From: Candidatus Latescibacterota bacterium
Lineage (GTDB): Bacteria; Latescibacterota; UBA2968; SICM01
Length of the DNA stretch: 64,000 bases
Reading direction: 5' to 3'
NCBI GenBank assembly: GCA_965217865.1
Contig: CBDCJO010000002.1
Location: 4,608,001 to 4,672,000 of the forward strand
In this document: positions 1-64,000 of the stretch, one piece after another
How positions within the stretch are numbered: position 1 is the first letter of the stretch
Layout: each line of letters opens with the position of its first letter
Position numbers and translations under genes: made by a program
The notes under the pieces: model-generated
Databases searched by the model: none
The model's input: only the letters and a program-made list of their open reading frames with translations
What the model was told of the DNA's origin: nothing

Positions 1-206
1 ATTTCCAGTTGAAGCTGATCCTTGGCTGTTTTTAAATCGGCAGTGCGTTCCTCCACCCTGAGTTCCAGTTTTTGGTGGACTTCGGCCAGTGAGATCTCCA
101 ATCGCTTTCGATCTTCGGTCTCTCGTTGGAGCCGTTGGCGGTATTCCCGCAACACCTCTTCCAGTTCCGCGGGTCGGCCTTCGAATTCCTCCGTTGTGTC
201 CAACAT
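1..206 (-). CDS. 5' end of a signal-transduction protein, probably a sensor histidine kinase; runs off the window edge
   Basis: Manual translation from ATG 206 (GAGG upstream) is open to position 1: MLDTTEEF...LELRVEERTADLKTAKDQLQLE. LExRVEERT is the signalling-helix motif. Not in the ORF track. Confidence 0.7.
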   Translation of the reverse strand, partial: MLDTTEEFEGRPAELEEVLREYRQRLQRETEDRKRLEISLAEVHQKLELRVEERTADLKTAKDQLQLE

Positions 207-248
207 AACCTCAAAGAGAGGGTGAGACGGCAAATGGAAAACCATAGA

Positions 249-319
249 CGTGAAGCGTATCTCGTAGGTGCGCAGGTTGGTTTTCTTTGCGCTTCACGCT
301 TCACGAGATACGCTTCACG
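249..319. repeat. Perfect 17-bp inverted repeat built from 7-bp-period units, just after the lipoprotein stop codon
   Basis: CGTGAAGCGTATCTCGT (249-265) and ACGAGATACGCTTCACG (303-319), with extra GCTTCAC units at 291-304. Confidence 0.85.
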
Positions 320-326
320 GGTTTAC

Positions 327-1589
327 CTACCTGATGGTTGCAGTTCCGGTGGGAAATCCTCCAGCGTTGTTCCCTAAATCATAGGTCACGTGATCCGTCG
401 CGTTCGACGGGACATCACCGACCAGGGGCTTAAGGGTAAATGGACCGGGTCCGTCATCCGGGAAGGGCTCGATCGAGATGACCCCTTTAGCTCCGCTGAG
501 ATCCGTGGGGAAGGTCAGGCCGGATGGCGCGTTATTCAGGAAATCCTCGCCGGGAAACGGCGGACCGCCGCCTGTACCGCTGTATGGGGCCGCATCGTCT
601 GCGGAGGCCGGGTTCGTGAATGTTCCTGTGGTCACCGGGACGCCCCCGATCACCCCCCATCCCTCGTAACGCCACCCGAGGGGAAGTGTGGGGAGCTGCA
701 GACCCTGTCCCGGACTTCCACCAGATAGATCCAGGAACCAGAGGCCGCTATTTTCGTTCCCGCTCGGATCATCCGTCGGCGTCGCCAAGATGTACTTTCC
801 AGAGGCCTGGGAGAAATCGTCTCCGAGAGCGGCAGGATGCCCTATGGTCAGGTCGGAGGAAAGGCTTTCAACGCTCCCGGCCAGATAATGGGTATCCGCT
901 GGGATGGCATCCTTGTCACCATCGGGTTCGATCGTTATGACGATGGCCGTGGTCTGGCTGAGGTCCTTGCGTGTTCTGAACTTACCTTCCGGGATGAGGA
1001 TCCCTCGCATGTTCACCAGATCGCCGTCCGAGTTAACGTTGAACTTTCCTGTCGGTACCGGACCGTCGATGATCGCCCAGCCTTCGTAGTGGAAGCCGTT
1101 GACGAGGGGTTGAATCCCTGCGAAGTTTAAAGTCAGGGTGGAATTGATACGTTCGTTGGAGACGAGTTTGGCACGTCCACCAATCGGCAGGGAGAGGATC
1201 ACCTCGTTACCCGCTTTAACCGGGATGCTCGCCCATTTCGAAAGGACGGTGTTTGTGGAGGTATCGGTTGCCCTCGCGACATAGTAACCGGTGGCCTCGA
1301 TCGCGGGTGTGACCGTGCCGTCGGAATCGGTGGTTCCTTTCAAATTGTAGTCGGCTGACCGACCTGAGATGGACCGAGAGAACCCGACTTCGAGGCCCGA
1401 TGCCGGTTCGCCCCCCAGGGTCACCGTCGCCGTGACGGATGCAGGGAGCCCCGGATTCGTGGAAAACTTGCCCAATCCGGAATTGAGGTCCTTACCGGCC
1501 AGGGGGGCAAGGGGCTGCTGGCCGGTACAACCGAACCCTATCAGCCCAAAGCCGAAAACTGTGATGGGTAGAATCAACCATCTTCTCAT
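327..1589 (-). CDS. Predicted lipoprotein with two RskA/anti-sigma-K-like C-terminal domains
   Basis: 420 aa; lipobox-like LIGFGC; RBS AGGAGG; duplicated YEGW...TGxF...(I/V)(T/S)IEP motifs. Confidence 0.7.
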   Translation of the reverse strand: MRRWLILPITVFGFGLIGFGCTGQQPLAPLAGKDLNSGLGKFSTNPGLPASVTATVTLGGEPASGLEVGFSRSISGRSADYNLKGTTDSDGTVTPAIEATGYYVARATDTSTNTVLSKWASIPVKAGNEVILSLPIGGRAKLVSNERINSTLTLNFAGIQPLVNGFHYEGWAIIDGPVPTGKFNVNSDGDLVNMRGILIPEGKFRTRKDLSQTTAIVITIEPDGDKDAIPADTHYLAGSVESLSSDLTIGHPAALGDDFSQASGKYILATPTDDPSGNENSGLWFLDLSGGSPGQGLQLPTLPLGWRYEGWGVIGGVPVTTGTFTNPASADDAAPYSGTGGGPPFPGEDFLNNAPSGLTFPTDLSGAKGVISIEPFPDDGPGPFTLKPLVGDVPSNATDHVTYDLGNNAGGFPTGTATIR

Positions 1590-1658
1590 GGTTGCTTCCT
1601 CCTTTCAGTGAAGAAAGAACGATTGCCCTCTTCATTATCTGAGGATGCAGAGAGAAGA

Positions 1659-1675
1659 TGGAAAAACTGTGCCAA
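1659..1675 (-). promoter_or_regulatory. Possible sigma54 promoter for the lipoprotein gene
   Basis: TTGGCAC-AGTTT-TTCCA: perfect -24 box, one mismatch at -12; AT-rich region upstream; adjacent to a sigma54 activator gene. Confidence 0.45.
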
Positions 1676-1911
1676 CCTATACCCGATTGCCACCCGTGGA
1701 GCCGAATATGATATAACCTTTTTGTTTAATGAAGTTAAATAGAATCCGGTTTCGCAGCGAAGATTGACCTATTTTGATCGATAAAGTTTGCAACACCTCA
1801 AATTAAAATCTGTATATTAATTTAGTATTTTATAAACAGAGACTTAACTGATGTGATCTTATTAGCACTGATTTTGAGAATATTAACACACAAACTTTGT
1901 TGTGAAAAAGC

Positions 1912-3293
1912 CTATTTTCTGGAGATGCCATAGAGTTTCATCTTTTCGTAAAAGTGCCTTCGATGGATTCCGGCCCGCCGGGCTGCTTCAGCCACCTGGC
2001 CACCCGCCCGGTCAAGAACGTCTTTCAGATAATGTCGTTCGAATTGCTCCCGGGCTTCTCTAAGGGGCATGTCGTATCGCTCGGTTCCAGCACCGTCAGA
2101 GACGGAAGATGTGATATGCTTCGGCAAGTCAGATATGGCAACGGTATTACCCTGACAGAGCAACTGGGTCTGCTCAAACACATTCTCCAGTTCTCGAACA
2201 TTACCCGGCCATCGGTAGGCCTTGAGCATCATCAAGGCCTCGGCGGTCATCTCCTTAACCGGATTTCCTGTTCGTTGGGAATAGCCCGTCAAGAAGTGGT
2301 TTACAAGCAGGGGAATATCCCCGGTCCGGGCGCGAAGAGGGGGCAGGTCCAGAGTGACGACACTGAGACGATAAAAGAGATCCGGACGAAAGGCCCCTTT
2401 TTCCATCTGATCGCGCAAATCGAGATTCGTGGTCGCGATCAGGCGGAAATCAACCTTCCTCGGCCGGTCGCCTCCGACCCGGAGGATTTCCTTTTCCTGG
2501 ATGGCTCGGAGCAGCTTTACCTGTAAAAGCGGGCTCATCTCTTCGATCTCATCAAGGAAGAGGGTTCCCGCTTCTGCCTGTTCGATGAGGCCTTGTTTTT
2601 GCCGAATCGCCCCTGTGAAGGCCCCTTTCTCGTGCCCGAAAAGTTCACTTTCCAGGATGGTATCGGTGAGGGCTCCACAATTGATCGGCATGAATCCAGA
2701 CTTCCTGCGGGGGCTCCGTTTGTGGATCGCTCTCGCCACCAGCTCCTTTCCTGTGCCAGTCTCTCCTTGGACAAGGACCGTCGCATAGCTGTCTCCCAGC
2801 TTTCGGATCAACCCGTAGATTATCTGCATTTCCTGGCTGACTCCGACAAGCCCTTCAAAGGAACCCTGATGGGATACCTGATCTTCCAGGATGCGCAGTT
2901 TTTCCGACTGCTCCCTGGACTCGAGGGCCTTTTTAAGCACGATTTCCAGGTGATCCAAATCGAGAGGCTTGGTCAGGTAGTCGACTGCCCCTGCATTCAT
3001 GGCCTGTACTGCGGACTCGATCGAGCCATATCCGGTCATGACAATCACCATGACGTTCGGGTTCCGATCCTTGAGTCTTCCCAGGACCTCGATCCCAGGA
3101 CCTCGATCCCGTCCATCTCAGTCATCCAGATGTCCAGCAAGATCAGCTCCGTCGGGTTCTCGGAATAGCGTGTAATTCCCTTTGGACCGTCGTCAGCGGT
3201 TTCGACCTCGAAGCCCAGGTCGGAAAGCGCCTGACTCAGGATGTCCAACATCCGGGGTTCGTCGTCGATCACCAGGATCCGGGGTTTGTTCAT
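1912..3293 (-). pseudogene. NtrC/AtoC-family sigma54-dependent response regulator (REC-AAA+-Fis HTH), frameshifted by a 14-bp tandem duplication
   Basis: REC motifs ILVIDDE and LLDIWM, GETGTGKE, GAFTGA, WPGNVREL, HTH. CCCAGGACCTCGAT is duplicated at 3080-3107; removing one copy gives a 455-aa ORF. Confidence 0.9.
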
Positions 3294-3601
3294 AAATCCG
3301 CTCAACAAGAAAAGCTCTCAAGGGAAAGACGGAGTCCGGTCACGGAAACTCGAAGTTAATACTGAGAGACTCCTCCAGAAATATACAAATTGATGAATCA
3401 GGAGAACAAGCAAATTAGAGCGATGCCTTCTACGCAAGATGTGTAACAAAATTTTTAATTGTGGCTGAGGAAGCGACACCCAGCGATAGGGGACGTAAGG
3501 GAAAGATTCCACTCGAATCCAAATCTTGAGCGTTCAAAAAAGAATTTTGGTATATTCCAGATTCGACCGAACCCTAAAATAGCTTCATTTACCGGAGTGA
3601 T

Positions 3602-4297
3602 ATGTCAAGAATTCAAGCCCCCAAATCTCAGAGCCTTCGAAAAAAGACAGGAAAGGTCGTCCGTATTCTAGACGATCTCTATGGGACGGAGGTGTGGGGA
3701 GGGGGAACCGATCCTCTGAATACACTCATTAAGACGATTCTGTCCCAGAACACAAACGACCAAAACAGAGACCAGGCATATGCCGGACTGAGAAGCCGGT
3801 TTTCAACCTGGGAAGAGGTTATGGGCGGGAATCTTCGTGCGATTGGACGAGCCATCCGGGTCGGCGGACTCGCGAATCAGAAGGCGAGAAACATCCGAGA
3901 TTTTCTGCGGTGGTTAAAAAGGACGCGGGGTAAGCTCGACCTCAATTTTATCTGCGAGATGGAACCGGAAGAGGCCATCTCCCTTCTCTGCCAACAAAGG
4001 GGGATCGGGGTCAAAACCGCGTGTGTGACGCTGATGTTTGCGTGCGGGAGGGATGTGTTTCCTGTCGATACGCACGTCCATCGGATCAGCCGCCGGTTGG
4101 GTTTGGTTCCGGAGAAATGCACGGCGGAGAAGGCCCACGAACTGCTGTCTCCGCTGATTCCGAAAGGCAAGTCCCTCTCTTTTCACGTCAATCTTATTGA
4201 ATTCGGAAGGGGGATCTGCCGTGCGCGTAATCCTGCCTGCGGTTCATGTCCGCTTCGGGCATCGTGTTTATATGTTAAAGGGAAGGTAAAGGCGTAG
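3602..4297 (+). CDS. nth: Endonuclease III (HhH-GPD DNA glycosylase, 4Fe-4S)
   Basis: ILSQNT, GIGVKTA, FPVDTHVHR, CxxxxPxCxxCPxxxxC. Confidence 0.92.
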   Translation: MSRIQAPKSQSLRKKTGKVVRILDDLYGTEVWGGGTDPLNTLIKTILSQNTNDQNRDQAYAGLRSRFSTWEEVMGGNLRAIGRAIRVGGLANQKARNIRDFLRWLKRTRGKLDLNFICEMEPEEAISLLCQQRGIGVKTACVTLMFACGRDVFPVDTHVHRISRRLGLVPEKCTAEKAHELLSPLIPKGKSLSFHVNLIEFGRGICRARNPACGSCPLRASCLYVKGKVKA

Positions 4298-4312
4298 GTT
4301 CGGCTGGATTCA

Positions 4313-4339
4313 CCTGGAAGGGAATCCAGGCAAAAGACG
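4313..4339. terminator. Hairpin between convergent nth and the small ORF
   Basis: CTGGATTC...GAATCCAG stem shortly after the nth stop; coordinates approximate. Confidence 0.4.
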
Positions 4340-4395
4340 TTCAGAAACGGGGATGTCCACGCGGCTTTGAGGCTAAAGGCGTAACAAACCGGATC

Positions 4396-4530
4396 TCAGC
4401 AGACCGCGAGTTCGTCGAACTCCACGTCGACGGAGTTCTCTCGCGATCTGGTTTCCTGCAAGTTTGAATTCACAACGAGCAAAAAGGCCAAGCTGCACAA
4501 TCCCAAGAGGATAAATTTGAAGAGTTTCAT
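4396..4530 (-). CDS. 44-aa small membrane/secreted protein, below the ORF-track cutoff
   Basis: AAAGGAGAGG RBS before ATG; MKLFKFILLGLCSLAFLLVVNSNLQETRSRENSVDVEFDELAVC. Confidence 0.65.
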   Translation of the reverse strand: MKLFKFILLGLCSLAFLLVVNSNLQETRSRENSVDVEFDELAVC

Positions 4531-4669
4531 AGCCTCTCCTTTACTGGATTGATTGGGGCTGTAAGGGATTTAAATGCCGGGCGGGGCATCATCCTTCCAC
4601 TCTGAAACCCAGGAATATCCCTTTATTTAGTATTTTCGGAAACGGGCGGAATTCCTTTAACTTTATTTC

Positions 4670-4686
4670 AGCAAACCGTGTACCGA
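4670..4686 (-). promoter_or_regulatory. Possible sigma54 promoter upstream of the small ORF
   Basis: TCGGTAC-ACGGT-TTGCT, with correct GG-N10-GC spacing. Confidence 0.4.
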
Positions 4687-4820
4687 ATGATAATGAATTG
4701 TTTCAAATCCAATCTTTATGGTCTCCTTTAGTCACATCGATACCTTACTTTTCGACCTGGATGGGACCCTGATCGATTCCTCAAAAGGCGTTGTGGAATG
4801 TTTCAACTATGTTTTCGATA

Positions 4821-5595
4821 GGTGATTATGCACTTGACTAAGGAACAATCCTCGCCTGTTCCACGATACGCTCCGCAGAATCATGAACACGGACAATATC
4901 ACGTACCGGGAATTGGTAGCAGCTTGACTACCAGCACCATATCGGTATGGATCATCCATTTCTGGTTAGACCTCCACGCCTTGTAATCTTTGCCATGGAT
5001 ACGGAGAGTGCCAATTTCCGTGAAAGCTGAAAATTGATTTAGACCTTGGTCGTCGGGGTCAACGTTGATAGGATCGGCCAGATATGCTGGTATGGCGAAC
5101 GCTACGTATGCGTCCTCGTGCTTTGGAATGTGCGCTCTGTCTGATCTTGACGAAATGCTGGTACTCGGGTTCATAAAGTCAGAAGCACCGAATACAGCGT
5201 CTTCTACTCTTAATGCCACATACCAAATTGGCTCAGGTGAATGGCCAATGGATACAGCGTTGTATGCTTCCTCCAGCTGCTCGGTTGATAATTCGCCCTT
5301 CTCCGGCTTAGATATCGGAGAAGGGCGGATGACAGACCATAACCAAGGTCCAAGGAGGACAATCGGCGCTGAAGCGAGCAACGCAACACTTACTCCTAGT
5401 TCCAGATTCAACATGGGCAACCACTCGTTTTTCCACACTTTGATATCATCGCTAACTCCAGCCAATCCAATGGCCCCAGAGCCGACGGCATACAATGCCC
5501 GAAAAACGAAGAAGAACTTAGCCATCTACCCATGATAACCTCTCTTTCTTGGCCCGTCAATATGAAATAGTAACTTAGTCAAGTGCATAATTACC
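4821..5595. mobile_element. Non-autonomous 775-bp insertion cassette with IS1595-family (ISNwi-like) ends
   Basis: TIRs GGTGATTATGCACTTGACTAAG (4821-4842) and CTTAGTCAAGTGCATAATTACC (5574-5595), 21/22 match; 8-bp TSD TTTCGATA at 4813-4820 and 5596-5603; no transposase. Confidence 0.92.
4899..5525 (-). CDS. Passenger hypothetical membrane protein with two N-terminal hydrophobic segments
   Basis: 208-aa ORF filling the cassette; lower GC than the flanks. Confidence 0.7.
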   Translation of the reverse strand: MAKFFFVFRALYAVGSGAIGLAGVSDDIKVWKNEWLPMLNLELGVSVALLASAPIVLLGPWLWSVIRPSPISKPEKGELSTEQLEEAYNAVSIGHSPEPIWYVALRVEDAVFGASDFMNPSTSISSRSDRAHIPKHEDAYVAFAIPAYLADPINVDPDDQGLNQFSAFTEIGTLRIHGKDYKAWRSNQKWMIHTDMVLVVKLLPIPGT

Positions 5596-6430
5596 TTTCG
5601 ATAGGATCGGTGTTTCACGTCCCCCTTCAGCAGCGATCATTGAAACCATCGGTTATCCTCTCGACCAGGCGTTTGCGAGATTCACGGACCACGATCCGGG
5701 ACGCTGCTATGATCTGTTTCAGATCAAGGCTCGGGAGGTTATGGTGGACAGCGCGGTTCTTCTGAACGGTGTTCGGGAGACGCTTTCGGACCTTCAGGCC
5801 AAGGGTTACACGCTTGGGATTGCGAGCACTAAGCGCAGTGAACACATCGCGGGAATTCTGGAAAGGCTCGGAGTAATATCCACGATCAAGACGTGGTCGG
5901 GTTCGGACGAGGTCGCCCGAGTCAAACCGGACCCGGAAATTCTTCACCTGACGCTTCAGAAACTGGGGGGTGAGGCCGCCCACTCGGCATACGTGGGCGA
6001 CACCTCCCTGGATGTTCTCGCAGCCCGCTCGGCCGGCATTGTCTCGGTCGCTGTCCTGGGGGGTACGGGTACCCGGGAGGAGCTGATAGCGCATAAGCCG
6101 GATCTGCTTGTCGAGCGTTTCAAGGACCTGATCGATCTATTTTCTTTCAAAGGAGATCAAGAGTGAAGATCTGGCGGCTTCCTGGAAAACAGAGCCGTCG
6201 GTGTGTCCGCGGACATTGGACTTGATCGAGGGGAGGATTCTGGAAGGAGGGGAGGAGATTGTGGCGTTCGACTCCGCCTGACTGGGCGGAGTTCCTGTTT
6301 CAGGATAACACACCTGGCGGAGAGGGGATCTCCGTGTACCACTATTCAGGGCCGAGACCTGGAAACGAAGAATTCGATTATCGAGATGTCAAAGTGAAAG
6401 TCCGGAATCCGGAGCCGGGGTCCGTGGCCA

Positions 6431-7663
6431 CTATTCCATAACGACGCGATAGATTTTCTTTTTTCCCGCGCGCAAGATCAACGGGTCATTGTCCAGGAGT
6501 TCCCTTTTCAAGGACTCCTCCGCGTTCTCAACTCGTCGATCGTTGAGATAGGCCCCTCCCTGTTGGATGAGTCTCCGCGCCTCGCTTTTGGATACATCCA
6601 TGACGTTGGCGAACAGGTTTAAAGCCGTGAGACCGGAATTCAAAAGATCGGAGGATACCCTGAAAGTCGGAAGCTCAGAGATTTCTGAGCCTCCCCCAAA
6701 GGCTGCCCGGGATGCCGCGCGGGCTTTTTCCGCGGCATCGTCCCCGTGTGTGATCCTGGTGGTTTCGAAAGCGAGGACCTCCTTAGCCTTTCGAAGCTCA
6801 GCTCCCTCAAGGGATCCGAGCTGCCGGACCTGTTCCATAGGGAGGAAGGTAAAGAGGCCAAGAAAACGTTCAACATCTGGATCGTCGATGTTGATCCAGT
6901 ACTGGTAGAAATCGTAGGGGGAAAGCCACTGTGCGTCCAACCAGACTGCACCCGCAGCTGTTTTTCCCATCTTTTTTCCGTCGGCGGTGGTGACAAGGGG
7001 AAAAGTAACGGCGTGAACATCTGCCCCTTCGACCCTGCGGATAAGTTCGGTTCCGGCAAGGATATTCCCCCACTGTTCGTCGCCCCCCATCTGGAGTCGG
7101 CATCCATATTTTCGAAACAGGATCAGGTAGTCGTATGCCTGTAGGATTTGATAATTGAACTCAAGGAACGAAAGCCCGGACTCCAACCGGATCCTGTAGG
7201 CCTCAGCGGCGAGCATCCGGTTTACGCTGAAGTGGCGGCCGATTTCCCGGAGGAAGTCAATATAGGAAAGATCAAAAAGCCATTCTGAGTTGTCCAGGGT
7301 GATTGCGTTTGAGTTAAAATCGATGTAGCGGCTGAGTTGTGCTTGAATCTTTTTAATATTTCCTTGTATGGCTTCGGAGGAGAGGAGTTGGCGCAGCTCC
7401 GTCCTACCGCTGGGGTCCCCGACCATCGCGGTCCCACCCCCCAGGATAGCAATGGGCCGGTGTCCGGTTCTCTGGAGTTGGGCGAGGGCCATTATCGGTA
7501 CCAGGTTTCCGACTTGGAGACTTTCAGCCGTCGGGTCGAACCCGTTATAGCAGGTAACAGGGCCGGCGTCAAACATCTCGCGGACGGCTGATTCGTCTGT
7601 AACCTGGCTGATGAATCCCCGTTCCTTAAGGATATCGAAGGCGTTGTTGTGTTTCATGCTCAT
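6431..7663 (-). CDS. tyrS: Tyrosine--tRNA ligase
   Basis: YNGFDPTA, GDPSG, QMGGDEQWGNI, KMGKT, C-terminal S4 domain. Confidence 0.97.
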   Translation of the reverse strand: MSMKHNNAFDILKERGFISQVTDESAVREMFDAGPVTCYNGFDPTAESLQVGNLVPIMALAQLQRTGHRPIAILGGGTAMVGDPSGRTELRQLLSSEAIQGNIKKIQAQLSRYIDFNSNAITLDNSEWLFDLSYIDFLREIGRHFSVNRMLAAEAYRIRLESGLSFLEFNYQILQAYDYLILFRKYGCRLQMGGDEQWGNILAGTELIRRVEGADVHAVTFPLVTTADGKKMGKTAAGAVWLDAQWLSPYDFYQYWINIDDPDVERFLGLFTFLPMEQVRQLGSLEGAELRKAKEVLAFETTRITHGDDAAEKARAASRAAFGGGSEISELPTFRVSSDLLNSGLTALNLFANVMDVSKSEARRLIQQGGAYLNDRRVENAEESLKRELLDNDPLILRAGKKKIYRVVME

Positions 7664-7737
7664 CCCTAAACAATGGCTCCGAGGAGAGACGGGGCCACGG
7701 ATAGCAAACCCTTTCTTTTATTCACTTAATTTTGCAT

Positions 7738-7766
7738 ATTTTAGGTCAGCCCATTGGGGAAGTCAA
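7738..7766 (-). promoter_or_regulatory. sigma70-type promoter of tyrS
   Basis: TTGACT-17-TAAAAT. Confidence 0.6.
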
Positions 7767-7834
7767 GCCCAATCTAAACCGTGTTTGTCCAAGGGGATAA
7801 GATTCGGGATTCCTCTCACTTTCAGGAAACAGAT

Positions 7835-9919
7835 ATGGCTGTCTACAAGCGAATCCTTCTTTATTCGATGATCTCAATCGTCCTGGGATCGGCCCCCCTG
7901 GTGTGGCTTGTCTTCCGCTTCAGCAAAGGGCTCCCTTCGCTATCAAGCCTGGAGCGCGTGGAACCCAAACGCACAACCATCCTATACTCGGCGGATGGAA
8001 AGGTTATCAGGAAATTCGCGGAGCAGTATCGGGAGCCGATCTCTTTCGAAAAACTTCCCCCCCGGGCAATCGATGCCTTGATTGCCCGTGAAGACAGGTC
8101 CTTCTGGAAACATTGGGGGATTTCCCTCTCCGACAACTTTCGCGCAGCGGCCGTCAACCTGATCTCGATGCAACGCAAGCAAGGGGCGAGTACGATCACA
8201 CAGCAGCTTGCCCGAAATCTTTTTTTGACCCTCGATGTAAAGTGGAGCCGAAAAATTCAGGAGGCGATCGTGGCCGTCCTGATTGAGCGGACCTACACCA
8301 AGAAAGAGATCCTGGAGATGTATTTCAATCAGGTCTACTTCGGCCACGGAGTCTACGGCATACAATCCGCGGCGCAACGATTCTTCGGAAAGGATGCCGG
8401 GGATCTCGATCTGCAGGAGTGCGCCGTTCTTGTCGCACTGCTCAAAAACCCAAATCGATACTCTCCGGTAGATTACCCCGACCGGGCGGTTCACTGGCGG
8501 AATGTGGTTCTGAAGTCGATGCTTGATGTCGGGAAGATTTCCGAAGGGGAATATCAGGACGCCATTCAAAAACCCTTGATTTTGACATACCGTAATGAAG
8601 AAACGGGAGAGGCCCCTTATTTCACCGAGCACATCCGACAATACCTGGAAAACACCTATGGCGTGAAAACGCTCTACCAGGACGGGGTTTCGGTTTACAC
8701 ATCGTTGGACAGCCGACTGCAGGAAATCGCAGAGGAGGAACTGATCACAAAGCTCAGGGTGCTCCAATGGCGAGTAAAAGAAGGGGAGACAGGGGCAGCA
8801 TTGGAGATACCCGAAGGGCTCACGGAAGCGGACTCCCTTCGGACCCAGGTGATTCAAGGGGCCCTTGTCGCCCTCGACCCCTCCAGCGGCCATATTCTCG
8901 CGATGGTCGGGGGGAGGGATTTTAACGAGACCCGATTCAATCGTGCCACACAGGCCCTGCGCCAACCCGGATCGTCCTTCAAACCCTTTATCTACACGGC
9001 CGCCATCGATAACGGCTATCGACCAACGGACAAAATCCTGGATACGGCGATCCTGGTCACACAGCATGACGGGACCACTTGGGGACCGGAGAACTATGAG
9101 CAAAATTATATGGGTCCCATCACGATTCGAGAAGCACATGCTCGGTCGAGAAATCTAGCAACCATCCGACTGCTCCAAAAGGTCAATCCGAAGACGGTAA
9201 TCCCTTATGCCCGCAAGATGGGGATAACGACGCCGATCATGCCATTCCTCTCAATGGGCCTGGGGGCCAGCGAGGTCAGGTTGATCGACCTCGTGTCCGC
9301 ATACGGCGTTTTCCCCAATCGGGGGGTCCACGTCGAACCGATATCCATTCTCGAGATTGTTGACAAAGATGGCAATGTGCTGGAAGAACACCCCAGGGGG
9401 AAGGAGACGGAGGCTTTAAAGGCATCCACGGCTGCCGTGATGACAAGCCTGTTGCAGTCTGCGATGGATCAAAGGGCGGGGGGGACCGGACGCTCAGCAC
9501 GGTCCCTTTATAAATTTATGCGGCCTGCAGGTGGGAAAACCGGTACGACAAATAACTACACGGATGCGTGGTTCGTGGGTTTCACCCCGCAGCTTGTCGC
9601 AGGGGTCTGGATCGGGTTTGACGAGAAGATTTCGCTCGGCGAGAAGCAATCGGGGGGTACGGTCGCCTTACCCGTATGGGCCGGATTTATGAAGCGGGCG
9701 CACGAAACACTCGAGTTGGTCGAGGAGGAATTCGAGGTTCCTTCGGGTGTGGTTCGTGTAGAGGTATGCGACGGCCATCCCAACCGGATCGCCTCTCCTT
9801 ACTGCCCCAAGCGATGGGAGGAGATGTTCGTGACGGGCACCGAACCCACTGAGAGCTGTGAATATCATACCGTAGGTTCGGATGGGAGGGAGCGGAGGAA
9901 GAACGAATTACAGTTTTAA
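7835..9919 (+). CDS. mrcA: Class A penicillin-binding protein 1A
   Basis: N-terminal TM; transglycosylase EDxxF, GASTITQQL, RKxxE; transpeptidase SxxK (SSFK), SRN, KTGT. Confidence 0.93.
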   Translation: MAVYKRILLYSMISIVLGSAPLVWLVFRFSKGLPSLSSLERVEPKRTTILYSADGKVIRKFAEQYREPISFEKLPPRAIDALIAREDRSFWKHWGISLSDNFRAAAVNLISMQRKQGASTITQQLARNLFLTLDVKWSRKIQEAIVAVLIERTYTKKEILEMYFNQVYFGHGVYGIQSAAQRFFGKDAGDLDLQECAVLVALLKNPNRYSPVDYPDRAVHWRNVVLKSMLDVGKISEGEYQDAIQKPLILTYRNEETGEAPYFTEHIRQYLENTYGVKTLYQDGVSVYTSLDSRLQEIAEEELITKLRVLQWRVKEGETGAALEIPEGLTEADSLRTQVIQGALVALDPSSGHILAMVGGRDFNETRFNRATQALRQPGSSFKPFIYTAAIDNGYRPTDKILDTAILVTQHDGTTWGPENYEQNYMGPITIREAHARSRNLATIRLLQKVNPKTVIPYARKMGITTPIMPFLSMGLGASEVRLIDLVSAYGVFPNRGVHVEPISILEIVDKDGNVLEEHPRGKETEALKASTAAVMTSLLQSAMDQRAGGTGRSARSLYKFMRPAGGKTGTTNNYTDAWFVGFTPQLVAGVWIGFDEKISLGEKQSGGTVALPVWAGFMKRAHETLELVEEEFEVPSGVVRVEVCDGHPNRIASPYCPKRWEEMFVTGTEPTESCEYHTVGSDGRERRKNELQF

Positions 9920-9959
9920 AAAAGAAACGGAGTATACGCCTACCTAAAAACAGAGGAGC

Positions 9960-10754
9960 ATGATCATGGCAGAATTCGACAACAAAGTGGTTATTGTCAC
10001 TGGGGGCGCCCAGGGCATCGGGAGGGGGATCTGTCTGGGGTTTGCTGAGGAAGGGGCCAGCGTGGTGTGCGCGGATGTGAACGAGGAAACCGGCCGGCAA
10101 ACCGCGGCAGCGAGCGGGAACCTGGAGGGCGAAATACGCTTCGAGAGGGCCGATGTCTCTGAAAGCGACCAGTGCCGGGCGTTGGTGGATTCGGTCTTAT
10201 CGCAGTGGGGTCGGGTAGACGTGCTGTGCAACAACGTTGGCATCCAGCGCCCGGAATCCTACAAGCCGGCGCACGAGCTGCCCGATGAAATGTGGGACCG
10301 CATCATAGACGTGAATCTCAAGAGTTGCTTCCTGATGAGCAAGTGCTGCATCCCGGTGATGCGGGAGCAGGGAGGCGGCGTCATTGTCAACACGGCCAGC
10401 GTGCAGGGCCTGCAATCAATGAAGGGCGTGTCGGCGTACGCGGCCAGCAAGGGCGGGATGCTTTCCCTGACCCGTCAACTTGCACTAGAGTACGCCGAAG
10501 ACAACATCCGGGTGCTGGCAGTCAATCCGGGTACGATCGATACGCCGCTGGTGGACGATGCTGTGAACTTTTCCGGTGGGAACAAGGAAGAACTGGTCAA
10601 GAAGTGGTCAGAGGCGCATCCCGTCGGCCACATTGGAAAACCGTCGGATATCGCCAACGCGTTCCTTTTTCTGGCCAGCGACCGGGCTTCGTTCATCACC
10701 GGTGAGTACCTGTGCGTAGACGGGGGTATGATGGCCCGGGGGTCCTGGGCATAG
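9960..10754 (+). CDS. SDR-family oxidoreductase
   Basis: TGGAQGIG, NNVG, YAASK. Confidence 0.93.
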   Translation: MIMAEFDNKVVIVTGGAQGIGRGICLGFAEEGASVVCADVNEETGRQTAAASGNLEGEIRFERADVSESDQCRALVDSVLSQWGRVDVLCNNVGIQRPESYKPAHELPDEMWDRIIDVNLKSCFLMSKCCIPVMREQGGGVIVNTASVQGLQSMKGVSAYAASKGGMLSLTRQLALEYAEDNIRVLAVNPGTIDTPLVDDAVNFSGGNKEELVKKWSEAHPVGHIGKPSDIANAFLFLASDRASFITGEYLCVDGGMMARGSWA

Positions 10755-10950
10755 GAGACACCGGCGTAGTAGCTTTCGTTTAGCCTGAACCCCTGGCCGC
10801 CAGAATTGGATTCTCGCCGGGTACCTCACCTGGCGGGAATTTCCTTGAGACCCTTCCGGAAAGCCGTGTAGGAGCATACGGCTTTGCTACTCTTCCCCAT
10901 TTTCAAATGATTGTGTCGCCAATTTCATTAACCTTTCCCGTTAATAACTC

Positions 10951-10979
10951 TTGACAATTTATCTAAATATAGGTATACT
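10951..10979 (+). promoter_or_regulatory. Near-consensus sigma70 promoter of higBA
   Basis: TTGACA-17-TATACT. Confidence 0.85.
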
Positions 10980-11006
10980 AATGTATACATTGTTGGGTAT
11001 GCTATT

Positions 11007-11348
11007 GTGGATATTGAATTCAATACAAGCAGACTTAGGAGAGATTGCAATGATATAAACCGTGCTCAAAGGCGATGGGGACGGGTCCGTAGTAGGTTGA
11101 TTATGCGTCGGCTTCAGGAACTTCGCGACGTTGATGTTTTAGAGTTCATGAGAAGACTCCCTCAAGCTGATTGCCATGAGTTATTGGGAGATCGGAAAGG
11201 ACAGTTGGCTGTGAACGTGCAGTTTCCCTTTCGCCTTATTTTCAAGATTGCTAATGAGCCTGTACCGGTGAGGGATGATGGTGGAATTGATTGGACGCGA
11301 GTAACTGCTATTAGAATTCTGGAGGTCGTTGATTATCATGGTAGATAG
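11007..11348 (+). CDS. higB: HigB/RelE-family toxin
   Basis: 113 aa; CHELLGDRKGQLAV...RLIF...EVVDYH. Confidence 0.88.
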   Translation: MDIEFNTSRLRRDCNDINRAQRRWGRVRSRLIMRRLQELRDVDVLEFMRRLPQADCHELLGDRKGQLAVNVQFPFRLIFKIANEPVPVRDDGGIDWTRVTAIRILEVVDYHGR

Positions 11349-12441
11349 CGCTCCTCGCAATCAGTACGAGCCAAATTATGTGCCTCCTCCGAGCGATACG
11401 CTTCTTGAGACCCTTGAGGCGATTGGGATGTCTCAAGCAGAACTGGCACAGCGGACCGGCAGGCCAAAGAAGACCATCAACGAAATTATCAAAGGGAAAA
11501 CGGAGATAACACCGCAAACAGCTTTACAGTTGGAGCATGTTTTAGGCATACCTGCTAGTTTTTGGAATAATCGGGAGCGCCGTTACCGAGAATTTTTATC
11601 GCGTTTAGAGGAACAAGAACGCCTAAAGAAACAGGTTAAGTGGTTAAAAGACATTCCTGTTAGAGACATGATTAAAGCCGGATGGATTAGAGCTGTTAGG
11701 GATAGGGTGCAGCAACTTCAAGAAGTATTAAACTTCTTTGGAATCTCCTCCTCCGAACATTGGAAAGCGGTGTGGCCAGAGGTCGCTTTTCGTAGATCTC
11801 CTGCCTTTCAAAGCTATCCTGGAGCGGTTTCTGCTTGGCTGCGCATGGGAGAAATAAAAGCTCAGAAGATTGAGTGTGTGCCCTATGATGAGAAGACTTT
11901 TCGAAAAATAATCCATCATCTTCGAAGTTTTACCGTCAGGCGAATCGATGATGTGCATCAAGAAATAGTGGATTTGTGTTCACAGGCAGGTGTGGCCGTA
12001 GTTTTTGTGCCTCAACTACCTAAGACGCGTGTCAGTGGAGCAACTCGGTGGCTTTCTCCCACTAAATCACTTATTCAGCTTAGCCTCCGTTACAGATTTA
12101 ACGACCATTTCTGGTTTACCTTCTTCCACGAGGCTGGCCACATTCTGCGACACAGCAAACGTGATATTTTTATCACTGAAGAAGATGGCCGCGAAAATGC
12201 CCAAGAGAAAGAATCAGATAGGTTTGCCAGCGGTTTTCTGATCCCACCAACGAAGTTTCGGGAGTTTATTCAGTTAGGCTTGTATAAGTCCAGTGATGAG
12301 ATTCAGAAATTTGCAGACGAGATCGGAATTGCTCCTGGCATCGTTGTTGGGAGGCTTCAGCATGACCTCAATTTACCCTGGAATACCCGTTGTAATGCCT
12401 TGAAGATAAAGTTCGTTTGGAAACAGAAAAATGACTCATAA
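11338..12441 (+). CDS. higA: HigA antitoxin (XRE HTH) fused to an ImmA/IrrE metallopeptidase domain
   Basis: GMSQAELAQR HTH, FWNN, FWFTFFHEAGH (HExxH); overlaps the toxin gene. Confidence 0.88.
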   Translation: MVDSAPRNQYEPNYVPPPSDTLLETLEAIGMSQAELAQRTGRPKKTINEIIKGKTEITPQTALQLEHVLGIPASFWNNRERRYREFLSRLEEQERLKKQVKWLKDIPVRDMIKAGWIRAVRDRVQQLQEVLNFFGISSSEHWKAVWPEVAFRRSPAFQSYPGAVSAWLRMGEIKAQKIECVPYDEKTFRKIIHHLRSFTVRRIDDVHQEIVDLCSQAGVAVVFVPQLPKTRVSGATRWLSPTKSLIQLSLRYRFNDHFWFTFFHEAGHILRHSKRDIFITEEDGRENAQEKESDRFASGFLIPPTKFREFIQLGLYKSSDEIQKFADEIGIAPGIVVGRLQHDLNLPWNTRCNALKIKFVWKQKNDS

Positions 12442-12566
12442 AATCGTGTGCTTAAAAGACGAGGTTGGGAGAATGATTTTGCAATCAAAGCTTTCTATTG
12501 TTCGAAGCATGAATTCGAATTCGAAGAATAGGTAATCACAACTACACCGAGATTTCGCTTGACGTG

Positions 12567-12648
12567 CTCTGTGTGTCATCCGTAGTTTTTCTGTAGAGTT
12601 TTTGAAAATCCGGGATACGCTAGAACACACCCGAAATGGGGCCATTCT
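12567..12648. repeat. 82-bp direct repeat, copy 1
   Basis: 78/82 identical to 12891-12972. Confidence 0.95.
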
Positions 12649-12774
12649 CTCTTTGGAGTGATGTCCTTCAGGTAGCGAGGGCCAAAAAAGGGGACCAGAA
12701 CGGGGGGCATTGCACGGTAGAGGTTAAAGATGGGGCCCCCTTTTCCCATCCGATTCCTCTTTGGTTGATTCCCC

Positions 12775-12803
12775 TTGACACCCGGATATACTCGTCGTAT
12801 ATT
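12775..12803 (+). promoter_or_regulatory. sigma70 promoter between the direct repeats
   Basis: TTGACA-17-TATATT. Confidence 0.75.
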
Positions 12804-12830
12804 TGGTATAGTCCCCTTATGGGATATAAT

Positions 12831-12865
12831 AAGCCACGTCGGGAAAGGCGTGGCTTTGTGTGTTT
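12831..12865 (+). terminator. Terminator-like hairpin
   Basis: AAGCCACGTC-GGGAAA-GGCGTGGCTT followed by TGTGTGTTT. Confidence 0.55.
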
Positions 12866-12890
12866 ATGGAGGCTCTGAATTATCTTGAAT

Positions 12891-12972
12891 CTCTGTGTGT
12901 CATCCGTAGTTTTTCTGTAGAGCTGTTGAAAATCCGGGATACGCTAGAACACACTCGAAATGGGTCCATTCT
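12891..12972. repeat. 82-bp direct repeat, copy 2
   Basis: 78/82 identical to 12567-12648; lies 38 bp upstream of the ATG at 13011. Confidence 0.95.
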
Positions 12973-13010
12973 ATCAGGAAAATCTCAATCCCTTAGAAGG
13001 AGATTGCGGC

Positions 13011-13445
13011 ATGAAGAATAAAGCTCACTATCTTGCGTTGGCTGCCATCTTGCTGACAGGATTTGTGTGGATGGCATGCAGCCAGGAAACCAGTTTGAAT
13101 GCGCCTGGGGATCAGACGGTTCGGTTTGCGGCAAGCAAGCCTGCTCCGAAAGTCGATGTCTGCCACCTGACCGACAACGGTACGTACAAGAAGATCAAGA
13201 TTAGTGGTAACGCGCTGCAGGCGCATCTGAATCACGGTGATGGTGCCCCCGGTGAAGCGGTGCCTGGTGACCCATCAATGGTATTCGCAGCCGACTGCAG
13301 TCCTGTACCAGACACCGACGGCGACGGAGTTCCCGACGACGACGATAACTGCCCGTTGGTGCCTAACGCGGATCAGGCGGATTCGAACAACGACGGAGTG
13401 GGTGATGCGTGTAGTAGTAGTAGTGGTAATGTTGGAAACTTTTAA
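13011..13445 (+). CDS. Small lipoprotein with a VCH...AHLxHGD domain and a thrombospondin type-3 Ca-binding repeat
   Basis: AGGAG RBS; lipobox-like WMAC; KVDVCH, AHLNHGD; [34 protein letters not shown]. Confidence 0.85.
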
Positions 13446-13674
13446 TCTTTTCATAGTTATGGAAAATCGAAACGTGGAGCACGATTCCCGCTGGATAACT
13501 CATTCGGCGGGAATTTTCTTTGGACCCTTCCGGACCCGTGCTTGATCTCCAAATTGAAGAAAAAAAGGGGTTATCACCGAAGCCCGCGTCAGTATTGGAC
13601 CTGGTTATAACCCCTCTCAAACTTGAGAAGGCAATGGACTTTGTTTTGATGGTGGGGTGATCGGGAAGGGACTT

Positions 13675-14397
13675 TTATCTCTTCAGGAGCCGAACCATCT
13701 CCCGAACGGCTTGTTCCACGCCGACCATCACAGATCTTGCGATGATGGAGTGGCCGATGCTGGCCTCGCGTACTTCGGCTATGGCAACGACATCGTGCAC
13801 GTTCTGGTAGGTGATCCCGTGTCCTAAGCGGGGAAGGAGTCCAAGCCGGTCAGCCTGCATAACCCCCTTACGGATTCGTTCCAACTGGGTGGTTCGAACC
13901 TCCCCCCTGGCATTGGCGTATTCCCCGGTGTGAAGTTCGACCGCCCCGGCACCGATTTTCTTCGCAGCCTTTATCTGATTTTCGTCCGGATCGATAAACA
14001 GGCTCACAGGGATTCCGTCCCTGTTCAGGGTCCGAATCACCCCAGCGATCACCCCCGCATTCCCTTCGGCATCCAGCCCTCCTTCGGTGGTAATCTCCTG
14101 CCTTTTTTCAGGTACCAGGGTCACCTGGTCGGGATGCTCTTTCATGGCGATGGCGACCATTTCTTCTGTGGAAGCCATCTCCAGGTTGAGCTCCAATTTC
14201 ACGGTTTTTTTAAGTAGATGGAGATCCCGATCGTTGATGTGACGTCTATCTTCTCTCAAATGTACTGTGATTCCGTCTGCACCCCCGAGTTCGGCGAGGA
14301 AGGCCGCCGCAACGGGATCCGGTTCGTCGGTTTTTCTGGCCTCTCTCAGGGTGGCTACGTGATCGACGTTGACGCTGAGTCGCACCCTCTCCGTCAT
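13675..14397 (-). CDS. pdxJ: Pyridoxine 5'-phosphate synthase
   Basis: [28 protein letters not shown]. Confidence 0.97.
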
Positions 14398-15362
14398 CTT
14401 AGTCTCTCGATGGCGTGACGGGTCGCAAGCTCCAGGGAGCTTCTCGCGTCGGAAGTCGAGAGCACTGAGAGATGTTGGGAAGCATCCCGGGCATAGTGAT
14501 GAGCCCGCTCGCGCGCGTATTCGATCCCATCATAACGACGGACAAAGTCCACCACCTCGCCCCAGTCCTCCCCGTTTTCAACGCCCGATTCGATCCTGTC
14601 CCGAATCTGTTCTCCCTCCCCGTTGGAACAATTCTCCAAAGCTCTGATCAGGGGCAACGTAAATGTTTTCTCCTTCACGTCGTTCCCGACGGGTTTGCCG
14701 CGGATTGCTGAATCGCCCGTGAAATCCAGGACGTCGTCAGTGATCTGAAATGCGACGCCGAGAAGTTCACCGAAATTGGCCATACCCAGAACCTGTTCCT
14801 CCGAACCCCCTGAAAGGATCGCTCCGACTTCGCAGGAGAGGCAGACCAGGGCAGAGGTTTTCTTACCCACGAGATCCAGATAAACGCCCTCTGAGATCGC
14901 CGAATCTCCGTTTTCGATCTCCAGCAATTCACCTTCAACGATACGTTGGGTCGCGCGGGCGGACGCCTCCATGACCTCCTGTGATCCGAGGGCAACAAGG
15001 ATCTGAAGCGCTTTGGCAAACAAAAAATCTCCCATAAGGACCGATACCTGATTTCCCCAAATGGCGTTGAGGGAAGGGACCCCGCGCCTGGTATCTGCCG
15101 AATCAATGACATCGTCGTGAATAAGGGTCGCCGTATGGAGGAGTTCGATCCCGACTGCGGCGTCGATGACGGGATCCAGATCATTTCCAAGCGCTCTGGC
15201 GGTCAGGAGGGAGAGTGCGGATCTGAATCCGTTTCCCTTTGCTGAGACAAGGTGACCGGACATCCTTTGGACGAGTTTCACTTCGGAATGGAGCGCCGAC
15301 TCCATGCGTTTCTCCAGGAGCCCCATTCCAGGGAGGATAGGCCGGATTATTTGATCCATCAT
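14394..15362 (-). CDS. Polyprenyl diphosphate synthase (IspB/HepT-like)
   Basis: [11 protein letters not shown] and FQITDDVLD motifs. Confidence 0.93.
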
Positions 15363-15511
15363 CGCGGGATTTCCCCGATGTACATTAAGTGGGGGGATAA
15401 GCAGGCCGTTTTTTTAAGGACGGATGGTTGAGAGAAGGCAAATCCAGATTGTCACGAGAAATTACCCAAAAAGAAGAATGATGTCAAACAAAATCATAGT
15501 CAAAAGCCCTC

Positions 15512-16387
15512 TCAGCGCCTCCTTGCCAGAACGACTCTTCCGAGTCCCGTCAGGTCGTCTACGTGGGATATGCCCTCGTAGATCAAAGTGTTTCGAATAA
15601 TCTGTTTCACGGGATCGACCCCTGTGTTTCCCACCTCCAGCAGAAGCCATCCGGATGAACGGAGATATTGACCCGCGCAACCTATGAGCCTTCGATAATG
15701 ATCCAGTCCGTCTTCGCCTCCGTGTAGAGCGATTCGAGGTTCGTAAACCCGGACCTCCGGCTGAAGGTCCCTGAATTGGCTATCCGGGATATAGGGTAGA
15801 TTGGATACGATCGCATCAAATAACCCCGGTAGGCGGAAGGGATCAAGCTGATTCCCGACGAGGATGCGGACGCGATCCTCAACGCCGTTTCGACGCGCAT
15901 TGGTTCGTGCGATCCGCACGGCATCCGGGGATATGTCAGTGGCGATGACAACCGCCTCTTGAATTTCGATGGCAAGGCTGACAGCGATGCATCCTGAACC
16001 CGTTCCCACATCGATAATCCTGGGATTTTTCGTTCCAGCGAGGCGGGAAAGTGTTTCCTCCACGAGGATTTCGGTCTCGGGCCTGGGAATGAGCACGGAT
16101 CGGTTAACAAAAAACGGGAGAGACCAGAATTCCGTCTCTCCCGTAAGGTACTGGAGTGGGATGTGCCTGCAACGATCGTCCAGGATCTCCCGGATCCTGG
16201 TCTGCTGGTCTTTTGTGGTCGTGCGGTCCGGTTCGACGTAGAGTTCGACCCGGCTGATCTTAAAGACGAATTCGAGGAGGCGTTCCGCGACGAGGGAAGG
16301 ACTCTCCACACCGGCCTTTTCCAGACGATCGGTGGCAAACTTTAATGCGGCGCGGATGGTATGAAACCTATTCACCGTCCCCGCCAT
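15512..16387 (-). CDS. prmC: Release factor glutamine methyltransferase
   Basis: [25 protein letters not shown]; follows prfA; start uncertain. Confidence 0.95.
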
Positions 16388-17435
16388 CGGCGTCTCCCCC
16401 CGACACCCGGAGGGCCTCCATAAATTCGTCCAGGTCGCCGTTGAGGACATTCTCAAGCTTGTGGAGCGTGAGCTTGATCCGATGATCGGTCACCCGCCCT
16501 TGCGGGAAGTTATAGGTTCGGATCTTGACGCTCCGGTCGCCTGAACCAACCTGAGCACGACGATCTTCCGATAACTGATCATGTTGTTGCCGTTGAAGCC
16601 TATCCAGAAGACGAGCTCGGAGGACCTTCATGGCCTTCGATTTATTCTTGTGTTGCGACTTCTCGTCCTGGCATTGTACGACCAAACCTGAGGGGATGTG
16701 AGTAATTCGTACCGCCGAATCGGTGGTGTTGACACTCTGGCCTCCAGGGCCTCCGGAACGGAATACATCGATGCGTAAATCTTCCGGGTCAATATTTACT
16801 TCAACCTGGTCAGCTTCCGGGAGAACCACGACCGATGCCGCAGACGTATGGATTCGGCCGCTGGATTCGGTGGCTGGCACCCTCTGAACACGGTGGACCC
16901 CGCTTTCATACTTGAGGGTCCCGAATGTTTTATCCCCGGAAACGGAGAAAATCACCTCTTTGAACCCCCCCCGCTCAGTGGGGCTTAGGCTCAAATTTTC
17001 CTGCTTCCAACCGCGGGACTCTATAAACCGGGAGTACATACGGTGGAGATCGGCTGCAAAAAGGGCGGCTTCTTCACCACCGGTGCCCGCCCGAATTTCG
17101 ATGATGGCGTTTTTCTTGTCAGAGGGGTCTTCCGGGACAAGGAAGCCTTTCAGTTTTTTCTCGAGGGAAAGCTGGGCGGCCTCGAGTTCCTGTGTTTCCG
17201 CCTTGGCCAGATCGACCAACTCTTGATCCGATGAAGTTTTAAGGATTTCTTCGGCCTCCCTGAGGCCTTGAAGGTTCAATTGATATTCCCGATATGCGGA
17301 AACTCCCGGGTCGATGCTATTCCTTTCCCTGATCAACTTCTGATACCTTGTCTGATCTGCGATCACGGCCGGGTCAATCAAAAGACCATCGATCTCGTTG
17401 TGGCGGTTCGAGATCTTTTCAAATTTCTCAAACAC
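16368..17435 (-). CDS. prfA: Peptide chain release factor 1
   Basis: GGQ motif, PAT tripeptide, RTYNF; GTG start at 17435. Confidence 0.97.
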
Positions 17436-17515
17436 GAAGACTTTCCAAATAAAAAAGGTGGTGGACCTGCTGCCGGGAAGGACAGCACAGACCACCACCA
17501 TCAGAGTTGCTGGGT

Positions 17516-17746
17516 TTACCCCTGAGGAACTTCCGCTTCATCGTCTTCGGGAATGCCGTATTTCTTTCGAAACCGCTCAACGCGCCCCGCCGTATCGACC
17601 AGCTTCTGCTTTCCGGTATAGAAGGGGTGACACCGGGAGCAGATCTCTACGTGAAGGTCGGGAACCGTGGAGCGGGTCTCGATGACATTCCCGCAAACAC
17701 ACCGCATCGTGGTCAATTCGTAATTCGGATGAATATCACTTTTCAT
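17516..17746 (-). CDS. rpmE: 50S ribosomal protein L31
   Basis: MKSDIHP, Cx[18 protein letters not shown]. Confidence 0.97.
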
Positions 17747-17847
17747 GGCTATCTCGAGTCGAAGTGCGGATTAAAACGGAAGATCAGAATTTTCATTCAT
17801 AGAAAATATAACAACAAAGGACGATAAATCAAAGAGTTTCTATGTCC

Positions 17848-19113
17848 TTATCGATCGACGGGTTCGCTCATGGAGGTGAGGAACTCCTCGTTGGTTTTTG
17901 TCTGGGCTATCCGTTGCAGCACAAATTCCATGGCCTCGGTCGGGGGCATCTGGTTGAGGAGCCTCCGGAGGATCCAGACCCTGTTCAGTTCGTTCTTGAT
18001 GGTCAAAAGCAATTCTTCTTTTCGAGTGCTGGACTGTGTGACGTCGAAGGCCGGAAAAACGCGACGGTTGCTGAGGCGGCGATCGAGCTTGAGCTGCATG
18101 TTGGCCGTTCCGTTGAACTCTTCGAATATGACTTCGTCCATCCTGCTCCCCGTCTCGATCAGCGTTGTGGCGATAATCGTCAAGCTCCCACCCTCTTCGA
18201 TGTTTCTGGCTGCGCCCAGGAATTTACGCGGCCCTAAAAGGGCCGTTGCATCGACGCCGCCCGTGAGGATCCGTCCGCTGTGAGGCGTAACGGTGTTGTG
18301 GGCGCGTGCCAGGCGGGTCAGGCTATCCAGAAGAATCACGACATCGTGTTGATGTTCCACGAGGCGCCTGGCCTTTTCGATAACCATGTCCGCGACCTGA
18401 ACGTGGCGAGTGGCCGGCTCGTCGAATGTGGAGGAGATGACGTCCCCTTTGACTGAGCGCTGCATGTCAGTGACCTCCTCGGGACGTTCGTCGATAAGGA
18501 GGACGATCAGATTGATCTCCGGATGATTTTCCGTGATGCTATGGGAGATCTTCTGAAGGAGCATGGTTTTTCCGGTGAAGGGGGGGGCCACGATCAGACC
18601 TCTCTGACCTTTGCCGATCGGTGAGATCAGGTCCATGATCCGGGTGGAATAATCTTTCGGATCGGACTCGAGTTTTATGCGATCGTCCGGATGGAGGGGG
18701 GTGAGGTTATCGTAAAGGATTTTGTGTTTTGCGACCTCAGGATCTTCAAAGTTGACCGCCTCAACGCGGATAAGGGCAAAATATTTCTCGTCGTTCTTGG
18801 GGGGACGAATCTGGCCGGATACCGTATCCCCCGTTCTCAGGTTGAAGCGCTTCATCTGCGACGGCGAAACGTAGATGTCGTCAGGACCCGGAAGGTAGTT
18901 GTAGTTGGGGGATCTCAGAAAACCGAATCCGTCCTCCAGAATTTCGAGCACACCCTCACCGAATATCAGCCCGCTCTTTTCGGTTTGGGCCTGGAGTACC
19001 GAGAAGATCAACTCTTGTTTACGCAGGCTGCTGTAACGGATATTCAGGCGGGTTGCCAGTTCGGACAATTCCGACATGGTCATGTTTTGCATTTCAGCGA
19101 TGTTCAAATCCAT
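17848..19113 (-). CDS. rho: Transcription termination factor Rho
   Basis: [31 protein letters not shown]. Confidence 0.97.
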
Positions 19114-19314
19114 ATGGGTCGATTGCCTTTTGACGATGATTGGGGTTATGGATGGATGTTTGGATCGCATACTTGAGGATATATAAAATCAACGCGAAGG
19201 TTTTCCGTGTAGCGTGTAGCGTCTCGAATTGTGGGAATGTGCTCGAAAGATGAGGTAGATAAGGGAAGTAGATCTAAGAGAAGATTTAGGAAGAATCTAT
19301 GGTTGGTAACGTTT

Positions 19315-19343
19315 ACTATAGAGAATATGAAGGGATTTGTCAA
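19315..19343 (-). promoter_or_regulatory. sigma70 promoter of rho
   Basis: TTGACA-17-TATAGT, about 200 nt before the start. Confidence 0.75.
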
Positions 19344-19445
19344 GGGTTATTTATTGACCGCCGCATCAACAAGAAATCATCGGACCCTGTGATCCCGCAG
19401 GATTCGCGATCTCCTCGTCCCCTCCGGCGCTTTTAAACCTTCATC

Positions 19446-22127
19446 TCAGGAGGATCCGACAGCCCAAATTAAATCCCCTTCAATGCGTTTGAGCCGTTCC
19501 GGATCTTCGATCTTTTTCCCTGAACGGTCCGTCACATAAAAGGCATCTTCTGCCCGATCACCCTGTGTCCCGATCTTCGCCGTATAGATATCGAGCTCAA
19601 GATCGGACAGGGTCCTGGTGATCTTATACATGAGCCCGACAGCATCGGGGGTGAAAAGATCGATGACCGTGTATTTTTCTGATATGTTGTTTTCAAAGAC
19701 CACTCGTGTGGGTGCGGGAAGCGTGTTTTCTCGTTGCCTGGACCATCGGAGCGGTTTCTTTTTGAGCAGAGAGGCCACATCCTCCCGACCTTGAGAGACC
19801 GCGGTGAGCCGTTCCTCGATGCTCTTCTGTTGGTTTTTCGTGATCTTTGCTTTTCCATTCACATCGGTCACCTGAAATATGTCGAGCACAACGCCATCGG
19901 AACGGGTGTAGGCCAGGGCGTTGAAGATGTTGACGTCGTTGAGAGAAAGGATTCCGCATATTTCCGATAGTCGGTAGGGCTTGTCCATCGTGCAGACCGT
20001 GATCTCGGTGAAGACTTCCCCAACGCGAAAATCGATGGCTGCTGGCAGATCTTTCAGAAACCGTATCAGGTTGAGGTGGACTTCGACTCCCCGGGGATCT
20101 ACCGCAGGGATATAACGGTCAGGGAGCCCATCCAGATGATCGGTGACGGTTTTTCTTCCGAACTTCGGTGTGAGGGCTTCCACGATCTTCTGGGCCGCCC
20201 CCTCGTCCCTGGGTACGTGCGTCAGGACCTCGAGCGTCTTGTAGTACAGTTCCCAGAGGAGGTAGCCCTTCCAGGTGGTCCAGGCCGTCCTTGTGACGGC
20301 AGACAGGTCGGCATAGGTGAGCAGATAAAGCATCCGGAGTCGTTCCACGTCCTCAACCTGTCCGGCGAAGTCCGCGATGAGGGTCGGGTCGTTGAGATCC
20401 CTTCGCTGGGCGATATTTGACATCGAAAGATGGTTCTCGACAAGGAACAGGACCATCTGGGCATCGCGTTCGGGGGTCCCGATCCGGTCCAGAAATTCCT
20501 TTGCCATAGCGACTCCGACCTTGGTATGATCGTCCGATCGGGCCGATTTTCCCACGTCGTGCAAAAGGATTCCCAGTATGAGGAGATCCCACCGAAGAAT
20601 TTCTTCGGCCACTCCCCTGAGCAGGGAATCGGCCTCATTCTTTCCTTCAAGCAAGCGCTCAAGGTTTTCGATCGCGAGCAGGGTGTGCTCGTCGGCGGTA
20701 TAGATATGGTAAAGGTTGTACTGAACCAGGCCCGTCAGGGTTCCGAACTCGGGTATATAAGCGCCCAGGACACCCATATCGTGCATCAATCGAAGCGTTT
20801 TTCCGGCCCCGTGTCCTTCCGAGAGGATCCCGAAAAAAAGGTTTCGGGCTTTTTCAGAACAGAGAAGGTTTTCATCGATCAAGGAAAGATGAGCTCGGAT
20901 CTCCTTTTGCAGTTCATCGCTGATGCTCGCGTCAAAGCACTGACCGTTGTGGAAAACGCTCAGGAACCGCGTGGGGTCTTCATTGAAAAAATTGCCAGGA
21001 TTCCGGTTTGGTAGCTGGATCCGGTTCCCGACCAGAAAAGATTTATCGTCCAGTTTTCTCCGACTCAGATAGGAAACCGCCCGACGAACTTTGGTACTCT
21101 GACCGTCGAGACGGGTGCAGATCTGGCTCGAAAGCCGATTGATATTTCGGGCGTGGAGATAGTATTCCCTCATGAACCGCTCCACTCCCAGTTCACCATT
21201 TTTGTCTTTATATCCCAGTCGCTTCGCAACCATGGGTTGGATGTCGTGTTCAAGCACATCAACTCGCTTTTTTGCAGAAAAATGAAGTTCGTTTCTGATG
21301 CGCCACAGAAAGTCCTGGGCCTCCTCATAACTCTGATAGTCCTGGCTCGACACGAGGCCCGCCTCGATGAGCCCCTCCAGGGAGGGCCTCCCCCGGCTTG
21401 CGCGAAGGATCCAGGTCACGGTGTGGATATCCCGCAAACCTCCGGGGCTCTCCTTAATGTTGGGCTCGAGGAGATTAACGGTCATGCCGGCCTGGAGATG
21501 ACGTTTCCGGCGTTCCTCGATCTTGTCGTGGACGAAGGTTGAGGCTTTTGGGCCCAACAGGACCCCTTCCATGGTTTTCTCAAACCTGCTGAAGAGACGA
21601 TAATCGCCCGCGAGGTAACGGCCTTCGAGCATGGCCGTACGAGAGTCCGAATCGCGCCTGGCTTCCTCGATGCATTCTCCTATGGTTCTGGTGCTATGCC
21701 CGACATCGAAGTCGAGGTCCCACAGGAGGTGCAGGATATAACGCGTGATCGGATCCCCCTTCTGGTTCCGGCTATAAAGAAACAGGAGGTCCACATCGGA
21801 CCTTGGATTGAGGACACCCCGACCGTAGCCCCCCTGGGCGATGACCGCGTACCGTTCCACTCGACCTTCATGATCATCCAGCAGGGCCTGGCGATAAGCC
21901 TCCCCGATGATTGTATCGACAGCGGTGGTCCACTCTGCCACGACGTATCCTCCCAATGCCCCCCCTCGATGCATCTCGACGATGCGCGATCTTTCCGACT
22001 CCAGGAAGGATTTGAAGGCCCTGGACCGAAGCGCTTCCAATGCCTCAAGGTCGGCCGCGCCATTAGATTCGCATTCCCTTCGGATGGCATTGAGATTCTG
22101 TCTCAAGTGCATCCCCAAATTGCTCAC
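19446..22127 (-). CDS. glnD: [Protein-PII] uridylyltransferase
   Basis: [21 protein letters not shown] motif LLHDVGK, two ACT domains. Confidence 0.96.
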
Positions 22128-24494
22128 CCCCGTTTTCTTCCCATACGAGTCCCCTTCGCCTTCCCACCGCCTTTACCCCTGGGTTTCGGGGTAAGAACAA
22201 ATTCAAGGGCAGGTCCAACGGCCTGAACCGGAACAAACCGCATCTGTTTTCTGACTTTTTCCGGTAGCTGTTCGATGTCACCCATGTTGCGCCGGGGCAG
22301 GATAACCGCGGGGATTCCTGCGCGCTGGGCGGCCAGGACCTTTTCCTGGATTCCGCCGACCGGGAGGACCTTCCCACGCAGCGTGATTTCACCCGTCATG
22401 GCCACGTCGCTTCTGGCTGGCCTCCCGGAAAGGAGGGAGGCGATGGCGGCAGCAATGCTGATTCCAGCGGAGGGTCCGTCCTTGGGAACGGCGCCCGCGG
22501 GAAAATGAATGTGGATGTCGATTTCTTCGAAAACCCCCGCATCGATCCCGAGGGACTCGGAGTGGGAGCGGACATAGGTGAGGGCGGCCTGGGCGGATTC
22601 TCGCATGACATCACCCAGTTGTCCGGTGAGGATTACTCGATCCTGACCCCGCATCTGGATGGCTTCGATAAACTGGACCTGGCCCCCAGAGGTGGTGGCG
22701 GCAAGGCCTATGGCGACTCCGGGATCGCGGATGCTTTCTCTTCCGACGTCGAGGTAGCGGCGAGGTCCAAGGAATGTGCGAAGATTGGACGGTTTTACGA
22801 TGGGTTGCATCGACCTTCCCTCGGCCACCCGACGGGCCACCTTTCGGTAGATGGCTCCAATCTCCCGTTCGAGATTGCGAAGGCCCGCTTCCTGAGTGTA
22901 GCATCGAATGAGGGTCCTTGTCGCAGGACGGCCGATGCGGACATTCCGCGGGGTAAGTCCGTGCTCGCGGAGTTGCCTCCGGAACAGATGACGGTGCGCG
23001 ATTTCCACCTTCTCGTCCTCAGTATAACCTCTGATGTCCACCACCTCCAACCTGTCCCGGAGGGCATCGTGAATCGAGCCGAGCAGGTTGGCGGTTGTGA
23101 TGAACATGACCTTTGAGAGATCGAATGTGATGTCCAGGTAGTGGTCGACGAACGTGTGATTCTGCTGGGGGTCCAACACCTCAAGAAGGGCGGCGGCGGG
23201 ATCTCCTCGAAAATCCTGTCCGAGTTTGTCGATCTCATCGAGCATGAAGACCGGATTATTCCGACCCACCCTTCGGATGCCCTGCATGATCCTTCCAGGA
23301 AGAGCCCCGATGTATGTTCGCCGGTGCCCGCGGATGTCCGCTTCATCCCTCACCCCCCCCAAGGATATCCTGACAAACTTGCGGCCGAGGGCCCTTGCGA
23401 TGGATTGGCCCAGAGAGGTCTTTCCCACGCCGGGGGGGCCAACAAAGCAGAGAATCGGACCCCTGGCATCGGGTTTTAGCTGCCGGATCGCAAGGATTTC
23501 CAGGATCCGGTCTTTTACGGCATTCAGGCCGTAGTGGTCTTCATCCAGAATCTTGCGGGCAAAACTGATGTCGATCTGGTCTTCCGTTGAAAGATTCCAC
23601 GGCATGTTCACGAGCCAGTCGAGATAGGTCCGCGAAACGGCGTGGTCCGCTGCAAAGGGGTGCTGCCACCCAAACGCTCCAGTTCCCTCAGGGCTTCTCG
23701 TTGTGCTTCCTCGGGCATCTGCGCAGATTTGATACGATTTCGAAATTCCTCGATCTCCATCTCCCGTTCATCGCTTTGCCCAAGCTCATGTTGCAGGGCC
23801 CGAATCTGCTCGCGGAGATAGTGTTCCCGCTGACTCTTCCCCATCTCGCTTTGAACCTGGTTCTGGATCTTTCTTCCCAGTTCCAGGATCTGCAGCTCCC
23901 TGCTGAGCAGGACGGTCAGCCGCTCAAGTCGGAGCTTGATGTCGATATCCTCGAGCAGTGCTTGTTTCTCCGTGAGGCGGAGATTGAGGTGGAAGGCGAT
24001 GAAATCAGCGAGACGGCCCGGGTCATCCAGGTTGACGGCCAGGACCTTCAACTTCTCGGGGAGATATGAGACAAGGTCCGCCATGGTTTGAAACTGGTTG
24101 GACGCATTGCTGACAAGTGCATCGATCTCCACCCCCGGTTCAATCCTGTCGTTCACACGTTCTACCGAGGCGACCATGTAGGGTTCGGTTTGAACGACCT
24201 CCTTGATGACAATCCTTGAAAGCCCTTCTACGAGAATGCGAAGACTTCCATCCGGTAGCTTCCAAGTCTTATGGATGATGGCCGCCGTCCCGATTCCGAA
24301 AAGGTCGTCGGATGACAGGTCGACGGCATCGGGACTCCTCACGGTTACCATTCCGACAAGGCGGTCACCCAACATGGCATCGTCGATGAGCCGTGAGGAT
24401 AGATTACGGTGTCTCGGAGAGGGAAGATTCCGAGATGTTCCGGGATTTCGATTTTCCCGGTGGCGGCGTCTTGCGTTGGATCGATTTCTGTCAT
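22124..24494 (-). pseudogene. lon: Lon protease with two frame disruptions
   Basis: N-terminus PLRDTVIYPH jumps frame to RLIDDAM at about 24393; second shift at about 23665-23672 before [17 protein letters not shown]; GPPGVGKT and PKDGPSAG are intact. Confidence 0.85.
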
Positions 24495-24560
24495 GGCATA
24501 ATCGCTGGTTAAGGGTTGGTTGGTGGAGTTCGAAAAGACTTTACCGGTTTTTTACACGTG

Positions 24561-25805
24561 TTAATCCACAGGAAAACCTTTGGGCACGACAACGATTCCC
24601 TTTTCCGTTACTTTGAACCGACGCTGGTCCTGGACAGGATCGCACCCGATTCGGCATCCAGGAGGGATGATGACATCCTTGTCGATGATCGCCCGCCTTA
24701 CGTGGGCTTCTCGGCCCACATCCACCCCTTCCATCAAGATGGCATCTTCCACAACCGAATTCTTGTGGACACGGACACCATAAGAAAGTATAGAGCGCTC
24801 GACTCGGCCCCCCGCGAGGATACATCCCCCCGCGATTAGGGAGTTGCGGACGGAATTCCGCCGCTCCTCGCCCCCCTCTTCTTCGATGACCACCTTGGCC
24901 GGAGGATATTGCTCCTGATATGTCCGAAGGGGCCAGGCATTGTCATAGAGGTTGAACATGGGATCCATGGCCACCAGGTCCATGTTGGCTTCCCAATAGG
25001 TATCGATCGTCCCTATATCCCTCCAGTAGTTGACCTTACCCCGGTTTTTATCCTGGAACCGGTATGCGAATACCCGACCCCCGGAAACAAGGTCGGGGAT
25101 GATGTTTCTCCCGAAGTCGTGCGCGGTTTCCCGCTTGGAATCCTCGACCACGGACCGGACGAGGGTCTCGGTCCGGAAGATGTAAACCCCCATAGAGACC
25201 AGAGATCTATCCGGGTTGTCGCGCAGTGGACTGGGGTTGGTCGGTTTCTCTTCAAAACCCAACACGCGGGACGTTTCGTCGATCTCGACCACGCCCAAAT
25301 CCCGAGCCTGGTCGCAGGGCATTTCAACGCAGGCCAGAGTCAGGTCCGCATCCTTCTCCTCGTGATGGGTGAGCATCGGCGTGTAGTCCATTTTGTAGAC
25401 GTGGTCTCCGGAAAGGACCAGGACCTGCCTGGGTCTTTCCTGCTCGAGGGTATAAATGTTCTGGTAGATAGCATCCGCGGTGCCACGGTACCAACTTTCC
25501 CTGGTTCGGTGCTGCGGGGGAATGGTATATAGAAACTCTCCGAGTTCAGGACTGAAAATGTCCCATCCGAGGAGAAGGTGACGATCGAGGGAGATTGATC
25601 TGTACTGGGTCAGGAGGTTGATGCGACGGAGGTTTGAGTTGACGCAGTTAGAAAGGGTAAAGTCTATGATCCGGTAGATCCCGCCGAACGGGACAGCGGG
25701 CTTCGCCCTATCTCTGGTAAGCGGGTAGAGGCGTTCTCCTTGGCCCCCTGCCAGGATCATCGTCAGGGTGGTCCTCAGGAGGGAGATGAGGTCCGTATGA
25801 CGCAT
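24561..25805 (-). CDS. glgC: Glucose-1-phosphate adenylyltransferase
   Basis: LAGGQGERL, RAKPAVPFGG, GTADA, SMGVY, YWRDIG. Confidence 0.97.
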   Translation of the reverse strand: MRHTDLISLLRTTLTMILAGGQGERLYPLTRDRAKPAVPFGGIYRIIDFTLSNCVNSNLRRINLLTQYRSISLDRHLLLGWDIFSPELGEFLYTIPPQHRTRESWYRGTADAIYQNIYTLEQERPRQVLVLSGDHVYKMDYTPMLTHHEEKDADLTLACVEMPCDQARDLGVVEIDETSRVLGFEEKPTNPSPLRDNPDRSLVSMGVYIFRTETLVRSVVEDSKRETAHDFGRNIIPDLVSGGRVFAYRFQDKNRGKVNYWRDIGTIDTYWEANMDLVAMDPMFNLYDNAWPLRTYQEQYPPAKVVIEEEGGEERRNSVRNSLIAGGCILAGGRVERSILSYGVRVHKNSVVEDAILMEGVDVGREAHVRRAIIDKDVIIPPGCRIGCDPVQDQRRFKVTEKGIVVVPKGFPVD

Positions 25806-25808
25806 TCG

Positions 25809-26174
25809 TTACGCCCTTTCCCTTTTATCAAGGGCCAGCTTTATCTCCTTTTTGAGTTCTGTGAGGTCTGAGGACTTGACGACATAGGCATCGGCGGACC
25901 AGCTTGTAAAATTGTCCTTGTAGCTCGTGTAAGCGGTGTTCAGGATGACGGGCAACTGATGCTGCTTGCCCAGGATCCTCCCCATGGCTTCGATCCCGTC
26001 CATTCCGGGCATGCGGATGTCCAGGACGACCAGGTCGGGAGGGTCCTTTTCGACAAGATCGATTGCGTCGTGAGCATTGTGCGTCACGATCACCCGATAA
26101 CCTTCATCACCGAGCTCTTGTTCATATAACATGGCAAGGTTCTTGTCATCATCGACCACGAGAACGGTCATCAT
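25809..26174 (-). CDS. Single-domain response regulator
   Basis: VLVVDDD, LDIRMPGMDG, YVVK. Confidence 0.92.
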   Translation of the reverse strand: MMTVLVVDDDKNLAMLYEQELGDEGYRVIVTHNAHDAIDLVEKDPPDLVVLDIRMPGMDGIEAMGRILGKQHQLPVILNTAYTSYKDNFTSWSADAYVVKSSDLTELKKEIKLALDKRERA

Positions 26175-26249
26175 GCATCCCTCCAAATGAGGATCAAAGG
26201 GTATGGAAGTCTGGCGCGTTTGAAGAGGCGTTCTTTTCGGATACTCCAA

Positions 26250-29200
26250 TCAAGAATCATTCCTTCTGATGGGCAGTCTGATGGTCACGGTCGCACCTGT
26301 GCTCTGTTTGCTCTCAATGGAGATGTTCCCTCCGTGATCCTCGACGATCTTGCGGCTGATGGCCAACCCGAGACCCGAACCGGACGCCTTTGTCGTGAAG
26401 AACGGGTCGAAGATCTGGTTAAGGGTCTCTGAGGGAATCCCGGTTCCCGTATCGGCCACGGACACTTCGACAACTCCTTCGTTTCGGAGGGTGGAAACCT
26501 TCAGACTCCCTCCACCGGGCATGGCCTGAAGGGCATTCTGTATCAGATTCAAAAGTACCTGTTTCATCTGGGCGGGGTCGGCCACGACACCCGGAAGATC
26601 GGGTTCCATCTGTTTCTGTACGAGGACACGGTCTCCGTGAAGGACCCCCTTGAACAGGCCGAAGACGTCCTCTACCAGCTGATTCATATCGGTTGGCTTA
26701 AGATCGGGCGGGGTGGGTCGGGTGAAGCTGAGGGTGTCTGCCAGGAGTTTTTCCAGACGCTCGACCTCTTCGACGACGGCCCGTGCGTTGGCCTGTACGC
26801 GATTTGGTTTGGTCCCTTTGGCGATGGCGCGTGCGAATCCCCCGATGGTGGCCAGGGGGTTGCGGATTTCGTGAGCCATATTGGCGGACATCTCCCCGAC
26901 AACGGCCAGACGCTCTGACTTGAGCAGGTCATCCTGGGCTTGCTGGAGTTTTCGATAGGCCTCTTCCAGCTCCTGAATCTTGTCGGCCAGCTGGGCGTAG
27001 ACCTCCGCGTTCTCAACGGCCATGCCCGCCTGGCTCGCAAAGCTCGTCAGGAGCTGAACGGCTTTGTCTGATATCGGACGACCGCTGTAAAGGTTGTCCG
27101 CGATGACCGCCCCGACGGCTCTCTGCTTGGCGATCAGCGGGACGCAGACGAACTCCGGGGAGTTCAGGAGGTCGCGGAGTTCGGGGTTAACGTCCGGGTT
27201 GTTGAAAGCGTCTTTCACGTGGGTCGAGCTTTTTTCCTCTACAGCTTTGACGATCAAGTTTGAGGACTCCGAAAGGGGTATGTTGATCCGGTGAGCCAAC
27301 CGGGTCATCGGTTGTTCGTCACGTTCGGAAATCCGATCGTAGCCCGTCAGGATATCTTCGATGGTGTCGGTCTGTCCTGCCAGATTCGGGAGGCCTCCTC
27401 GTGGCTTCCCGGGCCGACGCCCATCTTACCCTCGATGACGTTCCGCTGCCGGTCGATCAAGAGCAGGATAGCTCGGTTGAAGCCGAGGGCGGTCCCGGCC
27501 GTCACACAGGTGAGGAGCGCATAAAGAAGCCGATCCAGTTCCAGGATGCCCTGCATCGTCTCGCTTACCTGACGGAGCATCGACAGCTGGTAAGCCTGTT
27601 CGACAATCTCGGTGACGTCCTCGAAAACAACGAGGGCAAGGCGCTCCTGTTCCCTTTCAACAGGTGTGATGAAGACGTTGAAGACCCGGCTCAGAAATTC
27701 CTCGATCCGATGAACGTTCATCAGATTCACCGATTTGCCTTCACGGATTGCCGTTGATATCGGCTTCAGGACATCGTCCCGCAGAAGGATGGAATCCGGG
27801 GCCACCTCGTAGAGGTTCCGGCCCTCCACATCCTCCCGGTCAAGTTCTCTCCGCTCGCAGTAGGCGTGGTTGACGGAGACGATTGTCAAAGCCTTGTCCA
27901 GGAACAGAAGGGGCATCGGAATGGTGTCGATGACGTGTTCATCGAATTCCTTCAGAAATTTCATGTCCTGATAGTGACGGGCGTTCTCGACTGCGTTGGC
28001 GATAAGGCTCGCCAGGATCTCAAGCGAAGTGATGTCGGGTTCATCGAAGGCCGCCGGCCTCTGGCTCTGGACATCGATGGCGCCGATGGTCCGATCCCCC
28101 GACTTGATCGGTACGCAGAGTTCGGATCTCGTTTCCCGTTCTTCGGGGAAGGCCAGAATGCGTCTGGGTTCCATGGCCACATCGTTGGCCAGGAGGACTT
28201 CCCCGTTTAGGGCCACCCATCCCACGATGCCGACGCCCATTTTCTGGCGGTATCCTTCCGATAGGAATTCTCCATAAGCCCCTTCGTGACCCCTGAGAAC
28301 GAGCTCTTCCGTCGTATCATCTAGGATAAAGACACAGACGTCATGGTATTCAAAGTTTCGCTGGATGGACTCTGCGGAGACGTGCATCAAATGGTCCGGG
28401 TCCAGGGTGGAGGAGACCAGCTGGGCGATTTCGCTGACAAGTGTGAGCTGTAGCGAGCGTTTGCGTTCCAACTGCAGGAGGTGAGCGATCTCATTTCGCC
28501 GTCTCACCAGTTCTTTTTCGGATTCGATCCGGTGGCTGATGTCGGAGACGACTCCCATGCTCCCGACGAGGTTACCTGCGTCATCGCGGAGGGGGACGCC
28601 GGAGATGGAGACGGGAATTCTCGTGCCAGACTTGGTGGTCAACGCCACTTCGTAAACGGAGGCGTCCCCATGATTGAAATGGTTTTCCATCTCGGACGCG
28701 GTTTTGTCCATGCTCTCGTTTTTGTAGATTAGAGAGACGTGCTGGTTGAGGGCCTCCTCCTTCGTGTAACCCGTGATCTCCTCCATTCGCCTGTTGAAAA
28801 AAGTGAAGCGGGATTCCCGATCAACTGTGCTGATTCCTTCGTTCATGGTCTGGACCAGAGTGCCATACCGTTCCTCAAAGGCTCGAAGCTCTCCGGTCAG
28901 GCCCCGATAGCGCAGTCTGTAGTATAGATCACTCACGCCGATCACGCTCTCATCGCTGTGGGTTTCGACCAGGGTGCACGCGATGCTCAGGTTTTGTTGG
29001 TCCCCGGGATAGACAGCGATCAGGGTGTCGATGATGGCCCTTTTTAGGGCGATCTGGGCCCTGGAGAGGTCCGCGGCGGTAAGTCCGCTGCTGATGGCCT
29101 CCTGCATCCCGAAACCGCCGACCTTTTCGGACCTGTCCTCCGTGTCTTCGAGGTGGGTGGTGAGGAGGACGAGGAATACCTCGCCGACCTGTCGTTGAAG

Positions 29201-29356
29201 AAGGGGGGAAGGATGGGGGAGTCGGGCGATCCGCCCGATCCATCGCTCCAGGATTTCCTCACGATGGATCTGGAAAAAGTCGATCAGCTCTGCGACAAAA
29301 GGCCAGCTGGCCTCGAAGGCGGATCGGATCTGGATTTTGGGGGATGTATCTGGCAT
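26250..29356 (-). pseudogene. Multi-sensor histidine kinase (helical N-domain, PAS, GAF, PAS, GAF, HisKA, HATPase), split by a frameshift
   Basis: ORFs 27347-29356 and 26250-27308 join across ~27370-27380 (IWQD / QTDTIEDILTGYD) inside the second GAF; AHEIRNPL, N box, DTGTG and GSGLGL present. Confidence 0.85.
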
Positions 29357-29466
29357 GTGATCGCGTGGTATTGATCGGATCGAGGGTGTTGTTCGGGGTG
29401 AAGGGGCCAGAGGGAGAAAAAAACGGTCTTAAGCTGCGGGGGATGGGTTTGTCCTAACCCTGTCCA

Positions 29467-29495
29467 ATAATAGCAAGTACACTTTGAGATGTCAA
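29467..29495 (-). promoter_or_regulatory. sigma70 promoter of the kinase-RR-glgC unit
   Basis: TTGACA-17-TATTAT. Confidence 0.75.
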
Positions 29496-29683
29496 GACAA
29501 TATGCTATTCAGAGTCGTCCTTATACTTAGGGATTCGAGAGTTGCCCCGGGACCATGGAGGGGGTATATTTAAAAAAAGGGGGGGGTCAGGATCAAGGGT
29601 ATAGGTTCCATGTTGGGAAGGAAGAAAGCCGGGGAAGGGTTAGGGCGGGCGGATTTATTTAATATCAATAATCCAATTTCTTT

Positions 29684-32200
29684 ATGGACGACACCATCGT
29701 CATCCGTGGGGCGCGAACCCACAACCTCAAAGCGATCGACCTGGATTTGCCCCGGAACCGTCTGGTCGTGATCACGGGTCCGTCCGGATCGGGAAAGTCC
29801 TCCCTGGCCTTCGACACCATCTATGCGGAGGGACACAGGCGATATGTAGAGTCGCTGTCCGCACACGTCCGTCAGGTTCTGGGTCCGATGGAGCGACCCG
29901 ACGCAGACCTGATAGAGGGGCTTTCACCGACGATCGCCATCGGGAGCGGATCACAGGGACGGAATCCGCGGTCGACAGTGGGGACGATCACAGAGATTTA
30001 CGATTTTATTCGTCTGCTATATGCACGCGCGGGTGTGACCCACTGTCCTTCCTGCGGAAAACCGATCGTTCGTCACGCTGTTTCCGAGATGGTGGACGAG
30101 GTCATGTCGCTCCCGGATGGAACCCGAATGATGGTCCTCGCCCCTTTGACCAGAGAGCGGGATGGTGATGATGAAGCGTGGGAAAGGGCGCGGGTTTCCG
30201 GTTATGTGCGCATTCGGGTCGATGGAGAAGTCCACCCCCTTGAAAGCGCACAAGAGTCCGAAGGGGACACGAGCGGAAAGCTGGAAGTCGTCGTGGACCG
30301 GCTCGTCGTGAGGCCGGGCATGGAACGTCGGTTGGCGGACTCGTTCGAGGCGGCCCTCCGCCTGGCGGATGGCATGGTCTCCGTGTCTGTGGTGGATGGG
30401 CAGGAGAGGGTCTTCTCATCCCGACTGATATGTCCCGATTGCTGCGTCGGGATTGGGGAGGTGAACCCCGGGCTCTTCTCATTCAACAGCCCTGGAGGAG
30501 CGTGTCCGGCTTGCGACGGTCTTGGGAAGACCGTGGATCCCAGGCTGGGGGAGTCGGATTCGGAGGATGGGTTCGAGGAACCGTGTTCGGTCTGCGGGGG
30601 GTCTCGCCTCAAGGGAGAAGCGCTGTGTGTCAGGGTCGGGGATAAGAACATTGTAGATCTGTCCAGAATGCCGGTGACCGAGACCAGGGAATTTCTGACG
30701 GGACTTCGTTTCACCGGACGTGCGGAAGCGGTTGCGCAAAACGTCCTGAGCGAAATTCTGGATCGAATCGGCTTCCTGTCCCACATCGGACTCGAGTATC
30801 TCAGCCTGGATCGACGGGCTGAATCCCTCTCAGGGGGAGAACTTCAGCGCATCCGGCTGGCCAATCAAGTAGGGGCAAGGCTTGCGGGGGTTCTGTATGT
30901 GCTGGACGAGCCGACGGTGGGTCTCCATTCAAGGGATACCAGGAGACTTTTAGAGGCGCTGATCGGGTTGCGAGATCGCGGGAACAGCGTCCTGGTTGTC
31001 GAGCACGATCGGGAGGTGATTCAGGCCGCGGACTATGTGGTCGACCTCGGGCCGGGTGCGGGCGACAATGGTGGTCGCGTCATCGCGTCGGGAACTCCGG
31101 ATCAAGTCGCTGAATCGAAAGGCTCCCTAACCGGGGATTATTTGTCCGGCAGGCGGTCGATCCCAACCTCAGGAATAAGGCGAAAGCCCTCCGGTTGGCT
31201 GGTGATCCGGGGAGCGACGGGACATAACCTGAAAGGGATCGACGTCCACATCCCCCTGGGTACATTTGTGTGTGTGACGGGAGTTTCCGGATCCGGAAAA
31301 AGCAGCCTGATCGACGATACCCTTTGTCGGGCGTTGGCCCGGAAGCTTTACCGGGCAAAGGCCCCACCCCTCTCTTACAAAAAGATCGAGGGGCTCAACC
31401 TTGTCGAAAGACTCGTTCGGGTCAATCAGGCCCCGCTGGGAAGGACCCCCAGGTCGAATCCCGCCACTTATGTCGGTCTCTTTGACACGATTCGGAGAGT
31501 TTTTGCTAAGACCCCGGAAGCCAGGGTCAGAGGTTACGGCCCAGGGAGGTTCAGCTTCAATGTGAAGGGGGGCCGTTGCGAGGCGTGTCAGGGGGGTGGG
31601 GTCGTCCAGGTGGAAATGCACTTTTTACCCGATGTCTTCGTGTCGTGCGAGGTCTGTGGGGGGCGTCGTTATAACCGGGAAACGCTCGATGTAAAATATA
31701 AGGGGAGATCCATCTCGGAAATCCTGGATATGACCGTCTCCGTTGCGCTTGAAATTTTTCAGAGGATCCCGATGGCCTGTCGGGTTCTCGAAACCCTATC
31801 CGACGTCGGTTTGGGGTATCTTTGTATCGGTCAGCCCGCGCCCGCTTTGTCCGGAGGAGAAGCGCAGCGGGTGAAGCTGGCTTCGGAACTTGCCAAGGGA
31901 GGAGGCGGGCGAACGCTTTATGTCCTGGATGAGCCGACGACCGGGCTTCATTTTGAGGATATCAGGCTGCTGATCGGGGTGTTGGAACGTCTGGTGGAAC
32001 GTGGGAATACCATGCTTGTCGTGGAGCATAACGTAGATGTGATTATGAGGGCCGACCGGGTCATCGACCTGGGTCCGGAGGGGGGCGATGGCGGAGGGTA
32101 CGTGGTCGCAGAGGGAGATCCTGAAGAGGTCGCGAAGAACCCCGCATCGCACACGGGTCAATACCTAAAAGGCGCGATCGCGGCCGGCAAAAAATTGTGA
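29684..32200 (+). CDS. uvrA: Excinuclease ABC subunit A, short form
   Basis: Two ABC cassettes (GPSGSGKSS, GVSGSGKSS; LSGGE twice), Zn fingers; 838 aa. Confidence 0.95.
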   Translation: MDDTIVIRGARTHNLKAIDLDLPRNRLVVITGPSGSGKSSLAFDTIYAEGHRRYVESLSAHVRQVLGPMERPDADLIEGLSPTIAIGSGSQGRNPRSTVGTITEIYDFIRLLYARAGVTHCPSCGKPIVRHAVSEMVDEVMSLPDGTRMMVLAPLTRERDGDDEAWERARVSGYVRIRVDGEVHPLESAQESEGDTSGKLEVVVDRLVVRPGMERRLADSFEAALRLADGMVSVSVVDGQERVFSSRLICPDCCVGIGEVNPGLFSFNSPGGACPACDGLGKTVDPRLGESDSEDGFEEPCSVCGGSRLKGEALCVRVGDKNIVDLSRMPVTETREFLTGLRFTGRAEAVAQNVLSEILDRIGFLSHIGLEYLSLDRRAESLSGGELQRIRLANQVGARLAGVLYVLDEPTVGLHSRDTRRLLEALIGLRDRGNSVLVVEHDREVIQAADYVVDLGPGAGDNGGRVIASGTPDQVAESKGSLTGDYLSGRRSIPTSGIRRKPSGWLVIRGATGHNLKGIDVHIPLGTFVCVTGVSGSGKSSLIDDTLCRALARKLYRAKAPPLSYKKIEGLNLVERLVRVNQAPLGRTPRSNPATYVGLFDTIRRVFAKTPEARVRGYGPGRFSFNVKGGRCEACQGGGVVQVEMHFLPDVFVSCEVCGGRRYNRETLDVKYKGRSISEILDMTVSVALEIFQRIPMACRVLETLSDVGLGYLCIGQPAPALSGGEAQRVKLASELAKGGGGRTLYVLDEPTTGLHFEDIRLLIGVLERLVERGNTMLVVEHNVDVIMRADRVIDLGPEGGDGGGYVVAEGDPEEVAKNPASHTGQYLKGAIAAGKKL

Positions 32201-32450
32201 TTTGTATTGCGAGATGATTGATAATATATATATTAAATATCAAAAGGCTGTGAAATGGGAAACCGGAGACACCATCCCCGAACACCGACGGAATTCAGGA
32301 CTCAGAATCCGGGAGAAGATCAAAACCGTAAGACCGTGAGGCGGAATTCACGTTAATGGGAAAAGTATGATCGTAGGGGAATGGCTTTCCCTGTCCAACC
32401 GATGGGGGGGAAGTTAACGCCTCTACGGCTGGCTTAAAGAAAGGAACGAT

Positions 32451-33083
32451 ATGATACGGATTGATCTGGGCGGTCTTTACGAAATGGAGCAAGCTGAGAA
32501 GGCATAGCGAAAAGAGAACCGCCGAAAGATCACCTCGTTTATCGGGCTGTGTGAAAAGATGGGGGCGATGGTTCTGGAGCAGCGTGACTGGAATCAGCGT
32601 GATTATGTGCACTTCATTGGCGTTTCGTCGAATGTGGTGATCACCATCGGGATTCCGGAAAAATATCTGGGTGTCCAGGCCAGCCAGCTCCGGGAGAAGT
32701 TTTCACCCAATGTGGTGGATTACGTTTCCCTTCCCGATCGTCAGACGGTCACGGTGGAGCAGTCGCCCTCCGAGAAACTGGATCTTCACGATGTCGTGAC
32801 CTGCAACAAGTGCGGGGAGAAAATCCCTTACGACGGTTATTTCCAGTACTGCGTCCGTTGTGGAGATAACCTGGATACGATCATCAGGGTCTGTCAGTCC
32901 TGCAACAACAAGACGGCTTATCATCCGGCATTTCGATTCTGCCCGATCTGCGGAGGCGCTCTAATTCCCAATCTCTTCGAGGGGCCGCCGCTGACTGAGC
33001 TCGATCCCAACGGATTGATCTGGGGCGTTCCACTCAAGGATGAATCTCTGGAGGGGGAAGAGGGGGAAAGGGAGGAGCCGTAA
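32451..33083 (+). CDS. Double zinc-ribbon protein; its probable N-terminus is interrupted by an in-frame TAG at 32505
   Basis: Four CxxC pairs; AAAGGA RBS and ATG at 32451 are in frame with the tracked ORF 32559-33083. Confidence 0.65.
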
Positions 33084-33086
33084 AAC

Positions 33087-33400
33087 GGAAAGGCCTTGGA
33101 TCGGAAAAGCCGGGGTTCGTGATTCGTGGATAGGGGATCGGAAAACCCGAAATAACCTTTGACAATTTATCCAATAATTCGCATCGATCATTAACGAATC
33201 ACGAATCACGAATCACGAATCACGAATCACGAATCACGAATCACGAATCACGAATCACGAATCACGAATCACGAATCACGAATCACGAATCACGAATCAC
33301 GAATCACGAATCACGAATCACGAATCACGAATCACGAATCACGAATCACGAATCACGAATCACGAATCACGAATCACGAATCACGAATCACGAATCACGA
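33087..33400. repeat. Composite heptamer element copy 1: degenerate arm, conserved core and (ACGAATC)29
   Basis: Pure array 33194-33396; core 33157-33193; GGAAAGGCC/heptamer arm 33087-33148. Confidence 0.95.
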
Positions 33401-33406
33401 TTTTTT

Positions 33407-34486
33407 CTATTCAACCTCCGGTCCGATGCGAATCGAATGCGTTTTGATTAAACATGATATCGTCTGGTTTACCTCCAGTCCCAGGTCCTCGATCGCCTCC
33501 GGGGTTATCTTTACCGCCAATCGTTTTCCCACATCCACGTAAATCAGCCCCCTTCCCTCCACTTTAGACACTTCCAAAACGCGTCCTTCCAGGGTATTCC
33601 GCACGCTCAACCCCGATGGTACCTCCCGTGAGAGAATGATGTCGTCCGCACGGATGCCGATGAAGATCTTACCCCCGGGTGGACGGTCGCAGTATGGGAT
33701 TTTCAGATTCTGTCCGGCGAAACGAGCGATGCTGACCCCCCCGGTCGCATCTCCGGATATGACTTCCACGGGAAGGACGTTCTCGAACCCGTGGGCTTCC
33801 ACTAAGGGCAGTATGTCCGGGTGGTGAGCGATGTCGAAGAAATCCCCGTGGGCAACCATCTTTCCCTCTTTCAGAACGATGACCTGTCCCGTCAACTCCA
33901 GGATTTCCGCTACGGAGTGGCTGACGTAGAGGACGGGAATACCCAGGTCCGACCGGATGTGGCGGAGGTAGGGTATGATGCGGTCTTTCAAACCCTGATC
34001 CAGGGAGGCCAAAGGTTCGTCCATTAACAACAGACGCGGGGAGGTCAGGAGCGCCCTGCCCATGGCGACACGCTGTCGCTCTCCCACGGAGAGGCTACCC
34101 GAACTTCTATTCAGAAGCGAGCGGAGCTGAAGCAGGTCGACGATCCGGTTGATTTCAAATCGTCGGTTGTCCGGTTTCTGGAGGTGGTATCCGTATCGGA
34201 GGTTCTTTTCGACAGTCAGGTGTGGGAAGAGGAGGTCATCCTGAAAAACATACCCGATCCCTCTTTTCTCGGGGGGAAGATCGATTCCTGATGCTGAAGA
34301 GAAGACAACGTCGTCGTCTATGCGGATTTCCCCCCAGTCCGGTCGGAGGAGTCCGGCTACCAGATCGAGGAGGGTGCTTTTTCCAGAGCCTGACGGTCCG
34401 AAAACCGCGGTCACAGGATAATGGCATACGGCGTCCACGTGGAGAGTGAAATTGGACCGATTGTGTGCCAGCCTGACAGATAGCAT
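33407..34486 (-). CDS. modC: Molybdate ABC transporter ATPase
   Basis: GPSGSGKST, VFQD..LFPH, LLMDEP, C-terminal TOBE. Confidence 0.95.
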   Translation of the reverse strand: MLSVRLAHNRSNFTLHVDAVCHYPVTAVFGPSGSGKSTLLDLVAGLLRPDWGEIRIDDDVVFSSASGIDLPPEKRGIGYVFQDDLLFPHLTVEKNLRYGYHLQKPDNRRFEINRIVDLLQLRSLLNRSSGSLSVGERQRVAMGRALLTSPRLLLMDEPLASLDQGLKDRIIPYLRHIRSDLGIPVLYVSHSVAEILELTGQVIVLKEGKMVAHGDFFDIAHHPDILPLVEAHGFENVLPVEVISGDATGGVSIARFAGQNLKIPYCDRPPGGKIFIGIRADDIILSREVPSGLSVRNTLEGRVLEVSKVEGRGLIYVDVGKRLAVKITPEAIEDLGLEVNQTISCLIKTHSIRIGPEVE

Positions 34487-34489
34487 CGA

Positions 34490-35176
34490 TTACTTTCTCT
34501 TCGTATAACGGGAGATCCACTCGCCGATCATGAGTGCCCCAAGTGAAAGAGCGATCGAAAACACGGCCAGACGGGCTGCAGCGGTTTCCCCTTCTGGCTG
34601 GTTGAGGTAGGTGAAGATTGCCAGTGGAATGGTTCGCGTCTCTCCGGAGATATTGGAGACGAATGTCATAGTCGCCCCGAATTCCCCCAGGCTTCTTGCA
34701 AAGGTCAGGAGAGAACCGGCCAGGACACCCGGAAAGGCCAGGGGAAGCGTCACTGTGAAGAAAACGCGCAGAGGGCCGGCGCCGAGGGTACGCGCGACTC
34801 GTTCCATCCGGGGATCGATCCCTTCGACGGCCAGACGGACGGCGCGAAGCATCAGCGGAAATCCCACGACTGCCGAGGCCAGTGCGGCCCCCTTCCAGGA
34901 GAATGCGATCTGGAGGCCCAACGAGTCTTCGAGTAGCCTTCCCAGGAACCCCCGCCGGCCGAAGAGGAGCAGGAGGAGATAACCTGTAACGACCGGGGGC
35001 AGGACCAGGGGCAGATGGCACAGTCCGTCGAGGAGGACTTTCCCCCGAAAATCGATCCGGGCGAGAAGCCAACCCAGGAACACACCCGGAGGCAGGCTGA
35101 TCAATACGCAGAAGATCCCGACCCGAACCGAGAGAGCAATGACTTTCCATTCTTCAGGTGTGAGGAGTGACATCAT
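34490..35176 (-). CDS. modB: Molybdate ABC transporter permease
   Basis: LPLVLPPVVTGY, FARSLGEFGAT. Confidence 0.96.
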   Translation of the reverse strand: MMSLLTPEEWKVIALSVRVGIFCVLISLPPGVFLGWLLARIDFRGKVLLDGLCHLPLVLPPVVTGYLLLLLFGRRGFLGRLLEDSLGLQIAFSWKGAALASAVVGFPLMLRAVRLAVEGIDPRMERVARTLGAGPLRVFFTVTLPLAFPGVLAGSLLTFARSLGEFGATMTFVSNISGETRTIPLAIFTYLNQPEGETAAARLAVFSIALSLGALMIGEWISRYTKRK

Positions 35177-35296
35177 AAAGATATTGAGAATTGAAGGTTG
35201 GAGATCGACTTCGGCCCCACCGCCTTCCCGGAATTCAGAATTTAGAATCAGGGAGTCCCTCTACTCCTTTCGACTCCGGACTCGCGACTCCGGATT

Positions 35297-36103
35297 TTAA
35301 TTCTGACTTCTGACTCCGGTATCCTGTTTTAAGAACTCAAACCCTTGCTCTTCAAAAACCTTCCCGGCCTCATCCGATTGAAGCCATTCTATCAACAGGC
35401 GGACGTTTCCTGTATTGCGGTCTTTCACGACAGCCACCGGGTAAACGATCCGGTCGTGAGATTCCGGGCCCAGGGTTGCGATCACGCTTACCTTCGAACT
35501 GATGGCCGCATCCGTGGCATAGATCAACCCCGCGGAACACTCCCCGCGCTCGACGTAAACGAGAGCTGCGCGCACGTCCAGTCCCGGGGCGATCCGTTTC
35601 GAAAGGGGACCCCACCATCCAAACCACCGAAGGGCCTGCTCGGCATAGATTCCGGCCGGAACGTGGGAGGGGTCCCCAATGGCGAGCATGCCCCGAAACG
35701 AGGCAGGAAAGTCGAATCCTTTCCGGGGAACCATCCGGAATTCCTCCCCAACAGGGGCCACGATGACCAGGCCGTTGCCGAGAAGATCGAACCGGGTTCC
35801 CTCCTCGATTCGGCCTTGAGTTTCGAGATAATCCATCCATTCCGGGCTTGCAGAAAAGTAGATGTCGGCCGGGGCCCCATTTTCGATCTGTTTGGCAAGT
35901 GTGGATGAACTGCCGAAGGCGAATTTCAGTTCGAACCCGGCCTGTGCTTCAAACGCCGGGGAGAGATCCTGGAGCACATCCGTCAGGCTTGCGGCTGCGT
36001 AAACCCGCACGGATCGGGCATCGATGTCAAGGGGGAGGATCCATTGGGAGGTGGAGAAGGAGATCAGAACGAGGGTTCGCGTGATGATGGAAAGGTGGCT
36101 CAT
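35297..36103 (-). CDS. modA: Molybdate ABC transporter substrate-binding protein
   Basis: AAASL, GSSSTLAKQI, VPAGIYA, YATDA. Confidence 0.95.
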   Translation of the reverse strand: MSHLSIITRTLVLISFSTSQWILPLDIDARSVRVYAAASLTDVLQDLSPAFEAQAGFELKFAFGSSSTLAKQIENGAPADIYFSASPEWMDYLETQGRIEEGTRFDLLGNGLVIVAPVGEEFRMVPRKGFDFPASFRGMLAIGDPSHVPAGIYAEQALRWFGWWGPLSKRIAPGLDVRAALVYVERGECSAGLIYATDAAISSKVSVIATLGPESHDRIVYPVAVVKDRNTGNVRLLIEWLQSDEAGKVFEEQGFEFLKQDTGVRSQN

Positions 36104-36151
36104 AGAACGGGCAATTATGGAAGTTAGGGGAGCGGAAACGTCGGGAATGAC

Positions 36152-37240
36152 CTATCTCCACGGCACGCTCACGCCCAGTTCGTCCGCCAGATCGGCAAGC
36201 TTCTCCAGATGTTTTTTGTGGATGGGGATGCCCGATTCACCCCAGGCCTGCTTCTTCATCCACTCGATCTCTCCCGGGAGATAGATCCGTTCGACGCCTT
36301 CCGACCTTTTGGACTCCCGTACGGTTCGGATGGTCCGGTCCACTTCTTCGATGAATTCGTCCAGGGAGATGAAGCAAGCGATGTTGATCGCGTAGAAGAA
36401 ATGACTCGCCCTGGCCTGTCCGTGGAACTCCTTCCTGTCCCGATGGCATGTGGAAAGGCCGAAAGGGAGGATACCCCCCATCACGTCCATGATCATCGTC
36501 AGGCAATATCCCTTGACCCCTCCGAAAGGAAAAAGGATGCTCGCTTCGGCTGGGTTGTTTGTCGGGAGGGCATCCTTGTTCAGCGCCCAGTTGTCGGCCA
36601 AGGGGATCCCGTAGAGTTCCATCGTGGTAATCCGCCCCCACGCTGACACTCCGCAGGCCATGTCCAGGACGATCGCAGGCTCCTCCTTCGCGGGGATGGC
36701 ATAGGCCATCGGGTAGTTCCCCAACACACCGGAATTGCCGCCGTAGGGAGCCACCGCGGGGGTGCTGCTGGATACACAGAAACCGATCATCCCGTGTTCC
36801 AAAGTCCGCATTACAAAGTTGGACCCGGCTCCGAAGTGGCTGCTGTTCCGCACACCCACCGCGGCGATACCGGTCTGTCGGGCTTTGTCAACGGCGAGTT
36901 CCATCGCACGGGTTCCTGTCAAGTGCCCGAGCCCACTGCCCCCGTCGACCAGCGCATACGAGGGGCCTTCTTTGACGACCTGAATTTCCGGTTTTGGGTT
37001 CTTACGACCACCCTTTATTTGTGAGATATATGTGGGAAGGAGCCTGGTGCCGTGTGAGAATACCCCCCGAAGATCTGTTTCGACCTGAAGGGCTGACACG
37101 AGGCCTGCATCTTCCGGGGAAAGGCCAACCCTCAGATAGATCTCCACGGCAAGATCCCGCAACTGCTCGGCACGGACAAGCTGTTCATCGGGGCTCGGGA
37201 TTGTGCGAAAGTTCGGATCTGGTGCGGTGTAATCAATCAT
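36152..37240 (-). CDS. Ldh_2 (malate/L-lactate/ureidoglycolate dehydrogenase) family oxidoreductase
   Basis: DLRGVFSHG, NSSHFG, GGVKG, YLPGE; start set at ATG 37240 because the tracked extension lies in the repeat arm. Confidence 0.9.
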   Translation of the reverse strand: MIDYTAPDPNFRTIPSPDEQLVRAEQLRDLAVEIYLRVGLSPEDAGLVSALQVETDLRGVFSHGTRLLPTYISQIKGGRKNPKPEIQVVKEGPSYALVDGGSGLGHLTGTRAMELAVDKARQTGIAAVGVRNSSHFGAGSNFVMRTLEHGMIGFCVSSSTPAVAPYGGNSGVLGNYPMAYAIPAKEEPAIVLDMACGVSAWGRITTMELYGIPLADNWALNKDALPTNNPAEASILFPFGGVKGYCLTMIMDVMGGILPFGLSTCHRDRKEFHGQARASHFFYAINIACFISLDEFIEEVDRTIRTVRESKRSEGVERIYLPGEIEWMKKQAWGESGIPIHKKHLEKLADLADELGVSVPWR

Positions 37241-37259
37241 AACGTGAAAAGGAAAGGGT

Positions 37260-37673
37260 GAAAAAAGCCGTGGATCGTGGTTCGTGACTCGGGGATCGGA
37301 AAGGCCGTCGATCGTGGATCGTGATTCGAGGATCGAGGATAGGAAAGGCCAATGATCCGAATCCTTCAAAAAAACTTTGACTATTCGTCAAATAATTCGC
37401 ATAGGCGTCATTAACGAATCACGAATCACGAATCACGAATCACGAATCACGAATCACGAATCACGAATCACGAATCACGAATCACGAATCACGAATCACG
37501 AATCACGAATCACGAATCACGAATCACGAATCACGAATCACGAATCACGAATCACGAATCACGAATCACGAATCACGAATCACGAATCACGAATCACGAA
37601 TCACGAATCACGAATCACGAATCACGAATCACGAATCACGAATCACGAATCACGAATCACGAATCACGAATCA
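37260..37673. repeat. Composite heptamer element copy 2: degenerate arm, conserved core and (ACGAATC)37
   Basis: Pure array 37414-37672 overlapping the rsgA stop codon; core 37375-37413; arm 37260-37357. Confidence 0.95.
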
Positions 37674-38654
37674 TGGCCTTTGCCTGATGTTCCGATAACT
37701 CGTGTGCCTGCTCTGATCAACCTGACCCGAAGACACCGCCGCCTTCACGGCACAACCCGGTTCCTCTTCGTGAACGCAGTCGCGGAACCTGCAGGATCCG
37801 ATCAGGGGCCGCATCTCCGGAAAGAGATGGTGCAACTGATTCACGTCGACGTCCCAAAGGCTCATGTCCCGGAGGCCGGGGGTATCCCCCAACAGGCTGA
37901 TCCCTCCCAGGGTGTAGAGCTCTGCGTGAGTGGTGGTGTGGCGGCCGCGACCGGTGGCCTTGTTGATGGACTTGACCCGGCGGCCCAGGCCAGGCTCCAG
38001 GGTGTTTAAGAGCGTCGTCTTACCGGTGCCGGAAGGCCCCAGGAAAACGGCGACCGTTTTCTGGACGGATGCGCGGACAGAATCCACACCGTCCCCATTC
38101 TCAGCACTGATCAGGAGGATCCGGTACCCGATCTTCTCATACAGGCCGACCAACGGAGCCGTGATGGATGGTTCTACGAGGTCGGTTTTGTTTACGCAGA
38201 TCAGGACGGGGATATCTTGAAGTTCACATATGGCCAAAAACCGATCCAGCATCTCCAGGTTCAGGTCGGGTTCCCGAATTGAGAAGACGAGTACGGCCAG
38301 GTCTACGTTTGCGATGAGGGTCTGTTCGAGGGGACGTTTTCCCGCCGCCCTCCGGGAGAACTTGTTCCGGCGGTTTACGACATGGTAGATCATCCCGGTG
38401 CCGTCACCTACATCATCGAATTTTACGAAGTCTCCCACGGCCACAGGGCTGGTTGAACGAATGCCGCGAACCGCCGTAACACGTTTGCGAATGGAGGATG
38501 TGTCCGCGGTGGAATATTCGATCACTTTTCGCAGTTTGCTGGAAACGGAACAATTGATCAGGGCGTCCCCCGAAGAAACGGTATATCGACCGAGGTGCTC
38601 CTGCATGACACGACCGATGGGATGGCCCGAAAGGGTATCGTCCGGAGTATTCAT
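37671..38654 (-). CDS. rsgA: Ribosome small subunit-dependent GTPase A
   Basis: NKTD, GPSGTGKTT, GRHTTT, DTPG, CRFRDCVH..EPGC. Confidence 0.96.
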   Translation of the reverse strand: MNTPDDTLSGHPIGRVMQEHLGRYTVSSGDALINCSVSSKLRKVIEYSTADTSSIRKRVTAVRGIRSTSPVAVGDFVKFDDVGDGTGMIYHVVNRRNKFSRRAAGKRPLEQTLIANVDLAVLVFSIREPDLNLEMLDRFLAICELQDIPVLICVNKTDLVEPSITAPLVGLYEKIGYRILLISAENGDGVDSVRASVQKTVAVFLGPSGTGKTTLLNTLEPGLGRRVKSINKATGRGRHTTTHAELYTLGGISLLGDTPGLRDMSLWDVDVNQLHHLFPEMRPLIGSCRFRDCVHEEEPGCAVKAAVSSGQVDQSRHTSYRNIRQRP

Positions 38655-38854
38655 TAGAAGGGATATGCAAAATGAAAAATGCAAATTGTAAACTTCAAAT
38701 TTACCGCGCCCAGCTCCCTCAAAGTTACAAAAACCGCGGTTTCAATTTGAGATTTATAATTTGCACTGAAATACTTTTAGTTTGACTCCGGGTCTCCCAA
38801 CTCCGGGACTTGCATTTCTGGATTCGGACTCATGTCTCCTGTGTTCTGCTTTTG

Positions 38855-39940
38855 CTACGGCGTGATCAGATCCACCTTGCTGTCGTCCCCGAGCATAAAC
38901 CGGTAAGCGGCGGGTCGGGCGCGGGTTCGGGTGACTTCCACATTCGTCGCAATCAGCGAATCCTCGATCCTGACTTCCAGGTCGAGGATCCGGCTACGGT
39001 CGAGGACGATAGAATGTTCGATCTCAGATCGGGTGATAGTCACCTGAGTGCCGATGGAGGTGTAGGGTCCGATATAGGTATCCCTGAGGACACAGTCCGG
39101 ACCGATGACGACCGGCCCTCTGACAAAACAGCTGTACAGCTCTGTTTTCTCGCCGATCTCAACGCGTCCACTCATTTTCGACTCGGAATCGATTTTCGCC
39201 GAGGGGTGGACCCGCTGGCCCTCGGGAAGCTCATCGAGCACGATCCGGTTGGCTTCCAGCATCTCGTCTTTCTTCCCCGTATCCAGCCACCAGTCTGTCA
39301 GGATATTGGAACCAACACGCAATTTTCGATCGAGCATCTTCTGAATGGCATCGGTGATTTCCAATTCGCCCCGATTTGAGGGTTGGATTTCGTCGATTGC
39401 GCTGTGGATTACGGGCTTGAACAGATAGACCCCCACAAGGGCGAGATTCGATTTGGGGTTTTGGGGCTTCTCTTCGAGACGGACCACGTGCCCGTCCGAG
39501 TCAAGCTCGGCGACTCCGAATGCAGAGGGATCGTCCACGGCTTTTAATAGGATTAAGGCGTCCAGGTCCTCCCTGGAAAATTTGTCCACCAACTCCCCGA
39601 CGTCGTGTTTGATCAGGTTGTCGCCCAGGTACATGATGAATGGGTCGTCTTTCAGAAAATCCCGGGCTGTTTTGACGGCATGCGCGAGACCAAGCGGGTT
39701 CTCCTGGGGGATATAAGTGACCCGAACACCCCACCGGGACCCGTCTCCCACCGCTTGCCTGACTTCATGTCCGGTCTCACCGATGACGATACCCATATCG
39801 TTGATGCCTGCTCGGGCAATCGCCTCCAGGCCGTAAAACAGGATCGGTTTGTTGGCCACGGGCACAAGCTGCTTGGTACGCGTGTAGGTGATGGGGCGAA
39901 GCCGGGTACCCTTGCCGCCGCAGAGGATGAGAGCCTTCAT
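38855..39940 (-). CDS. rmlA: Glucose-1-phosphate thymidylyltransferase, long form
   Basis: LCGGKGTRL, KQLVPV, GLAHAV, RGELEITD, WLDTG, C-terminal beta-helix. Confidence 0.93.
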   Translation of the reverse strand: MKALILCGGKGTRLRPITYTRTKQLVPVANKPILFYGLEAIARAGINDMGIVIGETGHEVRQAVGDGSRWGVRVTYIPQENPLGLAHAVKTARDFLKDDPFIMYLGDNLIKHDVGELVDKFSREDLDALILLKAVDDPSAFGVAELDSDGHVVRLEEKPQNPKSNLALVGVYLFKPVIHSAIDEIQPSNRGELEITDAIQKMLDRKLRVGSNILTDWWLDTGKKDEMLEANRIVLDELPEGQRVHPSAKIDSESKMSGRVEIGEKTELYSCFVRGPVVIGPDCVLRDTYIGPYTSIGTQVTITRSEIEHSIVLDRSRILDLEVRIEDSLIATNVEVTRTRARPAAYRFMLGDDSKVDLITP

Positions 39941-40019
39941 GGAAGAAAATGAAAAATGGAAAGTGAAAAATGTAAATTTTAATTTAGGGACTTCAATTAT
40001 CCCGGGTGAATCAAGGTAG

Positions 40020-40048
40020 AGGATATATCTGGTGTGGGGATTTGTCAA
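40020..40048 (-). promoter_or_regulatory. sigma70 promoter of rmlA
   Basis: TTGACA-17-TATCCT. Confidence 0.65.
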
Positions 40049-40361
40049 GGCTAATTCGATTGGCCTGTAGCGGCCCCAGGCCTCCAGCCCCTTCCTCACT
40101 TGTGTTTTCCCATAGGTGATGTTATCTTTATCCGAAATTCAAGGCCCAATTCCGAATCGATCATCAGCCAGTTGAGGTTCATTTTCGATGGCACACCAGA
40201 CAGACGTTTATAGGCGGATTCAGACCTTAATTGCACAGAGCAGTGCGTGGTTTTGGACTGGTGCGTGACCACGGAACTGGAACGCACAGGGCTTTAAGAC
40301 CACCACGTCAGCGATAAGAGCCTCTGGGGCACCTGGATTTGAGGAAACGGCAGGGAAAATA

Positions 40362-41132
40362 ATGAAAAGGGAGATGCAGGGGTCAGGCGTTAGAATTCAG
40401 AATGAAAGACACTTGATTTGGATCTCCTCCTGGTTCCGGACTCCTGGATTCTTGATTCCCACGCTTTTATTTTTCCTGCCTTCGATCGCATCCTCCCAGG
40501 TGATCGACGTCCTCCCGCAGGCCACCGGAGGAGATCTGGAGGGTGTGTGGGTCGCCGACTCTTCCGTTGTTCGGGTTTACGTCCCTCCGGATCTTCCGGA
40601 CCTCAATCTTGTCTTTTCCGGGATGGTCATCGGGCGGTTTACGGTGAACCCCGATAGTACCTATTTCGCTAACTACACCGTTGAAGGTAGCGGTTCAATC
40701 GATCTCCTGGGCAGGAGGTCGTTCGATCTCAACGGCGTGTCTGCGGCGGCCGGACGTTATTCGATCCTCGGGACCGATGTCATGGTTACGGGTTTGGTTG
40801 ATTCCAAATCCGTGGATACCGTGGGCTACAGCGTGGCCGGTGATTCTCTGATGCTCCTGCTTTCATTTCGCGAGTCCTTGCTCGTAAAATTCGGATACAA
40901 TTTCATTCTTCTTCTCCCGTTCAAGAAGACGTCCGTGACGGCCGGTTCTGCGGATTTCGACTCAAACGGACGCGTCGATTTGGATGATTTTTTCGTCTTT
41001 GCAGCGAGCTTCGGCACGGATCGGGACAGCCCGGACTTCGATCTGCGGTTCGACATGAACTCCGATGGCTCGATCGACTTCAATGATTTCTTCATATTCG
41101 CGGAACAGTTTGGACAAGCGAGTGAAACGTGA
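40362..41132 (+). CDS. Secreted protein with a C-terminal dockerin-like double Ca-binding motif
   Basis: Signal-like segment ...LLFFLPSIASS-Q; ADFDSNGRVDLDDFFVFAASFG...FDMNSDGSIDFNDFFIFAEQFG; start uncertain. Confidence 0.75.
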   Translation: MKREMQGSGVRIQNERHLIWISSWFRTPGFLIPTLLFFLPSIASSQVIDVLPQATGGDLEGVWVADSSVVRVYVPPDLPDLNLVFSGMVIGRFTVNPDSTYFANYTVEGSGSIDLLGRRSFDLNGVSAAAGRYSILGTDVMVTGLVDSKSVDTVGYSVAGDSLMLLLSFRESLLVKFGYNFILLLPFKKTSVTAGSADFDSNGRVDLDDFFVFAASFGTDRDSPDFDLRFDMNSDGSIDFNDFFIFAEQFGQASET

Positions 41133-41195
41133 AACGGCAAACGTGAAAAAGGCAGACTGACCTACGAACTCCCCTCCCAAAGAAATATTATCCCT

Positions 41196-42137
41196 GTGAA
41201 AAGGTCAAACGAAAAGAATCTTTCTCAAACGCCTATTTCCCGGATTCGCGAGTGGATCGAGGTTCGTCCGGATGAGGGCCGCCTGACTCTAATGGAAGCC
41301 GATCCCCGAAGAGGCGTGCAGGACCTCGCTCAAAAGACCCGGAGGCGGCTCGCTCGGGCTCAAAAGGAACGAGACCATCAGAAACGGTTGCTCCAGATCG
41401 AAAGCAGGCTCAGAGCGCAGGGGGTCGGATTGATCGCAGGTGTTGACGAGGCGGGAAGGGGGCCGATCGCCGGACCCGTTGTCGCAGCGGCCGTCATCCT
41501 CCCGCCCCACCCCGATCTCCTGGGCCTTGACGATTCCAAGAAATTGCGTCCTGATGTTCGAGAAGTGTTTTTCAACCGTATCCGGGAGCAGGCCCTGGCA
41601 TCCGGGATCGGCATCTCAGATAGCTTTGAAATAGACTGTATCAACATCCTCCAGGCGTCCCTGAAGGCCATGCGAAAAGCCCTGTCCGCCCTCGGGGTGA
41701 TTCCCGACCGTGTCCTTGTCGATGGAAAGCAACTTCCGGGAAGCGGATTGTCCGAGTTGGCCTTCGTAGACGGGGACGCCCGGTCTCTGTCCATCGCGGC
41801 CGCTTCGGTGATCGCAAAGGTGACCCGGGACAGGATGATGTCGGACTACGATCGCGTATATCCGGGTTATGGGTTCGCGGGAAACAAGGGATATGCCAGC
41901 CGCGGCCACCTCAAGGCCGTTCGAGATATGGGGACCTGCCCGATCCACCGAATTTCATTTGGGTCTTTAAGGAAGGACCAGGCGGAAATCGATTTCGAAG
42001 CCGATGAGCCGAAACGGACCGGAGAAAGAGGGAGGAGATCGCCGTATCGGTCCTGGAAAAGAAAGGCTTCGCCATCCTCGAACGGAATTTTCGGGACGGC
42101 GGTGAGATCGACGTCATCGCGACCAAGGGAAGTGTGA
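41196..42137 (+). CDS. rnhB: Ribonuclease HII; the C-terminus runs into a frameshifted YraN domain
   Basis: GVDEAGRGP, LDDSKK, VDG, GDARS.SIAAAS, NKGY, HR.SF. Confidence 0.93.
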   Translation: MKRSNEKNLSQTPISRIREWIEVRPDEGRLTLMEADPRRGVQDLAQKTRRRLARAQKERDHQKRLLQIESRLRAQGVGLIAGVDEAGRGPIAGPVVAAAVILPPHPDLLGLDDSKKLRPDVREVFFNRIREQALASGIGISDSFEIDCINILQASLKAMRKALSALGVIPDRVLVDGKQLPGSGLSELAFVDGDARSLSIAAASVIAKVTRDRMMSDYDRVYPGYGFAGNKGYASRGHLKAVRDMGTCPIHRISFGSLRKDQAEIDFEADEPKRTGERGRRSPYRSWKRKASPSSNGIFGTAVRSTSSRPREV

Positions 42138-42388
42138 TCTCATTCGTTGAGGTCAAGACGGAAACGGTGGGGGGATTTGGTGATCCAGCCGCCCGAGTGG
42201 ATCATGAGAAGCAAGGCCGACTTGCGAGGACGGCTCAGAAGTTTCTAACGTAGCGAGAGTTCGACGGTCTCGAACCACGCTTCGACGTGATCGCTGTCAG
42301 ATTGAGGGGGAAGGACTTCGAGGCGGATCATATCGAAGGGGCGTTTATGATCCGAAATCGGTTGTTTGACGAGCGGAACGAAGTGTAG
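42011..42388 (+). pseudogene. yraN: YraN/UPF0102 nuclease-fold domain with a 1-nt frameshift and an in-frame TAG
   Basis: KRTGERG / EEIA...ILERNFR..GEIDVIA...FVEVKT...KQGRL...RFDVIAV...HIEGAF; shift at about 42030, TAG at 42251. Confidence 0.85.
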
Positions 42389-42501
42389 TCGAAGGGGACT
42401 CAGTCACTATGTTAAAAGTAGTTGAGCCTCACTGCTTGAGAGGATATGTTTATTGGAAATCCCGTAGATTCACAATAACTCTCTCTCACAGGAGGCTCAA
42501 G

Positions 42502-43566
42502 ATGGGAAGATATTCGAAACAGGCCTGGAAAGGCAAGTGTCTTTTTATGGTTATCGATCTTCATCGCAAAAGTTGGCACGTGACCATTCGATCCGAAGAT
42601 GGTTTGGTCCTTTTTTCCAACAACATTGGTGGCCGTTGGGAGGACCTGGAGCGATTGTTGTCCCGGTTCTCCGACGCGGGACAGATCTCGGTCGTCTACG
42701 AGGCAGGATATTTTGGGTTTTGGGTATATGATCGGCTGATCGAATATGGGGTAGATGCGCGGGTGACGCCTCCTCATTTGATTCCTCAACGCTCTGGTAG
42801 TCGGGTGAAAAATGATCGTCTGGATAGCGGAAAGTTAGCTGAGTGCCTACAGTCTGGCCAGTTAGAGGCCATATATGTTCCGACTGTGGAAGAGCGTGCG
42901 CATCGGCAAGTGTCCAGGCGTCGTCGTCAGTGCATCGGCAATCGGGTTCGGACTCAAAATCGGATCAAAGCAGAGCTTCGGGTGAATGGGATTGAATTGC
43001 CTCGAGAATCGAGTGGCAAATGGAGCCAGGTCTTTATCGATAAGTTGAGAGCCTTCAGGTTTCAGAATCGGTATCAGCAAGAATGTTTTCAGACCTTGCT
43101 GAATGAATTCGACTTCCAGTCAGAGCAGATCGAAAAGCAGACGAACCTGCTGAAGGAACTTTCAAAAAGCGATGGATATCGGGATCGCGTGGAGATCCTG
43201 ACCTCTACGCCAGGTATCGGTTGGATCAGTGCCATGGAGCTCCTGTTGGAACTGCAGGACGTCGCACGATTTCGAAAGGCTGATCAGTTGGCCGCTTATA
43301 TAGGCTTAACGCCTTCACAATATTCGAGTGGGGAAAACCTCCGGTTTGGACACATCACGCGTCAGGGCAGATCCAGCTTACGGTGCCTGTTGGTTGAGGC
43401 CGCATGGCGAGTCATCAAAAAAGATGGTGCGATGAGAGAAAAGTATGACCGGATCAAAACTCGGGCCGGATCCAAACGAGCTATTGTCGCGATTGCCAGG
43501 ATTCTAATTATTCGGCTCCGAGGGATCCTGATTCGCAAAGAGCCCTATGTGCTGGGACTGGTTTAA
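42502..43566 (+). CDS. IS110 DEDD transposase/recombinase
   Basis: AGGAGG RBS; IDLH, YEAG, KNDRLD, PGIG, GLTPSQYSSG, AIAR. Confidence 0.95.
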   Translation: MGRYSKQAWKGKCLFMVIDLHRKSWHVTIRSEDGLVLFSNNIGGRWEDLERLLSRFSDAGQISVVYEAGYFGFWVYDRLIEYGVDARVTPPHLIPQRSGSRVKNDRLDSGKLAECLQSGQLEAIYVPTVEERAHRQVSRRRRQCIGNRVRTQNRIKAELRVNGIELPRESSGKWSQVFIDKLRAFRFQNRYQQECFQTLLNEFDFQSEQIEKQTNLLKELSKSDGYRDRVEILTSTPGIGWISAMELLLELQDVARFRKADQLAAYIGLTPSQYSSGENLRFGHITRQGRSSLRCLLVEAAWRVIKKDGAMREKYDRIKTRAGSKRAIVAIARILIIRLRGILIRKEPYVLGLV

Positions 43567-43579
43567 GCCTAACGACTGT

Positions 43580-43780
43580 CCGCACCCTTTTTAAACACCT
43601 CTTTCGATCCGGAGGGAGGAACGGCGTTGTCATCCTTGAAGAGCCTTAGATTACTCCGTGGCTCAGTGTGCCGAATCCTCTCCAAAATCCTCCGGATCGA
43701 TAACTTGTGGCGCTTCGTGTGACCTCGAATAGTAGGCTGGTTGGGTTTGAAAGCGGTGAGGCAACAATCTGTAGATTCCC
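43580..43780 (+). ncRNA. Predicted bridge/seek RNA of the IS1111 element
   Basis: 12-bp stem 43604-43615/43689-43700 encloses segments matching the flanking target; downstream segments match the element ends; boundaries approximate. Confidence 0.75.
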
Positions 43781-43840
43781 TTTGACTTTTAACATAGTAG
43801 GATGACATATTTTGGCTAGCGTTATTTCTACACTGAAACC

Positions 43841-44689
43841 ATGAACTTACTCAAAAAGGTAAAAACCGGGTTGAAGTCCCTGGTCAGCAGGGGAATTCCG
43901 GAAAATCTCTGGATCAAGTGTGACCGATGCCATCAGTCCGTTTTCCGAAGGAAGGTGGAACAGGGTAGCGGAACCTGTCCCAACTGCGGGGGGCATTTCC
44001 GGATCGGCCAGAGGGAGTACTTCGAACTCCTTATCGACGGAGGGAGCTTCGAGGAGGTGGCCGGGGAAGTCAAATCCAAGGATTTCCTCAAGTTCAAGGA
44101 CCGGATATCCTATTCAGAACGGCTTAAGCAGATGCGGAAAAAGACCGGTCTTAAAGCGGCGATCTATACGGGGATCGGGCGTATCGATGGGCGTGATGTG
44201 GGGGTCGGGATCCACGAAATCGGGTTTATCGGAGGGAGCCTGGGCTCAGCTGAGGGGGAACGCATCTGCCGGTTGATCAACCGTTGTACACTGGATCGAC
44301 TTCCGCTCGTCCTGGTCTGCAGGTCAGGCGGGGCCCGGATGCAGGAAAGCGCGATGTCCCTGATGCAGATGGCCAAGGTCAGCGCCAAGCTCGCGGGTTT
44401 TTCGCAGGAGGGGTTGCCTTATATCGCGATCCTGTGCGATCCGACTACAGCCGGGGTCACCGCGAGTTACGGAATGCTTGGGGATGTGAACATCGGTGAA
44501 CCGGATGCCCTGATCGGATTTACCGGGGAACGGATCACAGGGAGTTCCGTGAGCCCGGAAGAACAGGAGGAGCTCCGCCGAGCCCAGCGCGCGGAGCTGA
44601 TGTTCAAGAACGGATTCCTTGACATGATCGTCCAGAGGGATGACATGAAAAGGACCGTATCACAGCTGCTGGCGCTTCTTTGCGATTGA
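43841..44689 (+). CDS. accD: Acetyl-CoA carboxylase carboxyltransferase beta subunit
   Basis: LWIKC..C Zn finger, FIGGSLG, SGGARMQE, PTTAGV. Confidence 0.95.
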   Translation: MNLLKKVKTGLKSLVSRGIPENLWIKCDRCHQSVFRRKVEQGSGTCPNCGGHFRIGQREYFELLIDGGSFEEVAGEVKSKDFLKFKDRISYSERLKQMRKKTGLKAAIYTGIGRIDGRDVGVGIHEIGFIGGSLGSAEGERICRLINRCTLDRLPLVLVCRSGGARMQESAMSLMQMAKVSAKLAGFSQEGLPYIAILCDPTTAGVTASYGMLGDVNIGEPDALIGFTGERITGSSVSPEEQEELRRAQRAELMFKNGFLDMIVQRDDMKRTVSQLLALLCD

Positions 44690-44778
44690 AAGTTTCAGGT
44701 TCGGGTTCAAGGTCCAGGCGAGCAGTGAGGCGCGAGCGGTTGACCTTCACGACTCACATTCCATTGAGAGGAAATGCC

Positions 44779-46119
44779 TTGAAGGGTCTTTTGCAGTTGC
44801 TGGAAGATCGGGAGAAGATCGGCAATCCCCTGCGGGTCGGCCTGATCGGGGCGGGAAAATTCGGATCCATGTTTCTGAGCCAGGCCAGGCGGGTGCCAGG
44901 CCTTCACGTGATGGGGATCGCGGATCTTTCCCTTGAAAAAGCCCGAGAATCGCTCCTGCGGATTGGATGGCAGCAGGAACAATTTTCGGCAAAGGGCTTC
45001 GACCGGGCGCTCAAAACCGGGTCCACCTGTCTGACTGATGACAGCAGTGCCCTGATCAAGGCGGAAGGGTTGGATGTCCTGGTGGAGGCCACGGGCGACC
45101 CTGCCGCAGGAATCCGCCACGCCCTGGCGGCATTTGAATCGGGGAAGCACGTCGTCCAGGTCAGCGTTGAGGCGGACGCGCTGGCAGGATCTCTCCTTGC
45201 CCGAAAGGCTGAAGCCGCGGGCGTGGTCTACAGTATGGCCTACGGTGATCAGCCTGCCTTGATTTGCGAACTGGTCGAGTGGGCCCGCGTCAACGGTTTT
45301 GAGGTCGTGTGCGCGGGTAAGGGCACCAAGTACCTCCCGATCTACAACAGGTCAACACCCGAAAAGGTCTGGGAGCATTATGGCTTCGACAGCGAGGCTG
45401 CCGCAAAGGGGGGGTTAAACCCAAAGATGTTCAACTCGTTTCTGGACGGGACCAAGTCCGCGATTGAAATGGCCGCCGTGGCCAACGCAACGGACCTGGT
45501 TCCCCAGTCCGATGGTTTGGGCTTTCCTCCGTGCAGTGCCAAAGACCTTCCGAACGTCTGCCGGCCTGAAGCAGAAGGCGGCCGGCTTTCGCACAAAGGG
45601 ACGGTCGAGGTGGTGTCCTGCCTGGATCGGGATGGACGCCCGGTCGAACCGGACTTTCGCTGGGGGGTCTATGTGACCTTCGAAGCCCCGAGCGAATATG
45701 TCAAACGCTGCTTTGTCGAATATGGGATGAACACAGATACGACAGGACGCTATGCGGCCATGTACAGACCCTATCACATTGTGGGTCTAGAATTGACTTT
45801 CGGCATCCTTAAAGTGGGTCTACGCGGCGAGGCCACAGGTACGCCTACAGGATTCATTGCGGATGTTGTCGCCCGGGCGAAGCGGGATTTACAGGCCGGG
45901 GAGGTCCTCGACGGGGAAGGCGGGTACAGCGTTTACGGTGTGCTCGCCCGGGCCGAGGAGGCTATGAAGGTTGGAGGGCTGCCGATTGGACTCGCCCGTG
46001 GCGTGAAGTTGAAAAGGGGGATCGTGAAGGATCAGACGGTTCGCTGGTCGGACGTTGAATATGATGAGAAGGATCCCGCGGTGCGATTCCGGAAGGAGAT
46101 GGAAGGGGAAGGGAAATGA
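44779..46119 (+). CDS. Homoserine-dehydrogenase-like NAD(P) oxidoreductase with a C-terminal SAF domain
   Basis: GAGKFG, GDQP, GKGT, SFLDGTK, LDGEGGY. Confidence 0.88.
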   Translation: MKGLLQLLEDREKIGNPLRVGLIGAGKFGSMFLSQARRVPGLHVMGIADLSLEKARESLLRIGWQQEQFSAKGFDRALKTGSTCLTDDSSALIKAEGLDVLVEATGDPAAGIRHALAAFESGKHVVQVSVEADALAGSLLARKAEAAGVVYSMAYGDQPALICELVEWARVNGFEVVCAGKGTKYLPIYNRSTPEKVWEHYGFDSEAAAKGGLNPKMFNSFLDGTKSAIEMAAVANATDLVPQSDGLGFPPCSAKDLPNVCRPEAEGGRLSHKGTVEVVSCLDRDGRPVEPDFRWGVYVTFEAPSEYVKRCFVEYGMNTDTTGRYAAMYRPYHIVGLELTFGILKVGLRGEATGTPTGFIADVVARAKRDLQAGEVLDGEGGYSVYGVLARAEEAMKVGGLPIGLARGVKLKRGIVKDQTVRWSDVEYDEKDPAVRFRKEMEGEGK

Positions 46120-46244
46120 AAAATGAAAAATAAAAAGTTCAAATTGCAAAATCTAAGGATACAGTGACACAGACGGAACCCGTGTCAGAGCTTAGACCCA
46201 AAAGACAGCCGAGGTGGTTCTCGGCTGTCTTTTGGTTTGGGCCC

Positions 46245-47456
46245 TCAGGACGCGGAGAGCGATTGGCGGGTTTGGACATCGGAACCCTGTCTTTTGTGAA
46301 GATAAAGCCAAGCCTGAACCCCGAGGGCGAAGAGAATGACGCCGGCTGCGATGAGATAGGGGGAACGAAGCCCGAGATATTCGGCGGCGACCCCTCCGAC
46401 AAGGGGGCCGATAAAAAATCCGCTGCCTATGAGTGCCTCGTGGAAGCCGGTGCTGCGACCTTTCGGGCCTCCCGTGAAAAGGCTGTAAAAGATGCTTGCG
46501 GTAAAGGAGAACCCGGCGAGCACACCGGTGGCGAGGAGGCCAATCGCGAAATCGATGGAGCCGGATCCCAACGCAAGCCAGGCCAAGCCGGCCCCGCCCA
46601 GAAGCTGAGCGGCTGCCAGAGGAGCCAACCGGAACTGCCATCTTTCCGTGCGGGAAACCAGGTAAAATGTGATGAGCATGGCAAGTCCGATAGTGGCCAT
46701 GAGCCGTCCAAGGGAGCCCGGAGGGACGCCAAGATCAGTGGCGAATTTGGGAAAAAGGGACCGGATCGTACCCAAGGCGAAGAAGGTGGCGAAGGTCGCA
46801 ACTCGTGCGATTCGAAGGAAGCGGTCGGTCACCGGGTTGTCCGGTGGAGCCGAATCGGTTGAGGTTGGGCCAATCTCGTGAAATTTTAAATAGAACATGG
46901 AGATGGAGACTATCCCGATCAGGCCGGCGCTGAACAGAAATGGCCATTTCCTGTCAACCCCGTAAAGCGCCCCCCCGATTGCGGGGCCGATCAGGAGGCC
47001 GAATGACCAAGAGACATTGAAAAAGCCGAGAGTCCGCAGGAGTTCCACCCTGGATTTGTGAACTCCCAACCATGCTTGAAGCGGGGCCGAGCAGCCAGAC
47101 TGGAACAGCCGGGTGATGCCGAACAGAACCGCCACGTGGGAGACGCGCGTTGTCCAGATATAGAGGGTGATAGAGAGGGCGATGGCGATGGCGGAAAAGG
47201 AAAAATAGCGCTGATAGCCCAACCGGTCAGAAAGGCGTCCCGAAGCAAGGCAAGCCAGGGTGTAGGTGAGCGAACTGACCGCTCCGATGATGCCCAGGTC
47301 CTGATATGTGGCACCCAGCCACATGGCGAGGAGGGGGATACACAGGCCCATACAGGACATGCTGCAGACCATGACGAAGGCGGCCGTATAGAGATAGGGT
47401 TCTTTTTTCACGGGGCTATTTTTCTTAAAGGAAATCCGACGGCATTCGTAGCCCAC
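46245..47456 (-). CDS. MFS transporter
   Basis: About 12 hydrophobic segments; motif A GRLSDRLG; start uncertain. Confidence 0.88.
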   Translation of the reverse strand: MGYECRRISFKKNSPVKKEPYLYTAAFVMVCSMSCMGLCIPLLAMWLGATYQDLGIIGAVSSLTYTLACLASGRLSDRLGYQRYFSFSAIAIALSITLYIWTTRVSHVAVLFGITRLFQSGCSAPLQAWLGVHKSRVELLRTLGFFNVSWSFGLLIGPAIGGALYGVDRKWPFLFSAGLIGIVSISMFYLKFHEIGPTSTDSAPPDNPVTDRFLRIARVATFATFFALGTIRSLFPKFATDLGVPPGSLGRLMATIGLAMLITFYLVSRTERWQFRLAPLAAAQLLGGAGLAWLALGSGSIDFAIGLLATGVLAGFSFTASIFYSLFTGGPKGRSTGFHEALIGSGFFIGPLVGGVAAEYLGLRSPYLIAAGVILFALGVQAWLYLHKRQGSDVQTRQSLSAS

Positions 47457-47477
47457 AATTTTATGGAGAATTCTCTT

Positions 47478-47609
47478 TTATTCAAACTTGATGTTGAACC
47501 TCAGTGAAAGGTACTGGCCCGAGGCGTCCCAAGGGCACTTGTCGTAATAGCCGAAGAAGTGGTGATTGGGACCGATGGTCAGGTTGCGAGCAGGAGGGAA
47601 AGAGCTCAT
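47478..47609 (-). pseudogene. N-terminal remnant of a TolB/oligogalacturonate-lyase-like beta-propeller gene
   Basis: MSSFPPARNLTIGPNHHFFGYYDKCPWDASGQYL, then an abrupt end. Confidence 0.55.
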
Positions 47610-47718
47610 ATGATGAATCTTTTTGGTTTTGAAATGGACAGAGCGAAAGGGGTTTTCTGCGGTTCGAGGCAAGCCGGATAGGAAAAAAAGGAGGAGTGAG
47701 AGTCGGGCCCCACTTCGG

Positions 47719-48366
47719 TCAGGGCCCAGGAGTGAGTCCGCCGGAATCCGCCATGCGGGTCAGGAGGTCTCTTTCGTTGAGAAAAGGAAGAGAGGAATCC
47801 AGGAAACGGTTGAGCAGACTCTCGGAGTCGAGGTTCGATGTGTCGATCTGCATCTTTTCACTGAGCCAGGATTCGCGGTACTCCCGCTCGAAGCGATCGA
47901 GCACGGTCTGGATATCCCTTCTTTGGACTATGGGGTAATCGTGTGGAGATTGGGACATCCGTCTCTCGATAACCTCAGGACTGGCCGTCAGGAGGACGAG
48001 GAGGGTGTCGGTGGGCATCTCGGTTTCGTATCGCCGGGTTATATCCGGCAATGGCTTTTTCCCCGGATAATAATAAAGGGGGCCATAGACGGCTTCTTCG
48101 ATATGAAATCCCCCAAGGAGGATGTGCTGGAATAGTTTGAGCAACCACACGTGATAGACAACCTGGAAACGCTGGAAGCGTTCCTTCAGGTCCGGGGAGA
48201 GTCCGAGCATCGTTCTCCGGTCCTCTTCGCTCATCATCTGGCGATCGGGGATGGAAAAGTGATCGTCCAGGTGATGCTCGATGCCCTTGACACGGCCCCA
48301 ATCCATGAGACCTTCAATGAGGGTCGTTACTCCGGTGTATTCACAGCCGACGACGATAACGCGCAT
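47719..48366 (-). CDS. Nucleoside/nucleotide kinase-fold protein
   Basis: P-loop-like GCEYTGVTT, LVLLTASPEVIERR, IDTS. Confidence 0.7.
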   Translation of the reverse strand: MRVIVVGCEYTGVTTLIEGLMDWGRVKGIEHHLDDHFSIPDRQMMSEEDRRTMLGLSPDLKERFQRFQVVYHVWLLKLFQHILLGGFHIEEAVYGPLYYYPGKKPLPDITRRYETEMPTDTLLVLLTASPEVIERRMSQSPHDYPIVQRRDIQTVLDRFEREYRESWLSEKMQIDTSNLDSESLLNRFLDSSLPFLNERDLLTRMADSGGLTPGP

Positions 48367-48425
48367 AGGATTTTTACACGTGGACGTAAAACGGCAAACG
48401 TGAGATGGGAGAAACGAATTCCTCT

Positions 48426-50057
48426 TTATTTTGAGAACTCCGTTTCCTCCCGTGTCATCATCTCGAGGACAGCAGGCCGACCGGTTTGCGTGACTTCGAG
48501 GCCGCGCCGGATGGCCGGGACGATCTCATCGATTTTTTCGACCCGTTCACTGTACGCCCCGAGCCCTTCGGCGACGGTGGTATAGTCGCCCGACAGGAAC
48601 TTGGTGCCGTATCGCTCTGTGGCCACGGCGAGATATTTTTCGTACCCGCCCATGGCGCCGTTGTTGAGGATTACGGTCAGGATCGGGATCTTCTCCCGGA
48701 CAGCGGTCTCGAAATCCATACCGGCCATTCCGACCGCGGCGTCCCCCATGATGTTGACCACGGTCTTTTCCGGATCAGCCAGCTTCGCTCCCATCGAAAG
48801 GCCGAGGGAGTAGCCGAGTTGGGTGGACTTTCCCCATCCAAGATAGCCTCTCGGAATGATGGATTCGTAGAAGGGAACGGCCTGGTCCCGGGGGTTGCCG
48901 GAATCGTGGGTCACGATTGCCTTCGACCGGTCAAGGGTGTGCATTAGGTCCCAGATCACCCGGTAGGGGTTGAATGGGACTTCGTCAGAGGTGAGTTTGG
49001 GCATCCATGACGCGAGCCATTTGTCTTTGATTGATTTGAGCTCCTGGGTGAAGCCCCCGTGAACGGGGCCTTCGCTTTTGGCCTGATCTCTCATCTCTTC
49101 GATGATCTGTCTGAGGACGAGCCGGGCGTCCCCCAGGATCGCGTGGTCGATCGGGTATTCGTTGTGCAGGTCGAACTCATTAAGGGTCGTTTGAATCAGT
49201 GTCTTCCCGGGTGGGATGGGCGCGGATAAGAGAGATCTGGAAAAGCTGCAGCCGATTCCCAGGATCAGGTCCGCGCTGTCCAAGAAGTGGCTCGCAGGTC
49301 CGGCCAGGGTGTTTGAGACGGTGCCCGCGGAAAGCGGGTGATCCTCGGGAAACGCACTTTTCCCTGCTATGGTTGTGACGACCGGGGCGCCAAGACTTTC
49401 GGCGAATTCTCGAAGTTCCTCCCAGGCGCAGGCGTAGTGGACACCCTGTCCGACGTGAATCAAAGGGGCCTTCGCAGAAAGCAGGGCGCGGACGGCTTCG
49501 GATACATCTTGCGGGTCTCCCGCGGTCCGGACGGGACGTGCAGGCTTATAGTCGAGGTGATCCTCCGGGAAATCCATCAACGCAAGATCCGTAGGGATAC
49601 CGAGCACCACGGGGCCGGGGGGGCCTGATCTCAGGCGGGTGAAGGCCCTGCGCATGAGTTCCGGTATCCGGTCTGGGGTGTTCAACCGGGATGTCCATTT
49701 CGCGACCCCCCGGTAGTGCTGCTCGACATCGAAGTCCGGATGAGTACCCCACATGTCTAAGGAAGACTGCCCGGGGAGAAACAGGATGGGGGAGGAATCG
49801 GCGAAGGCCTGTGCGACGCCCCCGAAGGCGTTTTCGACCCCCGGGCCCGTTTGAACGGTGCAAACCCCGATCCGGCGGCCGTTCGAAACCCTGGAATAGC
49901 CGTCGGCCATGTTTACCAGGGTCCGCTCTGTCCGCGCGAGGATAGGACGGATCCCGCCCCTCGCCGCGGCATCGATCAGTGAATTGTGAGGAAAGCAAAA
50001 CAGGAATTCGACGCCTTCCCGCTTAAGGATCTCGACGATCGCATCGTCTGTATTCAT
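48426..50057 (-). CDS. Thiamine pyrophosphate-requiring enzyme (acetolactate synthase-like)
   Basis: MADGYSR, GPG, TPP motif GDAAVGM...NN. Confidence 0.92.
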   Translation of the reverse strand: MNTDDAIVEILKREGVEFLFCFPHNSLIDAAARGGIRPILARTERTLVNMADGYSRVSNGRRIGVCTVQTGPGVENAFGGVAQAFADSSPILFLPGQSSLDMWGTHPDFDVEQHYRGVAKWTSRLNTPDRIPELMRRAFTRLRSGPPGPVVLGIPTDLALMDFPEDHLDYKPARPVRTAGDPQDVSEAVRALLSAKAPLIHVGQGVHYACAWEELREFAESLGAPVVTTIAGKSAFPEDHPLSAGTVSNTLAGPASHFLDSADLILGIGCSFSRSLLSAPIPPGKTLIQTTLNEFDLHNEYPIDHAILGDARLVLRQIIEEMRDQAKSEGPVHGGFTQELKSIKDKWLASWMPKLTSDEVPFNPYRVIWDLMHTLDRSKAIVTHDSGNPRDQAVPFYESIIPRGYLGWGKSTQLGYSLGLSMGAKLADPEKTVVNIMGDAAVGMAGMDFETAVREKIPILTVILNNGAMGGYEKYLAVATERYGTKFLSGDYTTVAEGLGAYSERVEKIDEIVPAIRRGLEVTQTGRPAVLEMMTREETEFSK

Positions 50058-50073
50058 AGGTCCTCAGGATGCT

Positions 50074-50871
50074 TCATTCGGTACCTGCGAAGGATGATGA
50101 TTCACCCAGTCCCTCGCTTCCCATCGCGGAATATCCGCCATCCACGGGAAGTTCAGCGCCAGTGATGAAACTGGCGTCGTCGCTGCACAAGAATAGTATC
50201 GCCCTTGCAATTTCCCTGGGTTCGCCCAGGCGTCTGAGCATGTGATACCGGCCCCAGACGGGTTCCCACTTTTCACGATCCCCGTTGGCGGCCTTCGCCA
50301 CCTCCGGGGTCCATATCCAGCCTGGGCTGACCGCGTTAACGCGGATCCCGTCCGTCGAGAGGTCCAAGGCCTGGCATTTTGTCATGACGAGGATAGCGCC
50401 TTTAGAGGCATTGTAGGTCCATCGTTGAGGCTGTGCAATATGAGCGGAGATGCTGGCCATGTTGACGATGGCCCCGCCACCGGCCGCACGCATGGGTTCG
50501 TGGCAGGCCTGGACCATGTTTGCATAACCCCGCACATTGACCCCGAGGCTTCTCTCCCAATCGGCCGTGGTGACGTCCAACCCCTTTGCGATGAAGCTGA
50601 CCGCATTGTTGACCAGAAAGTCTATCCGGCCGAATTCCGTCGTCACTTCAGATACGGCATCGCGGCAGGCTTCCGCCTCGGAGACGTCAACCTCGAAAAA
50701 GCGGGCTTGAAGGCCCTGGGCCTGCAGGGTCTTCACGGTCTGCTGGCCCCCGACCTGGTTGATGTCGAATATGGCTACGGCCGAGCCTTCTTCCGAAAAT
50801 TCCCGCGCGGTAGCTGCCCCGATCCCGGAGGCTGCCCCGGTCACGATGGCCACGCGTTCAGACCAGTTCAT
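50074..50871 (-). CDS. SDR-family oxidoreductase
   Basis: TGAASGIG, NNA, YNASK. Confidence 0.93.
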   Translation of the reverse strand: MNWSERVAIVTGAASGIGAATAREFSEEGSAVAIFDINQVGGQQTVKTLQAQGLQARFFEVDVSEAEACRDAVSEVTTEFGRIDFLVNNAVSFIAKGLDVTTADWERSLGVNVRGYANMVQACHEPMRAAGGGAIVNMASISAHIAQPQRWTYNASKGAILVMTKCQALDLSTDGIRVNAVSPGWIWTPEVAKAANGDREKWEPVWGRYHMLRRLGEPREIARAILFLCSDDASFITGAELPVDGGYSAMGSEGLGESSSFAGTE

Positions 50872-50884
50872 TTGAGGCCCCTTT

Positions 50885-51589
50885 TCAAAGTTTGAAAACG
50901 ATTTCGCTCTGGGGGTCCCCTCCGGATTCAAGAGGCCTGATACAATCAGGATTGTCGAAACCGGGAGGGTTCACCTGCATTGATACCTCATAGGCTTCCA
51001 TTTCTTCGTCGGGAGGGGGTTGAAACGAACCCAGGATCTCGGATATGTCTTTCCCGGATGGGTCCAGCCAGAGTTCTTGAGACGTCTGATCGAGTATGGC
51101 AGGCATGCGGTTGTGGATCCGGGACATGAATGCGTTGGGTTCTACGGTGATGATGGTGCACGTGCGAAGGGGAGTGCCGTCAGGAGACGACCATTCATCC
51201 CATAATCCGGCGAAGGCGAACAGGTTCCCGCCGCGAACGCGGATATGGAAGGGTTGTCGCTGGGTGCCTGCTTTTTTCCACTCATAGAAGCCGTCGGCGG
51301 GAATGAGACATCGCTGACGGACCAGGGTATGCTTGAAAGAGGGTTTTTGTGCCAGGGTCTCAGCACGTGCGTTGATCATCCTGTTGCCGATGGCGGGGTC
51401 CTTTGCCCAGAACGGCACAAGCCCCCAACGGTAGCCATCCAGGCGTCGTTTGGCGTCCTGAATCACCACGGCAACTGACTGAGATGGCGCGATGTTATAT
51501 CGCTGCTCGATTGAAAACGAAACCTCCTGAACGCCGAAGTGCGCGAACACCTCTTCCAGGGTGTGATACAGGGTGAATCGACCGCACAT
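50885..51589 (-). CDS. SOS response-associated peptidase (SRAP/YedK, abasic-site protection)
   Basis: N-terminal MCGRF, RYNIAP, NARAET, GFYEW, HNRMP. Confidence 0.95.
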   Translation of the reverse strand: MCGRFTLYHTLEEVFAHFGVQEVSFSIEQRYNIAPSQSVAVVIQDAKRRLDGYRWGLVPFWAKDPAIGNRMINARAETLAQKPSFKHTLVRQRCLIPADGFYEWKKAGTQRQPFHIRVRGGNLFAFAGLWDEWSSPDGTPLRTCTIITVEPNAFMSRIHNRMPAILDQTSQELWLDPSGKDISEILGSFQPPPDEEMEAYEVSMQVNPPGFDNPDCIRPLESGGDPQSEIVFKL

Positions 51590-51802
51590 CGCGACCTCCC
51601 GAGGAGAAAAAGGAAATCGCATACTACGAACGAACCCATTCCGGTGCAAGGAAAAAAAGGTCCGATCGAGGTGAAGTCTAGGAACGTTGGCAGGGAGGAA
51701 AAAGTGAGTGTGGAAGTGTGGGAAAAACGATCTTTCCCGGAGCGCGGTTTAGAAAATCATCGTGAGGGAGGTTTATTTGTATCCAAGCCGACTCCGTCAA
51801 TA

Positions 51803-52627
51803 TTATTTCTGTAAGATTCCGGCCTCCCCAAGAAATGATTCCATCTCACGCCAGAACGATTTCCAATCCGGGGGACAATCGTTGTGACCGCAGTTGTACG
51901 TCAGGATTCGGCCGCGTTTGGATGCCTTGTGGAGGGCAAGCGCGTGATCGTAAGGAATCAGGCTATCGTGTTTTCCGTGAACGACCAGGACATATCCGGG
52001 ATATGAAGCCACGACCGAAAGGTTATCGAAGGGATCCCGAACGATAAAACCGGGTATCAGAAACCTCGATGCCATGTCTCGAATTCCCGTAAACGTGGAA
52101 AGCAGAACAAGGGCGGCCGAGGGTCGCTCAGCGGCGAGGGCGCAGGCCGCGCCGCCCCCAAGGGACCGTCCGAAAAGCAGGATCCGGGATGCGTCGATGT
52201 CTTCACGGCGGACCAGCTTATCGTATGCCGCGACAAAGGTCTCCCTGATGCTTTCTTCGGATGGCTGCCCATCAGAACGTCCGTAACCCGGATACTCGAC
52301 CAGAAGGATCCCTATGCCCAACCGCAAAAAAGCTTCCAATCCATCCGGCCAGAAATCGATCAACTCCGCATTGCCGTGTGCGAAGATAACGGCCGGGGCG
52401 GGCCCTGATCCCCTATGGGGTGGCAGGAACCAGGATTCAACCTTTCCAAAAGAGGTTTCCACCCAGATCCTCTCGAACCCAGGAATTCGGACGTCGGCGC
52501 TTTCAGGGACGGAAATCTGATAGCTTGGAAAAACAACATAACGCTGCACCAAGAAAAGAAGGGAACAATAGACCAGATAGATCAGGAGGATTCCGGATGA
52601 GATTTGAATGAGCATATGGTGTCTCAT
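51803..52627 (-). CDS. Alpha/beta hydrolase (ABHD13/17-like)
   Basis: HGNA, YPGYG, GRSLG, HGKHD, GHND; start uncertain. Confidence 0.88.
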   Translation of the reverse strand: MRHHMLIQISSGILLIYLVYCSLLFLVQRYVVFPSYQISVPESADVRIPGFERIWVETSFGKVESWFLPPHRGSGPAPAVIFAHGNAELIDFWPDGLEAFLRLGIGILLVEYPGYGRSDGQPSEESIRETFVAAYDKLVRREDIDASRILLFGRSLGGGAACALAAERPSAALVLLSTFTGIRDMASRFLIPGFIVRDPFDNLSVVASYPGYVLVVHGKHDSLIPYDHALALHKASKRGRILTYNCGHNDCPPDWKSFWREMESFLGEAGILQK

Positions 52628-52825
52628 AACTTTGAGGGAAGTGGGTAGTACATTGAAGATTAGGGTTGAAGATAGAATCAAGGTTTAAAAATCAGGAAAG
52701 TTTCCCCGTTAAAATATAGAATCGATTAGATTATGGAGCAAGCAGGGATTCTGAGTCGAACGTCCTGACTCACCGAGCCCATGAAAATCACACAGCCGAG
52801 GGAGTTTCGGAAAAGGGAGGATCAT

Positions 52826-53554
52826 ATGCCGGACGAGGAAGTGATGCTTGCCAAGCTGACGCGCCGGGAGTTTCGTGAGGCCATCGAAGGGGGGATGTTC
52901 CAAACGGGGATCATTCCGGTGGGAAGCAACGAACAGCACCTGGAACATCTGGCGATGGAACACGATATCGTATCCGTGACGCATATTTCAAGGGAGGCTG
53001 CGAAACGGCTCTATCCAAACGTCATCGTCAGCGTGCCGATGGCCATCGGGATCTCGGAGCACCACATGAGCCATAAGGGATCGATAACGGCGAAACCCGG
53101 CCCGTGGCTGAGCGTGCTGTTCGATGGAGCGGAGAGCCTGGTTCGTCACGGGGTGCAGAAGATCCTGGTCCTGAACGGCCACGGTGGAAACGTCGCTCCA
53201 GTGAAAGGAATTATCGATCAGTGGCGGCTCTACTTCAAGATCCAGGCCCCTGAGGTTGACCTTCATTTCTGTTCGTACTGGGACTTGATCCCAAATGAAT
53301 TTTCAGAAAACCATCTGAAGACCAAGCGGATTCCGGGGCACGCGCAGGAGTTCGAGACCGCATTCGCCCTTGCGCTGTTTCCGGAAAATGTCAGACAGGA
53401 TGCGATGCGGGACCAGACGGATCAGGAGCCGACGGCGGCAACCGCGGAGACGGGAAGGCTGTTCGTGGAGGAATCGATCCGACAGGTGGCGGATTATGTG
53501 GCGGGAATGATCGACGGTCGGAACCGCGCCCCGTCGGTGAATCATTTCCCTTGA
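52826..53554 (+). CDS. Creatininase-family amidohydrolase
   Basis: PVGSNEQH, SEHH, NGHGGN, GHA.EFET. Confidence 0.9.
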   Translation: MPDEEVMLAKLTRREFREAIEGGMFQTGIIPVGSNEQHLEHLAMEHDIVSVTHISREAAKRLYPNVIVSVPMAIGISEHHMSHKGSITAKPGPWLSVLFDGAESLVRHGVQKILVLNGHGGNVAPVKGIIDQWRLYFKIQAPEVDLHFCSYWDLIPNEFSENHLKTKRIPGHAQEFETAFALALFPENVRQDAMRDQTDQEPTAATAETGRLFVEESIRQVADYVAGMIDGRNRAPSVNHFP

Positions 53555-53559
53555 TGGTT

Positions 53560-54063
53560 TTACAGAAGTTTCCCGAGACGGATCTCGCCAGGTGCGGTCA
53601 TATTCAGTTTCTCGAAGTTTTCGTTCGATCTTCGAAGTCTTTTGCAGAGGATCTTGACGACGTTAAGCAACACCTTTCGACCGATGTCCTTTTCCCGGAC
53701 AAAGAGGCGGTCGAGATCGTCCTTGTAGATTAGGAACCCCATCACGGCGTCGATGGCGATCACCCTGGCGGACCGTGGGGCCTTCGTAATAAGGCCCATT
53801 TCCCCGACGATGCCCACAGGGGTGATTTGTGCCAACTCGAAGTCCGCGGATGTACGGACTCCTAGAGTCCCCCTCAAAAGGATAAACATCTCTGTGCTCG
53901 ATGAACCGATCTCGTAAACCGTATCTCCGGTGGCATATTGGTGAAGGTAGCAGATGCCGAATACTTTTTGGAGCTCATGTAGCGGGAATCCTGAGAAGAG
54001 CGGAACCTGCCTGAGGCTTTCAAGAATTTTTTCAGATACGTGCGGAAGCTGGTCATCGCTCAT
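53560..54063 (-). CDS. Cyclic nucleotide-binding domain protein
   Basis: PLFS, GEMGL, PRSA. Confidence 0.88.
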   Translation of the reverse strand: MSDDQLPHVSEKILESLRQVPLFSGFPLHELQKVFGICYLHQYATGDTVYEIGSSSTEMFILLRGTLGVRTSADFELAQITPVGIVGEMGLITKAPRSARVIAIDAVMGFLIYKDDLDRLFVREKDIGRKVLLNVVKILCKRLRRSNENFEKLNMTAPGEIRLGKLL

Positions 54064-54137
54064 AGAGCGGATCCTTGGTTGCTTGACTGTTTATTAGAGA
54101 TGCGGTGCTTCAAAGTGAAAGATGGATATCATACTGG

Positions 54138-54166
54138 AATCTACAGGCCGATTATCCGGATGTCAA
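54138..54166 (-). promoter_or_regulatory. sigma70 promoter of the cNMP-binding gene
   Basis: TTGACA-17-TAGATT. Confidence 0.6.
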
Positions 54167-54254
54167 GGGATCGCCAACAAAAGACGCAAAATGTAGGACG
54201 ATAGCATGAAGGGAAGCGGCCTGATATCGATCCCTCTGCGTTGTCCTGGAAGCA

Positions 54255-54824
54255 CTAAGGAGCTCCTCGGCTTTGTCCTTCCGCAATGGCCCCCGCGATC
54301 AGGTGCGCGGTCCGGATGGGCTCGGGAATTTGGCTGTGGACTGAGAAACGGTCAACCACGGCAACAGCTTGTTCCAGCGTCATGCCGACGCGTTGGACAT
54401 ACACGTGTCCGGCAGATTCCATGGGTCCAAGCCTATCGATCAAGTCCCATTTTTTTAATCCCTCCGGGACACGGGTCGTCAGGGCTTCTCGAATGGCTTT
54501 CATATCAGGGATAACCCTGGAAACGACGAGTACAGGAAGCTCGAGCCGTTCGTTCAGATCGAACACGTCCACCACGTTAACCCCCCCCAGTGCGATTCCC
54601 TGAAGCATGATCAACTGTGTATGGGGAGCAAATTTCGATTCAGCGACCAACTTTGAGAGTTGGCGTGCAGCATCAGACCCGTCTGCCTGAATCTCACCGA
54701 TTAATACCCCATCAAATCGCAGGTCCGCAAATACCGCCCCAACGACTTTCACGCTGCCCCGATGCCCGTGGGGAAAGGGTGAATCGTCAAAGCCGATGAT
54801 ATTTGACATGCGCTTAGAAGACAT
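54255..54824 (-). CDS. DUF99 family protein (endonuclease V-like)
   Basis: IIGFDDSPF, DGSDA, GGVNVVD, IPEPIRTAHLIA. Confidence 0.85.
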   Translation of the reverse strand: MSSKRMSNIIGFDDSPFPHGHRGSVKVVGAVFADLRFDGVLIGEIQADGSDAARQLSKLVAESKFAPHTQLIMLQGIALGGVNVVDVFDLNERLELPVLVVSRVIPDMKAIREALTTRVPEGLKKWDLIDRLGPMESAGHVYVQRVGMTLEQAVAVVDRFSVHSQIPEPIRTAHLIAGAIAEGQSRGAP

Positions 54825-54972
54825 GCGTATCAGGGATCAGTTCGGAGGAGACTTTAGAACTATTTGGGAGGGCGAGCGGCAAGCGTTGTGAAAGGGACGA
54901 GGCCCAAAAGCTTGGATTTGAATCTATGGAGGACCGCGAGGAATCGGAATATCCGACGCTTATGTGTTAAGC

Positions 54973-55446
54973 TCAGCTGAAGAAACAGCCTGAGAGGTCT
55001 TTGGGAAGTATGGTTTTCCTGTCTTTGATTACGGAGTGGAGTTGAGCGGGTGTCAGGCCGATGGCATTGGTCAGGTCCGCCCCACCTAGGGAAGCCCCCC
55101 GCAGATTTGCTCCCTGAAGCTTTGCGCCGCGAAGGTCGGCTTTATGAAGTTTTGTCCCGACCATGTCAGCTCCCTGGAGGTCGGCCTCCCGCAGCTTTGC
55201 TCCCGGAAGGTCCGCCTGCTGAAGATCGGCCCATTGCAGATCCGCCTTCTGGAGGTTGGCTCCTTTCAGGTTGGCGTTCTGAAGGCTTGCCCATTGAAGG
55301 TTTGCTTCCGGAAGGTTGGCTTTCTGGAGGTCCGCCTTTCTGAGATCAACCCCCTGGAGATCGGCCCTTTTTCCGTTCTCCCCTTTGGAATCCACCCACT
55401 TCCGATGATCTTCCAGAATCTTGTTAAGTTGACTAGGATTTTTCAT
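54973..55446 (-). CDS. Pentapeptide repeat protein
   Basis: Tandem A(D/N)Lxx repeats. Confidence 0.92.
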   Translation of the reverse strand: MKNPSQLNKILEDHRKWVDSKGENGKRADLQGVDLRKADLQKANLPEANLQWASLQNANLKGANLQKADLQWADLQQADLPGAKLREADLQGADMVGTKLHKADLRGAKLQGANLRGASLGGADLTNAIGLTPAQLHSVIKDRKTILPKDLSGCFFS

Positions 55447-55523
55447 GTCCGACCTTCTTCCTTCTTTCCCGTGTAAAAAAGCCACCTTAGAAGCCGCATG
55501 AATTTGTCATCCCCAATCCGATT

Positions 55524-56894
55524 TTAATAAACCGGAGTTTCTTCAAAGTATTTCTGCACCCGTGCGACAATTGCCCTGGCCGTGTATGGTTTTAGGATAT
55601 AGTCATTGGCCCCTGCCCCGATGGCCTCGATAACGGTTTCACTATCGGTCCGCGCGGTCAGAACGATAATGGGTACCTCCGCCGTGTCGACCCTCCCGCG
55701 AAGTTGCTTCAAGGCGTTGAGCCCCCCCATAACCGGCATCATGATGTCCAGAAGGATCAACCCCGGCCTCCCCGTACGTGCCAGCTTCAGGGCTTCCTCT
55801 CCATTTACCGCTTCCAGGACTTCATATCCCGCCTTTTTGATGACAAAGGACAGCGCCCTCCGGGTAACCATCGAATCTTCTGCGATTAGGACCCGCTTAT
55901 TGGGTTTTCCGGGTGGCGCACTAATGAGGCTGATGCCGCAATCACCGCAGAATTTCCCAAAACCTATTGCCCCGCAGTTAGGGCATTCGTTCAGAGACGG
56001 TTTCAAGGAGATCTTAAATTCGAAGGTGGAGGCGGCATCCTCCATCTTTTCCGGGAGTTCTTCCAGGATGTCTTCGACATAGTTGGAACCCAAACCCAGG
56101 AATCTTTTACCTCGTTCTTCCAGAAGGGGTATTTCCTCCTCCAAGTCATCGTCATAGAGAACGTCTGAGATCAAGTTCGATAGGTTGAGGACCCGAATCA
56201 AATCGGTCTCCGGGGATGGAGGAAGGTCTTTTTCAAACTCAGCAAAGTGATGCTCGCGGATGGTCTCTTCGATGATTGGGGGGAGGTTCCAGTGCCTCGC
56301 GAGGACGGCCCCCACGGCTCCGTGGTCAAGTCCGATCATCTCCCTTTCCACCTTTGCAGGATGGGCCCCGGTGTCTTTCGCGGTATGGATGGCGCCCCCG
56401 TATTCCATTGGGAAATAGTGGGCAAGGAAGAGGCGGCCGATGTCCTGCAAGAGCCCCGCCGTGAACGCGATCCCAGGTATTTCACCACGGAACCGGGCAG
56501 CGATCATCCCGGGGGCCACGGAATTGCAGACCGACTTTTCCCAGAAGAGATCCTGGTCGAAGCCCTTGGCCAAAGGCTTCGAGAAGGTCTCCATTACGGA
56601 AAGGCCGAGGGCAAGAAGCCCCACCTCCTCGTACCCGAGGATGTTGACTGCCTGAAATACTTCTGAGACAGGTTCGGAAAAGTTGTAGAAAGATGAATTG
56701 ATAACCTTGAGGAGGCGGGCGGACAGGGCTTCGTCCTTCGAAATCAGTTTGGTTACTCCAGGGGCGGATCCCCGAGATTCGGATATCATCAACGTGATCT
56801 CACTGGCCGTGGTAGGGAGGGGTGAAAAAACATCCGATGTCTCCAGGATTCTCAAAACATCATTTTCAGTAACCATCGCGCACTCCTGACTCAT
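55524..56894 (-). CDS. HDOD domain + zinc ribbon + receiver domain protein
   Basis: LLKVINS, GLLQDIG, DHGAVG..LA..WNLP; CPNC..CGDC; LIAEDS, LLDIMMP, KP. Confidence 0.88.
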   Translation of the reverse strand: MSQECAMVTENDVLRILETSDVFSPLPTTASEITLMISESRGSAPGVTKLISKDEALSARLLKVINSSFYNFSEPVSEVFQAVNILGYEEVGLLALGLSVMETFSKPLAKGFDQDLFWEKSVCNSVAPGMIAARFRGEIPGIAFTAGLLQDIGRLFLAHYFPMEYGGAIHTAKDTGAHPAKVEREMIGLDHGAVGAVLARHWNLPPIIEETIREHHFAEFEKDLPPSPETDLIRVLNLSNLISDVLYDDDLEEEIPLLEERGKRFLGLGSNYVEDILEELPEKMEDAASTFEFKISLKPSLNECPNCGAIGFGKFCGDCGISLISAPPGKPNKRVLIAEDSMVTRRALSFVIKKAGYEVLEAVNGEEALKLARTGRPGLILLDIMMPVMGGLNALKQLRGRVDTAEVPIIVLTARTDSETVIEAIGAGANDYILKPYTARAIVARVQKYFEETPVY

Positions 56895-57101
56895 ATTGGG
56901 GATGTTTTATCGATAACGAAATGCTCGGGCGTCGACATCGCAGGTCAAGATCCGGATAAAGGTGAGTATATAAGGAATTGGTGGAGCCAATCGGGGGGAG
57001 AGGTTCATGGCGAATCTGATTCCTGATTGAAAAGGAGGTTGGCTGTTGCCGGGGGAGGCGGTAAGCCGTTTTTGATTTCATCTGTGATAGGTATCACTCT
57101 A

Positions 57102-57118
57102 TGCAATGTGTGTGCCAA
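57102..57118 (-). promoter_or_regulatory. Consensus sigma54 promoter upstream of the HDOD-REC gene
   Basis: TTGGCAC-ACACA-TTGCA. Confidence 0.8.
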
Positions 57119-57413
57119 CCCGGATAAACAAAATATCGGTAAGCTAATGCCCTATAATTGAAAAGCTTATCGAATTACTCTGAGATGATGAAGGACCAAC
57201 CTTCCCAAAGTTAGCAACTGTGAATAGCAATGATTGCTGCACCATCGGATTGACAACCTGAATTCTTTATTTCCCGAAAAGGGTAGTATCACCCTAAAAC
57301 CCTTTTCTCCCGACACGGTAAGGCCGGATTCCCCTTGTTCGATCGGTTTGTTCTGATGATCTTAGTGAGTGTCCGTTGTTGGCCTTTAATGAATCGTCGT
57401 CCGTGTAGAACCC

Positions 57414-57599
57414 ATGAATGTGGAACTCATCAGCGTTGCAGATGCCGCTGCACGGAAGGGTTGTTCGACACAGGCCGTTCGAGACGCGATTGTCATCGGA
57501 AAGATCAAGGGGCGGAAGGTCAGGCGTTCGTATATTGTTCGGGTGGACAAGAATTTTTCCGATTGGAAGCCTGATCCCAGGAATAAATCAGGAGAATGA
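57414..57599 (+). CDS. Small excisionase-like HTH DNA-binding protein
   Basis: 61 aa; LISVADAAARKGCSTQAVRDAI..GKIKGRK. Confidence 0.7.
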   Translation: MNVELISVADAAARKGCSTQAVRDAIVIGKIKGRKVRRSYIVRVDKNFSDWKPDPRNKSGE

Positions 57600-57603
57600 T
57601 GCG

Positions 57604-58947
57604 ATGAAAAAAATTGGCCTCTTTTTGGTCATTTGTTGGCTTGTTTCGAATTTCGTATGGGGGAAGGGCTTTTTCGCCGATCCTGGAAAGAATTGGCCTC
57701 AATGGCGCGGCCCTCAAGCAACTGGTGTCGCACCTTTTGGGGACCCGCCGGTCGAATGGAGCGAGACTCGGAACGTCAGGTGGAAAATCGAGATTCCAGG
57801 CAAGGGTCACGCCACCCCGATCGTTTGGGGGGATCGAATCTTTATCCTGACGGCGGTCGAGACGGGTGAGCGAGTCGATATCCCGGAAGAAGCGGAACCG
57901 GTTCGCCGCCGTCGGGGCCCGCCGAAGGTCAAACCGACAAGCGTGATCCGGTTCTCTATCCTCGCCGTCGACCGCCGGACAGGACATATCCTATGGCAAC
58001 GCACCGCACGAGAAGAATTCCCGCACGAAGGCACCCATCCGGCGGGCAGCTGGGCTTCGAATTCACCGGTCACCGATGGTGAGCACGTCTATGCTTATTT
58101 CGGTTCTCGCGGTCTGTATTGCTATGACTTGGAAGGGAATCTTCGATGGGAAAAAGACTTCGGGAAGATGAAGACGAGGATGGGTTTTGGTGAGGGCAGT
58201 TCACCCGTGCTCTACCGGGACAAAATCATCATCAATTGGGATCAGGAGGGACAATCGTTCATCGCTGTCCTTCATAAGAATACGGGGAAGGAAGTCTGGA
58301 GGGTAGATCGGGATGAAAGGACCTCCTGGTCGACACCCCTGGTCCTTCAGCAGAATGGTCAAGATCAGGTCATCACCAGCGCGACAAACCGGGTGCGAAG
58401 TTATGATTTAGCCACAGGAGAAGTGATTTGGGAATGCGGGGGCATGACGCTAAATGTGATTCCTTCTCCGGTATCCGCGGGAGATTTGGTCTATGTGGCG
58501 AGCGGGTTCCGGGGCAATGCCTTACTGGCGATTCGACTGTCAGAGGCCAGGGGCGACATCACGGATTCTGAAGCAATCGTCTGGAAGCATAGCGAAGACA
58601 CACCCTACACACCTTCGCTCCTGCTATACGGTGATGCCTTGTATTTCCTGAAACGGAATAACGGAATCCTCTCCTGTTTTAACGCAAAGACAGGTGACGA
58701 ATTCTTCAGTCGCCAGCGGTTGGATGGGATAGAGGGGGTCTTCGCATCGCCGGTCGGAGCGAGCGATCGCGTGTACATTGTCGGCAGAAACGGGATGTGT
58801 TTGGTGATTAAACGGGGGAGGAGGTATGAAGTGCTGAGTCGGAACACGCTTGATGATAGTTTCACCGCATCACCGGCGATAGCCGGAGATGCATTATACC
58901 TGCGTGGTCACAAAACCCTTTATTGTATCGCAAAGGATAGTCCATAG
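57604..58947 (+). CDS. Secreted PQQ-binding-like (BamB-like) beta-propeller protein
   Basis: Signal peptide; NWPQWRGP, repeated SP motifs, TG..W. Confidence 0.9.
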   Translation: MKKIGLFLVICWLVSNFVWGKGFFADPGKNWPQWRGPQATGVAPFGDPPVEWSETRNVRWKIEIPGKGHATPIVWGDRIFILTAVETGERVDIPEEAEPVRRRRGPPKVKPTSVIRFSILAVDRRTGHILWQRTAREEFPHEGTHPAGSWASNSPVTDGEHVYAYFGSRGLYCYDLEGNLRWEKDFGKMKTRMGFGEGSSPVLYRDKIIINWDQEGQSFIAVLHKNTGKEVWRVDRDERTSWSTPLVLQQNGQDQVITSATNRVRSYDLATGEVIWECGGMTLNVIPSPVSAGDLVYVASGFRGNALLAIRLSEARGDITDSEAIVWKHSEDTPYTPSLLLYGDALYFLKRNNGILSCFNAKTGDEFFSRQRLDGIEGVFASPVGASDRVYIVGRNGMCLVIKRGRRYEVLSRNTLDDSFTASPAIAGDALYLRGHKTLYCIAKDSP

Positions 58948-59118
58948 AGAGAATGTGCGCAAAGTTTGCTATCTTTTGAATTATTAAAGAGCTAAAGCAA
59001 TTTTTTCTTGAATTTTTTAGATTTATATTATAATAGTTGTAGATAGAATATATGGAACTTTCCTTCTTCGAAAAAAGCCGGATCCACCCCATAACTCCCA
59101 TTATTTCAGGAGGTAGAA

Positions 59119-59632
59119 ATGGAAAAGGTCAAGGTGTGGACTTCTGCGGTCCTTATTCCGGTTCTGTCTATTCTTCAAATGGGCTGCGCCACAATCATGG
59201 GTGGTGGTAATCAAGAGATTAGTTTACATTCCAACCCGGAAGGAGCGACGGTCACCAGCTCAAGGGCCGGCATGGAAGAACAAATGGACTATACCACGCC
59301 GGAGACGGTCGCCTTCGAACGCAAAGGGCACTACATCCTGACGTTCTCGAAAGAGGGTTACGAGACGAAGAAGATCGAGTTGATGAGAAGTATGCGGGGA
59401 TGGATGTTGGTGTGGGACGTTATTTTGGGGGGGGGTCGGTATCGTCATTGATGCCGTCACAGGTGCGTGGTACAGGTTGGAGCCGGAAGAGGTGAATGTG
59501 AACCTGACTAAGCTGTCCTCTGCCGTACCAGGTCCGGATGAGATCAGGATTACTTTGTCCGGCACATCAGACGGTGTCTCGATTACTTCAGATTCGCCTG
59601 TTTCGGTTAAGGTTGATAAAGCTGATCGATGA
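59119..59632 (+). pseudogene. PEGA-like domain lipoprotein, frameshifted in a G9 run
   Basis: GGAGG RBS; GCATI lipobox; SNPEGA, KEGY; G8 instead of G9 at 59427-59435 gives ILGGVGIVIDAVTGAWYRL to TGA 59632. Confidence 0.8.
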
Positions 59633-59667
59633 TTCTACCTGTTTTTATCTTCAGCAATTGGGCAAAC

Positions 59668-59696
59668 AAGCCGCGTCTGGATTCAGGTGCGGCTTT
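59668..59696 (+). terminator. Hairpin after the PEGA gene
   Basis: AAGCCGC...GCGGCTTT. Confidence 0.55.
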
Positions 59697-59872
59697 ACTA
59701 TTAGGCATGGAAAAGATGAAAGGTGAACCGTAGGGGGCGGGCTTGCACGCCAGCATCACCCAATTGGTCATTTAAATATTCGAAGGGATATGCCCACCAA
59801 GAGTTGTCGGGGGCGGTCACCAACCGACCCAATGAGTTAAAAGGTACCTGAAAAAACATCAAGGACAGTAAA

Positions 59873-61696
59873 ATGGGGAATCCGATCTATTTCACCGACA
59901 TGGGACAGTGCGAACCCAAGCACGTCCTTTCAACTACCAGCCGGGTCGGCAACTGGTCTTTGTGGGACTACGAGACGGATCCTGACCGGGGGGTCCACCT
60001 GAAAGGCCGAATGATCTATGCGAGCCAAAAAACCGAGTCACCCCCCGTTACGCTTCGTTTGAACCTGAAGGGCCCTCACGCGCTTTTCCTTGCTTTTCAC
60101 TACGGAGGGGATCCCAGAGCCTTTGCCTTGAAGGCAAAGCTCACCAAGGACCGCTGTTTCCACCGGCTGTGCCATCAGCTTGTCACACCCAAGGATCTGG
60201 GTTGGCTCGGGAAGAAGGAACCGTTTCCGGAGCGGATCTTCTCAAGATACGACCTGGTGGAATCCTTCTGGCGCTACGAGGATCTGACGGGACAGGAAAT
60301 CACTTTTGCCCGTCCGAATCCGGGAAGCACGTGGGCGGAAATGAACGCTTCCGTAGCGTGGGTTAAATGCGTGCCGTTGTCGGAGGGGGAGGTTTCTGCC
60401 TTAAAGCGTCTGGAATCGAATGAGAAAACGAAAGTCCTAATGGGTTCGATCGACGGGGGACGGACCTTTTCGTGGCTCCCGGAGTCCCGGGAGGACCTGT
60501 GGGAAGAGATAGAGCCGTTGCGAGATTCGGATGTGGGGATCGTCTGCTATACGGTCGCGCGAACAGATGTCTGTGTGTTCCCGACCCGCGTCGGCACGAT
60601 GCGAACCCGGGAGATGGGATATTACGTACCCTACATGTGGGTTATCGGAGAGGCGATGGAACGCCTGGCATCCCGTGGAATAGACCCCCTCAAGGAGACG
60701 ATCGACTACGCACACGAGTTGGGGGTTAAAATCCTTGCCACAAATCGGCCGGCTGCGCCGCACATGGGTCCTAACCAGGAGGACATGCATAGTCCCTGGT
60801 ATGTGGAGAACACACAGTGGCGCTGCAGACTGGAGGATGGCACCACGCTCCAGCAGATGAGCTTTGCCTTTCCGGAGGTCGCGGAAAAGTTCCTGGGTAT
60901 TTTCACGGAAGCACTGGAACGGGGTGCAGACGGCATCTCCATGATGTGGAATCGGGGATGGCCATGGGTGATGTATGAAGAGCCTGTGGTTGAATCATTC
61001 GCGGCGAGATTTGGTGAAGACCCCAGGAGACTTCCGCGAAACGATTCTCGATGGATGCAGCACAAAGCGGATGTGATGACGGATCGATTCGTCCGGCCCA
61101 TGCGAAAGATTCTGAACGAGTTCGGGGAACGACGGGGTGAGCGTCTCGAGGCCGCTTACTACGTACATAGCCGGCCCGAGGACTGCCTGTATAACGCTCT
61201 GGACGTTGAAAGGTGGGTGGAGGAGGGGCTCGTTGACTATCTGATGGTTCATCGCTCGTGCTGGACAGAATTGGCAAACGGAAAAATAGCTCCTATTTGT
61301 GTTTCCTCGTCCGGAGGGCACCGTTGGATCCCTGACAACGCCACAATCGGAGGCAGTGACGACGCGCTCCCGGTACACGAGACGGTTCCTCTTTTCAAAA
61401 AGCTGACCGAGGGTACGGGGGTGAAGGTTTATGCGGATGTCTATCCCCTGAGAATGCCGGGGGAGACCTATATTGAGCGGGCGAATTTGTACTACGAAAG
61501 CGGCGCAGATGGTCTGATGTACTTTTGTGTGGACCCGAGGACAACCCGAAAGAGCGAATGGATCGCTGCTTCAAAGATGGGGCACCGGGAGCTTCTGAAG
61601 GACTGGCCCCTGGATTTGAGCAGCTATTTCAAGGTCGTACCGCTCAAAAGGATCGCCGGGCTTTCGACGGATCAGAGGTACGATACCACGGGATAG
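59873..61696 (+). CDS. Hypothetical glycoside hydrolase-like (GHL10/DUF187-type TIM barrel) protein
   Basis: DPL...IDYAHELG, SFAFPEV, GADGI, DVERWVEEGLVDYL, GADGL. Confidence 0.65.
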   Translation: MGNPIYFTDMGQCEPKHVLSTTSRVGNWSLWDYETDPDRGVHLKGRMIYASQKTESPPVTLRLNLKGPHALFLAFHYGGDPRAFALKAKLTKDRCFHRLCHQLVTPKDLGWLGKKEPFPERIFSRYDLVESFWRYEDLTGQEITFARPNPGSTWAEMNASVAWVKCVPLSEGEVSALKRLESNEKTKVLMGSIDGGRTFSWLPESREDLWEEIEPLRDSDVGIVCYTVARTDVCVFPTRVGTMRTREMGYYVPYMWVIGEAMERLASRGIDPLKETIDYAHELGVKILATNRPAAPHMGPNQEDMHSPWYVENTQWRCRLEDGTTLQQMSFAFPEVAEKFLGIFTEALERGADGISMMWNRGWPWVMYEEPVVESFAARFGEDPRRLPRNDSRWMQHKADVMTDRFVRPMRKILNEFGERRGERLEAAYYVHSRPEDCLYNALDVERWVEEGLVDYLMVHRSCWTELANGKIAPICVSSSGGHRWIPDNATIGGSDDALPVHETVPLFKKLTEGTGVKVYADVYPLRMPGETYIERANLYYESGADGLMYFCVDPRTTRKSEWIAASKMGHRELLKDWPLDLSSYFKVVPLKRIAGLSTDQRYDTTG

Positions 61697-61752
61697 TCGG
61701 GTCGCGAACCGTCTTGAAACACAGGCGATGCGAGCCGTTACCTGCGATCCTC

Positions 61753-61778
61753 AGGGACGGTTCGCGAACCGCCCCTAT
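61753..61778. repeat. REP-like palindrome of the GTAG family
   Basis: AGGGACGGTTCGCGAACCGCCCCTAT; degenerate partner near 61695-61715 and GTAGGGGGCGGG at about 59730. Confidence 0.55.
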
Positions 61779-61794
61779 CTCAACGATTACCGGA

Positions 61795-63114
61795 CTATCT
61801 TTTGTTAGTAGATATGTAAACGATGCCCCCGGCCAGGAGGACACCGATCGAGATTACCATGCCGATCGGCTTATTGACCAGGGCATAGGAAACCGAGCTG
61901 TAGAACATGAAGAGACAGCTCACGCAGAAGGCAACCGCTGTTGCAGGATAGGCTGTGATCTTATATGGGCGTGGGGTGAGAGGTTCTCTGTGTCTCAACA
62001 CGAAGACCGACAAGCCGGTGGCCAGAAAGAAGATCCAGATGACGGGCGCTGTGTAGAGGATGGTGTCGATAAATGTACCGGCGGCGATCACGATTACCAG
62101 GCTCAGACAGCCCTGTACAATTAGCGCCCAGAAGGGGGTGCCGAGGCGTTGGTCCCACCGGCCAAGCCTCCGGAATTCCGGATGCTCCCTTCCCATGGCG
62201 TAGGAGATTCGAGCACCCGTAAAGATGAGTCCATTGACGGCCCCGAGGGCGGAAATACAGACGATGATGCCAATGCTTCTTCCGGCCATCTCGGGAAATA
62301 CGGTCGCCACTGCTTCGACGGCAACCGCCTGTGAGGTGGCAAGTCTCGCATAACCCAGCGCATAAAGAAATGCCCCGTTTGCCAGCAGATATAACCCCGT
62401 TACGGAAGCGGTGCCGATCACCAAAGCCCGAACGATGTTCCTGCCCGGATCCTTGATCTCCGCCGCGATGAAGGCCATCTCGTTCCAGCCGCCGAATGTA
62501 AACAGGACAAGAATAAGAGCCAGTTCCAAGCCCCCCGAGGTTATTCCCGTCCCACCGTCCCCTCCGGTCCGTTCAGGTGCGAACAGGCCTGCGGCCACTA
62601 TGGCCAGAAGCCCCACGGCTTTGAGCACGGTCAGGAGGTTCTGCGCCCATTTTCCTTCCTTTACCCCAACGATGTTGATGCCCGTGAGCAGGACAATCGC
62701 AGCCGTGGCATAGAACGGTCCGCTCTTCTCGAAAGGTGCATAGAGCGTCTGGGCATACCTGGCAAACACGAAGGCGACGAGTGCGATATTTCCCGGCCGG
62801 ACAACGGCGAGTTTGGACCAGCCGAAAAGATATCCCATCCAGGCGCCGTATGCACGAGTCAGGTAGACGAAGTCGCCCCCCTGCAGGGGATAGGCTGTCG
62901 CCAGCTCGGCGTAGCACAACGCCCCGGAAAGCGCCAGCAATCCGCCCGCCAGCCAGATGCCCAGGACGCCCGCCCATCCGCCTGCCCCTGAAGCGACGGT
63001 CGGGGCGGTCTCGTAGATGCCCGCCCCGATAATGATCCCAACGATGATGCAGGTGGAATCGAAAAGGGTGAGCTCCCTCGTGGGGACACTCCGAGGTTCG
63101 GAAGGATTGTGCAT
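61795..63114 (-). CDS. APC-family amino acid permease
   Basis: IIGAGI, YAELA, GG.FVY, FGGWN, AAEIKDP. Confidence 0.93.
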   Translation of the reverse strand: MHNPSEPRSVPTRELTLFDSTCIIVGIIIGAGIYETAPTVASGAGGWAGVLGIWLAGGLLALSGALCYAELATAYPLQGGDFVYLTRAYGAWMGYLFGWSKLAVVRPGNIALVAFVFARYAQTLYAPFEKSGPFYATAAIVLLTGINIVGVKEGKWAQNLLTVLKAVGLLAIVAAGLFAPERTGGDGGTGITSGGLELALILVLFTFGGWNEMAFIAAEIKDPGRNIVRALVIGTASVTGLYLLANGAFLYALGYARLATSQAVAVEAVATVFPEMAGRSIGIIVCISALGAVNGLIFTGARISYAMGREHPEFRRLGRWDQRLGTPFWALIVQGCLSLVIVIAAGTFIDTILYTAPVIWIFFLATGLSVFVLRHREPLTPRPYKITAYPATAVAFCVSCLFMFYSSVSYALVNKPIGMVISIGVLLAGGIVYISTNKR

Positions 63115-63228
63115 TAAAGGGAAAGTGAGAGAGGTAGTGGGAAGCGATAAGGAAATTTAGTTATCGGGTTGCTTTGTGGCAAGGGACTATCTGTATAAAG
63201 GGTATGAAACCTGGATAAATTAAAACGG

Positions 63229-63248
63229 TCCCGGAGAATCATCTCCGG
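63229..63248. terminator. Hairpin downstream of the last gene
   Basis: CCGGAGA-ATCA-TCTCCGG. Confidence 0.5.
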
Positions 63249-63293
63249 AACCGGATTGTATGTCACTGGAATATATAGCTGGTGGGCTACGTC

Positions 63294-64000
63294 CTAAACA
63301 TCCTTTCCGAACGCACCCGCGAAGAGGAAGAAGTCGTCAAAATCGATCTTGCTGTTGCCGTCCAGGTCGAAACGGACGTTATCACCTGTCGGCTCCTGAC
63401 CGAATGCGACTGCAAACAGGAAAAAGTCATCCAGATTCACATTGCCCGACCCGTCGAAATCGGGAGATGTCCCTGCCGCATAAACAACCCCGGACAGGCG
63501 AACAATCGTGGGATCCCCTGCGTTGTGATCGATCAAAAGGCTGGCCGACTTTGTCCCGGAGGATGTCGGAGAAAATATCACCGTGATCGTCTCGGATCCT
63601 CCTGAAGCGATCGTGACCTGTGTCGTCGAGACCTCGTACTCGGAAGCGTGTGTCCCTTCCACGGTGATCGCGGTGATGGAGAGGTCCTCGGTGCCGGGGT
63701 TGGTGATCGTGAACGATCCCTGATCAATTGTCTCCGCCTCCACACCGTCGAACGACACGACATCGGACGGCAGACTGAGGACCGGTCCGCCTTCTGCGAC
63801 AGCGGCCAGGTCGACGGTGAGCTGGTCCCCGGCGTTGTGATCGACGAGCATGGTGATCGACTTATTCCCGATAGCGGCCGGATCGAATGTAATCGTTATG
63901 GTCTCCGATCCCCCGGGTGCGATCGTGACCGCGGTGGGGGAGACGTCGAATTCCGAAACATCGGCTCCCTCCAGGGTGATCGCTGAGACGGACAGATTTG
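63294..64000 (-). CDS. 3' end of a large secreted protein with ASH/choice-of-anchor-D Ig-like repeats and a C-terminal dockerin-like motif
   Basis: Frame is open to the window edge; two repeats ITNxG..DL.I..I...TI.F.P...G.K; PDFDGSGNVNLDDFFLFA...FDLDGNSKIDFDDFFLFA. Confidence 0.85.
   Translation of the reverse strand, partial: NLSVSAITLEGADVSEFDVSPTAVTIAPGGSETITITFDPAAIGNKSITMLVDHNAGDQLTVDLAAVAEGGPVLSLPSDVVSFDGVEAETIDQGSFTITNPGTEDLSITAITVEGTHASEYEVSTTQVTIASGGSETITVIFSPTSSGTKSASLLIDHNAGDPTIVRLSGVVYAAGTSPDFDGSGNVNLDDFFLFAVAFGQEPTGDNVRFDLDGNSKIDFDDFFLFAGAFGKDV

Follow-up and report, generated by a model that had tools for sequence, protein, structure and literature searches.

The two long heptamer arrays found in the window (the whole stretch of 64,000 nucleotides that was analysed) belong to a family of 31 copies in this genome, built from an arm, a core of ~40 bp and a pure heptamer array of 1.3–38.7 units, and array expansion in this family is tied to the core. 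The reading favored here, tentatively and at a little short of an even chance, is that of a gene-less inverted-heptamer hairpin family whose array may grow by 7-base slip-back at a predicted transcription start. In a broader form, which is possible but doubtful, long pure heptamer arrays in bacteria would be written at transcription start sites, and the dispersed promoter-like element would be a 31-site repeat generator. The two window copies and their surroundings comprise the following features.

33087..33148, + strand: left arm of copy 1, read from the sequence as degenerate G-rich heptamers with 9-mer punctuation; this arm type is common to most copies
33149..33193, + strand: core of copy 1, with an A-rich tract, a −35-like hexamer (33159–33164) and a non-canonical −10 position (33182–33187)
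33194..33400, + strand: pure heptamer array of copy 1, 29.6 units; first base (predicted +1) 35 bp from the start of the −35
33407..34486, − strand: modC-like ABC ATPase, a flank outside the element, convergent on array 1
35177..35320, no strand: inverted heptamer hairpin lacking a core, located between modA and modB, part of a genome-wide background class
37260..37350, + strand: left arm of copy 2, unalignable in strains X6 and X11
37351..37413, + strand: core of copy 2, with a −35-like pentamer (37377–37381) at a spacing of 37 instead of 35
37414..37673, + strand: pure heptamer array of copy 2, 37.1 units
37671..38654, − strand: rsgA, a flank, its stop codon furnished by the end of the array

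The original prediction described two perfect arrays of 29 and 37 units behind homologous cores, and both points hold: the arrays show 100% matches and zero indels over their 29.6 and 37.1 units, and 33157–33193 aligns with 37375–37413. The proposed grammar of the arm, in which 9-mers punctuate runs of k degenerate heptamers of opposite polarity, was also recovered (k = 1 and 4 in copy 1; 4 and 5 in copy 2). Each array was further said to begin at the stop codon of a minus-strand gene; the contact itself is real, with a gap of 6 bp between array 1 and the modC stop (33407) and an overlap of array 2 with the rsgA stop (37671–37673), but in the core-to-array direction the arrays end there, and a general link to such stop codons is not supported by the genome, in which just 15 of the 31 copies face a convergent gene. 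A family of 31 copies also disposes of a two-copy local duplication as the alternative. This copy number, the core-linked expansion and the polymorphism among strains support the original description: a non-coding element dispersed in the genome, one arm of which is old and degenerate and the other pure and expanded in a polar manner.

The tie between core and expansion is seen in counts and in lengths. A 10-nt seed has reached at least 4 units in 20 of 30 cases behind the core vs 1 of 55 elsewhere (Fisher p = 4e-11), and the leave-one-out match to the core correlates with array length (rho 0.56, p = 0.001); these p-values, like that for orientation below, are overstated by the non-independence of kin copies. 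In favor of the reading proposed here, a copy split by IS200 has only 2.3 units; against it, several intact-looking cores precede fewer than 2.5. The leading-strand direction is taken by 29 of the 31 copies (p = 4.6e-7); of the sampled genes, 242 of 432 lie this way, and of the IS200 copies, 8 of 13. No significant relation was seen between array length and the direction in which the next gene points (p = 0.15; medians 16.7 and 5.0). Across the 31 copies, with approximate left ends, no target-site duplication was detected, the longest word shared by the two flanks averaging 4.61 vs 4.55 for mismatched pairs, and replacement or conversion among copies likely moves the core between hairpin sites. 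Other roles or causes were considered and rejected: the core as the end of a peptide (14 synonymous vs 41 non-synonymous changes, p = 0.36, with no codon signal), an RNA fold conserved within the core (5 pairs, zero covariation), and loss of mismatch repair (mutS is present). Rfam gave nothing at the gathering threshold and one chance match (E = 4.1).

The core has the geometry of a candidate promoter. It contains a −35 box of host type, usually 35 bp ahead of the array, with an upstream A-tract. Scored against the host consensus, the −35 reaches a median of 4.4 of 10.1 bits and the −10 is poor (median −4.0 of 8.4 bits); at 17-bp spacing the −10 hexamer is off the host consensus, and only the bases at −11 and −10 agree. 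The exact 35-bp spacing is a weak predictor of length (at least 9 units in 12 of 18 copies vs 4 of 13, p = 0.07), and window copy 2 is long (37 units) despite its spacing of 37. A generic sigma-70 scan returned zero sites at the core, and elsewhere in this genome only three intergenic sites resemble the core promoter. The genome encodes six RpoD/RpoS-like sigma factors, and the core may be a promoter, perhaps for one of these six. A heat-shock-type promoter was rejected, groES and dnaK carrying ordinary host promoters that are not of the core type, and the RpoH cut-off was reached by none of the eight sigma factors scanned. Promoter-like geometry and replichore polarity were both absent from the original prediction.

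Some long arrays that lack the core also begin at predicted transcription starts. At 4 of 34 ends of core-less arrays with at least 4 units, the start of a host-type promoter lies precisely 35 bp upstream (against a background of 0.0026, p ~ 2e-6, some of the cases having been spotted by eye ahead of the test); among these are three of the six arrays with at least 6 units, which begin exactly at the predicted +1, all three on the leading strand. One core-less array (C1:339818) has expanded to 12 units. Short arrays have no promoter peak, with 4 of 159 ends in this genome and 2 of 84 in relatives. One of the two long core-less arrays of relatives begins exactly at the predicted +1. In a genome of another genus (G001), a variant array of 7.9 units (L078) begins 6 bp past the −10 box; the promoter concerned is near consensus (18.5 bits) and unrelated to the core. 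Anchoring at +1 outside the present genome amounts to one locus.

In the favored reading, the array would lengthen through rounds of slip-back, each copying 7 bases, at the predicted start of transcription; new units would be inserted at the +1 end by means of the 3-base repeat contained in the minimal seed of 1.4 units, and the trigger would probably be a co-directional replication fork that meets an initiating RNA polymerase. In the broader reading, the boundary from which the first 7 bases are repeatedly recopied into the chromosome on co-directional replichores would be set either by the initiating polymerase or by the nascent RNA at its 5′ end. Co-directional conflicts are described, in the available text of a review, as placing indels at promoters and in 5′ regions (PMC8303131). 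The leading-strand bias does not single out promoter collisions, because the whole heptamer class of this genome has it: the purine-rich strand is the leading strand in 284 of 336 heptamer tracts. This class is large, with ~383–386 period-7 tracts vs 4–22 at periods 5 and 8–11 and 80 at period 6, and mostly intergenic (21 of 383 tracts lie within genes). The element itself has what characterizes inverted heptamer repeats, namely a pair of arms that run in opposite polarity, lie close to the ends of genes and vary between relatives.

Ordinary replication slippage, with the master copy of a small mobile hairpin family having spread together with an already long pure array, its copies then gaining and losing length and transcription playing no part, is a serious though somewhat unlikely alternative; the core would then be a passive marker, and its −35 match a coincidence or the site of an unrelated protein. 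Slippage is the standing hypothesis for heptamers in the available text of PMC4692102, where the excess of heptamers in bacteria is known and its cause still a hypothesis. It accommodates the non-canonical −10 of the core, the weak effect of spacing on length and the replication bias common to all heptamer tracts genome-wide, and it predicts the constant phase of array ends that is found in 24 of 31 copies. It gives no reason, however, to expect a precise start of unrelated long arrays at the +1 of host-type promoters, a distal position of older units in two genomes, or a ceiling of about 4 pure units in left arms built from the same heptamer family.

The origin of the units is recorded at C2:4522805, where an ordinary left arm and a normal core are followed by 17.4 copies of a unit that differs at two bases, the last distal unit being a one-step intermediate to this variant. 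The unit is copied locally, in cis, and older units are distal in the arrays, as seen here and in the L078 array of G001. Because of these two properties, both fold-back from the arm and a single shared RNA template of the DRT10 type are disfavored, variant units having been amplified locally. An RNA template in cis is improbable as well. In such a telomerase-like process the transcript of each copy would begin at the first array base, and an RT or RNA-using polymerase would copy to the 5′ end of this transcript, realign on the 3-base repeat and recopy while the lagging strand is extended. The left array boundary at the predicted RNA 5′ end, a minimal element whose 1.4 units equal a template plus alignment region, the local unit, proximal growth and a polarity suiting a lagging-strand primer would all be accounted for, and DRT10 is an example of RNA-templated tandem-repeat synthesis in bacteria according to the available text of PMC12632851. 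The 37-bp duplication at C2:776852, which covers −20 to +17, nevertheless requires a DNA template, and candidate enzymes are poorly placed: the genome has three RT hits, 12–49 kb from any copy and in IS-rich regions, of which the two scanned are DRT4-like and UG21-like, seemingly truncated or split and unlinked, with a UG17-type RT (UG17/DRT10) the best match for neither. No linked RT, four-helix-bundle or GxxExxY gene was found. Four cassettes with four-helix-bundle genes (TIGR02436/PF05635) between inverted heptamer arms do occur in the genome, at least 18 kb from any copy and in other heptamer families; the 40–60 bp loop between the arms of the element holds no TIGR02436/PF05635 gene, and GxxExxY genes gave 0 hits in the genome.

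That short arrays were inflated or polished to purity during assembly is very unlikely. In its favor, the assembly has 9.3% contamination and a skew that is fragmented in C2:0–1.9 Mb, no read was seen to span an array, and strain X11 has ~2.4 units and a different core end at the site of copy 2. Against an artefact, array lengths range over 1.3–38.7 units although the cores are nearly identical, one of the long arrays is built of a unit of its own, polarity tracks the replichore, and strain X6 (~99% identical, from another study) has at least 4 units, or 27 pure array letters, at the copy 2 site. Contigs of X1, X3 and X6, from three studies, extend 46–49 letters past 33420, which on the basis of record lengths corresponds to ~4 units of array 1. 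As far as the contigs of other studies reach (~4 units), the arrays are therefore not an invention of the assembly. An element is carried by both conspecific strains with informative contigs, and the background hairpin between modA and modB is 14 bp shorter in X6 and unalignable in an X3 strain.

Beyond the species the core was not found in the collections searched. Orthologous sites hold other heptamer hairpins or an empty gap of 25 bp, the gap being that of G001, which belongs to another genus. The core was found by pattern in 0 of 40 relatives, and a strict, exact-match scan of GTDB contigs returned 0 matches; BLAST hits were confined to pieces of array or arm and came from 1 of 60 genomes, and a covariance model of the core, which scored 31–79 candidates per genome, gave weak matches only, at E 0.03 in 2 of 60 and at E 0.002–0.003 in 2 of 150. 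A metagenome search with rsgA returned only relatives at 35–37%. A literature search with few subscription papers found no description of the element or of dispersed heptamer arrays anchored at +1.

Extension of the 3′ arm by fold-back on the degenerate left arm, a mechanism put forward in the original prediction, is hardly credible: the arms are roughly complementary and copy 2 folds back modestly (z = −3.4), but copy 1 folds no better than shuffles (z = 0.10), a pure product cannot be copied from a degenerate template, the arm of the copy with the variant unit is ordinary, and expansion is also seen in the arm-less copy C2:5077428 (6.4 units) and in the core-less C1:339818 and L078.

Within a single genome, the 31 copies serve as natural replicates: they have the core in common, their lengths are graded, and they include natural mutants of the core and an IS-split copy. 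The order in which units were added can be dated from the variant unit, and polymorphism among strains adds a further contrast. The slip-back model predicts that the first array base is +1, that growth occurs at the +1 end, and that orientation is co-directional. The arrays extend predicted 5′-UTRs or antisense RNAs at ~30 loci, including those beside rsgA and modC.

Cyanobacterial STRR sequences are presumably comparable to the intergenic heptamer repeats of Nostoc. The repeats of Xanthomonas and Nostoc resemble the element in being 7-bp, intergenic, often in inverted pairs near gene ends and variable among close relatives; as described in the available text, they show no leading/lagging preference and have no conserved loop mentioned, whereas the element has a conserved promoter-like core, a 29/31 polarity and a single pure arm that reaches 39 units (PMC4692102). 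Four-helix-bundle cassettes have the same arm order as the element, a G-rich/purine-rich arm being followed by its complement, but differ in that the loop of the element has no gene and its core no codon signal. DRT10 and telomerase share with it pure tandem repeats and a template of ~1.4 units with an alignment region, but DRT10, in the text available, uses one ncRNA and protein priming, in contrast to the locus-specific units and chromosomal arrays of the element (PMC12632851). The tandem repeats of Borgs are likewise perfect, recent and fast-changing, with partial units at their flanks; according to the available description almost every unit is unique and unit lengths are diverse, unlike the one 7-bp unit and shared core seen here (PMC9879509). 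The simple sequence repeat in the 5′-UTR of hmw1A in H. influenzae, in the available account, is one contingency locus under host selection with RNase III dependence, as opposed to 31 dispersed copies, about half of which, unlike hmw1A, face convergent genes; its pairing arm lies downstream, inside the RNA, and that of the element upstream of the predicted start (PMC12721329). In both, a promoter, only a predicted one in the element, precedes the pure heptamer array and a complementary arm is present, and while the evidence for the element is positional and uses a predicted start, length change at hmw1A is transcription-dependent and stops when the promoter is deleted (PMC12721329).

Both arrays in the window are pure, as originally predicted, comprising 29.6 units in copy 1 (33194-33400) and 37.1 units in copy 2 (37414-37673), every unit perfect; the predicted core, the grammar of the degenerate arm, and the distances to the modC and rsgA stop codons all match the sequence. 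The nearest relatives of modC are mostly from Candidatus Latescibacterota. The assembly consists of two contigs (C1 and C2; 6.43 Mb) with completeness of 96% and contamination of 9.3%, and genes were called with a simple purpose-made predictor. Other features of the window are:

26250-29356: sensor histidine kinase in two consecutive frames with 38 bp between them, possibly a split gene
38665-38685, 39945-39976, 41122-41148, 46114-46136: at gene borders, short degenerate tracts of heptamers from other families
42409-43566: IS110-family transposase

A core profile search, with which a covariance model agrees, found 31 core copies in the genome and the second half of one split copy, which contradicts confinement of the core to the two window copies by local duplication. 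Arrays of this directly supported family range from 1.3 to 38.7 units. Expansion is linked to the core: 15 of the 16 pure heptamer arrays of at least 10 units genome-wide are preceded by it, and a 10-base seed has expanded to at least 4 units in 20/30 cases behind a core vs. 1/55 elsewhere (p = 4e-11). Because the array ends 3-4 bases into a unit in 24 of 31 copies, the minimal element has 1.4 terminal units, which contain a 3-base direct repeat. In 15 copies the next gene downstream is convergent and in 16 it is co-directional; therefore, the association with minus-strand stop codons in the original prediction is local to the window. No target-site duplication was found for the element. The search for further cores, productive within the genome, found none in any relative searched, and a pure array of at least 10 of the element's units was not found in 167 other genomes of the phylum, which gave three partial matches.

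A second small family of three copies (C2:3371205, C2:793087, and C2:1691849) has a 6-base unit and the same layout as the heptamer element: a punctuated arm, a common promoter-like core, and arrays of 3.7-7.3 units whose first base lies 30-35 bp after the -35 box.

Conservation within the heptamer core is highest in a -35-type box that follows an A-tract. The first array base, taken as the predicted transcription start (+1), lies 35 bp after the start of this box in 18/31 copies and 34-37 bp after it in 25/31. The host promoter pattern, learned away from repeats from 789 sites, is a -35 box, 17 bp, and a TA-type -10. The core -10 region is conserved across the family and matches this model poorly (median -4.0 bits); because of this poor fit the core is not assigned to the primary sigma factor and, by these tests, is not a canonical promoter. 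There are 31 sigma hits in the genome; among the 8 scanned, six are RpoD/RpoS-like, one of them directly upstream of dnaK:

C2:2919184, 2976157, 5203639, 3058551, 3879565; C1:538105: six RpoD/RpoS-like sigma factors

Core-less arrays independently support the promoter geometry: a host-type promoter starts exactly 35 bp upstream at 4 of 34 ends of arrays of at least 4 units (p about 2e-6) and in 3 of 6 arrays of at least 6 units (p about 4e-6), against a background of 0.0026 per offset, some of these cases having been spotted by eye ahead of the test. Three-unit arrays show no promoter peak (4/159 ends). Among 161 array ends scored in relatives, those of arrays of at least 4 units match a promoter at only 2/84 ends; one of the two arrays of at least 6 units is promoter-anchored (locus L078 of relative G001): its start lies 6 bp downstream of the -10 in an 18.5-bit promoter that has no relation to the core, and it consists of its own variant unit, with older units kept distally. 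Within the family, array length correlates with core quality (rho 0.56, p = 0.001) and weakly with exact 35-bp spacing (p = 0.07), for which window copy 2 is a counter-example.

The core-to-array direction is that of the leading strand, judged from third-position GC skew (mean of both gene directions), in 29/31 copies (p = 4.6e-7) and 16/17 long copies, a directly observed polarity that should not be over-read, since it follows a rule common to all period-7 tracts genome-wide. For the 383 degenerate tracts of this period (about eight families), the purine-rich strand is leading in 284 of 336 scorable cases, including beside lagging-strand genes (27/38); as controls, 242/432 sampled genes and 8/13 IS200 copies are on the leading strand. 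A published Xanthomonas heptamer set is without such bias (PMC4692102). GC skew changes sign several times in C2:0-1.9 Mb, where most element copies have short arrays, and contig ends carry a repeated segment of 6-7 kb (C2:1-7302, C2:3288774-3296505, and the end of C1), possibly reflecting rearrangements or misjoins.

The array unit is local (cis) in origin, and growth looks to be at the core-proximal end. The array at C2:4522805 holds 17.4 copies of a unit altered at two positions, the most distal being a one-change intermediate, and its core and arm are both normal; at C2:776852, the 18.9-unit array is preceded by a duplication of the 37 bp from -20 to +17. These loci therefore argue against arm copying and against one common trans RNA template. 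An IS200-type element, present as about 13 full or near-full copies and about 15 internally deleted derivatives of about 240 bp, sits inside one core (C2:5252673-5253279; L055); the copy split by IS200 has 2.3 units only.

Strains are directly seen to be polymorphic. One 566-base contig from run X11 links 37007-37256 to 37675-37871 (7 differences in 447 bases) with 119 bases between the flanks vs. 418 in the window, the last 30 bearing about 2.4 units and a core end unlike that in the window; in run X6 (47 differences over 3.8 kb), the copy 2 arm is unalignable and the pure array spans at least 27 bases. The rsgA and modC sites are repeatedly reoccupied or rewritten, because in relatives the former holds a 25-bp gap (G001) or a 126-bp hairpin of another heptamer (G002) and the latter two further heptamer types (L098 and L105). 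Heptamer hairpins also occur in frame within histidine-kinase ATPase domains, where they lengthen a loop by repeat peptides:

C2:3991027; G001 L023, L026, L027, L029: in-frame heptamer hairpins

Tentatively, arrays may grow by slip-back at +1 when polymerase and fork meet at the core. Near +1, RNA polymerase engaged there would stall a co-directional fork or cause it to reprime; a 7-base slip-back of the new strand on the 3-base repeat would follow, and units would build up at the +1 end. A review places indels from co-directional conflicts at promoters and describes transcripts usable as replisome primers (PMC8303131), and promoter deletion blocks heptamer length change at hmw1A (PMC12721329). 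Plain slippage in a mobile hairpin is a less likely account, and RNA-templated addition of units in cis is improbable. An assembly artefact is very unlikely; contigs from runs X1 and X3 extend about 4 units into array 1, a reach rather than full lengths, X1 (possibly the source sample) being identical to the window across the stretch. Fold-back templating from the degenerate arm, as originally suggested, is scarcely credible given the variant-unit array beside a normal arm, arrays expanded without an arm (C2:5077428) or core (C1:339818), and predicted folding that is unremarkable for copy 1 (z 0.10) and moderate for copy 2 (z -3.4).

The anticipated co-occurrence with RT, TIGR02436, or GxxExxY genes did not emerge. 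GxxExxY genes are absent from the genome; its four four-helix-bundle cassettes (five matches; two look broken) lie at least 18 kb from any element copy, all with other heptamers, and its three RT hits are likewise distant (12-49 kb), the two scanned being DRT4-like and UG21-like. By these tests, the element is neither a four-helix-bundle cassette nor a DRT10 system.

C2:451227, 814301, 487128: two near-identical DRT4-like RT genes by IS elements; UG21-like RT split in two frames

No description of the common core and the +1 rule was found in the literature searched, which covers a minority of subscription papers; these two features would be new, and gene-less inverted-heptamer hairpins and the transcription-linked heptamer SSR of hmw1A are known. 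Slip-back at +1 would make the element work like an SSR of the hmw1A kind, the likeness being the predicted transcription link of its heptamer array, within the class of gene-less inverted-heptamer hairpins.

Follow-up and report, generated by a model that had tools for sequence, protein, structure and literature searches.

The window, by which we mean the whole 64,000-nucleotide stretch of DNA analysed here, carries a 1,397-bp IS110-family element with an IS1111 layout at positions 42402-43798 of the forward strand (one copy of its AG core counted in). The left copy of this core dinucleotide (CT on the other strand) occupies 42402-42403, and the left ends of relatives are also AG; a further AG together with the adjoining GATGACA (43799-43807) forms the right part of the target. 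A repeat search identified 14-bp perfect subterminal inverted repeats at 42406-42419 and 43785-43798, the left one shortening to 42409-42419 if its ATG is taken as the start. The terminal extensions are 7 and 3 bp when an 11-bp repeat is counted from this ATG, and 4 and 0 bp when the full 14-bp match is counted. IS1111 elements are defined by near-perfect subterminal inverted repeats of about 11-13 bp, with extensions of 7 bp on the left and 3 bp on the right (PMC11187229), and the repeats found here agree with this definition in their near-perfect match and approximate length. The long non-coding 3' region of the group is also present, with 232 bp 3' of the gene vs 100 bp on its 5' side.

Other copies and empty sites fix these boundaries. 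A second full copy in the genome has the same ends and differs at one base inside the element; it sits between GGGCTC-AG and AG-GATGACA, and hence shares the right side of the target. The same genome also contains a 197-bp paralog of the insertion site, which lacks the element and carries a single AG. Contigs that skip exactly 42402-43798 (1,397 bases), with two letters shared at the joint, were found in three of four public runs in one set and in one of four in a second, where another run showed a variant joint. The joints in runs X7 (202 bases on each side) and X17 (102 bases) extend past the paralog, and hence represent the orthologous empty allele. Such empty alleles elsewhere are more simply explained as sites that were never occupied. 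Run X7 also shows the 3' end of the element before GATGACA at another site. The single AG at empty sites is what is expected of the IS110 family: a specific target, with duplication limited to the short shared core. These observations confirm the ends, the AG core and the empty target proposed in a first-pass annotation of the window, along with the identical ends that it suggested looking for in other copies; it had overlooked the 14-bp inverted repeats, as well as the junction promoter and the REP-like target described below. Other remnants include a 3' fragment at 93% and, on the other contig, a 5' fragment at 94%; as the assembly has a contamination rating of 9.3%, these fragments may belong to another strain. 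The element is real and intact, and was probably mobile recently. Ten near-full copies of a second, distant IS110-family element (~24% identity; e.g. 370817-371728) are also found in this genome.

The gene between rnhB and the element (42000-42389), which we take to be of the yraN type, seems to be frameshifted and is interrupted by a stop codon at 42251-42253. In runs X1 and X7 the contigs read C at 42251, and the broken gene is either a pseudogene or an assembly error. Fragments of the 5' region of accD recur, at 98-99% identity, in four other places in the genome (3333932-3334352, 251265-251589, 377782-378012 and 1778203-1778399). A tandem array lying between two genes (37377-37680) translates as repeated NHESRIT.

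The element encodes a 354-aa IS110-family recombinase on the forward strand (42502-43566), with AGGAGG upstream. The protein scores 210.6 bits against NCBIfam NF033542 (cut-off 140) and contains both Pfam domains, PF01548 and PF02371; it combines the DEDD RuvC-like domain and the Transposase_20 domain with catalytic serine that mark the IS110 family. We aligned it with 27 of 120 listed homologs, out of 1,450 (E up to 1e-40). Across these 28 proteins, D19, E67, D105 and D108 are invariant and S275, within GLTPSQYSSG, nearly so. The GL-P----SG motif of IS1111 transposases is also present. The reading frame is intact, as it had looked at first pass. Given a predicted guide RNA whose two loops match the target site and the element's own ends (see below), the element is likely a reprogrammable DNA recombinase of a known kind.

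The element's target, CTC-AG-GATGACA, is an arm of a repeat. The left target part (42371-42401, forward strand) ends in CTC and has nine further matches in the genome; aligned copies also support it. The 12-mer CTCAGGATGACA has 17 empty genomic matches, while 1.3 are expected under an order-5 model, and these matches form the arm of palindromic repeats of an intergenic type, which we name REP-like.

To compare the element with its relatives, we gathered loci from 168 genomes of the phylum (three with a match), genome contigs (79 loci) and metagenomes (80 loci). Of the resulting 170 loci, 131 had a right end that could be called by motif; 125 of these were distinct, and they fell into 48 clusters at 80% identity of the RNA region. 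An unanchored search for inverted repeats at the relatives' ends returned mostly chance repeats and was abandoned in favour of the end motifs, AG-TN-RCTATG on the left and CATAG-N-AG on the right. Target sequences vary widely among the relatives. Twelve pattern matches in viral contigs included no relatives, and phage records gave weak partial matches only. In one relative (L093:1303-1674) and in the 3' regions of six others (L002, L005, L006, L008, L010 and L011), extra repeat-like DNA lies between the RNA and the right end; in L093 this is a palindromic repeat, of the class that these elements target.

We predict that the non-coding DNA 3' of the gene encodes a bridge RNA with two congruent guide modules (43601-43758, forward strand), based on an alignment of 43 of the 48 prepared regions (A2; L002, L003, L068, L071 and L073 left out), on covarying helices and on a model match, the window itself being in the training set. 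Each half of the RNA follows the same plan: CG is followed by about 10-11 bases that include the top-strand guide; a variable hairpin then stands between TGTG and CACG, and after one further base come five guide bases, AG, two bases and TG. We tested 22 base pairs, of which 17 had been predicted by RNAalifold from this very alignment; pairing holds in 92.7% of 928 cells, compared with 34-49% in slid controls, and 14 of the 22 pairs show double changes. The 12-bp outer stem noted at first pass, with its 5' arm at 43604-43615 and its partner at 43689-43700, was recovered by repeat search and its arms covary across 40 rows. The linker covaries with this upstream arm and also with a downstream arm, so that the two helices cross; they may form either a pseudoknot or alternative folds. 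Within the donor module, covarying helices and the model match define an inner stem-loop at 43706-43727. The inner stem of the target module is imperfect in the window copy, and when the 3' region is folded as a single sequence the result does not stand out (z -1.58). Searching Rfam gave no matches at E up to 1. In the genome, stand-alone copies of the RNA were not found; the model had three matches, all inside element copies (150 of 705 candidates scored). The sole RNA run (X20) yielded a single 159-base contig, which lies outside the region. That the element is of the IS110/IS1111 type and carries its RNA 3' of the gene, as first annotated, holds up in these family-wide tests.

All of the strings on which the earlier guide assignments were built are present: AG at 42402-42403 and 43799-43800, the 12-bp stem, TGTCATCCT at 43628-43636, CTCAG at 43662-43666, GTGAC at 43719-43723 and ATAGTAG at 43729-43735. 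In a 234-nt region, searched on either strand, a given 9-mer is expected by chance with a probability of 0.0017, a 7-mer with 0.027 and a 5-mer with 0.36, so the two 5-mers alone meant little. The top-strand target guide TGTCATCCT is the reverse complement of the core and seven right-flank bases. Across 46 clusters, with one locus from each, the mean longest guide match to the core and own right flank was 5.91, against 3.52 when permuted. For the left flank and core, matched by CTCAG, the mean was 6.23 against 4.0 (35 clusters, one locus each). With clusters treated as independent, both averages exceed all 10,000 permutations; the distal flanks of the same loci, used as a control, gave 3.52 and 3.82. 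Both target guides of the first-pass annotation hold up, each changing with its own DNA, and the second extends to GGCTCAG (43660-43666), covering five left-flank bases and the core. In the alignment columns, left-flank positions -5 to -1 match the guide in 20, 24, 28, 30 and 31 of 31 rows, while -6 and -7 are at chance level. Right-flank positions +1 to +7 match in 33, 27, 26, 22, 17, 22 and 17 of 38 rows, leaving out L037 and L113, in which the region is cut. GGCTCAG matches the target of the second copy at 7/7 positions, and that of the present site at 6/7 with one G-T wobble.

Close relatives show the same correspondence. In L091 (92% protein identity), the guide is CGCTCAG and the flank CGCTC-AG; in L092 (84%), the top guide and the right flank have both changed. 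By sequence, these two are natural reprogramming in near kin. A separate case is provided by six copies within one genome (L002-L011, genome G051), which have two right-flank types and guide variants to match, i.e. reprogramming within a genome. In a more distant relative (L057-L060, 46% identical), the target is CTC-AG-AATGACA, a one-base variant of the same arm, and the guide is altered at the corresponding base. The order of the guides also agrees with the rule for IS1111 RNAs, in which the top-strand match lies 5' of the bottom-strand match (PMC11187229). As in a bridge RNA, the target loop covaries with both target strands, from which we infer the pairing itself.

The donor module shows similar behaviour towards the element's own ends. 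Its bottom-strand guide, ATAGTAG (43729-43735), corresponds to the right end and core, as proposed earlier; in the general form ATAG-N-AG, the middle base is the same as the end base of the element itself in 49 of 51 combinations at the cluster level, one of these matches coming from a distant group with uncertain ends. GTGAC (43719-43723), which had been taken for the other donor guide, does not track the left end: its match is 2.23 of 4, against 2.19 (p 0.21). It pairs instead within the inner stem. The segment that does follow the left end is 43701-43704 (3.52 vs 3.19, permutation p 1e-4; 44 rows, with two loci not parsed), the first four bases of the top-strand donor guide TAACT (43701-43705). 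Its equivalents read TTAC for TAA ends, TGAC for TCA, TAAC for TTA and CCAC for TGG. This guide is imperfect in 19 of the 44 rows, including the window copy, where TAAC meets a TCA end with one A-C mismatch; L092 has the matching TGAC. Three of the four guides first annotated are hence retained and the fourth is relocated. With that one mismatch in the window copy, the donor loop covaries with both donor strands, as expected of a bridge RNA.

In IS621, the equivalent base beside the second guide pairs with the target only after strand exchange, which favours insertion (PMC11208158; PMC13626964). There are two candidates for such a handshake base here. In the donor module this is the G at 43736, directly after the guide, which is the same as base +1 of the target's right flank; the corresponding bases agree in 30 of 41 rows, compared with 36% when permuted (p 2e-4), leaving 11 rows without a match. 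Agreement with the element's own end is 0 of 34. Controls at flank positions 3-5 gave no signal, and neither did a second handshake position (9/41). Among the five clusters held out of alignment A2 the match is 5/5, and the L057-L060 group also agrees. The column occupies the same position as P166 of IS621 (PMC11208158). In the target module the candidate is the T at 43667, identical to the base with which the element's left end begins; T is found in 22 of 34 rows, and covariation cannot be read here because the DNA base is invariant. A tree-aware test had at most five independent pairs per trait and was underpowered; none was significant, and nearly all were in the expected direction or tied. 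On sequence grounds, the handshake signature favours a true bridge mechanism over a target-only seekRNA in this 3'-encoded, long-repeat element. Within the bridge-RNA literature covered here (parts of PMC13626964, PMC11208158 and PMC13604230, with subscription papers outside this scope), we found no handshake analysis of any IS1111-type element.

Joining the element's ends would also create a promoter. A predicted -35 box (TTGACT, 43782-43787) comes to lie 17 bp from a predicted -10 box (TATGTT, 42408-42413), both on the forward strand, and TTGAC(T/A), 17 bp and TATGNT recur in 27 of 38 clusters, although the -10 part overlaps the end-calling motif. The sequence of the circle junction is deduced from the element ends; none was found among the contigs of eight public runs, and contigs drop rare forms. 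The -35 box also stands 18 bp from CATATT in the flank (43782-43811), forming a promoter-like site that faces accD; chance alone would give one such site in the region.

Taken together, we consider it quite likely that this is an intact IS1111-layout IS110 element, inserted at the AG of a REP-like arm, whose predicted two-module 3' bridge RNA directs the recombinase both to the target and to the joined ends. This reading draws on demonstrated ends, core and target, on intact catalytic residues, and on four guide segments that covary with their DNA across relatives. By analogy with IS621 and ISEc11, the element would leave as a circle, either excised or copied out; cut-out and copy-out formation are both in play (10.1101/2025.10.25.684509). 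Joining of the ends would create the TTGACT-17-TATGTT promoter, from which the recombinase and RNA would be transcribed, and a recombinase tetramer would bind both RNA modules. Module 1 would pair with both strands of CTC-AG-GATGACA, and module 2 likewise with those of the junction. Serine-linked exchange at the AG/CT core would then insert the circle in one orientation, duplicating only the shared core, and the base after each second guide would pair with the partner DNA only after exchange, driving insertion forward. The guide order appears reversed compared with IS621 because, relative to the gene, both target and donor are read in the inverse orientation.

Several other explanations deserve consideration. 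Module 1 could be the sole guide, as in a target-only seekRNA, with the protein reading the inverted repeats and module 2 being dispensable or a vestigial duplicate. ISEc11 is mobile with an 82-nt RNA bearing only target matches (PMC11187229), and a target-only species makes up 90% of the bound RNA of CazIS110-1 (10.1101/2025.10.25.684509); the inverted repeats here are long and perfect, and the top donor guide is short and frequently mismatched. However, circles and integration of CazIS110-1 needed the full-length RNA (10.1101/2025.10.25.684509), module 2 is conserved at least as well as module 1, and it tracks both the element end (49/51) and the target's first base, which is unexpected for a dispensable copy. 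We therefore regard target-only guidance as unlikely. Somewhat less probable still is that both loops are used without a handshake, the base after the donor guide pairing with the target-module base inside the RNA, or its match reflecting shared descent. Complementarity between these two RNA bases is seen in 24 of 39 rows, the two possible crossing linker helices make contacts between modules plausible, and the tree-aware test was underpowered. Against this, the position is that of the tested handshake base of IS621 (PMC11208158), and of the five rows in which DNA and target-module base differ, four have a donor-module base that agrees with the DNA (all four being A, which makes this weak).

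The bridge mechanism could also apply to the family while the window copy itself is crippled, its donor-guide mismatch or weakened inner stems leaving it inactive or dependent on another copy. Its TAAC faces a TCA end, for which the matching TGAC is found in L092 (84%); this would fit, as would the truncated copies in the genome. Yet mismatches at the top donor guide are common (19/44 rows), two full copies one base apart occupy different sites, and run X7 has a further site while other samples hold empty alleles; it seems very improbable that the copy is defective. The preferred reading remains a bridge RNA with both modules in use.

The element has clear similarities to characterised systems. 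Like members of the IS1111 family (ISEc11, ISPa11, ISKpn4 and IS4321; PMC11187229), it has long perfect subterminal repeats, a 3' non-coding region, the junction promoter layout, GL-P----SG and a top-strand match 5' of the bottom-strand match, and it targets a REP sequence, as does ISPa11 (PMC11187229). It differs in that its perfect repeat comes to 4 bases from the left end and reaches the right end, and a full second (donor) module is evident; identity to IS4321 is 22.9% over residues 18-307, and the clade RNA model has no match at the IS4321 locus. With IS621 and ISCro4, the only relatives with solved structures, it shares DEDD and serine, the 2-bp CT/AG core, a REP target, target and donor loops that each address both strands, and, as a candidate here, a handshake base beside the second guide (PMC11208160; PMC11208158). 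Here, however, the RNA is at the 3' end, the DNA is read inverted to the gene and the inverted repeats are long, while the sequence match is confined to the C-terminal part (~42-45 bits; 73-79 bits by profile). A screen of 72 orthologs in human cells sampled the IS621-like clade (10.1101/2025.05.14.653916). Bridge RNAs have been likened in print to two fused tigRNAs (PMC12045711), and the tandem two-spacer unit resembles TIGR-Tas and box C/D guides (PMC12045711); the protein's weak profile match of 31.9 bits is nevertheless far under the cut-off of 100, there is no repeat array inside the element, and this is a mobile element with recombinase ends.

Among the plasmid matches listed, the nearest named transposase is that of ISSso6 (34.8% over residues 14-302), followed by IS5708 (30.6%), ISShdy1 (29.9%) and ISPsy16 (29.0%); ISfinder may hold a closer named element than ISSso6. 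ISSso6 likewise has AG beside long inverted repeats and a 3' region of ~270 nt, but it sits on a long branch in the tree, has no RNA-model match at E up to 1 and has a different target. ISCARN28, for which PMC11208160 predicts a bridge RNA along with five other elements, is probably ISSso6-like, judged by eye from rows of its supplement. Four clade motifs matched one distant protein row in the supplements of PMC11208160 covered here, the other matches being due to chance. Of the 48 proteins placed in a tree, with neither an IS110-group outgroup nor IS1111 itself among them, the 42 belonging to this clade form one group (93/92), separated from the references by long branches. By these comparisons, the branch is far from the named elements compared.

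As the kind of element is known, and bridge RNAs have been predicted in 93% of ISfinder IS1111 elements (PMC11208160), one more ortholog is unsurprising. The value lies instead in the branch, where covariation of the donor loop and of the handshake position can be followed one base at a time, which bears on whether IS1111-type elements use their donor loops. How these elements recognise their ends was left as a question in PMC11187229, a gap restated in 10.1101/2025.10.25.684509. The branch also supplies a recombinase that lies far from the orthologs already screened, has verified ends and was likely mobile recently. We lean towards viewing it as an uncharacterised IS1111-layout branch, in which the RNA encoded at the 3' end is a guide unit visibly present in duplicate, with a functional donor loop and a handshake base of the IS621 type. 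If this is true, the split between seekRNA and bridge RNA would be one mechanism in two reading orientations, and the branch would provide dozens of naturally reprogrammed RNA-target pairs, together with a recombinase scaffold far from IS621 and ISCro4 for programmable insertion.
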